This document shows, in pieces, positions 1-58,698 of a stretch of 58,698 nt of DNA. The notes beneath the pieces were generated by a model. It did no database searches and had not been told where the DNA came from. It was given only the letters and a program-made list of their open reading frames with translations. A program made the position numbers and the translations under genes. The DNA comes from a virus. Lineage: Duplodnaviria > Caudoviricetes. The number at the start of each line of letters is the position of its first letter. Positions within the stretch are counted from its first letter, which is position 1. The DNA lies in IMG/VR virus record IMGVR_UViG_3300043173_000778, positions 1 to 58,698 of that record; one strand, written 5' to 3'.

Positions 1-127
1 ATGGCTTCAGCTCATATTTTTTGTTCGGATCAGCGTTATGTTTCCGGAGCGCGGCGGGGTTTCGGTCAGTCAGAAAGCCCGCGCGGTTATCCCTGGACAT
101 TTCAATTAATTCTCTCATTTCCGGTAA
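1..127. repeat. Terminal direct repeat (copy 1), circular assembly overlap
   Basis: 1-127 is identical to 58572-58698; 127 is a common maximum assembler k-mer; an ORF reads through the join. Confidence 0.95.
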
Positions 128-289
128 ATGAAAAAATGCCTTTAGGCTTTTAATGCCGTTCATCACCACGACGCTATCTTGAATTGTATTTCGGCCCACG
201 CTTAATGCCTCGGCGCATTTTTCAACTGTTAAGTCGAATTTTTCAACCCATGCGTCGGGAATTATTATATCCCGTGTTACTCCTGTCAT
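1..289 (-). CDS. N-terminal part of the gene spanning the circular join (continues into 57826..58571); ~344 aa, possible ssDNA-annealing protein
   Basis: ATG at 289 with AGGAG RBS; open frame MTGVTRDIIIPDAWVEKF...FHLPE joins in frame to MRELIEM of ORF 57826..58689. Confidence 0.8.
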   Translation of the reverse strand, partial: MTGVTRDIIIPDAWVEKFDLTVEKCAEALSVGRNTIQDSVVVMNGIKSLKAFFHLPEMRELIEMSRDNRAGFLTDRNPAALRKHNADPNKKYELKP

Positions 290-360
290 ATTTTACTCCT
301 TAAATTAATTAAATTGATCCTCAGATCATTTTGCTAATTTCTCCACCAACAGCGTTTTGA

Positions 361-618
361 TCATTCTGGCCTCCATGATCTTAAGGCGCAGGCTATCGCG
401 TCGTTGATGTCCTCAAACCATACTGAATTAAAATACCCCGCGAACCCTTTAAGAAAAACTCGCGTATGATGCGAGCGGACTTCGATTTTATCAATATCGT
501 AATCAACTCCAACCATAAGCAATCCGCCTGGGTCTTCGTGGCCGCCCCACTGGATTTGCTCTTTTGATGGAAATTTTTCAATAAATTTTACTTTTTTCAT
601 TCTGCTGGCTTCCCCCAT
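361..618 (-). CDS. hypothetical protein (likely start ATG 600, MKKVKF)
   Basis: ORF in leftward operon; start overlaps the upstream stop. Confidence 0.6.
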   Translation of the reverse strand: MGEASRMKKVKFIEKFPSKEQIQWGGHEDPGGLLMVGVDYDIDKIEVRSHHTRVFLKGFAGYFNSVWFEDINDAIACALRSWRPE

Positions 619-1565
619 CTATCGACTATCTGCTGCTCAGTAAATCCCGCGATCGGCTTGTCGGCTTCGACCCATTTCCAAATCTGTGGGATAGCGTCGT
701 CATAGCCCCGCGTTAAATCACCCAACGCGCCAACACTCAAAGCCTGCACATGCGCAATTTGCGGATCCCCGCTTTCCTGGATTAAATACCACATGACCGG
801 ATGCGAAATCATATTTTTTTCAGCGCAATACCTCGCAAATCCCTCCACGTAATGTTTTGACTGCCAGACGTATCGATATTTCCAGTTTTTCGTAAAACTC
901 AGCCAATTGGCAGTTACTTTTAAATCAAACGGAATAGCGTAACGGTCGTTTTCTAAATTCCATTTCCAAATCATATCAAATTTGGCCCGACACTCCGCTC
1001 CGCTCTCATGTTTCCAGAAATATTCGACCTGAAATTCAACATCCATCCAGCGCGTCATCCAATCCGACAGACTGCGAGCGATGCCGCCGACCTCAAACGG
1101 ACACGCCTTGAACCGCTCCAACATAATCATGAGCTTTTTCCAGATCGGATCGGGAATCGGCCGCCGGTAATCATGCGCGGCAATCTCTTTGAGACATTCA
1201 TTGCGATTTGCGTATGTCCCGTTCCATTCGCCGTCGTCTTTGAGGACGTAACCGTTTTTAATATCCTCCGCTATATTGTCGCCGTCCAGAATTTCAAAAA
1301 TGTCCTTTAAATCCTTCCTGGAAGTTTCCGGGAAACTTTTAATCGAAGAATGAAAATATTTATCAGAGAAAACTGATTTTCCAGAAAACTCCTCCTCGAC
1401 AAAATCTTCAAACATCTTGCCGACCTCCATGAAACCGGTCGGCTTGATGGGAACCGTTGCCAGGTCCAAGCAAAGCTGGAGCGGCTCGGTTCCCGCGATA
1501 ACCGTTCCTAGAATCGAGCTTCCAATTGCCGGCGAGGCGAAATACTTTTGCTCTGATTTACTCAT
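597..1565 (-). CDS. PD-(D/E)XK exonuclease, RecE/ExoVIII C-terminal (DUF3799)-like
   Basis: IGSS start, EVEYFW...ECRAKFD...DLKVT...Y.WQ..HY pattern typical of phage ExoVIII-like nucleases. Confidence 0.7.
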   Translation of the reverse strand: MSKSEQKYFASPAIGSSILGTVIAGTEPLQLCLDLATVPIKPTGFMEVGKMFEDFVEEEFSGKSVFSDKYFHSSIKSFPETSRKDLKDIFEILDGDNIAEDIKNGYVLKDDGEWNGTYANRNECLKEIAAHDYRRPIPDPIWKKLMIMLERFKACPFEVGGIARSLSDWMTRWMDVEFQVEYFWKHESGAECRAKFDMIWKWNLENDRYAIPFDLKVTANWLSFTKNWKYRYVWQSKHYVEGFARYCAEKNMISHPVMWYLIQESGDPQIAHVQALSVGALGDLTRGYDDAIPQIWKWVEADKPIAGFTEQQIVDRWGKPAE

Positions 1566-1902
1566 TTACAAACTCCCAACTTCCGTCCACTTTTTTAGAC
1601 ATCCACACTTCATGAGCTTTTTTCATGATGGCTTCTATTTCTTCGTCCGTAGCATTGTCGCGAACTTTTATTTCAACGTATTCATCATGCTCATATCCTT
1701 CGTGCATGTGAAATTGTACATTTTTGATCATATAAGCACTTTTAAACACCGCATTTTTAAACGGTCTATATTCACGCGCTTTCGCCAAAGCCTTAATCGC
1801 GCTCATTACGTTTGTGAAATTTTCCGCTTTTTCCTCCCTAAGCGTTCGCGTCTTTCCTGATTTATCCGCAATCCAAACTCCGCTTCCAAGCTCTACTTTC
1901 AT
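1558..1902 (-). CDS. hypothetical protein
   Basis: ORF with GGAG RBS, coupled to neighbours. Confidence 0.6.
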   Translation of the reverse strand: MKVELGSGVWIADKSGKTRTLREEKAENFTNVMSAIKALAKAREYRPFKNAVFKSAYMIKNVQFHMHEGYEHDEYVEIKVRDNATDEEIEAIMKKAHEVWMSKKVDGSWEFVNE

Positions 1903-1942
1903 CTTACTCCAATCTTTTCCTTAATATACTCTTTATCAGTCA

Positions 1943-2230
1943 TTACAAATCCTCAAATTCTTTTTCAAGATTAGTGATTGATTTTTTATATTCTTCAATG
2001 CACTCCTTAAGCCATGTTTTAATTTTGCTGCAGGGAATCGGAAATACCACGCGACATACATGTTTATCAAATGACACGATATCCCATGCAGGGTCATACC
2101 CAACAGTGGGTAAATTTTTGGAATAGAGCGCCTCAGCATCGTGATAAGATTTGGCATCCGATAAAGCTTTTTTTAATTTTTCACAAAGCGCTCTATTTCG
2201 CTCTGCCTTCTGATGGACTTCTTTATTCAT
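1943..2230 (-). CDS. hypothetical protein
   Basis: ORF; ATGA overlap with upstream gene. Confidence 0.6.
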   Translation of the reverse strand: MNKEVHQKAERNRALCEKLKKALSDAKSYHDAEALYSKNLPTVGYDPAWDIVSFDKHVCRVVFPIPCSKIKTWLKECIEEYKKSITNLEKEFEDL

Positions 2231-2706
2231 TTTTTTATTCCCAACCTTTTCCTCAATTTTTCCGCCGCATACTCCTGGCAGTCAGCGATAAATTTTGTAT
2301 CAATTACTTTATCAAATTCCTTCCCGAAAATGTCTAAATTATCCGACAGCACTTTCTTTAACATCCGAGTAAAAACGCTTTCGTCGCTATCCCATTTTTT
2401 AGGAAGAAAGTTCGCCTCTTTTTTGAACTTTTCAACGAGACGTTTTCTTATAGTGAATTTTCCTTCTGATTTTCCCCATTTATCGACCTCTTCAAATTCC
2501 TGATCAAGGCCAACTTCAACTATTTCTTCTATTCGGTTTTTGACACAGAGATCGATTTTTTCCTTAACGCCGTCATTAATAACAGACATAACAGCCTCTT
2601 CAATTCTTTCGTCGATGGATTCGCTCATCTGCTCCACAATATCCTTGAGAAGCATATCCATAAATTCTTTATTATCCGTCAATTTTTCAATGTCAATTTT
2701 GAACAT
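2227..2706 (-). CDS. hypothetical protein
   Basis: 159-aa ORF with AGGAG RBS. Confidence 0.7.
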   Translation of the reverse strand: MFKIDIEKLTDNKEFMDMLLKDIVEQMSESIDERIEEAVMSVINDGVKEKIDLCVKNRIEEIVEVGLDQEFEEVDKWGKSEGKFTIRKRLVEKFKKEANFLPKKWDSDESVFTRMLKKVLSDNLDIFGKEFDKVIDTKFIADCQEYAAEKLRKRLGIKK

Positions 2707-2715
2707 CTTTCTCCT

Positions 2716-3063
2716 TCATAAATTTAGTTTTGCCATGATTTCATTTTGTAATTGCTGGATAATTTTAATGCGGTCATCAGCGACGGGTTTGAAATATTTT
2801 TCTAAAAATTTACCCCTCCAAACTGTCAAATTATTATCAATAGGTTGACGGAGAAAATAGCATCCTTTTGAAAAATAAAGTTTCGTCCCGTCCTTATGCG
2901 CTATATATTGCCTTTTTACATACCGTTCCTTAAATATAGACAATGTTTTTTCCGAAAAAAATTTAACTCCAAATTTATCAACTATTTTATTTGTGCCTTC
3001 AATACTGCCGTCCCATTTCTCGGCGTCTATTATAAATCCGCCGCTGTTTATGTAATACGTCAT
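2716..3063 (-). CDS. hypothetical protein
   Basis: ORF; ATGA overlap. Confidence 0.6.
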   Translation of the reverse strand: MTYYINSGGFIIDAEKWDGSIEGTNKIVDKFGVKFFSEKTLSIFKERYVKRQYIAHKDGTKLYFSKGCYFLRQPIDNNLTVWRGKFLEKYFKPVADDRIKIIQQLQNEIMAKLNL

Positions 3064-3233
3064 TTTTTCTTATCTTCTTGCTCCTTTTTCCATTTTATAA
3101 ATCCCACGTCGTTGTTAAACATCCAACGCGTGTAGTCGCATCCATTTTTGCGAGATTGCAGAAACCGATGGTGTTCGCCCGTAAGATTCAAATTAACTTT
3201 TTTTAAAACCTCTTCTTCGTATCCTTTTGGCAT
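3060..3233 (-). CDS. small hypothetical, possible DNA-binding protein (MPKGYEEE...)
   Basis: ATG at 3233 with AAGGGA RBS; first gene after leftward promoter. Confidence 0.5.
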   Translation of the reverse strand: MPKGYEEEVLKKVNLNLTGEHHRFLQSRKNGCDYTRWMFNNDVGFIKWKKEQEDKKK

Positions 3234-3268
3234 ATTTCCCTTTGTAAAATTTTTAACTAACAATCCCA

Positions 3269-3297
3269 ATACTAAATTTAGTAAATAAATTTGTCAA
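3269..3297 (-). promoter_or_regulatory. sigma70-type leftward promoter overlapping a 14-bp palindrome
   Basis: TTGACA (3297-3292), 17 nt, TAGTAT (3274-3269); palindrome TACTAAATTTAGTA at 3270-3283. Confidence 0.65.
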
Positions 3298-3343
3298 TCA
3301 TTATTTAAAGAAACTCGTGTTTATTTTTTTACTTAAAAACATG

Positions 3344-3371
3344 TTGACAAAATAACCTCAAAAAAAATAAT
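3344..3371 (+). promoter_or_regulatory. sigma70-type rightward promoter (divergent from the above)
   Basis: TTGACA 3344-3349, 16 nt, AATAAT. Confidence 0.5.
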
Positions 3372-3409
3372 CTGATTCCAGTGAACGATTTTTTAATTTT
3401 AACTGAGAG

Positions 3410-3595
3410 ATGAGAATGAGTAAATTTATAGCACGATTTTTTTTAATGACGCTGGCTATCATTCTGTGGGTTTTGATAATGATGTTAGGTTGGGGTTTGG
3501 AGCCTAAATCGTGGTGGTGGATAATAGGCGGCGGCGTGGGGATCAAAAGTCTTATTATTATTATGGAAATTTTAGTTAAAGTAGAAGAAAAATGA
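3410..3595 (+). CDS. small membrane protein (2 TM)
   Basis: two hydrophobic segments. Confidence 0.55.
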   Translation: MRMSKFIARFFLMTLAIILWVLIMMLGWGLEPKSWWWIIGGGVGIKSLIIIMEILVKVEEK

Positions 3596-3756
3596 TAATC
3601 ACAAAAAACCAAGAACTTTTAGCGGCGGCTAACGAAAAAGTCAGGCTCATGAACTCTGAGGACAAAGGCTTAAGGGGCAATATAATTGCCGCTCTGCTTT
3701 GTGTTGTGGTCGCGTTTGGCGTGTTTATGTTTGTGAAGCAAAAAATTGGATTTTAA
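3592..3756 (+). CDS. small membrane protein (not in ORF track; MIITKNQ...VKQKIGF)
   Basis: ATGA overlap with 3410..3595; C-terminal hydrophobic helix. Confidence 0.5.
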   Translation: MIITKNQELLAAANEKVRLMNSEDKGLRGNIIAALLCVVVAFGVFMFVKQKIGF

Positions 3757-3764
3757 GGAGTAAA

Positions 3765-3953
3765 ATGAAATTTGAATGGGAAAGAGTGGATAAGGACACT
3801 TGCAGAGCAAAAGTTTTCGGCGGCTGGCTTGTTAAGTGCTACGAAACATCGCATCAATACGATCACCGACAAGAAACATTCATCGAGTGGGGATGCACCA
3901 GCTCTGTGACTTTTATTCCCGACGTCAATCATGAATGGGAAATAGATAAATGA
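3765..3953 (+). CDS. hypothetical phage protein (MKFEWERV...RAKVFGGWLV)
   Basis: AAGGAG RBS before ATG 3765; RAKVxGGWLV...TFIPD motif is common in small phage proteins. Confidence 0.65.
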   Translation: MKFEWERVDKDTCRAKVFGGWLVKCYETSHQYDHRQETFIEWGCTSSVTFIPDVNHEWEIDK

Positions 3954-4285
3954 AAAAAATCGTAATCCTAACGCTTCTTATCTTGCTCGCAAAACCAGTT
4001 TACGCCGTATGTTGCGGTCCGTTCCTAGGTGGCATGTTTCCCGCTTACACAACATGCAAAGACGGTAAAAATAAATGGGGCTGCTGCGGAGCTTTACCTG
4101 GCTTCCTGGCGGGATGTTACGTGAGTTGCTGCCATTGTTCAGCTGGCTGCCGCAGGGGGACCGTTCCTGAATGCGAGAAAGCGTGTGACGACACTTATTC
4201 GATGTGTTCAGACGACTGTTTAGGGGAATCAGAGTGTTTGGAAAAGTGTCAGGACGAAAAACTAAACTGTTATCAGAGGTGCTGA
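3950..4285 (+). CDS. secreted cysteine-rich protein (18 Cys), Diedel-like pattern
   Basis: signal peptide MKKIVILTLLILLAKPVYA; CC..CxDG..CCG..C..CCxC..GCR. Confidence 0.7.
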   Translation: MKKIVILTLLILLAKPVYAVCCGPFLGGMFPAYTTCKDGKNKWGCCGALPGFLAGCYVSCCHCSAGCRRGTVPECEKACDDTYSMCSDDCLGESECLEKCQDEKLNCYQRC

Positions 4286-4286
4286 T

Positions 4287-4499
4287 ATGAGTGATTTTTT
4301 GAACCTTAGCGAATGTCGTAAAATTTTAAAAAATGGCGGCTGTATAGCTAAAATGGGCGTAGGCCAGCATATTGCTATGATTAGAGATTCAAAAGGGAAG
4401 CGCCCTGGGGGAATAAGAGAAAAAGACGCCAATTTTCTTATTAATGAGATGCGCATGGTCCCAAGCGAACGAGGCGGATTGATAGTAAAGCCGAAATGA
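4287..4499 (+). CDS. hypothetical protein
   Basis: ORF in operon. Confidence 0.5.
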   Translation: MSDFLNLSECRKILKNGGCIAKMGVGQHIAMIRDSKGKRPGGIREKDANFLINEMRMVPSERGGLIVKPK

Positions 4500-4540
4500 C
4501 GAAAAATTGAATTGTTATAATAAATACGAATAAAGGAAAT

Positions 4541-4723
4541 ATGAAACCGAAAACATTTGAAGAACGCGCCGATGCCGTTGATGAATTTTTAATAAAATTG
4601 CAAATATTGGCAAGCAAATATGACGTGATAATCGAAGGTGAAGGCTGCGGCCAGGCATATGTCGTTCATCACGAAGCGAGAAAAACTAAAATAATAAAAC
4701 CTATAAATTTAGCTCCGTTTTAA
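4541..4723 (+). CDS. hypothetical protein
   Basis: AAGGA RBS. Confidence 0.5.
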   Translation: MKPKTFEERADAVDEFLIKLQILASKYDVIIEGEGCGQAYVVHHEARKTKIIKPINLAPF

Positions 4724-4766
4724 ATAAAATGTAACCGACCAAAAAGAAATTAAACATAGAGAAAAA

Positions 4767-5393
4767 ATGAAAGACAAACTAATAGAGCTACTTGAGAAGT
4801 GCAGTACGTTAGAAAGCATATTGAGTGAAAAACGGGCCGAACTTGCAGAGTTTGAGAAAGAAAAAAAAGTTAATTATCCACCTGGATATTGGCCATACAG
4901 AGTGTTGGAAAATATATTGAGAGAAAAACAGGCTGAGCTTGCAGAACTTGAGAAAGAAAAAGATGTTGTTTATCCGCCCGGATATTGGAAGCCGGAGGAG
5001 GGAGAAATGTACCATACCTTTGACGATGATCGCTATCACTGGCGTAATGATAGCGCGGATAGATATAATTTAAATACAGGGAGAGTCTTTAAAACTACAG
5101 AGGAAGTCGAAAAAACAAACCCCCAGCAGGCAGCATATTCTGAGCTTATTCGGACAATTGCCGAGGTCAATCACAAAAATGGCCAGTGGAAGCCGGACTG
5201 GAAAAACAGAAATCAAGGCAAATGTTGTTTAATTTATAGTTGGGCGTTTCTCAAAGTAGACTATGGCCGTTCCTGTGTAATCCAGGCACAGCATAACCGC
5301 CTCTATTTTGCCGAAAAATCTTACCAAAAAATCCGGGACCGCCTCGGAGAAAAAACTATCAAATTAGCCCTGGGAATTGAAGATGACCGTTAG
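4767..5393 (+). CDS. hypothetical phage protein with tandem 32-aa duplication
   Basis: LESILSEKRAELAEFEKEKKVNYPPGYW / LENILREKQAELAELEKEKDVVYPPGYW. Confidence 0.7.
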   Translation: MKDKLIELLEKCSTLESILSEKRAELAEFEKEKKVNYPPGYWPYRVLENILREKQAELAELEKEKDVVYPPGYWKPEEGEMYHTFDDDRYHWRNDSADRYNLNTGRVFKTTEEVEKTNPQQAAYSELIRTIAEVNHKNGQWKPDWKNRNQGKCCLIYSWAFLKVDYGRSCVIQAQHNRLYFAEKSYQKIRDRLGEKTIKLALGIEDDR

Positions 5394-5838
5394 AAATCTA
5401 CTGGTAAAAACAAAACTTGAGGCTTTTCTGGACTGGCTCAAACAACAAGGCGAGATCATTGAGAAGCCGATAGGCTACCAAGTCGCGCGTTTTAGACTCA
5501 AAGGGCAAGAGAAGCCCCATTTTATTTACGACAATAACAGGAGTGTGCATCTATCATTCGAGGAACGAACCGCTCCAGTAGTCAGACGATTTTTAAGAGA
5601 ATCTAAAAATGGGTCAAAGGTGACGTTTAAACAGTTTGCCGTCCAAGTCCTAAGAGAAAAAGGCTATGACGGTCTCAAGTCGCCTTCAGACGACTGCTAT
5701 TGTTTACTAGATGATCTATTAAGGTGTGGATTTTCTTATTGCGCTGACTGTTTGCCTGGAAAAGCTGCATGCGTTGGAGACGGACCTGAATTTTACACAA
5801 CCATCGAATCGGAGGAACAAAATGATCGCAATATTTGA
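5383..5838 (+). CDS. hypothetical protein
   Basis: ORF; Cys-rich C-terminus. Confidence 0.55.
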   Translation: MTVRNLLVKTKLEAFLDWLKQQGEIIEKPIGYQVARFRLKGQEKPHFIYDNNRSVHLSFEERTAPVVRRFLRESKNGSKVTFKQFAVQVLREKGYDGLKSPSDDCYCLLDDLLRCGFSYCADCLPGKAACVGDGPEFYTTIESEEQNDRNI

Positions 5839-6292
5839 TTTAGACGACACCTTGTCTCTGACGAAGCACCGTCAACATTTTTTAAAAGAGAAACCCAAAA
5901 ATTGGGAAGATTTTACTGCGGCTTGCGTAAATGATAGGCCGAATATGCCTATCATTAATACGTTGCGATCATTGGCGCACAAAACCCATTCAATTTGCAT
6001 AATTAGCGGACGCTCAGAGAGTGTCAGGCGGGAAACTGTTAGCTGGTTGAACACATACAGGATTAGAGGGGGGATAGAGTACGACGTGCTATATATGCGG
6101 CCGCTCAATGATTTCAGAGACGACCGAGAGGTTAAAAAAGAACAATTCGGTAAGGCGGTGGAGGCGTATCGAAGTCGATCGATTACGCCGTGTAACGAGG
6201 ATTTTATTATCTTTGACGACCGGCAAAAAGTCGTAGATATGTGGCGCGAAATGGGCCTGACTTGTTGTCAGGTTGCGAAAGGAGATTTTTAA
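5822..6292 (+). CDS. HAD-family phosphatase, polynucleotide kinase 3'-phosphatase-like
   Basis: IFDLDDTL, SGR, LYMRP..D.R.D..VK, FDDRQKVVDMWREMGL.C.QV; GGAGG RBS before ATG 5822. Confidence 0.9.
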   Translation: MIAIFDLDDTLSLTKHRQHFLKEKPKNWEDFTAACVNDRPNMPIINTLRSLAHKTHSICIISGRSESVRRETVSWLNTYRIRGGIEYDVLYMRPLNDFRDDREVKKEQFGKAVEAYRSRSITPCNEDFIIFDDRQKVVDMWREMGLTCCQVAKGDF

Positions 6293-6312
6293 ACTTTAAC
6301 CAAAAAGAATAA

Positions 6313-6453
6313 ATGAAAAAAATAATCATGCGTTGCACGTATTGCTACAAACCAGTTGAGGTCGAGGAGAATAGCCCCGAACACGAAAGAAAAAATATGG
6401 TTTTTTGTTGCGAAGAATGTAGGCAGGCAATGTATTTTTTCAGAGGGAAATAA
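6313..6453 (+). CDS. small Cys-rich (Zn-binding) protein, not in ORF track
   Basis: MKKIIMRCTYCYKP...FCCEECRQ. Confidence 0.5.
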   Translation: MKKIIMRCTYCYKPVEVEENSPEHERKNMVFCCEECRQAMYFFRGK

Positions 6454-6641
6454 TGGATTGCATAATCAGGATAAACAAAGACACATGGGAAGCTCCGTGG
6501 TGGGGCGATCCCGGCATGACCGCAAAAAGGGAAAACGCCAAAATTTACGAGAGCAAAAAAGAGGCTCAGATAGTCGCGGATAAACTGATAAAAGAGGGCT
6601 ACAAGGAGACTAAGGTAGAAAAATATGGAATCTTATCTTGA
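6453..6641 (+). CDS. hypothetical protein
   Basis: ORF with GAGGG RBS. Confidence 0.55.
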   Translation: MDCIIRINKDTWEAPWWGDPGMTAKRENAKIYESKKEAQIVADKLIKEGYKETKVEKYGILS

Positions 6642-7422
6642 GGATACGCTGGTCGCTGACACGCTGCAATTTATCCGCGATAACCTAAAAGACAAAGGTA
6701 AAATTTTTGTCGGTTTTTCTGGTGGCAAGGATTCGATTGTGACGGCGGCTTTGATGAAAGAGTCCGGCGTGGATCATCAGCTATATTATTCAGCCACCGG
6801 CATTGATCCGCCGGAAGTGGTCAAGTTTATCCGCCGCAACTACCCAAAGTGTAAATTTTTGCGGCCCAAAAGAACGTTTTGGCATTCTATGCTGACAAAA
6901 AATCCGCCGGCTAATTTCAGCCGCTGGTGTTGAGAAAAGCTCAAAAAAGAGCCGAGTTATCGGATCAAAATCAAACATAGAGTTTTTGGAATTCGGGCTG
7001 AAGAAGGCAGCAAAAGAAGCCAATACAGGGAAATTGAATATTATAAGAAAAAACAGCATTGGCGTTACTATCCCATTTTGAGCTGGAATGAGGGGGAAAT
7101 TTGGGAATATATCGACGACAATAAACTCGCCTATCCTAAACTTTATGATGACGGCCTTAGCCGCATAGGATGTGTAATTTGCTCCTTCCATTCCACCGCC
7201 AATGGAGTCGGGCATAATTTTTACCGCAAACGCTGGCCGAAGTTTTTTGAACGATTTGAGAAAAAATGTAGGGAGTGGTACGAAAAACGACAGGCTCAGG
7301 GGAGGGAAATGTTTTTCGACACACCGGAGGAGTTTATCAGCGAATGGTATAAGGGCAATGTCCAATGGTATAAACGTCAAGAATCACAAACCGATCAAAT
7401 GAATTTTGAGGACTTTGAATGA
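6625..7422 (+). CDS. PAPS/APS-reductase-family protein with in-frame TGA (6931-6933) at RWC(U); putative selenoprotein, 265 aa
   Basis: FSGGKDS PP-loop, TGIDPPEV, RWC*EKLK, GIRAEEGSKR, YPILSW, RIGCVIC all in one frame; ORF track splits it into 6625..6933 and 7078..7422. Confidence 0.85.
6949..6966 (+). promoter_or_regulatory. candidate bacterial SECIS upper stem-loop
   Basis: GA-G-CCGA[GTTA]TCGG-A-TC; apical loop starts with G(U) 22 nt after the UGA. Confidence 0.5.
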
Positions 7423-7934
7423 AACTATACACCACTTTGCGGATGATGGCAGAATTTAGCCACCGGCACAGTGAATTAAATAATCCACGCTTAGAGCGCC
7501 TGATTAACTCTCTAAGCGTGGATTGGTCGGCAGATGAGCTAATTGATCTCGTATCTATTTTGGAATTTTCTGGGGTGAACAACTGCCTTTGGGCGCTTAG
7601 AACGATTTTTAATAAAAAAGCGTTATGCCATCGGATAATTATAAAATTTAAATTAGCTCTGGCTAAAAAACATTTACCAAATTACGAAAAGAATTATCCA
7701 AAAAATACAGGCCCGCGTGAATGCTTGGATTTGATTCAGAGATGGATTATTAATCCAGGGGAAATTTCGGATAAAAATTTAATAAACGCCGCAAAGAAAG
7801 ACGCCGCGTTTGCCGCAGGCGTCGCCTTTGATGTTGTTTATATAGATGAGGCTATATATCGCGCTGATGTTGTTGATGTTAGTTATCAAGATTGGCAAAA
7901 ACAGAAATTAAAAGAATGTCTTGAGGGACTTTGA
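7419..7934 (+). CDS. hypothetical protein (Imm5-like helical region)
   Basis: SILEFSG...CLWALR...LPNYEKNYP...PRECL pattern seen in phage Imm5-like proteins. Confidence 0.55.
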   Translation: MKLYTTLRMMAEFSHRHSELNNPRLERLINSLSVDWSADELIDLVSILEFSGVNNCLWALRTIFNKKALCHRIIIKFKLALAKKHLPNYEKNYPKNTGPRECLDLIQRWIINPGEISDKNLINAAKKDAAFAAGVAFDVVYIDEAIYRADVVDVSYQDWQKQKLKECLEGL

Positions 7935-8234
7935 ATGAAATCTAAAAAATATCCATACAAAGACGGATTCGCCACAGTGCTGGAAATATCAGCGGATACC
8001 GGAATAAAAAGAATCACTCTATACAGGCGTTTGCAGGCGGTAGGCGGCGTTATGAGTGAAGAAATACTTACCCCGCCAACCGGCCCAGGCGCTCATGTAA
8101 AATTATGCTGCTCTGAGGGAACGCCCCTTATTGACATTGCTCGCCGCAAGGGTCTCTGTATTTCAACAGTAATGTCACGGTATGCGCGGGGGTATCGCTC
8201 GAAGTGGCAGCTCGGAGCCAAAGTCAATAAATGA
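7935..8234 (+). CDS. tandem-HTH DNA-binding protein
   Basis: EISADTGIKRITLYRRL and DIARRKGLCISTVMSRYARG. Confidence 0.6.
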   Translation: MKSKKYPYKDGFATVLEISADTGIKRITLYRRLQAVGGVMSEEILTPPTGPGAHVKLCCSEGTPLIDIARRKGLCISTVMSRYARGYRSKWQLGAKVNK

Positions 8235-8929
8235 AACCTTATTATGAATCGGAGCGCGGAAAGTTCTATTTAGGAGACTGCCTGGAAATTATGCCGCAAC
8301 TTCAAGATAGATTCGATTTATGTTTTACGGATCCGCCATATGGAATTGGTGAGGCGGCGGGAAAAAGTAAATCCAGGGGTAATTTTACCAAGAAAAAGAC
8401 CGAGAAAAACCCAAAAGGGACTCCGATTAAATCTATTGATTATGGCAATTCTCCTTGGGATAACAAAATACCCGATAAAGCCGTTTTTGATCTGATTTTC
8501 AGTCTCTCAGATAATCAAATAATTTTCGGCGGAAACTATTTTGTTGAGTATCTCAAAAATAGTCCTTGCTGGATTGTTTGGGACAAGGATAATACTGGGG
8601 ATTTTGCGGACGCTGAACTTATTTATACATCTTTTAAAACGGCTGTCAGGATATTCAAATTTCGCTGGAATGGGATGCTGCAGCAGGATATGAAACACAA
8701 AGAAAAACGTTATCATCCTACTCAGAAGCCGGTCAAGCTTTGCGAAAATATTTTAAGCCAATATTCAGAGGCTGCCCAATCCATTTTAGACCCGTTTGCC
8801 GGCGTCGGCTCTTTGGTAGTTGCGGCCGAAGGACTAGGTCATCCCTGGGTTGCCTGCGAACGCGAGGAGGCATATTGTGAGATCGCCGCTAAAAGAATTG
8901 AAGAGGCTGCCACTCAGATGAGATTTTAA
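8231..8929 (+). CDS. DNA N6-adenine/N4-cytosine methyltransferase, beta class
   Basis: GDCLE, TDPPY, HPTQKP, ILDPFAGVG. Confidence 0.92.
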   Translation: MKPYYESERGKFYLGDCLEIMPQLQDRFDLCFTDPPYGIGEAAGKSKSRGNFTKKKTEKNPKGTPIKSIDYGNSPWDNKIPDKAVFDLIFSLSDNQIIFGGNYFVEYLKNSPCWIVWDKDNTGDFADAELIYTSFKTAVRIFKFRWNGMLQQDMKHKEKRYHPTQKPVKLCENILSQYSEAAQSILDPFAGVGSLVVAAEGLGHPWVACEREEAYCEIAAKRIEEAATQMRF

Positions 8930-8930
8930 A

Positions 8931-9158
8931 ATGGAAATATCCATAGATGAATATAATAAAAAATACAAAAACGCCTTCCCGGCTGATTATTCAAAATATT
9001 ACAACAACGAATACGGCGACTACGGAGCGCAAAAAATAGATATTTTTAAAAGCCTTGGGGTGGTTATAATAACGCTGATCGTTCATGGAGATTTTAGGCG
9101 CGTTCAGAAAACGTTTGAGGAATTGGGAATGCGATCCGCCACTCAGACAAGATTTTAA
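8931..9158 (+). CDS. hypothetical protein flanked by 24-bp direct repeats
   Basis: ORF; repeats at 8909-8932 and 9138-9161. Confidence 0.55.
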   Translation: MEISIDEYNKKYKNAFPADYSKYYNNEYGDYGAQKIDIFKSLGVVIITLIVHGDFRRVQKTFEELGMRSATQTRF

Positions 9159-9166
9159 AATAAAAT

Positions 9167-10168
9167 ATGTGGATACTACCAAAATGCCAAGAATACTCTC
9201 GCTTTGCTCAGGATACGGGGGAATCGAAATTGGTCTTGAAAGAATCTTTGGAAAAATTTCCACACTCGCTTATGTGGAAATCGAAGCCTATGCCACTGCG
9301 GTCCTGGTTGATAAAATGGAAGCGGGGCGGCTGGCTCCGGCGCCTATCTGGACGGATATTAAAACATTCAATGCAAAAATCTTTCGAGGAGCGGTTGATA
9401 TCCTTTGTGGAGGTTATCCTTGTCAACCGTTCAGCGCGGCCGGAAAGCGGAAAGGAAAAAAAGACCCGCGCCACTTGTGGCCGCATATCCAAAGAATTAT
9501 CAAAGAATGCCAGCCGAGATATTGCTTTTTTGAAAACGTCGAAGGTCATATCAGCCTGGGATTGGAGGCGGTTTTATCCGACCTGGGAAAACTTGGTTAC
9601 AGAGTTGAGGCGGGAATATTCTCTGCGACTGAGGTCGGCGCTCCTCATCAAAGAAAAAGAGTTTTTATCCTGGCCAACTCCAGCTACCAAAATGCTAGAT
9701 TGCCCATCGGAGAGATTGCGGAAAAATCCAAATTTAGAGGCGGCAATAAATGGCCAGCAAGACCAGGACAACCACAATACGAATGGGAAGAACCAAGAAC
9801 AATCATGGATGACACCTGAAGCTCAAAATCATACAGGTTATCAGATAAGCAACGGAAAGAAAATTTTAAGATTAGGTAGCCAGATACTAGTCTGGCCGAG
9901 TCCCCGCACTGGAAAAACATCAAGCCCGACAAGCAATCACAAATGTCCTGAAGAAATCTATAAACATAGACTTAATCCGGACTGGGCAGAACAACTCACA
10001 GGGCTTCCCGTCGGCTGGACTCAGTTAAGCGACGCCAAATCCGGCGAAAACCGAATAGACAGGCTTCGACTCCTGGGCAACGGAGTTGTCCCGCAAACGG
10101 CGGAAAAAGCTTTTAGAGTTTTATTTGAGAAAATTCAAAAGCCAAAAGATGAGCAAATAACTTTTTAA
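9167..10168 (+). CDS. C5 methyltransferase second subunit (WPTP repeats, motifs IX-X), overlapping in +1 frame
   Basis: WPTP/WMTP/WPSP, LNPDWAEQLTGLPVGWT, RIDRLRLLGNGVVPQ. Confidence 0.8.
   Translation: MWILPKCQEYSRFAQDTGESKLVLKESLEKFPHSLMWKSKPMPLRSWLIKWKRGGWLRRLSGRILKHSMQKSFEERLISFVEVILVNRSARPESGKEKKTRATCGRISKELSKNASRDIAFLKTSKVISAWDWRRFYPTWENLVTELRREYSLRLRSALLIKEKEFLSWPTPATKMLDCPSERLRKNPNLEAAINGQQDQDNHNTNGKNQEQSWMTPEAQNHTGYQISNGKKILRLGSQILVWPSPRTGKTSSPTSNHKCPEEIYKHRLNPDWAEQLTGLPVGWTQLSDAKSGENRIDRLRLLGNGVVPQTAEKAFRVLFEKIQKPKDEQITF
9184..9819 (+). CDS. C5-cytosine DNA methyltransferase, subunit with motifs I-VIII
   Basis: LSLCSGYGG, GGYPCQPFS, FFENV, PHQRKRVF; lacks motifs IX-X. Confidence 0.9.
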   Translation: MPRILSLCSGYGGIEIGLERIFGKISTLAYVEIEAYATAVLVDKMEAGRLAPAPIWTDIKTFNAKIFRGAVDILCGGYPCQPFSAAGKRKGKKDPRHLWPHIQRIIKECQPRYCFFENVEGHISLGLEAVLSDLGKLGYRVEAGIFSATEVGAPHQRKRVFILANSSYQNARLPIGEIAEKSKFRGGNKWPARPGQPQYEWEEPRTIMDDT

Positions 10169-10177
10169 ATTTTTCGC

Positions 10178-10206
10178 TTGACTAAACCGTCGACCTTAAT
10201 TAGTCT
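10178..10206 (+). promoter_or_regulatory. sigma70-type promoter
   Basis: TTGACT, 17 nt, TAGTCT. Confidence 0.6.
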
Positions 10207-10211
10207 TAATC

Positions 10212-10277
10212 TAGGGTTCAGTTTTAGTTCTCCTTATTAGGGAAATGGCGCGGCATTCACCATTTCCCTATTTTTTT
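10212..10277 (+). ncRNA. candidate ~65-nt sRNA with anti-SD sequence
   Basis: lies between promoter and terminator; no ORF; contains TTCTCCTTA. Confidence 0.45.
10238..10277 (+). terminator. intrinsic terminator
   Basis: TAGGGAAATGG/CCATTTCCCTA 11-bp stem followed by T7. Confidence 0.85.
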
Positions 10278-10300
10278 AAACCTCTTTATTGAGGCTCAAC

Positions 10301-10522
10301 ATGGCTAAAAAAACAGTGTCCTTCAGTTTGCCGGCGTGGCTCGTAAATCTTTTCATAAATGAACACATTAAATATCCTGGATCAAAAAGCGAATGGGCGG
10401 AGGCCATCTTTAAGCCAGCTCTGGCTTGCATTTCAGAACACGGATTTGATGAGTTTGTGAAGCGTTTAAGGGCCGGAATCAGGACCGAAAACTTCGAGGA
10501 TCACAGTGGAAGCGGGGCTTAG
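10301..10522 (+). CDS. ribbon-helix-helix-like regulator
   Basis: KKTVSFSLPAWL...SKSEW; GAGG RBS. Confidence 0.5.
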   Translation: MAKKTVSFSLPAWLVNLFINEHIKYPGSKSEWAEAIFKPALACISEHGFDEFVKRLRAGIRTENFEDHSGSGA

Positions 10523-10647
10523 ATGGAAGAATAGCGCTGGATTTATCTTATTGTTTTGTATGTATTTGTATGTATTTTTGATGCCAAAAACATAAAAAGA
10601 GCGCTTTCCTGATGTCAGGAAAATGGGCATAGCATAAAGGAGTAAAA

Positions 10648-11010
10648 ATGAAATACAGATGGATGACTTTTACAAAAAAAGCCGATCACAACGACGGCGA
10701 ACGTTTTAACGCGCTTCCCCTGGAAATGCGCCGCTTCGGTATACCTAAAACGGAGGACGACTTTTTTATCCATTCCCGAATGTTTGACGGCAGCAAAATA
10801 GACCTGGCATTCAGGGATATTTCCTATCTGAGCCACGGAGACGCTTTCTATTTCTCCCTCAATGAATTGATCGGACACGAGGCGATTGCGGGAGTGCCGC
10901 TTCGGGGGGAAATGATGAAGCTCAGGAAGAAATTATTTTACGTGCTACGACGCGACAAAAGGCGCATAAATGAAAAAATTATCAATAAAAAGGATAAAAG
11001 ATTTCTGTAA
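10648..11010 (+). CDS. hypothetical protein
   Basis: AAGGAG RBS. Confidence 0.65.
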   Translation: MKYRWMTFTKKADHNDGERFNALPLEMRRFGIPKTEDDFFIHSRMFDGSKIDLAFRDISYLSHGDAFYFSLNELIGHEAIAGVPLRGEMMKLRKKLFYVLRRDKRRINEKIINKKDKRFL

Positions 11011-11173
11011 TTACAGAAAGCTTCCCCGTGGACACATTGGCGGATGCGCTGATTGTTATTACAACATAATAGACTCAGTTGACCCAAAAACGGGAATGAA
11101 TACCACGTGCTGGAGTCACAATTTTACTATGCGCGATGGCTGGACATGCCGCGATTTTGAAGAAAGGAAATAA
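10970..11173 (+). CDS. small Cys-rich protein
   Basis: CADC...C...C. Confidence 0.5.
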   Translation: MKKLSIKRIKDFCNYRKLPRGHIGGCADCYYNIIDSVDPKTGMNTTCWSHNFTMRDGWTCRDFEERK

Positions 11174-11208
11174 TTGACCATTTTGTTGGAGTCGACAAAT
11201 GGTCAATC
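11173..11208. terminator. hairpin (terminator or RNA-stability element)
   Basis: ATTGACCATTT...AAATGGTCAAT. Confidence 0.45.
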
Positions 11209-11238
11209 GTTTGGAATTAGTTTTAAGAGGATAACGAT

Positions 11239-11562
11239 ATGAAAAACGAAGAATTACTTATAATTAGCGAGCCTAAAAACAATCCCCGCTATGGATGTCG
11301 GACGTTAATTGAGAAAGTCGAGGCTTATAGATTGTCGGACGGAGAACTGATTGAAGGCCGGGAAATAGCTTTAGAATACCAAAGAAAGTTAGATGATAAG
11401 CAAATAATAGACGCGATTATTAAGCGTTATTTAATGCCATTTAACGCCTGTTTAATTGAAGGAGACGGAACGATTCAAATTGAATCAACAGAAGTGGTGT
11501 CTTTCTGGGCTGTGAAGCAACTTTTGTATTCCTGCAAAGAGTGGATTAAGGAGGTTGCGTAA
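11239..11562 (+). CDS. hypothetical protein
   Basis: GAGG RBS. Confidence 0.6.
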   Translation: MKNEELLIISEPKNNPRYGCRTLIEKVEAYRLSDGELIEGREIALEYQRKLDDKQIIDAIIKRYLMPFNACLIEGDGTIQIESTEVVSFWAVKQLLYSCKEWIKEVA

Positions 11563-11744
11563 TGTTTTGCAAACATGCCTGGAAAATACTAAGCGAGGAA
11601 ACGACTAAAAGCAGAGTTGAGGTATGCCAGGAATCCGGAGTTTTAAAACTAAGCAATCTTTGTGATGCTGTTGATAGAAAGTTTATTCAAATAGTCACAT
11701 GTCAAAAATGCGGCAAGTTGAAGAGGTTTGTGGAGGATATATGA
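11562..11744 (+). CDS. small Zn-binding protein
   Basis: CKHAW...CQKCGK; AAGGAGG RBS. Confidence 0.6.
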   Translation: MFCKHAWKILSEETTKSRVEVCQESGVLKLSNLCDAVDRKFIQIVTCQKCGKLKRFVEDI

Positions 11745-12139
11745 ATAATTACAATGACAGACTAAAAAGCGAGCCTATGTTTGACGGTTTTAAGGTAGGT
11801 GTGCAATTAAATGACTCATGGATAGTCACTAAAGGAGTTTTTATCACCCATGATGATAAAAAATATATCATAGAAAAAGATGTTATTTTGAGTGTTAAAC
11901 AAGTTAAAAATTCATATAGTTATATATATTTAGACAATAAAAGCACCCCTCCTAAACCTGAGTTTTTTCATGATTTAAAAGAACCAGAATGGTCAAAAAA
12001 AAATAAAGGGTGGTTTTGTGGCAAACACCGTTTAATTGGACTCATCCCGCCGGTGGGACTAAGTTTTATTGAGCATAGAGCGACGGAGCCTATTTTACCC
12101 CAAAGTAATATTTTTGTTGACACCTTTAATAATGAATAA
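11741..12139 (+). CDS. hypothetical protein (AT-rich)
   Basis: GGAGG RBS before ATG 11741. Confidence 0.55.
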   Translation: MNNYNDRLKSEPMFDGFKVGVQLNDSWIVTKGVFITHDDKKYIIEKDVILSVKQVKNSYSYIYLDNKSTPPKPEFFHDLKEPEWSKKNKGWFCGKHRLIGLIPPVGLSFIEHRATEPILPQSNIFVDTFNNE

Positions 12140-12252
12140 AAAATGAGTGAATATTTTGACCCTTACGGAACCTGGAATAGCCATTATCCGGTTAACGATA
12201 ACGGATTAACCGCAAGCGAGCGGATTGAAATTGAAAAACCAGAGGAGGAATA

Positions 12253-12465
12253 ATGGGCAGCTTTTGGTCGTATAAAGATGGCGAAATGACAGTAGGAAAC
12301 GAAGAGGCGGACGGATGCGCTTGGTATATATCCCTTGAATTACGCGATGGCGAAAAGTTTTGTTTTAAATTGTACGAAATACCAATATTTGGAGGCAAGC
12401 CGATGTTTGTTGAAAAATACGAAGTTTTCGACGACGCGCTTGATAGAGCTAAAGAGTTAACTTGA
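12253..12465 (+). CDS. hypothetical protein
   Basis: GAGGAGG RBS. Confidence 0.6.
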   Translation: MGSFWSYKDGEMTVGNEEADGCAWYISLELRDGEKFCFKLYEIPIFGGKPMFVEKYEVFDDALDRAKELT

Positions 12466-12481
12466 GCTTTTAATATTTCTG

Positions 12482-12528
12482 TTGACAATATAGTTACCTA
12501 TAATATTAAATAGTATTTATATTGTCAA
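12482..12528. promoter_or_regulatory. 11-bp inverted repeat formed by face-to-face -35 boxes
   Basis: TTGACAATATA (12482-92) / TATATTGTCAA (12518-28); minus-strand -10 TATTAT at 17 nt. Confidence 0.6.
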
Positions 12529-12545
12529 TTTTAACCAAAGGACTA

Positions 12546-12779
12546 ATGGACACGCCAATTAAAATTAAAAAAGAGCTTGTTGTTAGGGTAGACCAACAAG
12601 CTGATGAATTCAGATTAGGAACACGCCAAAATTTAGCGAATACGCTTATTAGGAAGGGATTGGATTTTTTAGAGACTAATGGATATGAGGCACTCCTTAA
12701 GATTCCGTCTATCGGCGGCAGAATAGAAACTTTTATTGACGGGAAGAAGTGTGGCTCAAAAAAACCACTTTCAGATTAA
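12546..12779 (+). CDS. small regulator, RHH-like
   Basis: PIKIKKELVVRVD...TRQNLANTLIRKGL; AAGGA RBS. Confidence 0.5.
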   Translation: MDTPIKIKKELVVRVDQQADEFRLGTRQNLANTLIRKGLDFLETNGYEALLKIPSIGGRIETFIDGKKCGSKKPLSD

Positions 12780-13728
12780 TAGACGCCTTTTTGAGCATCC
12801 GCTTTGGCTTGAGGAGCCTTTTACAAAAGGCCAGGCTTGGGTTGATTTAATCGGGAGCGCGAATTATAAAGATGGGTATTTTATTAAAAAAGGTCAGCGA
12901 GTAGATGTGGCGCGCGGGCAATCTGGAACCTCGATGTTGACTTTTGCTAAACGTTGGCAGTGGTCGAGAGGAAAAGTAAAACGGTTCTTTGTCTTCCTTG
13001 AAAAAGAGCAAATGATAGCACAACAGACGGGACACCTAACCACGCTTGTAAGTATTTGCAATTACGACGTTTATCAACTCGATACGAATGATGCCGGTAC
13101 AACTGATAAGACATCTGACGGACATCTGACGGACATCGAACGGACATCTGACGGGACACATCCAATAAGAATTAAAAAAGAATCTAATAAGAATAAAAAA
13201 GGACCTAATAATACTCTGGACGAAAAAAACTCTACTCCAAAGAGGATTATTGAATTACTCAACAAGACGTGTGATAAAAATTTCAATACTCAGACAGAAG
13301 CCCACAGGAAGGCGATTAAAGCTCGACTCTCTGAGGGGCATACGTTTGAGGACTTCAAGACAGTGATAGAGTTTAAAAACCAGGACTGGACGAAAGACTC
13401 TGTTTTCACTCACCAGGACGGCAAGACCAAGAAAGCCAGAGGCTACCTTCAGCCCTCAACCCTTTTTAGTAGTAAGAATTTTGATAAATACCTCAACGAG
13501 GCCAGCTCTTCGGGATTTGTTAAATCCAAAAACCTAAAATCCAGAGAAGAGGTCGAGGCTATCCTGAAAACAGCCCTCAAGGAGAAAACCGAGGATGCTA
13601 CTTTTAGAGTAATAAAAGAGCTTGATCCTGAGATATACACAGTTGTCAGAAACAAATGCCAGTTGTTTTTCCTGAACAGGGAATCCGGTTTTGGTGTGAT
13701 TTATACAAACTATACGGATCAAAAATGA
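12751..13728 (+). CDS. phage replication initiator (lambda O/DnaD-like) with conserved phage C-terminal domain
   Basis: QAWVDLIGSAN...RGQ...AKRWQWSRGKVKRF...ICNYDVYQ; C-terminal YLQPSTLF; internal iterons; upstream of DnaB. Confidence 0.85.
   Translation: MAQKNHFQINRRLFEHPLWLEEPFTKGQAWVDLIGSANYKDGYFIKKGQRVDVARGQSGTSMLTFAKRWQWSRGKVKRFFVFLEKEQMIAQQTGHLTTLVSICNYDVYQLDTNDAGTTDKTSDGHLTDIERTSDGTHPIRIKKESNKNKKGPNNTLDEKNSTPKRIIELLNKTCDKNFNTQTEAHRKAIKARLSEGHTFEDFKTVIEFKNQDWTKDSVFTHQDGKTKKARGYLQPSTLFSSKNFDKYLNEASSSGFVKSKNLKSREEVEAILKTALKEKTEDATFRVIKELDPEIYTVVRNKCQLFFLNRESGFGVIYTNYTDQK
13110..13153 (+). repeat. 4 x 11-bp iterons (GACATCTGACG), probable replication origin
   Basis: tandem copies at 13110, 13121, 13132 (variant), 13143 followed by an A-rich tract. 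Confidence 0.8.
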
Positions 13729-14237
13729 AGCAAATATTTTTTAAATTATACGGATGGCTTTTTGTGCGGCCAAGAAGATGGTTTTTTAAAAAGATGGCAA
13801 ATGCTTGTTGTCTTAGAATTTTGCCTGTTAAAGATTTTTTTAATCATTGGCATTTTTCAAATATCCATTGGTGGATTTTATATAAAACAGTTTTTCGATT
13901 TTTTGAAGTTTTAGACGATTCTTGGAGGTATTTTTGTGTATGTGAAAATGGATTGTTAAAATATAAATCATTCATAGCGTGGATTATTCATCGAATTGGA
14001 AGCACCACCATTGGGTATGTAATGCGCAAAGGGGAATGCTTTCATTGCGCGAGCGTGGAAGGAGACCCCGTTGAATTAAGTATGGACGAAACAGGTAAAT
14101 TTTTTAAAGTAGGAAAAACTTGGGAAGTAGGAAAAATTTCGGTGGATGCTACGGAAAATGGCATCGAGTATGGATTTGACGGGATAACGATTTGCCCAAA
14201 ATGCGGGTATGAACAATTTTATGAAGCTAGTTCTTAA
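13725..14237 (+). CDS. hypothetical protein with two CxxC pairs
   Basis: ATGA overlap; CFHC...CPKC. Confidence 0.6.
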   Translation: MKQIFFKLYGWLFVRPRRWFFKKMANACCLRILPVKDFFNHWHFSNIHWWILYKTVFRFFEVLDDSWRYFCVCENGLLKYKSFIAWIIHRIGSTTIGYVMRKGECFHCASVEGDPVELSMDETGKFFKVGKTWEVGKISVDATENGIEYGFDGITICPKCGYEQFYEASS

Positions 14238-14247
14238 CGGAGCAAAA

Positions 14248-15555
14248 ATGAATCAAGATGACAGTTTACGAACCGAGCGCGCCTTGCTTGGCTTTTTGAT
14301 TTACGAGCAAAAAGCCCTAGCTTTGGTCAAGCCGATTATTAGCCGCATTTCCTATTTTACCGCTCCGGCGCATGGGATAATCTACACTGCGATGCTTGAC
14401 CTGGAGGAGCAAAAATATGACGAGCTGATAATAGGCAGCCATCTTAAAAAACACGATAAACTTAAGGCAATAGGAGGTTACAGCTATCTTGCGGAATTAC
14501 TTGAATGCGCTCCGGCGGCTTGCAATATAGTTTATTACGCCAAACTGATTAGGCAAGAGTATCATGTTAAAAAGTCCTCCTTGGTCGCGGCCGGTCTCCA
14601 GCAGTCGTTAAAAAATGAAAAAATCTCAGCTTACGATTTAGTTAGCCAAACCATTGAGGATTTACAAAAGCTCCAGGCCGAATTAGGGGAGCAAGCAAAA
14701 CGGGTCCGCTCCGTCGCTGAATTAATGCCGATTGTGTACAAGGAAATGGAGGACACGTCGGACGGAAAAATTACCCCAGCGCTCTCAACGGGATTTGACA
14801 ATCTGGACGCCTATTTAGGCGGAGGACTTCGCCCGGCTGAATTTGTAATTTTGGCAGCTCGGCCGGGTGTGGGCAAAACTTCGCTAGTCGTTAATATCGC
14901 AAATAATCTTTCGCCGAAGGAAAAAGTTTTGTTTATTTCCTTGGAAACCACCGGCGAATTGTTGACGCTTTGTCGGTTATTGCCGATAAATTCAGGCGTA
15001 TCCTCAACAGCTCTCAGGTCTCCCAAAAATATGACAGCCGACGACTGGAATAAAGTTAGCGAGGCAAGTAGTCGGCTTGGAACTTATAATAATTTTAAAA
15101 TATGCGATCAGTCGGGAATGAATATTGAGGATGTTGAGGCGTTGGTAGGCCAGGAAATGAAACTAGGCGGAGTTCGGCTGTTGATTGTCGATTACCTACA
15201 GCTACTCGGATCAAGGACGCGTTTCAAACAGCGAGAGGAGCGAGTTTCTCATATTTCCAAAAAACTATCTGATTTGATTAAAAAACATAACCTTTGTTCG
15301 ATAATCTGCGCCCAACTAAACAGGGAGCTGGAAAAAACCAATCGTCGGCCGGTTATTGCCGATCTCAGAGAATCGGGCCAGCTTGAGCAAGACGCCGATA
15401 TAATCTTGCTTGGATACAGAGATAAAACCGACCAGGACGCGCCGACTTTAATAGAGATTGCCAAAAACCGCAACGGAGCGACAGGCGACGCCGAACTTTT
15501 CTTCAACAAGCGTACAACTAATTTTCGGGAGCGAGGAGACTCGGTTAATTTTTAA
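14248..15555 (+). CDS. dnaB: replicative DNA helicase, DnaB family
   Basis: ERALLG, STGFDNLD, AARPGVGKT, IVDYLQL, QLNR, DLRESGQLEQDAD, IAKNRNG. Confidence 0.95.
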   Translation: MNQDDSLRTERALLGFLIYEQKALALVKPIISRISYFTAPAHGIIYTAMLDLEEQKYDELIIGSHLKKHDKLKAIGGYSYLAELLECAPAACNIVYYAKLIRQEYHVKKSSLVAAGLQQSLKNEKISAYDLVSQTIEDLQKLQAELGEQAKRVRSVAELMPIVYKEMEDTSDGKITPALSTGFDNLDAYLGGGLRPAEFVILAARPGVGKTSLVVNIANNLSPKEKVLFISLETTGELLTLCRLLPINSGVSSTALRSPKNMTADDWNKVSEASSRLGTYNNFKICDQSGMNIEDVEALVGQEMKLGGVRLLIVDYLQLLGSRTRFKQREERVSHISKKLSDLIKKHNLCSIICAQLNRELEKTNRRPVIADLRESGQLEQDADIILLGYRDKTDQDAPTLIEIAKNRNGATGDAELFFNKRTTNFRERGDSVNF

Positions 15556-15594
15556 TTGCGGCGATTTCGCCATAATTGCTTTTAAAGGGAAAAG

Positions 15595-16077
15595 ATGAGA
15601 GAGATTTTATTCAGAGGACAAACAGATGAAGGACATTGGGTTTATGGAGATTACTATGTTGACCGCGAAGAAGGAATAAATTATATCAGGGAATTTATTA
15701 ATGATGCTGGGAATGGAATTGATGATCCGCCATGCACTTATCAAAAAGATTACGCAGTTAACGTTAAAACCGTCACTCAATACATCGGCCTCAATGACTG
15801 CAAAGGTAAAAAGATTTTTGACGGGGACATTACTGAGTATCAATTTAAGAAAAAAACAAGAATTGGCGATGGGAAAAGAGTTGAATCGCCTGGCTTTCAG
15901 CGGCATGAAATAAGTTTTTACAGGGGATGTTTTTGCCACAGGATCATTAAACCGAAAAAATCATATTTCTATAAATTGCCACCGGATTGGGATTCGCTGT
16001 TTCATAAAGACACTCAAAAATTTTTAACAATCGTCGGCAATAAATTTGAAAACCCAGAACTTTTAACAAAAGGATAA
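15595..16077 (+). CDS. YopX-family protein
   Basis: MREILFRG...WVYG...QYIGLNDCKGKKIFDGDI...IVGNKFENPELL. Confidence 0.9.
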   Translation: MREILFRGQTDEGHWVYGDYYVDREEGINYIREFINDAGNGIDDPPCTYQKDYAVNVKTVTQYIGLNDCKGKKIFDGDITEYQFKKKTRIGDGKRVESPGFQRHEISFYRGCFCHRIIKPKKSYFYKLPPDWDSLFHKDTQKFLTIVGNKFENPELLTKG

Positions 16078-16079
16078 AA

Positions 16080-16637
16080 ATGACTAAGAAAATGGATTAC
16101 TACGACGTTCAACGCGAGGCGGCGGGGACTGATAGGAAAGTGAGATATAAGGATGGCTCCTGGTTTGTCTGCCAGCCATTTAGCGGCCTCTATACTAAAA
16201 ACTCCGATCCAGCTGAAACTTTTCGTCCTACAATTGAGCAAATGAATGAAAAGGAATGGGAGGTTGAGCCGGAGAAGCCGGTTTTTGTTTGGTTGTCTTG
16301 TGAAAATACCGGCGAAAGTAGGCTTCACGACAAAAAACCAACTGGCAGCCTCAATAATTGGTGTACTAAGGATATGACTAATTATTTAAAGATTGAACAA
16401 AAAAATCTTGTCCCCCAAGACAAGCCTCAAAAATTTCGCCTTGTCCCCGCCGATCAATCAGCGGGGATTCCCTGGAAAAAGTTTGACGCTAAGAAGATAC
16501 CGGAAAAGGTATTTGATTTTTTAGCATTATTTGGAAGTGGACACATGGTTGTTTTGGAACAGAAATGTACGGGGGATTGGGATGACGAAGATATTGAATA
16601 TTATTGCCCCGTTGATGAAATCCCGACGCCGAAATAA
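16080..16637 (+). CDS. hypothetical protein
   Basis: AAGGA RBS. Confidence 0.6.
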   Translation: MTKKMDYYDVQREAAGTDRKVRYKDGSWFVCQPFSGLYTKNSDPAETFRPTIEQMNEKEWEVEPEKPVFVWLSCENTGESRLHDKKPTGSLNNWCTKDMTNYLKIEQKNLVPQDKPQKFRLVPADQSAGIPWKKFDAKKIPEKVFDFLALFGSGHMVVLEQKCTGDWDDEDIEYYCPVDEIPTPK

Positions 16638-17093
16638 ATGAATAGGTTTACTGAGGAGCAATTAGTCCAAATCTTAAAAAATGGATATTGCTCTGTAAGC
16701 GGGAGTCTGCCTAAGCTCAAAAAAGCGGGGCGCGTTAATAGCCATAAAATTGAAATAGATGGCTATTTATTCGACTCCAAATCAGAAGCTTTAATTTATT
16801 CTGAATACAAAATTGATCCCGATGTTGAGATTTTAGAGCTTCAGCCGCGATTTATCCTTTTAACGCCGTTTAAACGCAAAAATAAGTCTTATAGAGGGAT
16901 AACCTATAAGGCCGATTTTGTAATCAGCGTTGGCGGCGATAATTGGGTTGTTGAAGTTAAATCCAAGGGGACACTAAAGGCAAATTCCAAAAATTACCCT
17001 ATGCGCCGGAAACTTTTTTTGAATAAATTTCCTGATCTGAATTTTCGGGAAATTATTTTCGACGGCAAGCAAAGAACGGAAATTGATTATTAA
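16638..17093 (+). CDS. DUF1064-like PD-(D/E)XK nuclease
   Basis: IDGYLFDSKSEA...LELQPRF...ITYKADF...VVEVK. Confidence 0.8.
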   Translation: MNRFTEEQLVQILKNGYCSVSGSLPKLKKAGRVNSHKIEIDGYLFDSKSEALIYSEYKIDPDVEILELQPRFILLTPFKRKNKSYRGITYKADFVISVGGDNWVVEVKSKGTLKANSKNYPMRRKLFLNKFPDLNFREIIFDGKQRTEIDY

Positions 17094-17101
17094 GTTTTGA
17101 G

Positions 17102-17344
17102 ATGGTAAAATATAAATGTTCTGAATGTGGTGATGTTTTCTTTGAAGATAAAATATTAAAAACTAAGAACCCGTTTGGATCCGATGAAGTTTGCTGGGGT
17201 TGCCCGACTTGCAAAAGCGTTGATCAACTCGACGAGGTTTGCGACGAAACGGGATGTTGTGAAGTTTCAACTTGCGGATTTCCTATTAAAAAAGGATACC
17301 GCAGAACATGCGGAGAACACTGCGGGGAGTACAATAATGGCTGA
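17102..17344 (+). CDS. Zn-finger-like Cys-rich protein
   Basis: CSEC...CPTC...C..CC..C..CGEH. Confidence 0.6.
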   Translation: MVKYKCSECGDVFFEDKILKTKNPFGSDEVCWGCPTCKSVDQLDEVCDETGCCEVSTCGFPIKKGYRRTCGEHCGEYNNG

Positions 17345-17600
17345 TTTCAAAGATCACTGGAGCAAGAAAATTAGAAAAAACGGCAGAGCCGGCAAAGGAA
17401 AACGCCATCCCGGCTATAGCCGTGAGTATTTGGAAAAATCTATGGAGGAGTATAAAAAAGCCGGCGGAAAAATTACTGTGATGGGCAAGATAGGCGGATA
17501 TCCGCCGTTTATAACCGGGGGAGCTGATATGTTTTTGTTCGGCGGAAAAGACAGCGATGGAGCTTATGTAAGCCACCGGCCTAAGAATAGGATTTATTAA
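17337..17600 (+). CDS. hypothetical protein
   Basis: GGAG RBS before ATG 17337. Confidence 0.55.
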   Translation: MADFKDHWSKKIRKNGRAGKGKRHPGYSREYLEKSMEEYKKAGGKITVMGKIGGYPPFITGGADMFLFGGKDSDGAYVSHRPKNRIY

Positions 17601-18031
17601 TGACTGACCAAAAAAATAAATGGGCATTGGTCCGCGAATTAGAGAATAAGGATCATGAGATAGCCTTAAGGGCGGCTAAAAATCATTCGATAACAGTAAA
17701 AACAGAGCCAGCGCATGGTTGTCGTGAAGATGAAAACTTTTTATTGTTTATGGATAAGGAGAAAGCCTTAAAAATTCCCCGCAATGAAATTATACTTTTT
17801 GAATTAACTATTAATGCTTTTGATATGTGCCGTAGGATGCGGGATGTTCTTGATGAATATATGCGTTACCCGGATGCGTTAGACGCGCAAATGGCTATAC
17901 TTACAAGGCAAACAATAGCGTCTGTAGAAAAAATTTCACTTAGCAATGATGAAGTGATGAAAAGGGCGATAAAGAGTGTAAATTCAATGCTTCCTGGCTG
18001 GCAACTCTCCCACGATCCCCGAAGCGCTTAA
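17600..18031 (+). CDS. hypothetical protein
   Basis: TAATG coupling. Confidence 0.6.
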   Translation: MTDQKNKWALVRELENKDHEIALRAAKNHSITVKTEPAHGCREDENFLLFMDKEKALKIPRNEIILFELTINAFDMCRRMRDVLDEYMRYPDALDAQMAILTRQTIASVEKISLSNDEVMKRAIKSVNSMLPGWQLSHDPRSA

Positions 18032-18127
18032 ACCGACAGAAAAAGAGTCGTTGAAGGGGCGCCAGGCAAAAATACTTGGCAGGACGATGCTTTTTGTTGA
18101 GTTGAGCCTGTTTTTAGGTTAATATTA

Positions 18128-18165
18128 GGCGGCGTTGTTTTTATCCACACATGTTCAACGCCGCC
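18128..18165. terminator. GC-rich hairpin between convergent transcription units
   Basis: GGCGGCGTTG / CAACGCCGCC. Confidence 0.55.
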
Positions 18166-18172
18166 AAATCTG

Positions 18173-18646
18173 CTAAAGAAACCCCACCACGCCTCCCTTA
18201 GAATCCCCTTTTAAACCGACAGACTTTGAGTCGTTGCGGTCTATTGGAAAAGATAGGTCTGCGCCGCATACCAACTCCTCTTTTAACAATGTTATCAAAA
18301 TCTCAGTTTTGCCGTGGACCGCATGTTTTGAGAAATGCTTTATATGGTTGTCGTAGCTATGCAAAAAACCATTCTCGGTTTTAGTCATAAGCAAACCCGA
18401 AGACGGAAGACCCTGACAAGCAATTTGGTGGGGCAATAAAACTCCAATTTCATCTCCAGTAAAGGCGGGCCAAAAATAGTGCTTGGGGTCAGCATCCGCT
18501 CTCAAAATAACATTCCATCCAACTCCGACTTTATGTCGCCATACCCAAAGACTTCGCTGTGGATTTTTAGTATTTTTTAAAAGTCTGTCCAGCTCCCTGC
18601 CTTGTTTCATGGAGCAAACCTGTTTTTCAATTGGATAATTTTCCAT
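18173..18646 (-). CDS. hypothetical protein, paralog of 57332..57793
   Basis: shared IEKQVC...QG...W...AF/YxxxE...LLP...H.K..LLI.L. Confidence 0.7.
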   Translation of the reverse strand: MENYPIEKQVCSMKQGRELDRLLKNTKNPQRSLWVWRHKVGVGWNVILRADADPKHYFWPAFTGDEIGVLLPHQIACQGLPSSGLLMTKTENGFLHSYDNHIKHFSKHAVHGKTEILITLLKEELVCGADLSFPIDRNDSKSVGLKGDSKGGVVGFL

Positions 18647-18692
18647 AATCTCCTTGTAAGCCGACAGAGAATGACTCTATCGGCATGGTTAA

Positions 18693-18971
18693 TTATAGGA
18701 CGTTGGACTTACAGGCCCCGCTGGTTAGCTCAGGCTTCAACCCGCGCTGGCAAGCAAGTCCAAGCAAATCTCTGAACCTTTGCGTCCGCATAGCGGAAAC
18801 GGATTTAAATCTAGCTGATTTCAACATATAACAAAGTTTACGGTTTGACGGGTTTGAGATGCAACCGCGATTCCAAATGGGGATGTCAAAGATGCTTTTG
18901 GTAACACCTTTTTTCTTTGGGATTTTTGTAGTTTTAGTTTTGGGCATTTTTGTTTCCATTTCTTTATCCAT
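18693..18971 (-). CDS. hypothetical basic protein (start uncertain)
   Basis: 3' part of ORF 18693..19118 not overlapped by the neighbour. Confidence 0.4.
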   Translation of the reverse strand: MDKEMETKMPKTKTTKIPKKKGVTKSIFDIPIWNRGCISNPSNRKLCYMLKSARFKSVSAMRTQRFRDLLGLACQRGLKPELTSGACKSNVL

Positions 18972-18991
18972 GCAATTAAGTGTGTCGTTGG

Positions 18992-19327
18992 TTAAAATGA
19001 TCCACCATAACCGCGTCGCCTTTCGTTTTGCATGCGCCGTGTCTGGACAAGAGAAAACTCTGACAATTCTTCTATTTTGCAAATAGCCGTCTGAACCTTG
19101 GCCTTCTTTTCTTCCCACATAAAAATGAGATCAAAGTTATCAAAAAATCTTTCATCCTGACGGAAGCCGTCGCCGTATTTAATCTTCCCTAGGCGGTAAG
19201 TCGTCGCTATAGATTTACTCAGCATATCTTTTTCTTCGCCAAGCCTTAAAAGCCTTATTTGTTTTTTATCCAAATACTTATAGCTTGGCTTGTTAGCTCT
19301 GGCCTGGATGGCGTCAAATTTATTCAT
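18992..19327 (-). CDS. hypothetical protein
   Basis: ORF preceded by motif copy. Confidence 0.65.
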   Translation of the reverse strand: MNKFDAIQARANKPSYKYLDKKQIRLLRLGEEKDMLSKSIATTYRLGKIKYGDGFRQDERFFDNFDLIFMWEEKKAKVQTAICKIEELSEFSLVQTRRMQNERRRGYGGSF

Positions 19328-19410
19328 GATTTTTACTCTGGTGAATTAAAACCGACAGAGATTTGCTCGTTGACGAAAGCTCGTCGAGTTTTTGAAATTA
19401 TTTTCATTTA

Positions 19411-19872
19411 TTATTTTGATATTAATCTATAACTGCTTGGATTTATAAACATGCGCCTACAATTCTGCAGTATTTGATCCGCTTCCGCCTCCGTTATGCG
19501 TTTTGGCAAAACGGTGTTGTCATGCCAAACGCTTTCAGTCCTATGCTGCAGCGTGAACCGCGTTAAATGAAATTTTTTATCAACATTGGCGGCGGGAACT
19601 TTATTGTATGAGTCACAGCGAGTATCCCCGAACTGAATAGCGTAATTTTGGGACTCAGGGTAACATTTGCATATTTTAGCGGCCTTGCCGCATTCAGACG
19701 TCACTGCGTCGCCTTCTTTAAATCTCATTACGCCATCGGGAACGGCGGCTAAATCAACGCCGAGCAATTGAAAGCTGGTCATTTTTTGAACATTGCGTAG
19801 CGCTGTTTCTCCGTCTTCGGCTTCCAGCTCAGTTAAAAACTGCGTATCTGTGTATATTTTAAAAATCATCAC
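19411..19872 (-). CDS. hypothetical protein
   Basis: AAGGA RBS. Confidence 0.65.
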   Translation of the reverse strand: MMIFKIYTDTQFLTELEAEDGETALRNVQKMTSFQLLGVDLAAVPDGVMRFKEGDAVTSECGKAAKICKCYPESQNYAIQFGDTRCDSYNKVPAANVDKKFHLTRFTLQHRTESVWHDNTVLPKRITEAEADQILQNCRRMFINPSSYRLISK

Positions 19873-19900
19873 ATCCTTTGGCGACCAGTTAACTGGTAGA

Positions 19901-20290
19901 TTATAAGCCTATCGGCTTAGTTTTATTCAAATAAAATTCAAGATAACCTTTCTTGATAACGTCCGGGTAGATTCTAGTTTTAAAAACAATCACTTTTTCC
20001 AGATTGAAAAATTTAATTACCGACTTTAAGCTTATTTGTCCCATACGGGCATAGCCTGTTGCGCCAATAGGTACAATTTTTAAACCGGAACCTTTTCCTG
20101 AACCCATCTTTTTAACGCACATTTTATCGGCGTCTTTGTCATACCCAATGATAACTCTATCCGCTTTAGTAAGTTGAGTTCTCCTTAACAATTCGATACT
20201 AAAATTAAGCCTTTCGCTAAGTAAAAAACGGACAAAAGGCAAAGAATTTATTAATTCATGCTGAGGTTTTTTGTAAAATTTAAAGTTCAC
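19901..20290 (-). CDS. hypothetical protein
   Basis: GTG start, AAGGAG RBS, preceded by motif copy. Confidence 0.65.
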   Translation of the reverse strand: MNFKFYKKPQHELINSLPFVRFLLSERLNFSIELLRRTQLTKADRVIIGYDKDADKMCVKKMGSGKGSGLKIVPIGATGYARMGQISLKSVIKFFNLEKVIVFKTRIYPDVIKKGYLEFYLNKTKPIGL

Positions 20291-20579
20291 AGTGTTGCTC
20301 CTTATGAGTTGGTTTAGAGCCGACAGAATTTAAGCCGTTGGGCAAATGTTTGTCCGCTATTATTTCCAAGCGTATTTTTTCTAGTATTTTTTTTACTTTG
20401 CGGCGCGGAAGCTCATCAATCAATTTTTCAATGATAAGGTAAAGTCGCGCCGGATATTTGTCCGCGTTTTTTCTTTGCATATCATAGAGAGGAGTAAGGC
20501 CCATGCCGAAAAACTCAGCAAAGTCAGTCATATTTTTGCAGCCAAATAGTTTTTTTAGACTTTTAATCGTTTGTTTCAT
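20280..20579 (-). CDS. HTH protein, paralog of 23057..23320
   Basis: TIKSLKKLFGCKNMTDFAEFFGMGLTPLYDM; AAGGAGG RBS. Confidence 0.6.
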   Translation of the reverse strand: MKQTIKSLKKLFGCKNMTDFAEFFGMGLTPLYDMQRKNADKYPARLYLIIEKLIDELPRRKVKKILEKIRLEIIADKHLPNGLNSVGSKPTHKEQHCEL

Positions 20580-20814
20580 TGCCTCCTTGCAAGCTCGATT
20601 TTCTTATCCAAAATCCAAACAATTTAGTCTCCTCTTTGTTGTCTGAATCAGTCTGGATAATATTGTCTATTGAATATACCGTTCCAATGCCGATAAAATA
20701 AAAATTTTCACTGTAAAATGCGTTGTTGCGGTATAAATTTTCAGAGCAAGCGTCGTAATATTTAATTGAGCCGTCTAAAAATTTAGCGGTCTTTCTTATC
20801 TCGATTCCAAACAT
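20563..20814 (-). CDS. hypothetical protein
   Basis: AGGAG RBS. Confidence 0.6.
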   Translation of the reverse strand: MFGIEIRKTAKFLDGSIKYYDACSENLYRNNAFYSENFYFIGIGTVYSIDNIIQTDSDNKEETKLFGFWIRKSSLQGGNETND

Positions 20815-20826
20815 TTTAGTCTCCTG

Positions 20827-21255
20827 TTAAGTACATTTAATTGCTTGTCGATAAACTAATTTTTCCTCAACATCATAGCTCAGTAATTCCACGGACCAGC
20901 CGTCGCGGGCGGCCATTTCTCGCGCTAAATTCAAAACTTTGTCATAGTCGAACGTTTCATTAAAACAAAATTTTTCATTCTTCGTTTTGATGATAAAACT
21001 GACCGCCTCCGGGCCTGAGATGATGTGTAAAATTCGGCTTACTGAGCCGTCGTCATTGTGTATTAATTCGCCAACCCGCAGAGCGCCGGCTTTAAAATCA
21101 AAACTGAATCCATAAGTCCTGTCTTTAGCGCGGTGACTGGATTTTGTGACTTTGACAATACAAGCCATGTTGGGTTGAAGCGGGCTGAGAGCAATGATTC
21201 CTTCAGCCGCGCCTATAGCGTTATTCAGTTTGAAATAGTTAGTGATACTTATCAT
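20827..21255 (-). CDS. hypothetical protein
   Basis: AAGGA RBS. Confidence 0.65.
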   Translation of the reverse strand: MISITNYFKLNNAIGAAEGIIALSPLQPNMACIVKVTKSSHRAKDRTYGFSFDFKAGALRVGELIHNDDGSVSRILHIISGPEAVSFIIKTKNEKFCFNETFDYDKVLNLAREMAARDGWSVELLSYDVEEKLVYRQAIKCT

Positions 21256-21276
21256 TTTTCCTTTATTTTGGCTTAG

Positions 21277-21942
21277 TTACTCAGACAGTAAATCGGACAT
21301 AGGACATAAATAAAAATGTTCTTTTAGGCTATCGGCTTGTTTGCTAGTCAGCATTACAGAACCGGAAATCCAGTCAGGGTCAGCGTAAAACATGTTCCGC
21401 CAATTATGATTTTTATCGGAAATAAATTTTACTTGCTCGTATGTCATACGGTCGTCATCATACTCTAAATATTTATCAATAGAGCAATTCTTGTTGGGAA
21501 TAAACTCAGAAATATAAGCTCTGTAATTTTCCTGAGTTTCTCGCGGAGTCGGATCTATGTCCCAGAGTCCGGCGGAAATAATATAAAGCTGTTTGCTTTC
21601 GTTAAAAAATACCTCCTCACTGTTTGCGTTCTCATTCCATACAATTTTGCAATCGCAAGCTTTTTCTATTTTTTCAATTGTTTTTACGTGATCAAGCTCT
21701 TCTTCGTCCTCATCCTCAAAAACAGCCAACCCATGCTCTTGAGCAAAATTATCACAGTCATCATCGTTCAACCAGGCGCGCGCGCCTTTTTTGTCGCAGT
21801 CGTCGCTGTAACCGGCGCCACGATACTCTCCCGCAATAGAATCAAAAAAAACACCTTCGTAGGCGCCTGAGTCAAATTCCTCTTTAGTCGCGGGGATTGT
21901 CCAGCTACAGGTATTTTTCAGTTCAGGTTTTAAATTTCCCAC
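21277..21942 (-). CDS. acidic hypothetical protein
   Basis: GTG start, AAGGAG RBS; Asp/Glu-rich. Confidence 0.7.
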   Translation of the reverse strand: MGNLKPELKNTCSWTIPATKEEFDSGAYEGVFFDSIAGEYRGAGYSDDCDKKGARAWLNDDDCDNFAQEHGLAVFEDEDEEELDHVKTIEKIEKACDCKIVWNENANSEEVFFNESKQLYIISAGLWDIDPTPRETQENYRAYISEFIPNKNCSIDKYLEYDDDRMTYEQVKFISDKNHNWRNMFYADPDWISGSVMLTSKQADSLKEHFYLCPMSDLLSE

Positions 21943-22005
21943 TTTTTCTCCTTAAGTTTTGATTTTAGAACCGACAGAATTTTGGTCGTTCGGGTTAATC
22001 CTCTT

Positions 22006-22440
22006 TTAGTCGCCAGTTTCTCCAAATTCAGCGATATAACTATCGTTGACAACAAAACTAGCCACAATATTTAGGCCGTCGCCGCAATCCCGACAATACT
22101 GGAAAGCCCACTTTTTATAGTGTTTGTGTCCGAAGGAGTGTTCGCAGCCCTGACACGCTTTTTTATCTTTTTGATGAGATTTAAGATTATCCCGCGACCA
22201 AATTGCCTCCCAATTATGGCGGTATCTATCCACATTGATGATAAAATAACGTTTCCCAGGAGTGACGCCAAGATCCTCCAGTTTTTGTTGTCGGCCGCTT
22301 CCGATTTCAACAACACAATCGTCTTGATCTAATTCGATAGCTCGGCCATCAATTCTTGCGGACGCCATAACCAGCGCCGGACTGTTTTTAAAAAATACCG
22401 GGCTGTTAATATGTTTGATTTCAATAAGTTTTCTTTTCAT
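22006..22440 (-). CDS. hypothetical protein with CxxC pairs
   Basis: CQGC...CRDC. Confidence 0.6.
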   Translation of the reverse strand: MKRKLIEIKHINSPVFFKNSPALVMASARIDGRAIELDQDDCVVEIGSGRQQKLEDLGVTPGKRYFIINVDRYRHNWEAIWSRDNLKSHQKDKKACQGCEHSFGHKHYKKWAFQYCRDCGDGLNIVASFVVNDSYIAEFGETGD

Positions 22441-22491
22441 TTTGCCTTTATTTTTTTGAGTTTAATTTAGAACCGACGCAAATTGGTTCGT

Positions 22492-22983
22492 TCAGCCAAG
22501 TTGCTCTGATTTGGACTCTTGCTTGACCTGCTTGGATCCGTGTTTTTCTCTGATTTTACTCATATCCCACGTTCGCCGGTTGCGGCTTTTGTATTTTTCG
22601 GGCCTATAAAACCAGGATTTCTTTTTCCGGGCAAACCTGAATCCCGCCTTTTTAATCGTGTTTTTTACAGCAAAAGTATTTCCGGACAGCCACACCCATG
22701 CTCCGCAGATCTCAATATCTATATTCAAGCCCATAACACTATTCAAAGCCGCATTGATTTTTTCTCCGTAATTGGTGTCCGACTCCTCCGGCTTTAAGTC
22801 GTCCGTTTGTGCATAATTTTTTAATCCTTCGTATGCCTCATTGATCATTTTGATCATTTCTAGGCCCGCAGGATTGCGATCGGGATGAAATTTAAAGCAG
22901 GCCTTCCGCCAGGCGGCTTTGATTTTCTCAAAAGTGGTGTCAGGGCCAAGCCCTAAAATATTTAAAGCGTCTTGTGTTATCAT
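22492..22983 (-). CDS. J-domain (DnaJ-like) protein
   Basis: ALNILGL...IKAAWRK...HPDRNP...MINEAY; C-terminal IEICGAWVWLSG.T...K.AGFRF domain. Confidence 0.9.
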   Translation of the reverse strand: MITQDALNILGLGPDTTFEKIKAAWRKACFKFHPDRNPAGLEMIKMINEAYEGLKNYAQTDDLKPEESDTNYGEKINAALNSVMGLNIDIEICGAWVWLSGNTFAVKNTIKKAGFRFARKKKSWFYRPEKYKSRNRRTWDMSKIREKHGSKQVKQESKSEQLG

Positions 22984-23056
22984 GATTTTTTTTGGGAAAA
23001 GTTTAGTTACAATGAAAACCGACAGAAAAAGAGTCGTTGAGGCTAACCGAGCAGGG

Positions 23057-23320
23057 TCACAACCCTAATGTCTCTTTCATCCCCTCGGCCCAATTATCAA
23101 AAAGGCCCTGGCGTAATTTTTTACGATCTTCTGGACTCACATATTGCAGAGTAGTAGCAGCCAAATTTAAAGCAAATACCACCGATTTAGAGCCGTTCCC
23201 TGATTTTATATTGTTTAATTGTGTCAATGAAATACCCATCATATCAGATAGTTGTCCATTGGTTTTAATCCCTAACGCTTTTTTAATACTGGCTATTGTT
23301 TTTTTCATGCGGCTAGCCAT
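23057..23320 (-). CDS. XRE-like HTH protein
   Basis: IKKALGIKTNGQLSDMMGISLTQLNNIKSG. Confidence 0.7.
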   Translation of the reverse strand: MASRMKKTIASIKKALGIKTNGQLSDMMGISLTQLNNIKSGNGSKSVVFALNLAATTLQYVSPEDRKKLRQGLFDNWAEGMKETLGL

Positions 23321-23667
23321 TTCACGCCGTCAAACTCCGCAAAACTATTGCCGCCCCAGGAAACCGTTTCGCCGTCCACAGCGTCCTTGATGGGAAGGGC
23401 GGCCAGAACTTCATCATCATTTTGACCATGAGCTTCCCATAATTTATAGGCAAGATTTTCTAGCATCGCGTCACCAATTTCAGTAACGTCCCTAGATATT
23501 TTTCTGTAAGTATTTATACTCATAAAGCTTTCGCCGGTTACCTGCTCAATCGCAAGCAAGATTTTTTCAGAGCATTGTAATTTAATCGCAAATCGTTTAT
23601 ATTTTTGTTTTATGTAATCCGCTTCCCAATCCGCTTCAGAATCGTAGTCTGGAATATCATTACTCAT
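23305..23667 (-). CDS. acidic hypothetical protein, paralog of 25410..25718
   Basis: LQCSEKILLAIEQVT...AYKLWE...LAALP..DAVDGE...FAEFDG.KW. Confidence 0.75.
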   Translation of the reverse strand: MSNDIPDYDSEADWEADYIKQKYKRFAIKLQCSEKILLAIEQVTGESFMSINTYRKISRDVTEIGDAMLENLAYKLWEAHGQNDDEVLAALPIKDAVDGETVSWGGNSFAEFDGVKWLAA

Positions 23668-23752
23668 TTTTGTTCTCCTAAAAAATTGTTTGATTTTAAT
23701 TTAAAACCGACAGAGATTTGCCCGTTCCGCAGGAAGTTCAGTTCAATTATTT

Positions 23753-24007
23753 TCAGCTCCGTTTTTGTTCACTGAGAGCGTCTAAACACGCTTTATGGAT
23801 GATTTCAAATTCAATTGAAACAGTGTTAAACACGCGTTTAAACTCCGCATACATCTCAGCAATTTCCCAAACATATCTGGACATCAAAGACACGGAAACA
23901 TTGCATTTCTTGGCCATTCTCTTGATTATTTCGTCTCGCAGGCCGGCAATTTCCTTTGACGCTGTATGGCGGATGTCAAATTTAGTCAGGTATTCAGGGC
24001 TAGGCAT
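23753..24007 (-). CDS. hypothetical protein (HTH-like)
   Basis: RMAKKCNVSVSLMSRY. Confidence 0.55.
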   Translation of the reverse strand: MPSPEYLTKFDIRHTASKEIAGLRDEIIKRMAKKCNVSVSLMSRYVWEIAEMYAEFKRVFNTVSIEFEIIHKACLDALSEQKRS

Positions 24008-24266
24008 TTTTCTTTATTTTTTGCGATTGTTTCCTTAAATTGCGAAGTACTGATATTTCATCTATACAGATTTCTCGATCTTGAGGATTGAGATGACGCC
24101 ATGAATAAAATTGTGCTATTATATTTTTAGAGTTCATTATTTTATCTTTAATAAGTTGCCGTTCTGCTGAGATCGGCTCGGAGCAATCAAATCCAAAATA
24201 CATGTTGCTCTGCTTTTTGCATTTTCTGATATTGCGGCGGTGTTTCATCGCCTTTTCATAACTCAT
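24000..24266 (-). CDS. hypothetical protein
   Basis: GGAG RBS. Confidence 0.6.
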   Translation of the reverse strand: MSYEKAMKHRRNIRKCKKQSNMYFGFDCSEPISAERQLIKDKIMNSKNIIAQFYSWRHLNPQDREICIDEISVLRNLRKQSQKIKKNA

Positions 24267-24278
24267 TTCGTTCTCCGT

Positions 24279-24566
24279 TTAGTCCAACAATTCTATATAG
24301 CATGTATCATGCTGTTTTTGTAGTTTTTTAAACGCTAATTCAGTCACAAAATAACTCTTTTTTCCATTTGCGCTGTGCCTTCCGTCGCTTGCCCGCGTTA
24401 TCCCGCGCCCACTTAGCTGTAAATCAGTGGTTATATAGAGTTTTCCGCCACGGGAAACTTTATAAATTATTGTGGCGTCCGGGATTTTATCACCCATTTC
24501 AGGACAAACCAGAGTGTCTCGGATTATTTTTTTTGTTTCAAAATTTACTTTAGTTACGTTTGCCAT
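24279..24566 (-). CDS. hypothetical protein
   Basis: ORF in leftward array. Confidence 0.6.
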   Translation of the reverse strand: MANVTKVNFETKKIIRDTLVCPEMGDKIPDATIIYKVSRGGKLYITTDLQLSGRGITRASDGRHSANGKKSYFVTELAFKKLQKQHDTCYIELLD

Positions 24567-24852
24567 AGCTTTTTATTTAGTCGTTGAGTTCAGATAATAT
24601 ATAGCTGTCGGGATTCGATAGCATTGATAAGAGCAAATTAAATATTTTTTGCGCAGACGCTTTTGGCATGTCAGGTTTAAATTGCATCACAGTAAACCAT
24701 TCGCCATTTATCCGTTTTTCTATACTGAGCCGTTCCATTTTTTAACTTTTTCTCCTTTCGATTTTTACTTAACAGGAAGACCTTTTGAGCCGTATTACCC
24801 TCCCCGAATAAATTCGGATCAACGGAACCTATTAATAATTCCTGAGTGGATT

Positions 24853-25176
24853 TTAATACATTTTGCCGCGTATGCCGACAATTGCTAAATTGTAATTTGC
24901 CAGCTCTTTAATTTCACTTTCAGTCAGATCCGCTATGCCATAAATTTTTAAAAACATTTCAACGCTTTGTCCGTTATATCCGACAGGAGCGAGACGCGCT
25001 TTTAGGTTAGTGTAGGAATACCTAAAAATACTTTGCGGTATTTGTTGTAAATAATCAGCCTTTATTTGAGATTTTAATCTTGATATGGGGATAGCGAGTA
25101 GCTCCATCTGTGCGTTCACTATTGAATTTAGGCCGCCATATTGAAAAGATTTAACTTTGACAGTTATAGTTTCCAT
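24853..25176 (-). CDS. hypothetical protein
   Basis: AAGGA RBS. Confidence 0.6.
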   Translation of the reverse strand: METITVKVKSFQYGGLNSIVNAQMELLAIPISRLKSQIKADYLQQIPQSIFRYSYTNLKARLAPVGYNGQSVEMFLKIYGIADLTESEIKELANYNLAIVGIRGKMY

Positions 25177-25409
25177 TTCGTTTTCCTTTTGTGTTTGCTC
25201 AACTCATTGCATTATCTAAATCGTTCTGAAGAGATTCTAATTCTCCCTCTAAAATATCCGCTTCATACTCGGTTAAATTTTTGAAGAAAATTAGCTGACT
25301 CTTTATATCAGCGATTCGGTTCTCTATTTCATGTATTAAATCAAAATCCACTTTGTTCTCCTTTAGGTTTGATTTTAGAACCGACAGAGATTTGCCCGTT
25401 CCGCTTTAG

Positions 25410-25718
25410 TTAAATGCTCGGGGCTGTCCACTTTTCGCCATCAAACTCAGCAAAAATTGAATCCCAGAAAACTTCTTCGCCGTCCACAGCGTCCTCAGTG
25501 GGAAGGGCCGCCAGGATTTCATCTTCTCGCCCACCTTCTTCCCAAAGTTTGTAGGCGGCGTTTTTGATAAATTCGTCTTGGTCTGGGACACTGCTGTCTG
25601 GTCCGATTTTGACTTTTTCAAAGCTTTCGCTGGTTACCTGCTCAATCGCAGACAGGATTTCTTCCGAGCATTGCAGGCTATTGGCGGATTGTTCGTGTTT
25701 TTGTTTTACAAAGTACAT
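25410..25718 (-). CDS. acidic hypothetical protein, paralog of 23305..23667
   Basis: sequence similarity and identical upstream leader. Confidence 0.75.
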   Translation of the reverse strand: MYFVKQKHEQSANSLQCSEEILSAIEQVTSESFEKVKIGPDSSVPDQDEFIKNAAYKLWEEGGREDEILAALPTEDAVDGEEVFWDSIFAEFDGEKWTAPSI

Positions 25719-25745
25719 TTTGTTCTCCTAAAAAATTGTTTGATT

Positions 25746-26021
25746 TTAATTTAATTTAATATAAAATTTATCTATCCGAGGAGTTTTGCAGGTAAATCCA
25801 GAAAAATAAGTCATCGAGCATGCCTGTTGCATTATGTATTCTGGTCCAAATTCTGGAGAATTCTGAATTGCAATGATTCGCTGCAGGCATCCGTCGTCAG
25901 GATTTTTAGGCCCGATCAAGTCTCCAATTTTAAAATTCATTTTCCTTTCGGGATTTTGGGGAATTACGAAACTAACAGCCGCCAGCTCCTCCGGTGTGGA
26001 TTTTGAAATTATTGTTTCCAT
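25746..26021 (-). CDS. hypothetical protein
   Basis: first ORF of leftward array. Confidence 0.55.
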   Translation of the reverse strand: METIISKSTPEELAAVSFVIPQNPERKMNFKIGDLIGPKNPDDGCLQRIIAIQNSPEFGPEYIMQQACSMTYFSGFTCKTPRIDKFYIKLN

Positions 26022-26078
26022 CAGGTCTCTCGTTTAAATGTTTTAGATAATTGTGATTCGTTAATTCTTAATATCCGC

Positions 26079-26125
26079 TTTACGTATATTTCTGTCAAGG
26101 AAAAAAGTACGTTTTACGTATATTT
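26079..26125. promoter_or_regulatory. 13-bp direct repeats (TTTACGTATATTT) in the divergent intergenic region; putative operators
   Basis: copies at 26079-26091 and 26113-26125 flank a minus-strand TTGACA (26098-26093); plus-strand TTGACT at 26157. Confidence 0.55.
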
Positions 26126-26319
26126 TTCTACTTATTACTGTACTGTGTTAAAAATATTGACTTTTTTAAGAAAAATAAAATAACATTAGGGAAAGTGGAA
26201 AAAATCATGATATTTGAATATAGGCATCAGCTGAATATTTATATTCAGGCTGTACACATATTATTCAAATACTGGGCTTGTTTTTGTTGTTTTTAAACTA
26301 TAAAATCAATGAGGTAGCT

Positions 26320-26706
26320 GTGACTGTGCCAGGCGTCGGAGGAAGGCCGTTAAAATTTGAATCAGCAGAGGAGCTACAAAGAAAAATTGATTCTTATTTT
26401 TTATGGTGCGATATTAAAGAAAAACCCTATACTGTCAGTGGCTTAGCTGTATTTTTGGATACCTCGCGCATGGTGTTGATTGACTACGAAAAAAATAAAG
26501 GGGACGCGTTTTCTGACACTATAAAAAGAGCGAAAGCAAAAATTGAGGCATTTGCTGAGGAGGCGCTGTTCTCTGCGCGCAATGTTGCCGGGGTAATTTT
26601 CAACCTAAAAAACAATCACAACTGGAAAGATAAATCCGAGGTTGCCCGAACGGACACAATTACTATGTCATTTGATCAAGACGACAAAAAGTTATTAAGC
26701 GAGTAA
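26320..26706 (+). CDS. terS: terminase small subunit
   Basis: GGRPLKFESAEELQRKIDSYF...PYTVSGLAVFL...F.LKNNHNWKDKSEV; GAGG RBS before GTG. Confidence 0.85.
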   Translation: MTVPGVGGRPLKFESAEELQRKIDSYFLWCDIKEKPYTVSGLAVFLDTSRMVLIDYEKNKGDAFSDTIKRAKAKIEAFAEEALFSARNVAGVIFNLKNNHNWKDKSEVARTDTITMSFDQDDKKLLSE

Positions 26707-26710
26707 AATC

Positions 26711-26896
26711 ATGGGGATAAAAGAAAAAGCTCTGCTCATGTACAATATCTACAGATCTCTGTATTATACTGAGCTGGCAGTTAAATCTCTCGAGGCAAAC
26801 GGCCTGCAGGATATTTCGTTGACGAAAAAAATGAAAACAGTCCAGAACACGCTCTACGACGAATTAAACGCTGCCGACCGTATAAAATTGGTATGA
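26711..26896 (+). CDS. hypothetical protein
   Basis: ORF. Confidence 0.5.
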   Translation: MGIKEKALLMYNIYRSLYYTELAVKSLEANGLQDISLTKKMKTVQNTLYDELNAADRIKLV

Positions 26897-27321
26897 TGGA
26901 GTTTATGGGAATTTATTTATTAATCGGAGTTTGCTTTTCTGTGTTCATTGTAGACGCTGGCAGGGTGACGATTCAGGATTTAGAAATCAAAGGAGCGTCG
27001 CATTTTTTTTGGCTTATTTTTTGGTGCCTTCTTTGGCCGCTGGGATGCGTCGGTGTTCTGGTTTTTTTCGTCTACTACCTGAGGCATCCTGATAAAAAAT
27101 CCAGTTTTGAAATGAGTGATAAAAATTCGAGTGCAAAGAAAAGCGCGCGGGCTGATACTTCTGGGCCATCCTGCGCCGCCAAAAACGACGATTGTCTGGA
27201 ATGTCCTGGCGTCGAGTGTAGGGCAAGGATACGCTTTTTAGACGCTGGTTTATCAGGATCCAGAGCCGGAAAAGAGTATGCCGCTCAACTCAGAAAGAAG
27301 CTGAAAATTGAATATAAATAA
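26893..27321 (+). CDS. membrane protein
   Basis: two TM segments, WPL motif. Confidence 0.6.
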   Translation: MMEFMGIYLLIGVCFSVFIVDAGRVTIQDLEIKGASHFFWLIFWCLLWPLGCVGVLVFFVYYLRHPDKKSSFEMSDKNSSAKKSARADTSGPSCAAKNDDCLECPGVECRARIRFLDAGLSGSRAGKEYAAQLRKKLKIEYK

Positions 27322-27341
27322 CAAAACTGTCTGAATGTCAA

Positions 27342-27419
27342 GCCTGACTAGCGAGTCCTAAAAAAGTGTCCACTCAGGACTCTTGCAATCGACTCAAAGC
27401 ATTGCCTAGGTAGTCAGGC
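27342..27419 (+). ncRNA. candidate structured RNA 1 (three-way junction); strand inferred
   Basis: GCCTGACTA/TAGTCAGGC closing stem enclosing GAGTCCT/AGGACTC and GCAAT/ATTGC hairpins. Confidence 0.55.
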
Positions 27420-27438
27420 ATCTAAAGAATAATTTGCA

Positions 27439-27545
27439 GTCTGGCCGCCGTTTTGAGCCAGCGAGCGCATTGCTTTATGGGATGTACTCATACTTAGCGG
27501 TAACAGGGTAAAGAAGCCGCTCTAAACCTGTTTGCTCGGCCAGGC
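27439..27545 (+). ncRNA. candidate structured RNA 2 (multibranch with H-type pseudoknot)
   Basis: GTCTGGCC/GGCCAGGC, GAGC/GCTC, two internal hairpins, AGCGGT/GCCGCT crossed by AACAGG/CCTGTT. Confidence 0.6.
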
Positions 27546-27570
27546 ACCTTCTATATAAGAGAAAAAAATA

Positions 27571-27891
27571 ATGTCAAACATTCTACTGCTAACTGTCGCA
27601 AGCTCCGCCGCCTCCGTTGAGGGAGACCCCAAAAACATGGACGGAGGCCGGACTGTTATATCCATAACCGCTGCGAGCTACGGAGCGGACGGAAAAATAG
27701 TAATCAAAGGTTCCGCCGACGGAACAATTTTTACAACCCAGCGGGACCCGGGAACGCCTAGTGGCCTGGCTGAATACAGCGAGGATATTCAGTTTAACGT
27801 TGATAAACTTCCTCAGGGCTGGCAGATACGCGCCGACCTGGAAATCAGCAGCGGAACGGCGACGGACGTAAAAGTGATCATGGGGACATAA
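27571..27891 (+). CDS. putative virion structural protein
   Basis: beta-rich composition; late operon. Confidence 0.55.
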   Translation: MSNILLLTVASSAASVEGDPKNMDGGRTVISITAASYGADGKIVIKGSADGTIFTTQRDPGTPSGLAEYSEDIQFNVDKLPQGWQIRADLEISSGTATDVKVIMGT

Positions 27892-27892
27892 T

Positions 27893-28663
27893 ATGAGCAG
27901 TAGCCCGATAATAAACAGCGGCGGCGGAGTGAATCCCGCCAACCTGGCTATTCCCGGACGCGCCGACGGTTTTGTGGTTAAAAACAGCTCAAACTCAGCC
28001 GTCGCGATCACAGCCGGTAAAGTGGAAGCGAACGCAAAACTTTACGCGCTTGCGGCGGACACGACTCACGCCATGACTAGCCTGGCCGCCGGATTTGGTC
28101 GTCATTATATTTATATAGATGACAGCGAAAGTTCGGCTCCCGTCGCGGCAATTATCGACTCCACGACAGCCCCGACCAAGTCGGTCCCCAAAAACGGCTG
28201 GTATAACGGTGACGACCGATGTATCGGTTTTTGTTACAGCCCCGCAGGCGGAGCTACTATTATCCAGTTCGGAATTGTCGCTCAAAGCGGACAAAAAATC
28301 CGCATGTTTTTTAGTGTCGTCTCTTCTGTGGAGTTTAATCTAGCCACCAACATGTCCCCGAACGGAGCGTGGCAGACACCGAACGTCAGAGAGTCCAGCG
28401 CGATTTTGCCGCCGATGGCCGAAGAACTTTTTGTCTGGATGCAAAATTCAGATGTGGGTGGCCAGGTCACAATCGCTGCGGTTCAATCTGAGCTTGCTGC
28501 GGGAACTTTTACTAACGGGCATTTTTATGTCGCCATCAATGTGCAGGGAGCTGACCAGGGATGGATTCCACTTGGAGCTTCCAAAAATATCAAAATAAGC
28601 GGAGAGGCTGACGACGACAACGCTCTTTTTGCTTATATAAACGGCGTCGGGTATTCGAGGTAA
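27893..28663 (+). CDS. putative fibre/receptor-binding protein, related to the C-terminal half of 50743..51978
   Basis: HYIYID...GWY..DRCIGF...IIQF parallels TYHCFAM...GYTKKRRIGAI...ILGF. Confidence 0.55.
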   Translation: MSSSPIINSGGGVNPANLAIPGRADGFVVKNSSNSAVAITAGKVEANAKLYALAADTTHAMTSLAAGFGRHYIYIDDSESSAPVAAIIDSTTAPTKSVPKNGWYNGDDRCIGFCYSPAGGATIIQFGIVAQSGQKIRMFFSVVSSVEFNLATNMSPNGAWQTPNVRESSAILPPMAEELFVWMQNSDVGGQVTIAAVQSELAAGTFTNGHFYVAINVQGADQGWIPLGASKNIKISGEADDDNALFAYINGVGYSR

Positions 28664-28665
28664 TT

Positions 28666-28914
28666 ATGAGTCAATATGTTCTGCAGATCAGAGAAGGCGA
28701 TGGTTGGTTGGCCAAATCGTTTGAGGTGACAGAAAAGTCTCCGGTTCCATCAACTGTTCCCGTCGGACGCGTTCAAATCATAATGACGAACACGCAAAGT
28801 TTTGATGAAATCGTGTCCGCGTACGCTCAGCATGCCACTAATTTAGTATTCTCATACATTGATCCAGATATTTCCTGTTCCGGAGCCTATGCGCATACCT
28901 GGAGCAAAGATTAA
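28666..28914 (+). CDS. hypothetical protein (possible fibre chaperone)
   Basis: small ORF after fibre-like gene. Confidence 0.45.
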   Translation: MSQYVLQIREGDGWLAKSFEVTEKSPVPSTVPVGRVQIIMTNTQSFDEIVSAYAQHATNLVFSYIDPDISCSGAYAHTWSKD

Positions 28915-29828
28915 TGGCCGGACCTATAATAAACACGTCAATCTCCTCTGGTGGTCTGCCTGCGGGGATTTCCTGGGGAGACACAAGAAGCAGCGGTGCC
29001 GGCGTCGGCCTGACTCATAATATCGGAGCAAACGCGGCTGTCGGCGTTCAGGGCCTAAAAACTGTATTAGATAATACTCAGACAAATGCGTTAGTTGCTA
29101 ATTTTATTGAACTAGGATCGTCCGCGCTGGGGCATATCGGGCTATACATAAATGCCAGAGGAAATTCTGATTCTCAGAGAGGGGTGAGAGTCGATACTGA
29201 GAGGGGAACAGGCTTTCTTGTTGTTGATTACGAGGACACCAATAACGATGCAGGAGGCTTTGTATACACAAATGGTCAGACAAATAAACAAGGAGGAGTG
29301 GCTTTTAAAGCAGTAGTCTCCACGATTAGAAATTTTAATGCTAGGTCGACAGATATACAACTTATCGCGACGTTAGATCAAGCCGGGAGAACGATTGAGG
29401 CTAACCGTTTTATAAGTGACAGGACTTCAGCATCTGCTATTACTGATAATTACGATGCTTTTTATATTAAAAAATCACTTACAAAAAACGGCTCTGGATC
29501 AACATTCAATAACGCCGGCGCCGCTCTAAAAGTAGAAAATAATATAGTGCGTAGTTTTGGAGTCCTGAATGATACTAGCCATGCAATTGAAATAGTACAA
29601 TCCGCTGATGCTGGCGGATTTCCTTTAGACATCACTCAATCGGCCGTGGTTTCGGATAATTTTAAAAAAATCATAAACGCTGCCGGATTTACTGTCTGGG
29701 TATCAGATGGAACAACGGCTGAGGGGGCTTTGCCCGGCGTAGAAGGTGATATTTGTTTAAACGGCGGAACAGGAGCCGGACAAACGGCTTATTGTGACGC
29801 CGATGGAACTAATTGGACGGATATGTAG
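28914..29828 (+). CDS. putative fibre/spike protein
   Basis: G/A/S/T/N-rich beta composition; C-terminal G.EGDICL...YC..GTNW. Confidence 0.55.
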   Translation: MAGPIINTSISSGGLPAGISWGDTRSSGAGVGLTHNIGANAAVGVQGLKTVLDNTQTNALVANFIELGSSALGHIGLYINARGNSDSQRGVRVDTERGTGFLVVDYEDTNNDAGGFVYTNGQTNKQGGVAFKAVVSTIRNFNARSTDIQLIATLDQAGRTIEANRFISDRTSASAITDNYDAFYIKKSLTKNGSGSTFNNAGAALKVENNIVRSFGVLNDTSHAIEIVQSADAGGFPLDITQSAVVSDNFKKIINAAGFTVWVSDGTTAEGALPGVEGDICLNGGTGAGQTAYCDADGTNWTDM

Positions 29829-29834
29829 GGAGCT

Positions 29835-30050
29835 ATGCCAAATAAAACACAAGAATTTATTATTACCGAGCAAGCCAAAAATCAAATACTAACCGGGCTT
29901 TTCCTTGAAAAGGAGCGGCTGCAGCACCTTTATGAAGAAAATGAAAAACGTATAACCATATTGGTGGGTCTGCCGGCATTTACAGTACAACATGAGCTAG
30001 AACCACAGCCAAAAAAGGAAAAGAAGAATAAAAATGCTAAGAAATCCTAA
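29835..30050 (+). CDS. hypothetical protein
   Basis: AGGGAG RBS. Confidence 0.55.
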   Translation: MPNKTQEFIITEQAKNQILTGLFLEKERLQHLYEENEKRITILVGLPAFTVQHELEPQPKKEKKNKNAKKS

Positions 30051-30333
30051 CTACTTAAATCTGGGAACTTCCTACCCCGACAATGTCTATGACATTGAAA
30101 AGCGCACCGTTATTACGGGAAGCGTGTCTAGCGTGGTTATTATTTATTTGCGGGGCTACTCTGATGAGCAAAAAACTTACCCCACTTTTTCTGAAAATCA
30201 TTTTGAATTAACTGGCTTGCCGCTTGATCCGTCGTTGCTGACTCCCGGTTTGTATCAGACCGAGCTATTAGTTCAGTATCCGCTGAAAATAGTTGACGGA
30301 ACCGCCCTGGAAGATTTTATAGTAGTTTTATAG
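30034..30333 (+). CDS. hypothetical protein
   Basis: ORF. Confidence 0.55.
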   Translation: MLRNPNYLNLGTSYPDNVYDIEKRTVITGSVSSVVIIYLRGYSDEQKTYPTFSENHFELTGLPLDPSLLTPGLYQTELLVQYPLKIVDGTALEDFIVVL

Positions 30334-30335
30334 AC

Positions 30336-31679
30336 ATGTTAGAAAAAGCTGTAAAACCGTTTAAAAAAACGCCAAAACAAGTCGAGATCACACGCTTGAT
30401 ACATAAGCATAAATACATGATGTCGCTAGGCGGCAGCAGGTCAGGCAAGACTTTTATAAAAATGCGAAACATTCTTGTCAGGGCAGGCGGGATGGAGTCC
30501 AGGCATTTAGTTGTAAGAAAAACACAAAAAAGTATCAGAGGAGCGATTTGGAACGAAACATTGCCTAAAGTTTTTAAACTCTGTTTTCCGCATTGGATTA
30601 ATGGCCGGCACTACGTTAAGAATGAGCGAGATTTATCTGTAAAATTTTGCAATGGTTCAAGTATCTGGCTAGGCGGCATGGAGGACGGCGAAAATATGGA
30701 AAAAATACTAGGAAGAGAGTACAGCACTATTTTTGCCAACGAATGCTCGGAGCTCAATTTTTCACACATTGAAATGTTAAAAACCCGGCTGGCTGAAAAC
30801 GCCGGCATGGCTAGGAAATTCTTGTTTGACCAAAATCCGCCAAGCACCAAACATTGGTCATATAAACTATTTGTTTTGGGAATCAACCCAGCCGACGATA
30901 AGCCATTAATCCCTGATCAATTACGGCAATACGGGATGACGACAATCAATCCCGAAGATAACAAGGAAAATTTAACACCCGACTATTTTGACACATTAGA
31001 AAGTCTGGGAAAAAGAAAGCGTGATAGATTTTTGCTTGGACTATTTGCTTCCGATATCCAGGGGGCTTTGTGGAACAACCAGATGATCAACTCCGCCCAA
31101 CTGACTCCAGGCGAAGAGTGGATAAAAAATCCGCTCCAAACAATCGTGTCCCTTGACCCAAATGTAAGCGACGGAGTGAATGAGGACACCGGAGAATTTA
31201 CGGCGGACGAAGCCGGAATAATCGTTATATCAAAAGACGGCAAAAACAGAGACGCAGAGGGATGCGCTCAGGTAGAAGCTGATTACAGCGGCGAATACTC
31301 AGCTCCCGAATGGGCTGATAAAGCTATCTGGGCATATTATTACCACAATGCGGATTATATCATTTATGAAAAGAATCAAGGCGGAGCTTTGGTTAAAATG
31401 GCGCTGAGGGCTGCTAAAGGCGGGGCCTTAGTTCCTATAAAAGATGTATGGGCAAGTAAGGGCAAACACGCCAGAGCTGAGCCGGTGGTAGTGCTTTATG
31501 AGCAGCAAAAAATCAGACATAAACCAGGGCTAGATAAACTTGAGGCAGAACAATTGGAATACGTTCCCGCAAAAACTAAGAAATCTCCCAATAGGCTCGA
31601 CGCTTTGGTTTGGGGAGCCACTTATTTATTTCTTAAAGATCAACCATCGGGAGACATCCCCCTTGCGAGAGCTTTGTAA
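30336..31679 (+). CDS. terL: terminase large subunit
   Basis: GGSRSGKT Walker A, G.EYSTIFANE, DQNP, SLDP, EKNQGG, GKHARAEPV, SPNRLDALVW. Confidence 0.95.
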   Translation: MLEKAVKPFKKTPKQVEITRLIHKHKYMMSLGGSRSGKTFIKMRNILVRAGGMESRHLVVRKTQKSIRGAIWNETLPKVFKLCFPHWINGRHYVKNERDLSVKFCNGSSIWLGGMEDGENMEKILGREYSTIFANECSELNFSHIEMLKTRLAENAGMARKFLFDQNPPSTKHWSYKLFVLGINPADDKPLIPDQLRQYGMTTINPEDNKENLTPDYFDTLESLGKRKRDRFLLGLFASDIQGALWNNQMINSAQLTPGEEWIKNPLQTIVSLDPNVSDGVNEDTGEFTADEAGIIVISKDGKNRDAEGCAQVEADYSGEYSAPEWADKAIWAYYYHNADYIIYEKNQGGALVKMALRAAKGGALVPIKDVWASKGKHARAEPVVVLYEQQKIRHKPGLDKLEAEQLEYVPAKTKKSPNRLDALVWGATYLFLKDQPSGDIPLARAL

Positions 31680-33104
31680 ATGAAAATTATCGAAAGACTA
31701 AAGGCCGCATGGAGGGATATACCCAAGAAGTCACTAAATGAAATTCAGACTAAATCGTTTCCGATGGGGCTTTTTTCTGATTACTTAGAAACATATGGAC
31801 ATAGCGACTTAGCGGCGCACACGACGTTGAACTTATTCAGCAACACAGCCCCGCTTAATAACGCTGCGGATATTTTGGCGGCTGAATTTTCTTCCTTAAC
31901 TCCGCAAGTCGTGGATATAAGCAAAGACGATGAGGTGGTTGTTGGTCACCCAGTTCTGGAATTGTTAAAAAATCCCAACGCAGACAGCACTTGTAATGAA
32001 TTTTTATACTCGCTGGCTTTGTTTTACGTTGCCACGGGAAATAGCTATGTTGTGGCGACGGGAGACGTCAAAAAGGACCCGCTTGAAATAATGTCAAGTT
32101 TTCCGCAGCAAATTACTATTCAGGCAGACAGCAGAGATGGGTACGCGGGATTAATCTCCGACAACAGAACAACGTCCAGCATTGATTTTAAGCGCGATGA
32201 GCAAGGCGGTAGATTTAGGTTTTACAACCATGATGTTGGCGAAATCTGGCAGATTAAAAGATTTAATCCAAACCCGAATAGCTTAGTTGGGCAATCTCAG
32301 GTATCGCCAATTTTTCCAGAAATAGACCAGTATAATCATGCCTCAATCCATAACAGCAGTTTGTTGAAGCGCGGTGGCCGTCCATCAGGCATATTGATGA
32401 TGAACTCTGTAATAGGAAAAAACGGAGACGTCATACCGCCGTTAACAAAAGAACAAGAAGAAAGGCTGAGAGAACAGATAAATAATTATGTGGCCGGATC
32501 TAAAAACGCAGGCAAAGTATTAGCTATTGCCGGCGCTAATATAAAATGGGAAAATCTGATTACATCAAACAGGGACATGGACTTTGCCGAGCTTAAGAAA
32601 GATGTTAGTAATAAAATCTATAACCAGTATAAAATACCGCTTCCTTTCGTAAATCCAGAGAGACAGACCTTCGCAAACATGGGAGTCTCTAAAGAACAGC
32701 TTTACGACAACGCCGTTTTGCCGCTTGCCGACAGGCTGTTTAATGAGTTAAATATTTTTTTAATGCCGCGCTCTGGACGTGGGAGCGAAAATTATAAATT
32801 AACTTACGATGTTTCTGAAATTCCCGCGCTCAAAGAGAGAAAAGTCCGAGAGGTTAAAACACTGGGCGAAACAGAGCTTTTTACCGACAACGAACTAAGA
32901 GCTTTGCTGGGAAGAGAGCCGTATTTAGGCGGAGACGTGATTTATAAGTCGTCAAATAAAGTAGCAGTCGGAAAAGACGCCTACACAGGAGACGAACCGC
33001 CGGTTCCCAAAACGACAAAAAAGAAATTTACAGAAATAATGAAGACCAAAGGCTATGCAGATGAAAAAATCGAAGTGATGGCTGTGGCTTTAAATCTTAA
33101 ATAA
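31680..33104 (+). CDS. portal protein, HK97 family
   Basis: HPVLELLKNPN, GNSY, GQS, GGRPSGIL, GSKNAGK, DMDF, TDNELRALLG. Confidence 0.93.
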   Translation: MKIIERLKAAWRDIPKKSLNEIQTKSFPMGLFSDYLETYGHSDLAAHTTLNLFSNTAPLNNAADILAAEFSSLTPQVVDISKDDEVVVGHPVLELLKNPNADSTCNEFLYSLALFYVATGNSYVVATGDVKKDPLEIMSSFPQQITIQADSRDGYAGLISDNRTTSSIDFKRDEQGGRFRFYNHDVGEIWQIKRFNPNPNSLVGQSQVSPIFPEIDQYNHASIHNSSLLKRGGRPSGILMMNSVIGKNGDVIPPLTKEQEERLREQINNYVAGSKNAGKVLAIAGANIKWENLITSNRDMDFAELKKDVSNKIYNQYKIPLPFVNPERQTFANMGVSKEQLYDNAVLPLADRLFNELNIFLMPRSGRGSENYKLTYDVSEIPALKERKVREVKTLGETELFTDNELRALLGREPYLGGDVIYKSSNKVAVGKDAYTGDEPPVPKTTKKKFTEIMKTKGYADEKIEVMAVALNLK

Positions 33105-33176
33105 TGCGGGATAGGGGAACGGCACCCCATGAGACTCATAACCTTAAGGTTCTCGGTTCGATTCCGGGTCCCGCAA
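33105..33176 (+). tRNA. tRNA with CAT anticodon (Met, fMet-like scaffold); no encoded CCA
   Basis: TGCGGGA/TCCCGCA acceptor, GGGG/CCCC D stem, CTCATAA loop, CTCGG-TTCGATT-CCGGG T arm. Confidence 0.85.
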
Positions 33177-33217
33177 TTTGATTATATTTAAAAGAAACAA
33201 TAAGGAAAAAACATAAA

Positions 33218-33499
33218 ATGAGAAATCAAAACTTTATTGATATTGATGATCGTCTTTTAAGACTGGATGAAATATTAGAATTTTACAAAATAGATAGCGC
33301 GGATAAACATGATAAGTTTAATATTTGCGTGCGGTTTAAGGGAACGGATACCATTAGTTGCATAGTATACCAATCAGAGGATCGAAGAAACAAAGCATTT
33401 TTAAAAATAAAAACTCTGATCAATAAAACCGACTGTACAATGGAGATGCAAAAACGGATAGACAATTTTATGTTACCGAAGTGTCCGCCAGTAAAATAA
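33218..33499 (+). CDS. hypothetical protein (moron-like)
   Basis: AT-rich ORF between portal/tRNA and head gene. Confidence 0.55.
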   Translation: MRNQNFIDIDDRLLRLDEILEFYKIDSADKHDKFNICVRFKGTDTISCIVYQSEDRRNKAFLKIKTLINKTDCTMEMQKRIDNFMLPKCPPVK

Positions 33500-33556
33500 A
33501 AACATTATGTTAACCGGAGAAGCTGGAAATGCCCATTGCGGCGGAGTAATGCAATA

Positions 33557-34387
33557 ATGCCTGAGCAGATAATTACTTCCGAAAAAGAGGATATGGCCTT
33601 AAAACTTTCGCTTGAGGCTGGGCTTATCCCGCCACTCGGAAGATTATTTAAACAAATAAGCCAGGATTACAAAACTGTTTACTCGGCCACGGGTCAAATT
33701 TTAAACGCGGCTATTTACCAGCCTGAGTTAATCGGCATTTTAAGGCCGGCTTATCGCAAAGCGGCAAAGAAATCAGGAAGGGAAATAAGGAGTAAATTTG
33801 AGATAGTGACATCCACCGAAGATCGGGTTGGCGGGTTAGTGGATGTCAGTTTATTAAATTTCTCCGAAAAAGAGTCACTTGAAAGATCGAATATTATCAC
33901 AGCCACAAGCAACAGGTGGTTGAATGATTTTACACTACAGGAAATTATAGGAAAAATATTGGCAGGCTCTTATCCGAACAACCAAGAGGTGGCGAACGTA
34001 GTTTCTAATAGGTTTACGCAAAGATCAAAAGGAAGAAGCAAAAATATAGCTGTCACGGAGACTTTAAACGCAGTGGACGGAGCCAGACTTATTGAGGCCA
34101 ACGTGTTGCTTCAAGCAGACGCATGGATTAAAGCCAAGAGCCAAGTTAAGGCTAAAATAGATGAAGCGAAAAGACTTATTGAGGTTTTATTCAGGCGTTG
34201 GAAGACAAGAGAAGACGAATTTGTCAGGCCGACGCATGTAATAGCCAATGGACAAACAGTTCAGGGAACTATGGAGCCTTTCCGGGTTGGAAATAGCTTG
34301 TTAATGTATCCGGGCGATACGTCGCTTGGCGCGCTTATTGAGGAAATATCAGGTTGCCGATGCTTTTCAGAGATATTTATAAGGTAG
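33557..34387 (+). CDS. head morphogenesis protein, Mu gpF/SPP1 gp7-like
   Basis: RSKNIAVTET...WKTREDEFVRPTH...LMYPGD...EEISGCRC. Confidence 0.85.
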   Translation: MPEQIITSEKEDMALKLSLEAGLIPPLGRLFKQISQDYKTVYSATGQILNAAIYQPELIGILRPAYRKAAKKSGREIRSKFEIVTSTEDRVGGLVDVSLLNFSEKESLERSNIITATSNRWLNDFTLQEIIGKILAGSYPNNQEVANVVSNRFTQRSKGRSKNIAVTETLNAVDGARLIEANVLLQADAWIKAKSQVKAKIDEAKRLIEVLFRRWKTREDEFVRPTHVIANGQTVQGTMEPFRVGNSLLMYPGDTSLGALIEEISGCRCFSEIFIR

Positions 34388-34390
34388 ACA

Positions 34391-35203
34391 ATGGAAAAAG
34401 AGTATAAGAGTTTTGGTTTTGAAATTAAAAAAACAGAATCAGATGATGAATTTTTTTATTTTGAGGGACTTTGCACAACTTATGGAAGCATAGACCGCGA
34501 TGATGACAGAGTAATGCAGGGAGCATTTTTAGAAAGTCTTGCCAAAAACGCCCCTATTGTAAAATGGATGCACAGGGAGCCGATAGGCATATCTATTTCA
34601 AACGAAGAACGGGGAAACGGATTATACGTAAAAGCTAAAACCCCACTTGAAGATAGTTTTGTAAGGGATAGAGTAAAGCCTCAGGTTAAAATTGGGACGG
34701 TTCGTAAACTTTCTATTGGTTTTTCAGCCACCGAATATAATTATGAGAAAGTTGAGGGCCGACGCTGGGAAGTGAGGAATATTACCAAAGGAACTTTGTA
34801 TGAATATTCTCTGGTTGATATAGCGGCTAACAACGATGCCAATGTGATTGACTTCAAAAGCCTTGGAAACAATGTCTCAATTTTTAAACACTTCATAAAC
34901 AAAGCTCTTTCTAATTCCGGGATTTCGCAGGAAAACCAAGACAAAATAATTAAATCCGCAAACCATTATATTTCAACGGTAGACAACGGCAAAGCCTTTA
35001 TGTTTGAGGATGTGCGAGACATATCAGATAAGGAAGGATTTGATCGTTTTCTTAAAAAATCAGCATTATTCACCAAATCGGCCAGAGAATATCTGGCTGG
35101 ACTACTGCCTAAGCGGAGTGATTCCGATAGCGCGGAAATTGAGGTGATAGCCAATCATTCAAGTAACATCAAAGAATTAACACGAATATTAAAAGGGGTT
35201 TAA
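34391..35203 (+). CDS. prohead protease, HK97 family
   Basis: FEG...YGSIDRDDD..MQGAF...WMH...LSIGF...LYEYSLV..AAN. Confidence 0.9.
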   Translation: MEKEYKSFGFEIKKTESDDEFFYFEGLCTTYGSIDRDDDRVMQGAFLESLAKNAPIVKWMHREPIGISISNEERGNGLYVKAKTPLEDSFVRDRVKPQVKIGTVRKLSIGFSATEYNYEKVEGRRWEVRNITKGTLYEYSLVDIAANNDANVIDFKSLGNNVSIFKHFINKALSNSGISQENQDKIIKSANHYISTVDNGKAFMFEDVRDISDKEGFDRFLKKSALFTKSAREYLAGLLPKRSDSDSAEIEVIANHSSNIKELTRILKGV

Positions 35204-36448
35204 ATGACGATGACACCGAAAGAATTAGAAACACATATTGAGGATCAGCAAAAAAGTTTCAAAGAATTGAAGTCTCTTGTTGAAAAAGGAATTTTTACCA
35301 GCGAAGACAAAGAAAAACTGGAAAAAATCAACAAGTCTTTAGACGTAGCCGAGACTAAAAACCAGGAAATGGTCACCAATTTAGAAACCGCCAAAACGCG
35401 CGGCGACGAGTTCAGTTCCAAAATCAAAGAGCTGGAGAAAAAGCTTTACCGAATGCCGGGCGGAGCGGGCGGAGTTTCTGGCACACCGGAAGCCAAGGCT
35501 TTCGAGGTTTTTGTAAAAAGGGGAATAGGCGAGTTGAATTCCGAGGAAAAAACGGCTTTAATCGAGGTACAAAAAGCGTATATGCGGACGGATGTCCTGG
35601 TGGAAGGCGGAGCATTGAATATGCCCCCTGAGATGAGCACTGAAATCATCAAAAACTTAACAGAAGTTTCTCCGATGCGTACTATCGCAAGAGTAAAACA
35701 GGGTAGCTCAAAAAGCTATAAACAGCCGGTCAGAACCTCGCTATTAAGTGGCGCCGGAACAGGAGAAGGCGGAAGCGCGCCTGAAACTTCCTCAAAGTAT
35801 GGTGAAATTGAAATTTTCACCAAAAAAATGATGTCGATAACAGTCTTGTCCACGGAAATAATTCAGGATTCCGCTTTTAATATGGAAAGCGAAGTCATCA
35901 CCGACGCCAGAGAAGACTATGAGCAGCAAGAAGGTCAATGGTATGTTACGGGAGCCGGACCCCTGCAGGCGAAAGGATTTATGAATAACTCCAAGATTGC
36001 CACCAGAAATTCCACCGTTGCTAATGATATTACATCCAACAGCCTTATTTTTCTGACTGGAGATTTAAAAATAGGATATAATCCTGTTTATGTTTTTAAC
36101 CGCCAAACCTTGGCCCGCATTAGAACTTTTACTAACGGGTTCGGTGGTTATCAGTGGGTTCCGTCTGGAAGCGCGGGATTAGCCCCCGGCGTTCCAAGTG
36201 AGATTAACGGCTACCGTTATGTGATCATGCAGGATATGCCGAATATTGGAGCCGGAAATGAGCCGGTCGCCTACGGAGATTTCAGGCGCTCATATCTTAT
36301 TTATGACCGCATTGGCATAGAAATGATCAGAGATGCCTTCACGCTCGCGGCGGAAGGAAAGGTGCGTTTTGTCATCAGCAGAAGGACTGGCGGAGATGTC
36401 ATCAAGGCCGAGGGCATCAAAAAACTGAAATGCGCTGAGGCGGCTTAA
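35204..36448 (+). CDS. major capsid protein, HK97 fold with delta domain
   Basis: coiled-coil N-terminus; EGG..PPE, SPMR.IA, DSAFNME, YGDFRRSY.IYDR, RTGGDV. Confidence 0.93.
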   Translation: MTMTPKELETHIEDQQKSFKELKSLVEKGIFTSEDKEKLEKINKSLDVAETKNQEMVTNLETAKTRGDEFSSKIKELEKKLYRMPGGAGGVSGTPEAKAFEVFVKRGIGELNSEEKTALIEVQKAYMRTDVLVEGGALNMPPEMSTEIIKNLTEVSPMRTIARVKQGSSKSYKQPVRTSLLSGAGTGEGGSAPETSSKYGEIEIFTKKMMSITVLSTEIIQDSAFNMESEVITDAREDYEQQEGQWYVTGAGPLQAKGFMNNSKIATRNSTVANDITSNSLIFLTGDLKIGYNPVYVFNRQTLARIRTFTNGFGGYQWVPSGSAGLAPGVPSEINGYRYVIMQDMPNIGAGNEPVAYGDFRRSYLIYDRIGIEMIRDAFTLAAEGKVRFVISRRTGGDVIKAEGIKKLKCAEAA

Positions 36449-36466
36449 TTTTGTGTGTGATTTTAA

Positions 36467-36490
36467 AGCGGCTTAGTCGGCCGCTATTTC
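36467..36490 (+). terminator. weak hairpin after capsid gene
   Basis: AGCGGC-TTAGTCG-GCCGCT. Confidence 0.4.
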
Positions 36491-36514
36491 AGAATATTTT
36501 AGAAGGATACAATA

Positions 36515-36916
36515 ATGGCAAACACAGATATTCACAACATTATGGACGCCCTGCCTGTTATTCCTCCGGCGGTTTATAGCTCAACGCAAGTCGGGGCCAT
36601 CATAGACACGGATGGAGCCGAAGGGCTTGAATTTTTAATTCAGTCAGGAGTTATGACGACCGGAAGTTTCGTTCCCAAGATCGAAGATGGCGACGATTCC
36701 GGATTAAGTGACGCCGCTGATGTGGCGACTGCCTTGCTGATCGGAACAATCGCAGACGCCACTTTTGCCGCAGCAGATGACGGTGTGGTGAAAAAAATCG
36801 GCGTTGTGAATCATAAACGCTATGTGCGGCTTACCTTAACTGACAATGGAACGGCGGATGGTTTGATCGGCGCGCTTGCCGTTAAAAGCCCAAAAAACCA
36901 GAAAGCTATTTCTTAA
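36515..36916 (+). CDS. capsid-associated/decoration protein
   Basis: follows MCP; IDT.G...EDGDDSGLSDAADV...KRYVRL. Confidence 0.7.
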   Translation: MANTDIHNIMDALPVIPPAVYSSTQVGAIIDTDGAEGLEFLIQSGVMTTGSFVPKIEDGDDSGLSDAADVATALLIGTIADATFAAADDGVVKKIGVVNHKRYVRLTLTDNGTADGLIGALAVKSPKNQKAIS

Positions 36917-36952
36917 ATTATATGGCCGGCCCATGCCGGCCCAAGGATATAA

Positions 36953-37333
36953 ATGCTGGTTAAATTTATAAAAAAATGCCGCTGGTCTTTTGGTGAAAGG
37001 ACAAAAAGCTTTGGCGTCGGAAACATAAAAGACATTAATACGAAAGACGCCGAAGATATGATAAAACATGGGTACGCCGTTGTTTGTCAGAAAAAACATC
37101 CCACGGTTACCATGGAATCCAACAGCAATGAATCAACAAAACTAGATGACAAAGACAGGGCAAAGCGTTCTGTATTTTATGAGGTTAAATTTACCATGCC
37201 TGGGTTAAAACAGTTTTGCAAAGATAATGGAGTTGTTGTAAAATCCAATATTCACCGAACCAAACCCATGATCATAGAAGCAATTCTTGATTTTGAAAAA
37301 GAGAGCGGATTAATAAAGGAAAAGAATGTCTAA
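36953..37333 (+). CDS. hypothetical head-module protein
   Basis: MLVKFIK...AEDMIKHGYA pattern typical of post-capsid genes. Confidence 0.55.
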   Translation: MLVKFIKKCRWSFGERTKSFGVGNIKDINTKDAEDMIKHGYAVVCQKKHPTVTMESNSNESTKLDDKDRAKRSVFYEVKFTMPGLKQFCKDNGVVVKSNIHRTKPMIIEAILDFEKESGLIKEKNV

Positions 37334-37784
37334 TACGAAAAACGGCCTCGACACACCCAAAACGCCAGATAACAACGATAATGCCTTATTTCTTGAGGAC
37401 GAACTGGTTCCGCAAAGGATTGATTACGCCATAGCCGCCGGGGGAGCAAATGTCTGTGAAGTGACTTTGTCCGTCCAGGACGGACACGGCGACGTGATGG
37501 CTAAGCCGATCCTTTTGGATATATGGTTGTCTGACGACTCCGAGGGCGAGGGGCTGACCGGAACAGCAGCTTCCGGCACAGTCACGGCTAAATCAGCCAG
37601 CGGTGAAGTTTTTGGAACCCTGACAGCCAAGAAAGCCCTGCAGGTCCAGACCAAAGCAGACGGAACCTTTATTCTGGAAATTACCGACTCATCCAAAACA
37701 ACTTTTTATGTGGCGGCGCAACTTCCAGTGGCCGGCATTCCTGCGGTAAGCAGGATATTGGCGACAGGCGATTATGGGACATAA
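37326..37784 (+). CDS. putative structural protein (Ig-like)
   Basis: beta-rich; head module. Confidence 0.55.
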   Translation: MSNTKNGLDTPKTPDNNDNALFLEDELVPQRIDYAIAAGGANVCEVTLSVQDGHGDVMAKPILLDIWLSDDSEGEGLTGTAASGTVTAKSASGEVFGTLTAKKALQVQTKADGTFILEITDSSKTTFYVAAQLPVAGIPAVSRILATGDYGT

Positions 37785-37843
37785 ATTCAATATAAGAAGC
37801 AATTTCGCCTCCTTAATCAAAAATCAAAAAAGGTAGATTAAGT

Positions 37844-38026
37844 ATGAAACTTGAGTTTAAATTTAATATAGACGATAAAGTAAAAACATCTCTTGAGTCA
37901 ACGGGAATCATTGGGGGGTTGTATTATGATGAAGCAGGACTTCAGTACAATATTAAAACCAAGGACGGATCTCAGTGGTGGAAAGAAAAAGAACTAACTC
38001 TCATAAATAAAGCGACATCAGGCTAA
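37844..38026 (+). CDS. small SH3-like hypothetical protein
   Basis: FKFNIDDKVK...W.KEKEL. Confidence 0.55.
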   Translation: MKLEFKFNIDDKVKTSLESTGIIGGLYYDEAGLQYNIKTKDGSQWWKEKELTLINKATSG

Positions 38027-38027
38027 C

Positions 38028-38681
38028 ATGCCTCCAACCAAAAAAGCGTGGAGTTATATTTTAGTGGATCCACCAGCGAATTTAGCGGTTTCTCTGGATG
38101 ATGTGAAATCTTGGCTTGAGATAACAGCCTCAACTCAAGACGACAAAATTACCGCCTTGATAGAATCGGCCACCTTAACCGGAGAAAAAATAAGTAAACG
38201 CGATTTCGTCAATAAAACTTACAAGACTTTCAGGGATTCATTTAATGATTACCCGAATTCTTACGGTAATTACGCGGCTTTGGTTCCCAGCTACAGTCTT
38301 CCGAGTGGCTTTGGTGAAATTGAATTAACAAAATCCAGGTTGCAATCTGTTTCTTCGGTGAAATACTTTAAGGAAAACATTTTGACAACCGTGGATACTT
38401 CGGTTTATTATGCCACTGAGGAGTATGATTATTCACGCATAGCTTTGGTGGATGGCAAATCATGGCCAGATGACGTCGACAACAGACAACAAGCCGTTGT
38501 TATTGAGTTTGTGGCTGGTTATGGAGTCGATGAAAGCGTCGTTCCCGCAGATATAAAAACCGCCATAAAACAGCATGTTGCCAACGCTCTTGCTAATCGC
38601 GGAGATTGCTCGGATAGCATGTGGCTTCCTTCTGGGGCTTTTGGGGTTTATACTAATAATAGGATTGAAGATATCGTGTAA
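38028..38681 (+). CDS. head-tail connector (gp6-like)
   Basis: VSLDDVKSWL..D..I..LI.SA; FVAGYG...VPADIK.AI. Confidence 0.85.
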   Translation: MPPTKKAWSYILVDPPANLAVSLDDVKSWLEITASTQDDKITALIESATLTGEKISKRDFVNKTYKTFRDSFNDYPNSYGNYAALVPSYSLPSGFGEIELTKSRLQSVSSVKYFKENILTTVDTSVYYATEEYDYSRIALVDGKSWPDDVDNRQQAVVIEFVAGYGVDESVVPADIKTAIKQHVANALANRGDCSDSMWLPSGAFGVYTNNRIEDIV

Positions 38682-39070
38682 TGAGTTGCAAAAAAATAAA
38701 GGCGGCGCGCCGCCAAGTCTGCATTGGCAGCTTGGACACTCAGATCATATTAAAGAAAAGAAGTATTACGGCTCCTGCTCAGGATTCAGTTGATTACACG
38801 GAGACATTCACGGAAGACGCCACTGTCTGGGCAAATATAAAAACTTCCGATCGTGGAGAAATAATTTTTGATGGAAATAATAGGGCTAAAATCGTTACTC
38901 ACCTTTTTTATATCAGATTTTTAGAGGGAGTAACCGCGCAAACCTGGATCGAGCTAGAAAACATAAATTACGATATTTTAAACACAACAGACTTAGACGA
39001 AAAACACGAGTGGTTATTTTTAAAAGCCGCTAAACGCGGGATTAAAACATTGCCGATTAACAGAATCTAA
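38681..39070 (+). CDS. head closure/head-tail adaptor
   Basis: IGSLDTQI...TVWANI...THLFYIRF...YDI. Confidence 0.85.
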   Translation: MSCKKIKAARRQVCIGSLDTQIILKKRSITAPAQDSVDYTETFTEDATVWANIKTSDRGEIIFDGNNRAKIVTHLFYIRFLEGVTAQTWIELENINYDILNTTDLDEKHEWLFLKAAKRGIKTLPINRI

Positions 39071-39137
39071 CGACTGAGCTAACCCGACGTGACGCCGCAA
39101 CGCGGCGGAAACGTTCGGGTTCAGAGATTCGTTAGGT
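39065..39137 (+). mobile_element. integron attC-like recombination site
   Basis: R'' ATCTAAC (contains the upstream stop codon) ... R' GTTAGGT; AACCCGA/TCGGGTT inner arms; GCCGC-AAC-GCGGC terminal hairpin; 73 bp. Confidence 0.7.
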
Positions 39138-39436
39138 ATTTTTGTGGATGCTTAACTATTGTGGAATTAGTACCCGTATTTTTTTCTTCACTTTCTTTTG
39201 TTTGCGGTTTTGTTGCCGGCATGATTGTTCTTTTTTCAATTCTTTGCCTATATAAAAACCAATGGCACGGAAAGCAGAAGGAACAAATGAGTGAAGAAAA
39301 ACCCAAAAGAAAAGAACTGATAAGTATTGATACCCAGCTTAGGTGGGCTTTGCATGGGATACATATTGCCATGGCGCTTCTTTTCATCTGCCCCCTTTTA
39401 ATGATGATTTTCGGATTACTGGTTAACCAACAATGA
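39089..39436 (+). CDS. membrane protein immediately downstream of attC (true start probably after 39137)
   Basis: two hydrophobic segments; interrupts head-closure/gp10 synteny. Confidence 0.5.
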   Translation: MTPQRGGNVRVQRFVRYFCGCLTIVELVPVFFSSLSFVCGFVAGMIVLFSILCLYKNQWHGKQKEQMSEEKPKRKELISIDTQLRWALHGIHIAMALLFICPLLMMIFGLLVNQQ

Positions 39437-39921
39437 AAATTACAGGAGCGCCGGGAAACGCTAAAGTTTTCCAGCAGATAAAAAATATTCCCCGTTCTTT
39501 TGCTGAAGGGATAAAAAAAGCAAATATGTTTATTGGCAAAGATATAACCAAGCAAGCTAAATGGCGAATTATAGGCGGAATAAAAAGCGGAAAATTTTAT
39601 GTTTTGCAGGATATATGGACTAGTAAATATAGAACTCATAGAGCTTCAGCCCCAAATGAATCTCCGGCTAATTTTTCCGGCTCTTTAGCCGCTTCTATTG
39701 GTTATGTTCCGTCTGGAAATGAATTGGTAATTGGGGCCGGAGGAAGCAGCCCTTTGGTTAATACTAAGTCCGGCCAAATCGGGTTTGGAGTATTCGTGGA
39801 TTACGCCAAACGATTAGAGTTAAGCGGTCGCAAATATTTAAAACCGGCCATTAAGGAAAAACAAAAAGACACCGAGAATTATTACTACCAGGAAGTCAGT
39901 CGAGAGTTGCTTAAGAAATGA
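39433..39921 (+). CDS. HK97 gp10-like neck/tail-completion protein
   Basis: HRASAPNESPANFSGSL..SI...DYAKRLE...YLKPA. Confidence 0.8.
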   Translation: MKITGAPGNAKVFQQIKNIPRSFAEGIKKANMFIGKDITKQAKWRIIGGIKSGKFYVLQDIWTSKYRTHRASAPNESPANFSGSLAASIGYVPSGNELVIGAGGSSPLVNTKSGQIGFGVFVDYAKRLELSGRKYLKPAIKEKQKDTENYYYQEVSRELLKK

Positions 39922-40166
39922 TTGAAAAAATATCATGGGAACAATTTAGGGCGAGCGGTTTATTGTGGTTTATAAACAGGATTATTCATTTATTTGGGAT
40001 GACTATTGTCGTTGAATGCGATAAAGACGGAAATGTCAAAGATGTTTATCCCGCTAAATGTAAATTTAGAGGCTTTGGCGGCAAAAGCGAATCAGAGGGT
40101 TTTAAAAATATTACTGAATTTTTGGAAAAAAATATTCCTCGCCTTAAGGAAGAAACTCAACAATGA
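39918..40166 (+). CDS. hypothetical phage protein
   Basis: WEQFRASGLLWFINRIIH.FG...YPA..KFRGF. Confidence 0.65.
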   Translation: MIEKISWEQFRASGLLWFINRIIHLFGMTIVVECDKDGNVKDVYPAKCKFRGFGGKSESEGFKNITEFLEKNIPRLKEETQQ

Positions 40167-41275
40167 AAGCGTCCGACGTTATTGAACAACTACAAACCGT
40201 GTTGCCTAAAGTGACGGGATTATTTTCAGACGATATTCCCGTCACATCTTTAACTAGGGCTGGGGCTGTTGTCACGGCGGTTACATCAACTCCCCACGGC
40301 CTGGATACCGGACAGGAAGTGGTGATGAGTGGAGCTAAGGAATTAAACCCGATCACAAGTCTGACTTTTTCAAATGGAATCGCTTCAGGGGTTACTCAGA
40401 ACTCGCATGATCTAACATTGCCAAGCCTACAGCAAGTTGACGAAGACAATATTTACGATTTTAATAAAGCTGTTATTTCTGGAGCTGGCCAATCAGAATA
40501 CAACGGAACTTTTATTTTAAATTCAGTAATTAATCGCAAAAACTTTTCGTATCTGGTTTCTGGAAGCCCCGCAAGCCCGGACACGGGAAGCCCCGTTTTA
40601 GAGCAGGAATTTGGGTATAACGGCCGGTTTGCTGTCACTGTTATTGATCCGACGACTTTTACTTACCAAATTACCGTGACGCCTGAAAGTCCAGCCGGCG
40701 GAACAATTATTGCTCGGTCTCCGATGAGGGTAAGCGGCGGGGTTTCTTTTAGTCGCTTAATCCTTAGTTACACCGAGCAGCCGTCGAATAAATTATGGGC
40801 TTTTGTGGTGCTTGAAGATGTGAACACATCAAGGAATAGGTCGATAAAATCAGACGCCATAAATGAAAGCTCTGGAACTGACGAATACAGAAACAGGCTC
40901 ATAGAACCTTTTTCTATTTATATTTTTATCCCTGGAGTTGATTCCATATCAGGACGCCCCCTGCGAGATGATATGGAGGAAATCAGGGGATTTATTTACG
41001 AAGCTATTTTGGGTGTGGTTTTTCCGACTGGCCTAAAATGTCAAACTTGGTCCCAAATAACTCCCACGGGAGATCGGTACGCGGGGGAATCTTCGCTATC
41101 TGAAAGTGTTTATATTCATCAATTCACTTTTGAAAGAGTGGTTGATGTAACTTACCCAGATACCAAGGGTCCGGATCGAAGCGTGGCCTTTAGAGATATA
41201 AAAATTGACTCAACAATTAATTCGGGAACCGGCGACTTAGATGTTGCTGTTAATTTAGACCAAATTCCGTTATAG
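40163..41275 (+). CDS. tail terminator-like protein with two inserted beta domains
   Basis: position before sheath; C-terminal AFRDI; ITSLT...HG/HD...ISGA...YNG insertions. Confidence 0.65.
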   Translation: MKASDVIEQLQTVLPKVTGLFSDDIPVTSLTRAGAVVTAVTSTPHGLDTGQEVVMSGAKELNPITSLTFSNGIASGVTQNSHDLTLPSLQQVDEDNIYDFNKAVISGAGQSEYNGTFILNSVINRKNFSYLVSGSPASPDTGSPVLEQEFGYNGRFAVTVIDPTTFTYQITVTPESPAGGTIIARSPMRVSGGVSFSRLILSYTEQPSNKLWAFVVLEDVNTSRNRSIKSDAINESSGTDEYRNRLIEPFSIYIFIPGVDSISGRPLRDDMEEIRGFIYEAILGVVFPTGLKCQTWSQITPTGDRYAGESSLSESVYIHQFTFERVVDVTYPDTKGPDRSVAFRDIKIDSTINSGTGDLDVAVNLDQIPL

Positions 41276-41283
41276 GAGAAAAG

Positions 41284-42852
41284 ATGTCGGGAGAAACCAA
41301 AATTATACAACCAAATGTAAAAATTGCCGTAAGAGGGGTTTCACAAGAACTATCCGTCACTCCCCATAGAGTTCTGGTTGTCGGACAGATGCTTGCAGGC
41401 GGAAGCGCGGTTAGCGGTGAATTGCAGAAAGAAATCGGCAATGACAATAGCTGGGATACGCTGTTTGATGAAAAATCCATGCTGGCCTCGACGGTCAGAG
41501 CCTTTAAGGGCAGCGTGTCGGCTCCGCTCAATAGAGTCACCAGGATTGACGGCATTGGGCTGGGTGACGCCGCTGGATCAGAGGCGACTGGCCACGTGAT
41601 ATTTGGCAGTGGGCCAGCCACGGCGGATGGAACTATTGTGGTTGACATAGGGTCAAAACGCGATCACAGCTACAAATTGGCATTCACCAGCTCCGATGAT
41701 ATAACTGACATTGGAGACGCTCTTGAAGCCTTGATAACCGCAGATTCTAAAAGACAAGCTTCTGGAGCTAATGCGTCGGGCGATGTCACTATTACAGCCG
41801 AACATAAAGGAACTGTCGGCAATGGAATAGGAATAAGAGTGACCGGCTCAATTCCCGGCGTGACTATAGCTGTCACAGCTATGAGCGGTGGAGCGACCGA
41901 TCCCACATTAACTACCCTGTTTGACGTCGTAGTAGACACTCGCTACCAGACCATCATATATCCATCCAACTGGGACCTGAGTGTCCTGACTGATTTCCTT
42001 GACCCGCGCTTTAATACCAGCGGCTTATTGCTTGATGGGTTTGCTGTGATTTCACTGACAGATACTTTCTCTAACCTGGGAACAGTTCTGGACGCAGAAA
42101 ATAGCCAGTCTTTGGGCGTTCATTGCAATAAAATAGTTGACGACACGCTCTATAAGGGAAGTTCTGTTTTTGAGCTTGATTACGCTATAGCAGCTCAATT
42201 TGCGGCTATTCGAGCAATGCGACTTACCGACGGAGTAAGCATATCCTCTTTTGTAATCGGAGAGGCGGCGCTGGATCAATTCGGCGGTGTCCATATATCA
42301 TCAAAGCCTTATTTTAATACACCTTATTCACATTTGCCGATTATTCCCATCGGCAAAGGATTTACTAGCGGAGAGGGTTCTGAGATTAAAATCTTGGAGG
42401 ATAAGGGCGGTTTTGTATTGGGAAATAATATCGCCGGCAATTCAATTATTGCCGGCGCAGTAGTCACGACTTATAAAACAGACGCCGCTTCCAATCCCGA
42501 TCTTTCGTTTAAATATTTAAACGCGGTGGACACGGCAACGGCGATCAGGGAATTCTACTTCAACAACTCCAAGGCCACTTACGCGCAAAGCCGTCTGACA
42601 GATGGAGATTTAATTCCGCGCGTTGCGTCGGCAAATGAAAATTCAGTGCGCGCATTTCTGACCGGGCTTTATGTTAGATTAACAGAGCCTGAATTTTCGC
42701 TGACGCGATCAGGGGAAGTCAATTTGGCTATTTTTAAAGACAAGCTTAAGCTTACGCTCGATCTCGCGACTGGCGGCGTAAGCGGAGAAAGTGAATTTCC
42801 AATTGTGGGTCAATTTAGAAACTTCACATTTGTGATTAAAATCAGATTTTAA
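41284..42852 (+). CDS. contractile tail sheath, Mu gpL-like
   Basis: VLVVGQM, SML, VTITAEHKGTVGN, MSGGATDP, VTTYKTDA...D. Confidence 0.9.
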   Translation: MSGETKIIQPNVKIAVRGVSQELSVTPHRVLVVGQMLAGGSAVSGELQKEIGNDNSWDTLFDEKSMLASTVRAFKGSVSAPLNRVTRIDGIGLGDAAGSEATGHVIFGSGPATADGTIVVDIGSKRDHSYKLAFTSSDDITDIGDALEALITADSKRQASGANASGDVTITAEHKGTVGNGIGIRVTGSIPGVTIAVTAMSGGATDPTLTTLFDVVVDTRYQTIIYPSNWDLSVLTDFLDPRFNTSGLLLDGFAVISLTDTFSNLGTVLDAENSQSLGVHCNKIVDDTLYKGSSVFELDYAIAAQFAAIRAMRLTDGVSISSFVIGEAALDQFGGVHISSKPYFNTPYSHLPIIPIGKGFTSGEGSEIKILEDKGGFVLGNNIAGNSIIAGAVVTTYKTDAASNPDLSFKYLNAVDTATAIREFYFNNSKATYAQSRLTDGDLIPRVASANENSVRAFLTGLYVRLTEPEFSLTRSGEVNLAIFKDKLKLTLDLATGGVSGESEFPIVGQFRNFTFVIKIRF

Positions 42853-42863
42853 AGGAGCACGGT

Positions 42864-43247
42864 ATGAGCGAGAAAGGGGTGGCGACTCCCGGCTTAATTA
42901 TCAATAACATTCTTTTTCCATACAAACCGAACACTATTGTTTTTACCGAGGGTTTAGGTGAATACAAGTTAAGAGTAGCCTCACTGGGCGGCTCCAAAAC
43001 GGAGCGCGTGTTTACGAAGGATGTTGAGTCGATGTTTGGTATGATAAAAGGGACTTTCTACACGACCAAGGAAAACATTAAAGAGGCTAGAAAGCTGAAG
43101 CTTAACGAGGACACAAACGTGGTTCAGATCGTCGAAGACGGGTTTGACAGGACTTTCAATAATGCGGCTGTTGTTAATAATTACGAAATCCCCGCCGGCT
43201 TTGAGGCGGAATTTGAACTTGAATTCCAAAGTGATCCTCCGGTATAA
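42864..43247 (+). CDS. tail tube protein
   Basis: 127 aa directly after sheath. Confidence 0.75.
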   Translation: MSEKGVATPGLIINNILFPYKPNTIVFTEGLGEYKLRVASLGGSKTERVFTKDVESMFGMIKGTFYTTKENIKEARKLKLNEDTNVVQIVEDGFDRTFNNAAVVNNYEIPAGFEAEFELEFQSDPPV

Positions 43248-43250
43248 AAT

Positions 43251-43781
43251 ATGGAAGAAAAAAATAAAAATAAAAAAATATTTGAGGTCGATGACTTTAA
43301 TTATGAGCTGTATTCTCCAATTGGATACAAAGCGCAGAATGTTGGGCAATTAGTTGACATTCAGACAGTAAAGCTTGTTTCTCCGTTGGTAAAACTTTGC
43401 ATAATGAACAAAGGGCTTTCTCAGATGGTAATGAGGGCGTATTTAGAAACAATACCTCTCTTTCAGCAAATGAAGCGGGATTCAGATGTCGAGGAAAAAA
43501 AATCAGAAGACGACGTGGCGGAACAAAGAGCCTTCAATCCGGAGGCATTAGCGCGGGAGGTGGAGGTTCCTATTATGGCTTCTAAAATGAATTTTTCTCT
43601 AGCTATGGAAAAATTCAAGGAATTGGCTATGGCTGGATGCGTTTTGGTTGAAGAAACAAAAATAAATTTTATCCAGTGGGGACAAATTTCAGAACCCGAT
43701 TTAGTGGAAATGTTTTATCAATTCGTCGGAGTTTTTATCATGCCCTCTCTGTTTCCTCCCCAAGAGGAAGGGAAGAAATAG
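43251..43781 (+). CDS. tail assembly chaperone
   Basis: position between tube and tape measure. Confidence 0.65.
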   Translation: MEEKNKNKKIFEVDDFNYELYSPIGYKAQNVGQLVDIQTVKLVSPLVKLCIMNKGLSQMVMRAYLETIPLFQQMKRDSDVEEKKSEDDVAEQRAFNPEALAREVEVPIMASKMNFSLAMEKFKELAMAGCVLVEETKINFIQWGQISEPDLVEMFYQFVGVFIMPSLFPPQEEGKK

Positions 43782-43921
43782 AAAAAATACGTAACGAAGT
43801 GCTGTACTTCTACAGGGGGGGCGTTGCGTTCGGCGAAGCTGAGGATATGCCGATTTCTAAACTTTTGCGCTTGCATGATGATTTACACAGACTATTAAAG
43901 TTGGACGGAAAAACTAAATAA
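43760..43921 (+). CDS. chaperone extension in the -1 frame (GT-like)
   Basis: EIEKIRNEVLYFYRGGVAFGEAEDMPISKL; no good start of its own; 5' boundary approximate. Confidence 0.5.
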   Translation, partial: PRGREEIEKIRNEVLYFYRGGVAFGEAEDMPISKLLRLHDDLHRLLKLDGKTK

Positions 43922-45522
43922 TGGCTTTTGAAGTAAAGTATATTTTTATAGCGATTAATAAATTTAGCAAAGTCGCTAATAAAATATACGAGGATATGGA
44001 CAAAATAGACAAAAAAGTCCAAAAAACCACATCCAGGCTTGAGAAATTTCAGACTGTCGGCGCAAAAAGCTTTGCAAGGGTCTCAAAAGCAACCGATAAA
44101 GCCGCCGACAAAGTTGAAAAATTCACCAGGCGGCAAAAAAAAGCAAACTTCGCCATGCGAGGGATGGTCTTAGTTGCGGGTAATTTAAAATTCAGACTTG
44201 CCTCCTTGTTGGTAACGTTGACTATGACCGGCTTTGGACTGCGGAAAATTATAAGAGATAGCTCAGAGGTTGAAAAATCTTTTCTTCAATTGTCGGCTCT
44301 TACCGGATTCAATGAGAAAAGTTTAGCTTTACTAAGAAAAGAGGCTTTTAGATTTTCGCGTGTTTTTGGCACAAGTTTTGTGGAATCATATACGGGCTTT
44401 AAAAGGGTGGCTGGCCTGAAGCCTGAATTACTGAAAGATGTCGAAGAGTTAAAGAAGTTAACTAAATGGACTCTTATTGTGAATGCTCCAATGGAGCGGA
44501 TAGAAAAAATTTCAAGAGCTTTGACGATTTCTCTTAATGTTTACGGAAAGTCCGCGAAGTCCGCCGCTAGATTTTCAAATATATTGGCGGCGGCCCAAAG
44601 AAAAGGCAGCGCGGAAGTAATTGATTTGGCGTTATCGTTTCTAAAAGCTGGCCCGGCGGCCGAAATAGCGGGGCTTAAATTTGCTCAAGTAGTTTCTATG
44701 CTGGAGGCGGTGGCTCACAGTGGGAATTTGGCGCAGAAATCGGGAACAGCTTTAAGGACATTATTTATCAGACTAGCAGACCTTCCTAAAAAATTCAGAG
44801 GAAAAGATATGCTGGGAACATTAGAAAAGGTCAAGAAGCACCTGGAGAGTTTTGTTGATGATCAAGATAAACTCGCGGAAGCAGGAAGAATATTTGGAAA
44901 GTTCCAGGCATCAGTTGGCATTGAGTTGACTAAAAATTTGGATTTATCGAAACGGTTATTCAAAGAGATACAAGGCACTAATATAGCCCTTGAAACAGCT
45001 AAGGTAATATTAAGCGGGTATGAAAAACAATCAAATGCTATTTTTAGTTTTTGGGAGAATATGAAGCAGACAATATTTGATAAAATAAAACCGCATTTGC
45101 TTGATCTCCAGAGGCAGTTTATGATATTTATTGAAATAATGAATAAAGCGACTCCAGGAGGATTTGCAGGCACAATCAAACTTTTAATATGGGGTCTTAC
45201 CAAAATTATGCAATTAGTGAATGTCGTCACGTTTAGCTTTGGCATACTATTCGCTCTTTTTCGAGCTGGCTTAGGCGATATTACAGCTCTCACAGATATT
45301 CCAGAATTATATAGAAAAATTAAAGAAATTGAGGCTACCCCGCTTTCACTGGAATCAATCCTAACCCCAGAAGAAAAGGCGGCCGGAGCTTCCAAGACAA
45401 CAGGAAAGGTAAGTATTGACCTTAATTTACGAGGAAACACAGAAGCCGTGGATAGTGTCCATGGATCAACGGATGGCGATGTAGATTTAAATATTGGTAA
45501 AAATTTCGGATTTATAGGTTGA
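43921..45522 (+). CDS. tape measure protein (TP901-like core), short at 533 aa
   Basis: LSALTG...A.RFSNILAAA...EV.DLA...SGTALR. Confidence 0.85.
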   Translation: MAFEVKYIFIAINKFSKVANKIYEDMDKIDKKVQKTTSRLEKFQTVGAKSFARVSKATDKAADKVEKFTRRQKKANFAMRGMVLVAGNLKFRLASLLVTLTMTGFGLRKIIRDSSEVEKSFLQLSALTGFNEKSLALLRKEAFRFSRVFGTSFVESYTGFKRVAGLKPELLKDVEELKKLTKWTLIVNAPMERIEKISRALTISLNVYGKSAKSAARFSNILAAAQRKGSAEVIDLALSFLKAGPAAEIAGLKFAQVVSMLEAVAHSGNLAQKSGTALRTLFIRLADLPKKFRGKDMLGTLEKVKKHLESFVDDQDKLAEAGRIFGKFQASVGIELTKNLDLSKRLFKEIQGTNIALETAKVILSGYEKQSNAIFSFWENMKQTIFDKIKPHLLDLQRQFMIFIEIMNKATPGGFAGTIKLLIWGLTKIMQLVNVVTFSFGILFALFRAGLGDITALTDIPELYRKIKEIEATPLSLESILTPEEKAAGASKTTGKVSIDLNLRGNTEAVDSVHGSTDGDVDLNIGKNFGFIG

Positions 45523-45525
45523 GTT

Positions 45526-46737
45526 ATGTCTATTTTAGACGGACTGGATGAATGGTCTTTTGATGGAGTTCCTTTTTTGGCAAAAGAAGCTCCAACCACA
45601 AGCGGAAGAAGTGTGGTTATTCATGAATTCGTCAACTCATCCAGAAGGGATCCCGAAGACCAAGGCGAAATGCTGGAAGATTTTAAACTTTCGGCTATAA
45701 TTTCCAATAAAGGCGGCCAATATTTTGCAAAAAGAAACGCCTTAATTAATGTTCTTAAAAAAGGACCAAACACAGACGGCAGCCCCAAGATTCTTAGTCA
45801 TGGTTTTTTGGGCAAATTTGAAGTTGTGGCCAAGCCCTACACATTAGTTGAAAAATTCTCTGAACTAGGCGCGGCCTTTTTTTCCCTCACATTTGCGCGG
45901 GTATCCAGGGGCGTTCCGCTTCCAGAATTATTTACTCTCTCTAATATTGAAGTTTCCAGAACGGACACCATGGATGCTTTGGCGGCTGAATTTGCGGCGG
46001 CTCCTCCCAAGGGATTCAAAGTAAGCCAAGCTTTTCCTTTTAATTTTTCAGCGGCCATAAATCTTTTAAACGGCATTGGAGCGCAATTTGACGACGTCAC
46101 AAAAACATTTAACCGCGCCCTGCAGGAAATTGACGATTTTGCGGCGGCTCTGAATGATTTTAAAAACAGTATTCGTCGTCTTATTAATTTGCCGGGACAA
46201 CTGGTTTCATCATTAACAAATCTCTTTAACTCAGTAGTCGCTCTATCAGAAACTCCCGAAGAAAGTTTTCTTACTTTGGAAAAGCTTTTTGTTTTTGGGG
46301 ATGATTTTAAGGAGATACCAGAAACTGCGGCGGAATTGATAGAAAAAAAGATCAATCAGGACTTGCTTGTGGCTTATATTCAGGTCGGGGCTTTGTCTTA
46401 CGCATATGAGCAGACAGCAAATATTGATTTTTTTACAATCAGAGAAATAGATACTTTTTCTGAAAAATTAAACACGCAATTCGATAAAGTTTTTGATTTA
46501 ATAAGAGATACCTCTGTTGCCTCCGAACTTCAAAATTTACGCAATATTACGAATGAATTTCTTGATATTCAGAGATTAAACGCCAAAAAAATAGTAGAGA
46601 TCGCAACGCAACCGACGACAGCCCAAGCCTTGATGTATCAATATTACGGAAACGTCGATGACTTTGAAAAATTTACACAATTAAATTCCATAAAAGATGT
46701 AAGTTTTGCGGACGGAAGCGTGGAAATTTTCAGGTAA
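45526..46737 (+). CDS. DNA circularisation protein, Mu gpN-like
   Basis: SFDGVPF...SGRSVVIHEF...EDQG...; C-terminal LMYQYYG. Confidence 0.85.
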   Translation: MSILDGLDEWSFDGVPFLAKEAPTTSGRSVVIHEFVNSSRRDPEDQGEMLEDFKLSAIISNKGGQYFAKRNALINVLKKGPNTDGSPKILSHGFLGKFEVVAKPYTLVEKFSELGAAFFSLTFARVSRGVPLPELFTLSNIEVSRTDTMDALAAEFAAAPPKGFKVSQAFPFNFSAAINLLNGIGAQFDDVTKTFNRALQEIDDFAAALNDFKNSIRRLINLPGQLVSSLTNLFNSVVALSETPEESFLTLEKLFVFGDDFKEIPETAAELIEKKINQDLLVAYIQVGALSYAYEQTANIDFFTIREIDTFSEKLNTQFDKVFDLIRDTSVASELQNLRNITNEFLDIQRLNAKKIVEIATQPTTAQALMYQYYGNVDDFEKFTQLNSIKDVSFADGSVEIFR

Positions 46738-46740
46738 CAA

Positions 46741-47826
46741 ATGCTGACAGTTGAAATTAATAACAGAAAACATAATGAATTCATAAGTATTTCAGTAACC
46801 ACAGCCTTAGATATTTTTGCCAGAAGCTTTTCTTTTATAATGTCTCCTGAAGTATTTTATAATTCTGAAGCAAATACGGGATCGGCGGTAAAAATATTTG
46901 CTGACAACAAACTTATACTCACTGGTTTTATCGGTTCCTTTAATAATTCATATAGCAAAAAAAATCATACTGTCATCGTGAGTGGCCGCTCCAAAACAGC
47001 GGATTTAATAGACTCGACAATTGGAGCTAATGTGTCATTTCAGGGAAAAATAAGTTTAAAAACTGTCGCCAAAAAATTAGCCTTTGAGTTACTTAGACAG
47101 CCGTTGATACCAACGGAACTGCCAGAAGAATTATTAACCTTAAATGTTGTGGTAGAAGATGACATCGACGATTACCAGGACAATGAATCTTTGGATGAGG
47201 AGCTAGGGCAAACCTATTTTGAGGTTCTTGAAAAATTTGCCAGAAAACGGCAGGTTTTATTAACTGACAATGAATTTGGGGATATAGTATTTACTCGTGG
47301 ACACGGAAAGACTAGCGGAAAAAGCAGATTCGTTTTGCAGAATATTATTAACGGCAGTAATAATAATGTTATAAAAGGCTTTTTTTCTCAAGATGAGTCT
47401 AAATTATTTAATCTGTATGACGCCGAATCGCAGCCAAGTAAAGGAATTATTACCAGGATAAAGACGCTAGGTTCCGATGGTTTAATAAGCGGAGGCGGAG
47501 TGGCGCTGGATGAAAGGATAAGATATTCAAGAAAATTTGTATTTATTACTGAAAATTCTTCCACTTCTAGCGAATGCACAAAAAGAGCGCGATGGGAGGC
47601 CAATATAAGGCAAGCGCGATCAACTACTTATACAGCCACAACGAGCGGCCATTCTTTTAGGGGCATTCCCTGGAAGCATAACGAATTGGTGTCGATGAAT
47701 GATGAAAAAGTAAGAGTGCGAGCAAATTTTTTAATAAATTCTGTGAATTTTAATCAGACCACAAAAGGCGGATCAACTACCACCTTAACATGCGTTCTTC
47801 CTTCTTCTTATAATATTCAAAGGTAG
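46741..47826 (+). CDS. baseplate hub, Mu gpP-like
   Basis: ARSFSF...ILTGFI...SGRSKTADLIDS...RARWEAN.R. Confidence 0.88.
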   Translation: MLTVEINNRKHNEFISISVTTALDIFARSFSFIMSPEVFYNSEANTGSAVKIFADNKLILTGFIGSFNNSYSKKNHTVIVSGRSKTADLIDSTIGANVSFQGKISLKTVAKKLAFELLRQPLIPTELPEELLTLNVVVEDDIDDYQDNESLDEELGQTYFEVLEKFARKRQVLLTDNEFGDIVFTRGHGKTSGKSRFVLQNIINGSNNNVIKGFFSQDESKLFNLYDAESQPSKGIITRIKTLGSDGLISGGGVALDERIRYSRKFVFITENSSTSSECTKRARWEANIRQARSTTYTATTSGHSFRGIPWKHNELVSMNDEKVRVRANFLINSVNFNQTTKGGSTTTLTCVLPSSYNIQR

Positions 47827-47827
47827 C

Positions 47828-48298
47828 ATGGGCGCTATTGCAGATAAGATTAGAAATTTGAGTAACAAAATACAGACCATTATTCAAAGAGTAATCGTAA
47901 CTAAGACTAGGGCCGCCGTTGTCGGAGAATATCCCGTTGTTCAAGTTAAGGGCTTAGGTGGCAAAACCACCAACATGGAAGTCTTGTCTCCTTATGGATT
48001 AGCCTCCGTTTTGCCAAATGGCTCCCTGGGGGTAAAATTTAATATTGCAGGAGAAAGCTCCAAACAGGTGGGAATGGCCTACGATCCCGTCACTGTGCCT
48101 AGTATGTCGAATGACAACGAAGTGGTATCGGGCAATTTTGCGGACGGAACTTATCTGAAGTTTACCAAAGGGGCGATAGAAGTTTGGGTAAACAATAAAA
48201 TGGTAATTAAAGATTTAGTCACTCATGGACACTCTGGAATAGAGGTCGGATCGGGAATAAGCGAAAAACCGACCTGGCCCGCCACACCATCCCCTTGA
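47828..48298 (+). CDS. baseplate spike, Mu gp45-like
   Basis: PYGLAS.LP; C-terminal HGHSG iron-binding HxH. Confidence 0.85.
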   Translation: MGAIADKIRNLSNKIQTIIQRVIVTKTRAAVVGEYPVVQVKGLGGKTTNMEVLSPYGLASVLPNGSLGVKFNIAGESSKQVGMAYDPVTVPSMSNDNEVVSGNFADGTYLKFTKGAIEVWVNNKMVIKDLVTHGHSGIEVGSGISEKPTWPATPSP

Positions 48299-48308
48299 TA
48301 AAATAATT

Positions 48309-48749
48309 ATGCCTCAAGCAATTGACATAAAACTTACACAAGGAGCCGATGGTGTCTGGGATATTGGCCTTGATGAAAACGGAGACCTGGAAAAAGACTA
48401 TAGTTTTGGGACAACGATAGCTCTTTCAATCATAGGAAGACGGCGCGCGACAGCGGCGGAAGTCGCGACTCCCGAAAATCGCGGCGGATGGATAGGAAAT
48501 ATTTTAGCGGATGTGGCGGGATTTGAAGCCGGCTCCAAGGGTTGGTTGCTTCGGCAATCGAGGATGAGGTCCAATACTCATGCTTCTATGAAAAATTATC
48601 ACCAGGAAGCCTTGGAATGGATGAAGGAAGATGGATTGGCGAAAGAGATAATTATTGTCAGTCAACAAAATTTATCCGGCATAAATGAGGAAATTAATAT
48701 CGACGGCGAATCTTTCTATTTCGATGTCTGGAATAATACGAGGCTTTAA
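48309..48749 (+). CDS. baseplate protein, Mu gp46-like
   Basis: LS...RRA...RGGWIG...GSKGWLL.Q...EALEWM.EDG.A. Confidence 0.85.
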   Translation: MPQAIDIKLTQGADGVWDIGLDENGDLEKDYSFGTTIALSIIGRRRATAAEVATPENRGGWIGNILADVAGFEAGSKGWLLRQSRMRSNTHASMKNYHQEALEWMKEDGLAKEIIIVSQQNLSGINEEINIDGESFYFDVWNNTRL

Positions 48750-50060
48750 ATGACTATTGAATTCCCCACAAGAGAAGAGTTAAATCAGTCAGGAAAAACT
48801 GACGTCAGAAGTGAACTAGTTGGTTCCAATCCATTTTTGCGTAACTCTGGGTTAGGCGGCATAGTCAAGGCTTTATCTTTTAGGATATTCGATTTTTTTG
48901 AACAATTAAAAGAATTATTAAAGCAATTTTTTTGGGATACGGCCGAGCTTCCATATCTTAGTCGGTGGGCGGCTATATTTAAAATAACGCGCCATGCCGC
49001 TACTCAGGCTTCCGGCAATGTCGTTGCCGAGGGAATAGCTGGAGCTTCAATCGACAGCGGCTCCAAGTTATCAATAAGCGGCGTCCAATATATTGTCACA
49101 GCGTCACAGGCAATCGGCAATCAGATATTGTCAATTACTTCTCTTGTTCGTTCGGGCGGAACTGTAACGATCACGACAACAGATAACCATAATTGGGCTT
49201 CCAGTATATCAGTAATCGTCGCGGATGCGGTGGAGACTGAATATAATGGAACTTTTATTGTAAATGTCACAGGATTAAAGACCGCGACTTACCAGATAGA
49301 AACTACTCCGGCTTCACCGGCCACCGGAACTATCACAACAGAAACAAACACGGCATTATTGCCGGTTCGAGCGGACACTGATTTCTTTGGATCAAACACT
49401 AACCAAAGCTCAGGCGCGGCTTTAACTTTCGTTGAGCCTATTACAGATGTCAATGATAGCTCTTTTGTTGATTTTAACGAATTAACAGGAGGAACAGACC
49501 AGGAAACCACAGAGGACAACCGGACAAGATTCCTTAACCGGGTTCAAAATCCAGTCGCAAATTTCAATGAGGCGGCGATAACTCAAAAAGCCCTTGAAAT
49601 TCCCGGTAACACGCGAATTTTTGTTAATGAAATAACACCAGCCGTTGGACAGGTAACCATCTATTTTACCCGCGATAATGACGGGATTATTCCCACTCCA
49701 GCGGATGTGGTCAGAACGAAAGACAAAATACTTGAAATCAAACCAGGGCACACCGATATCGCCGATGTCATAGTTTTGGCGCCCACTCCAAAGACGATAG
49801 ATTTTAAATTTTCTTCTCTGGTTCCCGATACCACGACTATGCAAAATGCGATAAATGCAAGTTTAGATATTTTCTTTCAGCAAAAGACAGAAGTAGGAAA
49901 AGATATAAGTAAAAATGAATATATATCCGCCATTCAAAATACTATTGATATTGAAACAGGTGAATTTATAGATAATTTTACTTTAACTACTCCAACTGCC
50001 GATCCTATTGTAATGCCAATTGGTCAAATTGGGTTTAAGGGAACGGTGAGTCCTCCGTAA
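48750..50060 (+). CDS. baseplate J/Mu gp47-like protein with inserted beta domain
   Basis: FWDTA..YL.RWA, A.G.V...G, GGTDQET...R.R. Confidence 0.88.
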   Translation: MTIEFPTREELNQSGKTDVRSELVGSNPFLRNSGLGGIVKALSFRIFDFFEQLKELLKQFFWDTAELPYLSRWAAIFKITRHAATQASGNVVAEGIAGASIDSGSKLSISGVQYIVTASQAIGNQILSITSLVRSGGTVTITTTDNHNWASSISVIVADAVETEYNGTFIVNVTGLKTATYQIETTPASPATGTITTETNTALLPVRADTDFFGSNTNQSSGAALTFVEPITDVNDSSFVDFNELTGGTDQETTEDNRTRFLNRVQNPVANFNEAAITQKALEIPGNTRIFVNEITPAVGQVTIYFTRDNDGIIPTPADVVRTKDKILEIKPGHTDIADVIVLAPTPKTIDFKFSSLVPDTTTMQNAINASLDIFFQQKTEVGKDISKNEYISAIQNTIDIETGEFIDNFTLTTPTADPIVMPIGQIGFKGTVSPP

Positions 50061-50138
50061 TCTGCGGTGAGGATTACATGTTTTTTGAGATGAAGATAAA
50101 ACCCGTAGATTGATTTATGGATGATAAGCTAAATAATT

Positions 50139-50741
50139 ATGATTCCACTTTTTAAAAGGCACCCCAAGGATGAACATGCCGATTCCCTGGCTGATTATTT
50201 GCCAAATGACGACCTTTTTGCCGCCAAAAAAATATCAGGCAAAAAATTTCGTCAATTATTGCTTGGCTTAGCTAAATCACTGCAAAGGACAGAGGATAAA
50301 CTTGAGACTGCCTGGGAAGAGATTGATCCCGCGACCACCACGTCTTTTATTGATGACTGGGAATCAGCCCTCGGCATACCAGATGATTGTTTTCTGGGAA
50401 ATGGGCCGATAGAAGAAAGACGACTGCATGTTATCGTAAAACTAGGAGCTTCAGTTCAGACAGCCGAAGATTTTGAAGATTTAGCGGCGGAGCTGGGATT
50501 ATCCATTAAAGTAACATCAGGAATTAGCCACAGCGTTTTTCCTTTTACTTTTCCAATTTTATTTTTTGACTCACCTAAAGAGGCCAGGTTTACTATGGTG
50601 GTCAATGTGCTTGACAAACTAACGGGGTCATTTCCTTATACTTTTCCAATAACATTCGGGAATCCCACCTTGGAATTAGTAAAATGCTTATTTAATAAAT
50701 TAAAACCAGCCAATACTCAAATAATATTCAGACAGGTTTAA
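50139..50741 (+). CDS. baseplate wedge, Mu gp48/DUF2313-like
   Basis: IDPATT..I.DWE.ALGIPD.C...CLFNKLKPANT. Confidence 0.88.
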   Translation: MIPLFKRHPKDEHADSLADYLPNDDLFAAKKISGKKFRQLLLGLAKSLQRTEDKLETAWEEIDPATTTSFIDDWESALGIPDDCFLGNGPIEERRLHVIVKLGASVQTAEDFEDLAAELGLSIKVTSGISHSVFPFTFPILFFDSPKEARFTMVVNVLDKLTGSFPYTFPITFGNPTLELVKCLFNKLKPANTQIIFRQV

Positions 50742-50742
50742 T

Positions 50743-51978
50743 ATGGATAATGTGGCAGTAAAATCAACAGGCTCCACCTTTAGCGCCTCCGAGTACAACC
50801 CAAGTCAGGAGGAACTTGAAAACTCCGTGACTGACAGCGGGCAAGCGTTGGGTGGTGATAAATTCCAGCTTTCCAAGGCAATGTCCATAAATGCCGCCGC
50901 CGCCGATTATTACAATGATTCAGGCGCGGCGGACGTCTATGTATTGTCTAAGCCGGGAACAAGCAGCCTTCGCTCTCCTGCCGCTTATTTAGAAGGCATG
51001 AATATAAGGTTCAGGCCGGCCAATAACAACACAAGCGGAAGCACTGTAAATGTTGCGGGCATCGGCGCCAAGTCAATCCTAAAAGCCGGAGGCGGGGCGC
51101 TGTCTGCCGGCGACATCTCAGTCGCCCAAGATACTGTGGCGCGCTTTGATTTAGGGGCTAACGCTTTTGTGTTATTGGGAGTAGCCCCCGACGCCACCAA
51201 GGCAAGCAAGGGTGTTTTGTTTTTGGGTGATCAAAGAATAATATTATCCAATAATTCTGGTGACCCCGACAGTGATATTAATTTTAGCGGCGGAAGATTT
51301 ACCTTTGCCGATGGAACCGGACAGGAGATTGTCGGAGCCTTAATCAAGCAGTTGGACTCAGTATTTGTTCCAGGCAATAATCAAGGAGGACTTGACGTTC
51401 TTCCCAAGGCGGCGGACACCACTTATCATTGTTTTGCGATGTTTAAACCAAGCAATGGCAATTGTGACTACGCCTTTACGGTGAATGCCGCCGGCCCGAC
51501 TTTGGTGGGGAATTTAGTCGGCTATACCAAAAAACGTAGAATCGGGGCGATATTGGCGGGCGGAAGCGGAAATATTTTGGGTTTCATCCAAGTAGGTAAG
51601 TATTTTTATCTTAACGTCGAGGCATTAAGTGATACTCGAAATTTCACAACAACGGCCGATATTGTTGACCTCGATGTGCCAGTTGGGATTCCGGTGATAT
51701 CATTACTTACTGTTCTTTTAAATATTACATCTAACAGCACAGTGGATAAAGGAGTAAGATTTTCTAATCCTGACACAGCGGATATAGTTGCAACTTTTAG
51801 CAATTCTCAAATCAATACTAAACGTCAAGCCGGACTCAATAATTGGATTAGATCGGGTGCTTTTGAAGTGTTGACAAACGATTTAGGACAAGTAAGGGGA
51901 AGAGCGTCTGCAGGTGTAGCTTCGGCCTTAGATACAACGACAGTGCGAGGCTGGATAGATATAAATCTGGAGGGATAA
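50743..51978 (+). CDS. tail fibre protein
   Basis: QEELEN...QL.KA N-terminus; Y..GM.IRF..AN.NT..STVNVAG.G. Confidence 0.8.
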   Translation: MDNVAVKSTGSTFSASEYNPSQEELENSVTDSGQALGGDKFQLSKAMSINAAAADYYNDSGAADVYVLSKPGTSSLRSPAAYLEGMNIRFRPANNNTSGSTVNVAGIGAKSILKAGGGALSAGDISVAQDTVARFDLGANAFVLLGVAPDATKASKGVLFLGDQRIILSNNSGDPDSDINFSGGRFTFADGTGQEIVGALIKQLDSVFVPGNNQGGLDVLPKAADTTYHCFAMFKPSNGNCDYAFTVNAAGPTLVGNLVGYTKKRRIGAILAGGSGNILGFIQVGKYFYLNVEALSDTRNFTTTADIVDLDVPVGIPVISLLTVLLNITSNSTVDKGVRFSNPDTADIVATFSNSQINTKRQAGLNNWIRSGAFEVLTNDLGQVRGRASAGVASALDTTTVRGWIDINLEG

Positions 51979-51979
51979 T

Positions 51980-52669
51980 ATGACAGCAGAATATTTACGG
52001 AATACTGATACTGACTATTTAATAAAAAATGAAAATTTAGGAAAATCATTTTGTCCGCCTTTATGGGTAGGCGCGACTCAGCAAGAAATTGACGCCTATT
52101 TGCTTGTCAATGCCAAGGTGTCCAAAAATATAGCATTAAACGTCGCCAGGGAAGCTTTCTGCGCCGCCGGTTTTTTGTACTCAGGAGACACTTTTTCGAC
52201 GTCGGACGGCTCGACAGGAAATATGCTTCTAAAAGATCATCTTTTGAGCTTTGAATCCAATAACGTTAATGCTGACAACACCGGCGCGTCCCATTACGGC
52301 CTTCCACCTGGGCATGGATTGGCGGCTGCGGATGGCCAGCTCATAGCAGTTTCGGGATTCACTGAAGGCGCAAATAATGGAAACAAGACAGTCGTAAGCC
52401 TTGAGGGAGATTTTTTGATGGTTGACGGGCTGGTTGACGAAGACGCAGGCGATAATATTTGTATCGCCTGCGTAAACCGGTATGAGTATTACGACATAGA
52501 CGACGTTCAGGTAGATTTTGTTAATGAAACGGCTTGGAGAGGTTTTTTTAACGCGATAATTACTGAAAAAGATAGGATTATGCGGTATTATTGCGCGACA
52601 AAAAAGGAAATAAAAGATGCCGCTGACATGACTACACTTAACGCCATAACCATAAATTTTTCAGCTTAA
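51980..52669 (+). CDS. tail fibre assembly protein (DUF4376-like) with inserted domain
   Basis: K...L..ARE....GF.Y.G..F ... K.EI.DA....LNAITI. Confidence 0.6.
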   Translation: MTAEYLRNTDTDYLIKNENLGKSFCPPLWVGATQQEIDAYLLVNAKVSKNIALNVAREAFCAAGFLYSGDTFSTSDGSTGNMLLKDHLLSFESNNVNADNTGASHYGLPPGHGLAAADGQLIAVSGFTEGANNGNKTVVSLEGDFLMVDGLVDEDAGDNICIACVNRYEYYDIDDVQVDFVNETAWRGFFNAIITEKDRIMRYYCATKKEIKDAADMTTLNAITINFSA

Positions 52670-52673
52670 AATT

Positions 52674-53030
52674 ATGACTTTGACAAAATTAGAATCCCTT
52701 TTAAGGCAATCAGGAGTTCTTTTCTTGTCAGTGATTGCTTTTTTAGGCTCCGTGGCGGCCTATGACCAAATTCACAGTAAGTTTGCGTCGGCCTCAACTG
52801 TTCGGCAAAATGAGAAAAACCTGGGAGCTTTGATCGCTTTGATCAAAACGCTGGTAGAGGAAAATAGGCGGGCTGACTTGAGGCGTAGATTGGAAATTGC
52901 AAATAAAAGGCTTTATTCATTGGAAGAAAAATACTCTTCCAATTCACAGGGGATCCCATCTCAGGCAAGAGATTTTCATGAGAGTTTAAGGGGAGACAAA
53001 CGTTATTTAGAGGAGCAATTGAGAAAATGA
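52674..53030 (+). CDS. membrane-anchored coiled-coil protein (holin/spanin-like position)
   Basis: N-terminal TM and coiled coil at end of late operon. Confidence 0.45.
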   Translation: MTLTKLESLLRQSGVLFLSVIAFLGSVAAYDQIHSKFASASTVRQNEKNLGALIALIKTLVEENRRADLRRRLEIANKRLYSLEEKYSSNSQGIPSQARDFHESLRGDKRYLEEQLRK

Positions 53031-53281
53031 TAGAAATATTATATCAAATCATAGTTTTGTTGACTGAAATGAGCAATATTATTTTGGCTATTTCCGTACT
53101 TGCCGGCGGAGTTCTGTATACGAAAGGAAGGATTGAAAATAAGCAGCTCACAAAAGTGCTTGATAAATCGTCGGAAAAAAACGAGGACTTGCATAAACTG
53201 GCTATCACGGAAGGGCTGTTCTGGGCGGCAAGGGGGATTAAAAAACTTATCAGGAAGAATCAGCCACCCAAAGGCGGCTGA
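53027..53281 (+). CDS. small membrane protein (holin-like)
   Basis: TM segment, basic C-terminus, GAGGAG RBS. Confidence 0.45.
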   Translation: MIEILYQIIVLLTEMSNIILAISVLAGGVLYTKGRIENKQLTKVLDKSSEKNEDLHKLAITEGLFWAARGIKKLIRKNQPPKGG

Positions 53282-53290
53282 TAAAGGGAG

Positions 53291-54157
53291 TTAAGGTGAG
53301 TTTATAATATTGAGCGGCTCAACCCCTGTATAGGTGATCGGAGTCGGAAAAGGATATTCTTTTACGCCGGTAACAGCCTGATCGTTTGGTAAAACTTTAA
53401 AATAATATCCAGTCCTAGCGTGAAAACTTTGGCAAAATCCACCTGAATATCGGCTCCTGACAGTCGTATAATATATATTTTTATCCTTTGGCGGGTAGTA
53501 ATATAAGGGATATTCGCAGGTTTCGCTCTGACAGATAATTATTTTCCCCTTCAGAGGTGCGGTATTGAAATAATTGTCCGCTCCGCCTGATATTCCTGAT
53601 ATAAAAACTTCCCCCTCACAGTTTTCATTTTTAAATCTTAACGTGCTTCCAAACTGATATATAGTTCCGTCCGGCCTTAAATTTTCACTCTCAAAATGAG
53701 TATTGAATTTAATTACCATTGCCTCCGGGTAAATTTCTTTAGCCACTCCGATAACTTCCCCATCCGCAAAAACCTGAATAGGCTCCGGCATATTGCTTCC
53801 GCCAATCGGCCTATTTTCCAGATCGGCAATCCTCTGTTTATATCCCGACACTTCATCCGAAAGATTTAATGTCAAGTCACTCAGCGCGCCGACGTTGGAA
53901 TCAATAATTCCTAGGCGACCGGCTAAGTTTTTAGTATTGGCCAAGGCGTCGGCGTTTTTGGATATGCCGGCTTTGTTGGTAGTTGTCGAAGTTTCAAGAT
54001 TAGTCACTCTCTGCCTTAATGCCTCGACGCTTCGCGTAGGTGTGGCTCGACGCAAAGATGGGCGCGGCCAAGAAAAACCAAAACCCCAGGCTTGGGCAAT
54101 TGATGAAAGCATACACAAAAAAAGTATCAAGGAAATAGTTTTAGTAGAAAATCTCAT
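53291..54157 (-). CDS. secreted protein with signal peptide, coiled coil and Cys-containing C-terminal domain
   Basis: MRFSTKTISLILFLCMLSSIAQA; heptad region; GGAG RBS. Confidence 0.7.
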   Translation of the reverse strand: MRFSTKTISLILFLCMLSSIAQAWGFGFSWPRPSLRRATPTRSVEALRQRVTNLETSTTTNKAGISKNADALANTKNLAGRLGIIDSNVGALSDLTLNLSDEVSGYKQRIADLENRPIGGSNMPEPIQVFADGEVIGVAKEIYPEAMVIKFNTHFESENLRPDGTIYQFGSTLRFKNENCEGEVFISGISGGADNYFNTAPLKGKIIICQSETCEYPLYYYPPKDKNIYYTTVRSRYSGGFCQSFHARTGYYFKVLPNDQAVTGVKEYPFPTPITYTGVEPLNIINSP

Positions 54158-54225
54158 TTACTCTCCGTAAAGTTAAAAATTGTAAAAATTGTAAAAATTT
54201 ATATTCTGATTTTAAAACTTAGTTG

Positions 54226-54513
54226 TCAACTGGACAGCATAGGTTCGCCTCCTTTTTGATCTAATAATTTATCCAAAATCTCAGCGACAATATTAGCCGT
54301 GTCACCGCATTTTTTGAGCGTGTTTTCTCTGACAGAATCATGTCCGCATTCTAAATAAAACGCTCCGTCTTTCAGTTTTTCAACCTCTTCTTTAAGATCA
54401 TCAAAGAGGTCAAGCAAACTGTCTTTTTGCTGACACCCTTTATGCTTATTTTCTTCAAAACTTTCCAGCATATATTTATGGAGTTGATCGGCTATTCTCT
54501 GTTTATTTTTCAT
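54226..54513 (-). CDS. MazG-like (all-alpha NTP pyrophosphatase) protein, degenerate
   Basis: LKEEVEKL...CGDTANI...ILD resembles EEvxEL...ExADvaN. Confidence 0.5.
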   Translation of the reverse strand: MKNKQRIADQLHKYMLESFEENKHKGCQQKDSLLDLFDDLKEEVEKLKDGAFYLECGHDSVRENTLKKCGDTANIVAEILDKLLDQKGGEPMLSS

Positions 54514-54738
54514 AATTTGTCTTTAACGTTAATGATTAAATCCGCGCATAATCAATCTCCGTGAACAAGTAGAAAAACACGGAGGTCCCGCTTTGGCGAC
54601 GTTAGATTATTTACAGCCAGCGTTTTAGGCAGATTTCATAAAAACTCACTAAAGTGGCGTGTGTGAACGCGGAGATTTTAAAACGGCTTGCCGAGTAAGC
54701 TCCCGGATCGCGGCCAGGGAAAATTATGTGGCCGGACT

Positions 54739-55383
54739 TTAAAAGTTTCGCCGCTTTAGTTAATGCCTCTTCCCTGATAGATAAAATATCTAAGATTAAT
54801 TTTTAATCCCTAGATAATTTTCAATATCAAATTTTGAAAAGCTTAATTGATAGCTAAATCCATTTCTGCCTCTAGCTATAGGATGCATCGGATTATTATC
54901 TTTAGTTAAATTGCCTAAATGAAACCAATTAATATTTAAATGTTTCACCTGCGCATGAATATCTGATAGACATTTGATTAAAAAAGATCGTTTTTTAATC
55001 AAATTTCCCCATGCACACCAAATGTTTGCATTATTGAAATTAAGAATATCATTTATTGAGGCAATGTTTTTTAAATGTAACGCGTCATCCATATGTAAAT
55101 GGAGATTGTCGAAATTAGTTGCTCTCTGAGGGTAAAGATTGATCATTATGGCGTTACTGAAATCATTTTTTGATGCCATTTTTTGAACCCTAGTCCAAGT
55201 TGGATCACTTTTTGTATTTGAAGCAATACTTGGGTTTACCCCGATGCAAAATAAAGTATTTTCACCTATTTTGTTATCGGGACAATTGCCTAATATATAT
55301 CTATGCTTATCATTTCCGGTATAAATATTCATTTTCCTCTTTAAAAAGCGGTTAGGTTCGTCATGTTAAAAGTTTCGCCGCTT
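54739..55383. repeat. 18-bp perfect direct repeats TTAAAAGTTTCGCCGCTT flanking the DUF1643 gene
   Basis: copies at 54739-54756 and 55366-55383. Confidence 0.9.
54796..55332 (-). CDS. DUF1643-family protein
   Basis: HRY.L...IGVNPS.A...DPT...NLYP.RAT...CAWG...LTKD..PMHP. Confidence 0.85.
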   Translation of the reverse strand: MNIYTGNDKHRYILGNCPDNKIGENTLFCIGVNPSIASNTKSDPTWTRVQKMASKNDFSNAIMINLYPQRATNFDNLHLHMDDALHLKNIASINDILNFNNANIWCAWGNLIKKRSFLIKCLSDIHAQVKHLNINWFHLGNLTKDNNPMHPIARGRNGFSYQLSFSKFDIENYLGIKN

Positions 55384-55384
55384 A

Positions 55385-55753
55385 TTATTTTGATAATTTC
55401 GTTAAAATAGTTGCTCCCAACTCACAGCCCCTGGCCTCTGCCAGGTCTAATATAGCTATAACCGCCTCAGCCAATCTCATTTCAAATTTACTGATGGCGG
55501 GATGGGCTTCGTCTTGATCAGGGATTTCTTTTGCTATCTCATAGCGAGCCATGTTTAAATTTCCCTGGCAGACCACTAATTTGCCGGAAATATCCGCCTT
55601 TGCCGCGCTTATCGCTTCATATCGCTCTTCGTTGTCTTTGTATTCAAAAGTGTCAAGTCCCAGCCAGAGGCCGCGCTCCCTGGCGTCCTGGTGGATTTCT
55701 TTCTGCAGCCCGTTGAGGACGTTTTTTATTGATGTTTTATTTAGTCGGTTCAT
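55385..55753 (-). CDS. MazG-like protein, degenerate
   Basis: LQKEIH..ARERGLW...HP..SKFEMRLAEAVIAILDLA...EL...I..K. Confidence 0.55.
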   Translation of the reverse strand: MNRLNKTSIKNVLNGLQKEIHQDARERGLWLGLDTFEYKDNEERYEAISAAKADISGKLVVCQGNLNMARYEIAKEIPDQDEAHPAISKFEMRLAEAVIAILDLAEARGCELGATILTKLSK

Positions 55754-56064
55754 TTTTTCTCCTTTATTTCGCGGTATTCTTCGACGTTGTATTCAATGAC
55801 TGTTTTCGTAAAAATTCTAATAAATTTGTCCTCCTTCGTTTTTGAATCCCTGATGTCAAAATCCATGCTATTGTTATTGGCGACAGGATAACCATTTGCG
55901 GCGACCTGACTTTCAGCAAAATTTATGGCCGCCTCTTCAAAGTCACGCCCGCGCGCTTCATGTTTTTTGCCGTTTTCGTCGGTCAGTGTGAACATTCGAC
56001 AAGGGCATGACTTTTGCGCGCCCAGCGTCCTATAATTATTCCCGCATTTTTTGCAAATTTTCAT
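55750..56064 (-). CDS. hypothetical protein
   Basis: CKKC...CPC; D.EEAA..FAE. Confidence 0.6.
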   Translation of the reverse strand: MKICKKCGNNYRTLGAQKSCPCRMFTLTDENGKKHEARGRDFEEAAINFAESQVAANGYPVANNNSMDFDIRDSKTKEDKFIRIFTKTVIEYNVEEYREIKEKK

Positions 56065-56072
56065 TAGTCGCC

Positions 56073-57335
56073 TTAATATTTGATTTCCATCCCTTTAAGC
56101 TCTCCTGACTGTACGTGAAAAATGATTTTAGTAGCGATGTCTTTGTCAAAGCCCAGTTTGACCATATTCTTGATTATCAGATCGTGAATTTTGTCGACGT
56201 GGGCTTTGTTGTCCGTTTTTTTCTTGAGAGCCTTCGCCTCTTTTTCTTTCTCAAGTCTCAGGGTTTCAGCGTCTTCGTCCTCTCTTTGCTTTTTTTCTCG
56301 CTCAAGGGCGTTTGCTTTTGCTTTTGCAAGAATTACCCTGACCTCCGTCTGGACAATGGCTGCTTCAGAAACATACTCACCGAAAAACTCAGAGGTAATT
56401 TTAACATTCAAAACGTTTAGGCGGTCCTCAATAACGTCTGAGGTTAATTTTTCCAGAGACCTCCTTAAATGCCACATCGCTTTAATTTTCTCTGAAATAA
56501 GCTCTTTTCGCTTTGTTTCTGCCTCTTCCTTTCTCACCGTCTCTCTTGTCAGTTTGTCGGCCGCCTCTTTTTGGATTTTCTCTGTTTTTTCTTCTTCCTT
56601 TTTCTTTACCGCCTTGGCGATTTTCTCATCCCGCTCCTTGTCTTTTTCTTTAGCCTTGCGGGTAGCCTCAGCCGCTTCATACTCAGTAATTTTTAGGGAC
56701 TGCCCCAATGTGTCAAGAGACTTTTGTTTTAATTTTTTAGCCACATCCTGGAACTCCTGAAAGCTGTCATCAACAGCTATGCCTTCTAAAATTTCAATAG
56801 CCTTTTTGGTTTGTTTTAAATTGTATTCTTTTGCCCTATCGCCATAAGCCTCTATGTCAGATATTCTCTCTTGGAGTCTTTCTTTCCGTGCCTTCTCCTT
56901 ATCTTCCCATTCCACCGCTGGAGCTATCGTTTCAGTATGAAGGGATTTACAATCGGCCAATGCCTGTTTTTTTGACAAGGAAATTGCTTTTATTTCTTTC
57001 GTCACATCCTCGATAGTCGCTTTTTTAGCATCCAGCAAAGCGGTTCCGCTTTTATCGAAGCCGGCCCTCAGACTACCTTTTTTACTGCCCACAATTTTGG
57101 CGGCCAGGCTTCTGAGCATTGCCCGATTTTTTGCTTTTGACATATCGCCGGGCAGCTCCGCCGCTTCGGCCTCAATTTTTACTCTGATTGCGCCAAGAAG
57201 CGGCGCCAGGCCGTCCGGTTTTTTAAAAGCGACCTCAAGCTCGCCTTGATCAATTTCTATAATGCCGCCGTAGAGGGCGATAGCTTTTTGTTCAACTGCG
57301 CCGTTATCACAGCAGTTGCTTTCTTGTTCGCTCAT
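56073..57335 (-). CDS. coiled-coil phage protein
   Basis: K/E/A-rich; R..LRSLAAKI..SK N-terminal motif seen in lambdoid early-left genes. Confidence 0.75.
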   Translation of the reverse strand: MSEQESNCCDNGAVEQKAIALYGGIIEIDQGELEVAFKKPDGLAPLLGAIRVKIEAEAAELPGDMSKAKNRAMLRSLAAKIVGSKKGSLRAGFDKSGTALLDAKKATIEDVTKEIKAISLSKKQALADCKSLHTETIAPAVEWEDKEKARKERLQERISDIEAYGDRAKEYNLKQTKKAIEILEGIAVDDSFQEFQDVAKKLKQKSLDTLGQSLKITEYEAAEATRKAKEKDKERDEKIAKAVKKKEEEKTEKIQKEAADKLTRETVRKEEAETKRKELISEKIKAMWHLRRSLEKLTSDVIEDRLNVLNVKITSEFFGEYVSEAAIVQTEVRVILAKAKANALEREKKQREDEDAETLRLEKEKEAKALKKKTDNKAHVDKIHDLIIKNMVKLGFDKDIATKIIFHVQSGELKGMEIKY

Positions 57336-57793
57336 AGTTTTAGCTCCTTTGGGTCAACGAGTTTATGTTTAATTAATTCGATTAAAAGAGTAGCCTTGGC
57401 GTGGGCTGCCAGCATTACAGGGCTAGACAAATCCCTGGCGTATTGATCATAAGCCTGACGCCATTTTCGACAACGCTCCTTCCTGTTTGAGGGGAATAGA
57501 TGACCCGGAAATGGGTAGGTATTGACGCAATAAAAATCCTGTTTTAAAAAGTTTGGCTTGGGCAATAAGGCGTCCAGCTCGGCGGATGAGTAGGCGTTTA
57601 TGATTGTTTTGGGATAATGTGTATTGGCGCCGTGCCGTGGCCGCAATTCCCACTCATCTATTTTGTTGCATTCTGTCTCAGCCAAACCATGAAAAATTTT
57701 TCGTTCCCACACAAAGTAACTTTTAGCCTCCACTCCGAAGTTTTTAAATTCTTCGCCTTGCCCCTTGAAGCAAACCTGTTTTTCAATTTCCAT
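57332..57793 (-). CDS. hypothetical protein, paralog of 18173..18646
   Basis: see paralog; AAGGAG RBS. Confidence 0.7.
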   Translation of the reverse strand: MEIEKQVCFKGQGEEFKNFGVEAKSYFVWERKIFHGLAETECNKIDEWELRPRHGANTHYPKTIINAYSSAELDALLPKPNFLKQDFYCVNTYPFPGHLFPSNRKERCRKWRQAYDQYARDLSSPVMLAAHAKATLLIELIKHKLVDPKELKL

Positions 57794-57825
57794 ATTTCTC
57801 CTTTTGCGGCCCGAAGGCCGCGTGA

Positions 57826-58698
57826 TTATTTGCTTTGCTCCAGCAAGTCAATAATTAACTGAGCGGCGGCTCCGTCTTTTGAAATACAAGCCGCCGTGAT
57901 GCGTTCGTCCGACAGTGTTTTGCTTTTGTACTGTCGGCCGATAACCTCAGCATATTCGAGGCTTCCTAACATATCCTGCAGGGTGGTGATTTCGGCAACC
58001 ACTCCACGCGGGGCTTGGCTGTCTGGCTCAGGCGGCTGATCGCCGCTTTTTGCCCCATTCAAATTCGAGGGGGTTTGTTTTTGCTCCGGCGGCGGCGTGT
58101 CTGGTTTTTTGACTTCGGGCGGCGGGGTAGATGTAGATGTTTTGGGCTTCACTTCATGCGCCTCACTGGTTATGTCAATAGTTTCAGGCTCATCAGCAAT
58201 AAACCGACCCGTTATTCGCCGCAAAACCCGTGTGTAAAATTTTGACTCAGAAAGACCGAGAACTTTGTCTAACGAGTCCCATTTTCCAAACGGTATTTTG
58301 ATATGAACTTCATCGCCCTCATCATAGCCGAGCGTTTGTGTTTGTCCGTCAATTTTCCATTTGGCGCGGCATTTGATAAATGCGTAATTATCTTTAACCG
58401 CTGGAGTTCCGTAACCGTCGGCATATCCATCTGTCATTTCGATAATACGTCGATGTTTGCCGGCTTTGACGGGCATTCCGTTGCCGGAAATAATGTTGAT
58501 TTCATTTCCATGCGGACGATAGCCTTCCAGGATACAGGGCAGCAGGGCCTCAATAATTTGATCATAAGAATATGGCTTCAGCTCATATTTTTTGTTCGGA
58601 TCAGCGTTATGTTTCCGGAGCGCGGCGGGGTTTCGGTCAGTCAGAAAGCCCGCGCGGTTATCCCTGGACATTTCAATTAATTCTCTCATTTCCGGTAA
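57826..58698 (-). CDS. C-terminal part of join-spanning gene; possible RecT-like annealing protein
   Basis: adjacent to ExoVIII-like nuclease; globular core plus Pro-rich linker; family call tentative. Confidence 0.6.
   Translation of the reverse strand, partial: LPEMRELIEMSRDNRAGFLTDRNPAALRKHNADPNKKYELKPYSYDQIIEALLPCILEGYRPHGNEINIISGNGMPVKAGKHRRIIEMTDGYADGYGTPAVKDNYAFIKCRAKWKIDGQTQTLGYDEGDEVHIKIPFGKWDSLDKVLGLSESKFYTRVLRRITGRFIADEPETIDITSEAHEVKPKTSTSTPPPEVKKPDTPPPEQKQTPSNLNGAKSGDQPPEPDSQAPRGVVAEITTLQDMLGSLEYAEVIGRQYKSKTLSDERITAACISKDGAAAQLIIDLLEQSK
58572..58698. repeat. Terminal direct repeat (copy 2)
   Basis: identical to 1-127. Confidence 0.95.

What the first reader, a model, noticed from the sequence alone, without database searches (positions are those of the whole stretch)
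6625..7422. Candidate phage selenoprotein: PAPS-reductase-family enzyme with UGA at an Fe-S-ligand Cys and a SECIS-like hairpin
Seen: one frame carries FSGGKDS...RWC-TGA-EKLKKEP...GIRAEEGSKR...YPILSW...RIGCVIC with no other lesion. A hairpin GA-G-CCGA[GTTA]TCGG-A-TC has its G-first loop 22 nt after the TGA. Known: in this family RWCC plus a distal CxxC ligate a [4Fe-4S] cluster, and bacterial SECIS elements lie just 3' of the UGA with a G early in the apical loop. TGA ends many other genes here and TGG is used for Trp, so this is not genome-wide recoding. Inference: the phage borrows host SelA/SelB/tRNA-Sec to make a Cys-Sec enzyme with Sec as a cluster ligand. It sits next to two DNA MTases, so it may act in sulfur/selenium-linked DNA modification, or the UGA may make expression depend on selenium or on the host. 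Cys insertion by a UGA-reading host tRNA is an alternative.
Basis: partly seen in the sequence, partly recalled or inferred. Interest (0 to 1): 0.92.

Follow-up and report, generated by a model that had tools for sequence, protein, structure and literature searches.

The report
Probable selenocysteine codon in phage enzyme
A gene of an uncultured marine-sediment phage has a UGA "stop" exactly where its relatives have an iron-sulfur-binding cysteine, and dozens of diverged relatives stop at the same spot, so it is most likely read as selenocysteine by the host, something I found reported for no virus of bacteria.

Summary
Observation confirmed. ORF 6625-7422 is a PAPS-reductase-family gene (PF01507). 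Its only lesion is TGA 6931-6933, at the second Cys of the invariant WCC pair that aligns with the [4Fe-4S] ligands of APS reductase 2GOY.

- A second assembly of the (probably same) sample carries the same TGA. So does a diverged 276-nt contig.
- 44 distinct metagenomic proteins, in at least 29 clusters of 33-81% identity, end exactly at ...RWC.
- Two other loci with DNA show TGA at a ligand cysteine with the frame open behind it: L108 at the same column, and L003 at the first Cys of CxxC.
- One near-identical pair (P0148/P0404) implies TGA.
- On a tree the trait is inherited within clades but arose at least about 10 times.

The hairpin is real but weak on its own (z -1.4). Under a criterion chosen after seeing the data (GU in the loop), 3 of 3 TGA sites pass against 22 of 350 Cys-codon control sites.

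Neither phage record encodes tRNA-Sec or SelB, and the host is unknown. Best reading: a host-dependent selenoprotein (about 0.65). The link to DNA modification is weak. This scan noted the same phenomenon earlier on other phage DNA. I found no paper describing it.

The parts
6625..7422 (+). PAPS-reductase-family gene read through its one internal TGA (265 codons plus the terminal TGA). The ATG has an AAGGTAG-type ribosome-binding site upstream, and the stop overlaps the next gene's ATG (ATGA, 7419-7422).
   Evidence: PF01507 E 8e-27, 94.8 bits against a cut-off of 22.5. phrog_424 E 1.2e-37. AlphaFold2 model pLDDT 89.0, best PDB match 2goy APS reductase at E 8e-10.
6715..6735 (+). PP-loop ATP-pyrophosphatase motif FSGGKDS (residues 31-37).
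   Evidence: Invariant in alignments A1 and A3.
6928..6933 (+). Cys102 codon TGT followed by the in-frame TGA (residue 103). This is the candidate Cys-Sec dyad at the CC position of the CC-X79-CxxC motif.
   Evidence: W101, C102 and C103 are invariant in 22 aligned homologues. They align with C139 and C140 of 2goy_A. 190 of 192 distinct homologous DNA sites carry TGT or TGC here, and the other 2 carry TGA (the window and L108).
6949..6966 (+). Small hairpin: outer GA/TC, a G.A mismatch, inner CCGA/TCGG, loop GTTA at 6956-6959. Candidate minimal SECIS.
   Evidence: Centroid -6.4 kcal/mol. Best local hairpin -3.7 kcal/mol with the loop 22 nt after the TGA. It passes the post hoc GU-in-loop criterion that 13 of 190 Cys-codon controls pass.
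7171..7182 (+). CxxC (C183-V-I-C186), the distal pair of the predicted cluster ligands.
   Evidence: Invariant in A1. Aligns with C228 and C231 of 2goy_A. In L003 the first of these two codons is TGA.

Best explanation
The gene encodes a stand-alone PP-loop/PAPS-reductase-fold enzyme with a CC-X79-CxxC iron-sulfur motif. UGA at codon 103 is decoded as selenocysteine. During infection of a Sec-competent bacterium, the host's SelB with Sec-tRNA(Sec) would recognise a short hairpin whose GU-containing loop lies about 20 nt after the UGA. This would give a full-length protein with a Cys-Sec dyad in place of the Cys-Cys pair.

Shown here:
- The position of the UGA.
- Its recurrence and inheritance among diverged relatives.
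- The intact, conserved downstream frame.

Inferred:
- That Sec is the residue inserted.
- That the hairpin is the SECIS.
- That the residue ligates a [4Fe-4S] cluster.
- That the host has selABCD.

The substrate is unknown. The protein lacks the C-terminal catalytic cysteine of sulfonucleotide reductases, so it is not a sulfate-assimilation CysH.
For: 1. Position. The UGA falls on an invariant Cys. That Cys aligns with ligand C140 of APS reductase 2GOY. The -CC-X~80-CXXC- motif ligates the 4Fe-4S cluster of APS reductases (PMC1175818, passages seen).

2. Recurrence.
- 12 of 39 short homologues and 28 of 137 short homologues examined in all end exactly at ...[RK][WYF]C.
- P0302 is a further case.
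- 25 of 26 members of 10 such clusters end there, and they come from JGI, ENA, Logan and NCBI.

3. The stop is TGA and the frame continues.
- L108 has TGG TGT TGA, open for 152 more codons to TAG, with GCVVC kept.
- P0404 is identical to P0148 over 104 residues. It then reads W and runs on for 140 residues with GCMVC. That is what a table-4 gene call makes of TGA.

4. A second ligand position. L003, from an 85-kb phage record, keeps WCC but has RIG-TGA-VIC, open to TAA.

5. Inheritance. On a tree of 207 N-terminal parts the 28 stop-type rows need 10 changes. In 200 label shuffles the mean was 26.7 and the minimum 23. There are 14 pure clades.

6. The downstream part is still conserved. Identity to Cys homologues is 63-71% after the TGA and 64-77% before it. 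For L108 the figures are 53-64% and 55-67%.

7. A 276-nt contig that differs at 19 places over 6873-7005 shows no change at 6931-6933. By my reading of its listed changes downstream of the TGA, 4 codons change synonymously and 2 change the residue.

8. Hairpins. All 3 TGA sites with DNA have a hairpin of -3.7 to -6.9 kcal/mol whose loop starts 19-22 nt after the TGA and contains GU. 13 of 190 and 9 of 160 Cys-codon control sites do the same.

9. This is the only internal in-frame TGA in the genome.
Against: - The window's hairpin is only 4+2 bp. Its fold is unremarkable (z -1.40). 33% of Cys-type controls fold the 45 nt after the site as well, and in GC-matched sets 6.6% (whole 45 nt) and 16% (best local hairpin) do.
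- A competing hairpin, GCTC-A6-GAGC (6939-6952), is in the MFE fold of the 45 nt.
- The GU-in-loop criterion was chosen after seeing the data.
- No Rfam family matched.
- Only 3 TGA sites, plus one partial contig, could be seen as DNA. For the other clusters the stop codon is inferred.
- The stop type is rare: 2 of 192 and 1 of 162 distinct DNA sites.
- Neither the window (100% complete) nor L003's record (98% complete) encodes tRNA-Sec or SelB, and no host is known. So the presence of Sec machinery where this phage replicates is untested.
- The C5 methyltransferase 2 kb downstream is split between two frames, so this genome may carry real lesions.
- Many family members in metagenomes are broken by frameshifts just before RWCC.
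- Serine substitution of the second tandem Cys in P. aeruginosa APS reductase has a milder effect than that of the first (PMC1175818, passage). The position may therefore tolerate other residues.
Confidence: 0.65

Rival explanations
1. The UGA is read through without selenium. A near-cognate tRNA (Cys or Trp), a host UGA-reading tRNA-Cys, or Cys-charged tRNA(Sec) would give a low level of full-length, mostly Cys-containing enzyme. The codon would then act as an expression throttle or a host-dependent switch.
For: - It explains equally well why the stop sits at a Cys column and why the downstream frame is conserved.
- The hairpin is weak.
- No Sec machinery is encoded in either phage record.
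- The second tandem Cys is the less critical ligand in APS reductase (PMC1175818).
Against: - A throttle could sit at any codon. Here TGA is found only at two of the four ligand cysteines, in about 10 or more independent lineages.
- That is the Sec/Cys pairing by which bacterial selenoproteins are identified (criteria in PMC1976440, passages).
- Bacterial UGA read-through mainly inserts Trp (recalled), which would not serve as a ligand.
- The phage carries no suppressor tRNA.
Confidence: 0.12
2. In this genome the TGA is a plain nonsense allele, so the gene is dead or dying. The recurrence elsewhere would reflect repeated loss of a dispensable accessory gene.
For: - TGT to TGA is a single base change.
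- The neighbouring C5 methyltransferase is also broken.
- Broken copies of the family are common in metagenomes: 45 of the 137 short proteins are neither CC-bearing nor RWC-ending, and many of them are frameshifted.
Against: - Random knock-outs would scatter along the gene, not hit one codon in 28 of 137 short proteins.
- The stop is shared by sisters only 69-81% identical to the window's N-terminal part.
- The 162 codons after it carry no second lesion and are 63-71% identical to intact homologues.
- The ATGA overlap with the next gene is kept.
Confidence: 0.12
3. Split enzyme. Translation stops at the UGA and restarts downstream, giving an N-terminal PP-loop piece and a separate C-terminal piece.
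For: - Gene callers do report two pieces (P0124 and P0122).
- In L108 a TTG lies two codons after the TGA.
Against: - In the window the first in-frame ATG, GTG or TTG after the TGA is at 7078, 48 codons later. That would discard the invariant K107, G122, R124, E126, E127 and R131.
- L003 would be split at a quite different place, and again at a ligand Cys.
Confidence: 0.05
4. Sequencing or assembly error. The true codon would be TGT or TGC.
For: It is a single base, in a metagenome assembly. Raw reads could not be inspected, because run X1 is kept as contigs.
Against: - An independent assembler gives the same base at depth 21.4.
- A diverged contig in the same run also keeps TGA.
- The same stop occurs in many other data sets.
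Confidence: 0.02

Closest known systems
Bacterial selenoprotein genes with an in-ORF SECIS read by SelB (prototype: E. coli fdhF)
   Same: - An in-frame UGA aligned with Cys in most homologues.
[quoted passage not shown]
- A hairpin just 3' of the UGA whose loop lies about 20 nt away and contains G and U. Those are the SelB determinants as I recall them.
   Different: - The gene is carried by a tailed phage that encodes no Sec machinery.
- The hairpin is much shorter and weaker than the classical element.
- The family is not mentioned in the main texts of deep-Sep (PMC12013277) or BSepDB (PMC13326102) (term searches). BSepDB's list of 111 families is in a supplement that I could not open.
- No experiment exists.
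Assimilatory APS reductase with a [4Fe-4S] cluster (PDB 2GOY; M. tuberculosis 7LHR)
   Same: - Same fold: Foldseek E 8e-10, probability 1.00.
- A CC-X79-CxxC motif in register with the cluster ligands.
   Different: - Scores lie far below NCBIfam's cut-offs: TIGR02055 at 48.8 against 235.3 bits.
- There is no conserved C-terminal cysteine, which PMC1175818 calls essential for all sulfonucleotide reductases. No Cys after C186 is invariant.
- A canonical SGGKDS PP-loop is present.
- It is therefore unlikely to reduce APS or PAPS.
PAPS-reductase-domain proteins of DNA-modification and defence systems (BrxP of BREX type 4, SspD, DndC)
   Same: Domain-level matches: BrxP E 3.4e-26, SspD 1.1e-11, DndC 1.4e-6. 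Here the gene lies in an early region with two DNA methyltransferases.
   Different: - It covers only part of BrxP (profile positions 112-345 of 779).
- DndC TIGR03183 scores 21.7 against a cut-off of 290.4 bits.
- No partner genes of those systems were seen.
- Neighbours vary among relatives.
Cys-Sec dyad of mammalian thioredoxin reductase, and Sec as a metal or cluster ligand in formate dehydrogenase, [NiFeSe] hydrogenase and HdrA (all recalled, not checked here)
   Same: An adjacent Cys-Sec pair, and Sec replacing a metal-ligand Cys.
   Different: The fold, the organisms and the insertion system all differ. There is no evidence yet on what the dyad does in this protein.

Membership tests
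Pfam PF01507 PAPS_reduct domain superfamily | Score above Pfam's gathering cut-off | tested here: met
   94.8 bits against 22.5, E 8e-27, residues 27-187.
Sulfonucleotide (APS/PAPS) reductase, CysH | Score above the NCBIfam cut-offs for CysH or APS reductase | tested here: not met
   NF002537 53.1 against 154; TIGR00434 49.6 against 165.1; TIGR02055 48.8 against 235.3; TIGR02057 41.2 against 254.2.
Sulfonucleotide (APS/PAPS) reductase, CysH | Essential catalytic cysteine near the C-terminus (PMC1175818) | tested here: not met
   No Cys after C186 is invariant or nearly invariant among 22 homologues. C215 is replaced in several of them.
Fe-S type APS-reductase-like cluster site | CC-X~80-CxxC motif in register with the ligands of a solved structure | tested here: met
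   C102/U103 and C183/C186 align with C139/C140 and C228/C231 of 2goy_A. The spacing is 79 residues. That these four residues ligate the cluster in 2GOY is recalled. The motif's role is stated in PMC1175818. Cluster binding by this protein is not testable here.
DndC (DNA phosphorothioation) | Score above the cut-off of equivalog TIGR03183 | tested here: not met
   21.7 against 290.4 bits. PADLOC DndC E 1.4e-6, partial.
Bacterial selenoprotein | In-frame TGA aligned with Cys in homologues | tested here: met
   190 of 192 distinct DNA sites carry a Cys codon and 2 carry TGA.
Bacterial selenoprotein | [quoted passage not shown] | tested here: met
   The window, L108 and the 276-nt contig of X1 at this column; L003 at the CxxC column; P0148/P0404 by inference.
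Bacterial selenoprotein | SECIS hairpin directly 3' of the UGA | tested here: inconclusive
   A hairpin is present at the right distance in 3 of 3 sites. It is weak in the window (z -1.40). The criterion that separates it from controls (22 of 350 pass) was chosen post hoc. bSECISearch was not available.
Bacterial selenoprotein | Sec machinery (selA, selB, selC, selD) in the translating cell | not testable with these tools
   The host is unknown: best matches to cultured phages are 34-40% identical. The phage records themselves lack tRNA-Sec and SelB.
Bacterial selenoprotein | Selenium in the protein | not testable with these tools
   Needs 75Se labelling or mass spectrometry.

The most novel reading that the evidence does not exclude
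A widespread family of phage-borne selenoproteins. Tailed phages of anoxic habitats repeatedly replaced one ligand cysteine of a PP-loop/PAPS-reductase-fold iron-sulfur enzyme with UGA-encoded selenocysteine. The replaced Cys is either the second of the CC pair or the first of CxxC. This would make a viral enzyme depend on the host's SelB/tRNA-Sec system and on selenium supply, and would create a Se-ligated [4Fe-4S] cluster or a Cys-Sec redox dyad. These would be the first selenoproteins of viruses of bacteria.
Probability: 0.6. Interest if true: 0.85.

Novelty: new variant of a known kind. Interest (0 to 1): 0.8.

Why it matters
Selenoproteins are known from cells and from a few animal viruses (recalled). 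I found none described for phages in seven full-text searches.

If the reading is right:
- Phages can exploit the host's recoding machinery, so host range and enzyme activity would hinge on selABCD and on selenium.
- Standard gene callers systematically split these genes into two "hypothetical" pieces.
- Sec at a tandem-cysteine Fe-S site would be a natural experiment on selenium ligation of clusters.
- It would also give a small, easily cloned reporter (UGA plus about 35 nt) for a minimal bacterial SECIS.

Tried and rejected
Genome-wide recoding (table 4 or 25) is rejected. TGA ends many ORFs, Trp is TGG next to the site, and only one internal TGA exists.

An archaeal host with a 3'-UTR SECIS is rejected as unlikely. 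The phage has a DnaB-type helicase, a DnaD-like loader and a myovirus tail module.

Searches that found no further TGA-type DNA:
- A degenerate DNA pattern in IMG/VR gave 15 hits, all chance.
- IMG/VR with A1 gave 80 loci; L003 among them was recognised only later.
- IMG/VR with L108's protein gave 4 loci, all Cys.
- IMG/VR with A5 gave 47 loci and none TGA: 43 show a Cys codon at the site and 4 gave no readable site, among them one frameshifted copy, L209.
- IMG/VR with L003's protein found only itself.
- GTDB genomes with P0001 gave nothing.
- GTDB genomes with A5 gave 11 loci; the 10 in which my script found the motif are Cys-type, and L189 gave no motif.
- GenBank phages by tblastn gave 18 records, all 40% identical or less.

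Other steps that gave little or nothing:
- Rfam gave no SECIS-like match.
- The representative-library search added one case, P0302. Short pieces are rarely cluster representatives, so its 3 of 150 is no frequency.
- No RNA holder was listed for the region.
- The literature search for the 2GOY ligand numbers found nothing under those numbers. PMC1175818 gave the motif instead.
- Supplements such as BSepDB's family list were closed and may name this family.
- Complex prediction, the Atlas and covariance models were not used, because three sequences are too few for a model.
Full report
**What the window is.** The window is a complete IMG/VR virus record of 58,698 bp. It has a 127-bp direct terminal repeat and 41.6% G+C. 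It is a tailed phage of bacteria.
- PHROGs finds a large terminase, portal, major head protein, tail sheath, tape measure and baseplate proteins. It also finds a DnaB-like helicase and a DnaD-like loader.
- ARAGORN finds one tRNA, tRNA-Met at 33105-33176.

**The observation.** From ATG 6625 to TGA 7420-7422 one frame is open except for TGA 6931-6933.
- The read-through product (P0001, 265 residues) matches PF01507 (E 8e-27, 94.8 bits against a cut-off of 22.5) and phrog_424 (E 1.2e-37).
- An AlphaFold2 model built on 22 sequences has pLDDT 89.0. Its best solved match is the Fe-S APS reductase 2GOY (Foldseek E 8e-10).
- In phmmer's alignment to 2goy_A, C102 and codon 103 fall on C139 and C140, and C183 and C186 fall on C228 and C231.
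- Passages of PMC1175818 state that the -CC-X~80-CXXC- motif ligates the 4Fe-4S cluster of APS reductases. Here the spacing is 79 residues.
- The hairpin at 6949-6966 is also there, with its loop 22 nt after the TGA.

**Is the TGA real?** Run X1 is a marine-sediment metagenome and possibly the source sample. It holds a 56,544-nt Logan contig at depth 21.4 that is identical over 6400-7600.
- The same run has a 276-nt contig (depth 3.5) that differs from the window at 19 places over 6873-7005.
- The table lists changes at 6918, 6934-6936, 6948, 6960, 6961, 6963, 6966 and 6972, but none at 6931-6933. A diverged relative therefore keeps the TGA.
- I read these changes against by hand. After the TGA, four codons change synonymously (K, Y, I, I) and two change the residue (E to T, R to G). 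That is what a translated stretch should show.

**Relatives.** 788 proteins of 146-466 aa match P0001 at E ≤ 1e-5. The best are 70-73% identical. In an alignment of 22, W101, C102, C103, C183 and C186 are invariant.

Gene callers cut a TGA-bearing gene in two, so I searched the shorter proteins.
- 12 of 39 hits end exactly at ...RWC.
- A profile of those pieces then listed 120 more short proteins. Of the 137 short proteins examined in all, 28 end at [RK][WYF]C, 64 run on with CC, and 45 end elsewhere, at contig ends or after frameshifts.
- The 1.84-billion-protein representative library added P0302.
- Ten of these clusters were opened. 25 of their 26 members end at the same residue. They come from JGI, ENA, Logan and NCBI contigs of up to 11 kb.
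- The 26th member, P0404, is identical to P0148 for 104 residues. It then reads W and continues for 140 residues through GCMVC. Only TGA is a stop in table 11 and Trp in table 4, so that stop is TGA and its frame is open.
Among those that continue, 294 have C there.

**DNA-level cases.** Across all loci fetched, 192 distinct sites could be read at the CC column. 190 are TGT or TGC and 2 are TGA, namely the window and L108.
- L108 is a 1,046-bp JGI contig, about 46% identical to P0001. It has TGG TGT TGA at 524-532 and is open from 206 to TAG 989-991, with GCVVC kept.
- I then scanned every locus for stops at the other ligand positions.
- That scan found L003 (also fetched as L204 and L238), in an 85,285-bp IMG/VR record that is 98% complete. 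It keeps WCC but reads RIG-TGA-VIC-P, open to TAA.
- At the CxxC column, 161 of 162 distinct sites are Cys codons.
- The in-frame TGA is therefore found at two different predicted ligand cysteines and, in these data, at no other column.

**Inheritance.** I built a FastTree of 207 N-terminal parts, cut at the site. I dropped rows without the PP-loop or the CC-site motif, rows with fewer than 85 residues before the site, and the window's own P0001, P0122 and P0123.
- The 28 stop-type rows need at least 10 changes of state. In 200 label shuffles the mean was 26.7 and the minimum 23.
- They form 14 pure clades, with support from 41 to 100.
- The trait is therefore passed on through substantial divergence. 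The window's N-terminal part is 81% identical to P0127 and 69-75% to P0128-P0131. It has also arisen many times.
- A tree of about 100 residues is weak, so "10" is a rough figure.

**Downstream conservation.** The window's protein is 64-77% identical to eight Cys-type homologues before the site and 63-71% after it. For L108 against six sisters the figures are 55-67% and 53-64%. There is no second lesion in the 162 codons (window) or 152 codons (L108) that follow. The gene's stop overlaps the next ATG as ATGA.

**The hairpin.** By energy it is unremarkable.
- The 60-nt fold has z = -1.40.
- 33% of Cys-type controls fold the 45 nt after the site as well. In GC-matched sets the fraction is 6.6% for the window and 4.3% for L108.
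- 50 of 190 controls have a local hairpin of -3 kcal/mol or better with G early in the loop.

The three TGA sites do share an architecture.

| Site | Stem | Loop | Loop starts after the TGA |
|---|---|---|---|
| Window | CCGA/UCGG | GUUA | 22 nt |
| L108 | CUUCC/GGAAG | AGGUA | 20 nt |
| L003 | 8 bp | GUC | 19 nt |

- In the first two, the inner stem ends at +30, an unpaired A follows at +31, and two outer pairs close the structure.
- In the 276-nt contig, the three changes on the 3' arm shift the register by one. By hand I find they still allow a 4-bp stem with loop AGUUA.
- All of the loops contain GU, which I recall as the SelB determinant.
- I set a criterion after seeing this: -3 kcal/mol or better, loop of 8 nt or fewer, loop starting 16-30 nt after the codon, GU in the loop. 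13 of 190 controls at the CC site and 9 of 160 at the CxxC site pass, against 3 of 3 TGA sites.
- This supports the Sec reading but does not prove it.

**Machinery and host.** No tRNA-Sec and no SelB are encoded in the window or in L003's record, so decoding would rest on the host. The host could not be named. The best matches among cultured phages are all distant.

| Protein | Best match | Identity |
|---|---|---|
| This enzyme | Methanosarcina virus MetMV | 39.8% |
| Large terminase | Synechococcus phages | 36.9% |
| Major head protein | a Rhizobium phage | 34.4% |

Cys-type relatives occur in MAGs labelled Desulfovibrio, Deltaproteobacteria, Syntrophales, Peptococcaceae, Puniceicoccales, WWE3 and Bacteroidales. 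That says little about this phage.

**What the enzyme is.** It is not a CysH.
- All NCBIfam sulfonucleotide-reductase models score far below their cut-offs.
- The C-terminal catalytic cysteine that PMC1175818 calls essential is absent.
- It resembles the PAPS-reductase domain of BrxP (E 3.4e-26), SspD (1.1e-11) and, weakly, DndC.

The local context is a PNKP-type HAD phosphatase, a small ORF, this gene, two small ORFs, an N6/N4 methyltransferase and a C5 methyltransferase. In 15 related loci, 20 neighbour proteins were tested:
- 2 are N6/N4 methyltransferases.
- 2 are DUF5131.
- 2 are weak DnaB-like hits.
- One each is ROS/MucR, Rha, a sigma-70-like protein, an integrase and DUF7666.
- 9 are unassigned.

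A role in DNA modification is possible, but conserved gene order does not show it.

**Rivals.**
- Read-through without selenium fits most of the data and cannot be excluded from sequence alone.
- A plain nonsense allele does not fit the recurrence at one codon, the sharing among diverged sisters or the intact downstream frame.
- A split gene would discard invariant residues.
- An assembly error is contradicted.

**Literature.**
- Searches for selenoprotein with PAPS reductase, phage, SECIS, metagenome or phage genome listed no paper on a phage selenoprotein or on a selenoprotein of this family (I saw the listings).
- PMC6145125 reports a predicted tRNA-SeC gene in Basilisk-like Bacillus phages, with an unrelated Cys-type PAPS reductase (passages).
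- PMC9402790 says that the selenoprotein families it examined have few or no viral sequences in GOS (passages).
- PMC5029168, PMC12013277 and PMC13326102 do not mention this family in their main texts (term searches).

**Earlier notes of this scan.** Three follow-up notes on other phage genomes describe the same kind of UGA in PAPS-reductase-family genes. I treated them as leads. The counts above are my own.

Noticed in passing
window 9085-10168 (+): The C5 cytosine methyltransferase is split between two frames. Frame A (9085-9819) matches PF00145 positions 2-168 (E 3.9e-38) and stops. The +1 frame (open 9167-10168) carries the C-terminal motifs. By eye the switch lies near 9790-9805. It could be a frameshift mutation, a sequencing error or programmed shifting; this is undecided.
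   Followed up: partly
proteins P0135, P0141-P0143, P0208, P0212, P0216, P0217, P0222, P0224, P0227, P0238, P0245, P0249, P0250; locus L209: Many metagenomic members of the family are frameshifted just before the RWCC motif. Several then run on for 50-80 residues in the other frame with a recurring sequence of the ...APP-x-x-x-S-x-GA-x-ITSK type. That is odd for random damage. It might be a second recoding phenomenon, or a hotspot for errors or mutations.
   Followed up: no
proteins P0148 and P0404 (one 90% cluster): The same gene is on record twice, once cut at the stop (104 aa) and once read through with W (245 aa). Some public gene calls evidently switch to table 4 on such contigs and hide candidate Sec codons as Trp.
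   Followed up: partly
window 6939-6952 (+): A second small hairpin, GCTC-A6-GAGC, overlaps the 5' flank of the candidate SECIS. It competes with it in the MFE fold of the 45 nt after the TGA.
   Followed up: no
window 7419-7422 (+): The stop of the PAPS-reductase-like gene overlaps the start of the next ORF (7419-7934, weak Imm5-like hit) as ATGA. This suggests translational coupling that would need ribosomes to pass the internal UGA.
   Followed up: no
L008 3666-4451 and L177 2007-2906: DUF5131 (PF07505) proteins lie next to the homologous gene in 2 of 15 related loci (E 4e-73 and 3e-80). They may be a recurrent partner.
   Followed up: no
L003 about 3370-3440: The UxxC-type homologue carries an insertion of about 20 residues (NLHAWVTFSERSGGMMWTP...) between the CC motif and GIRAEE that the other homologues lack.
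   Followed up: no
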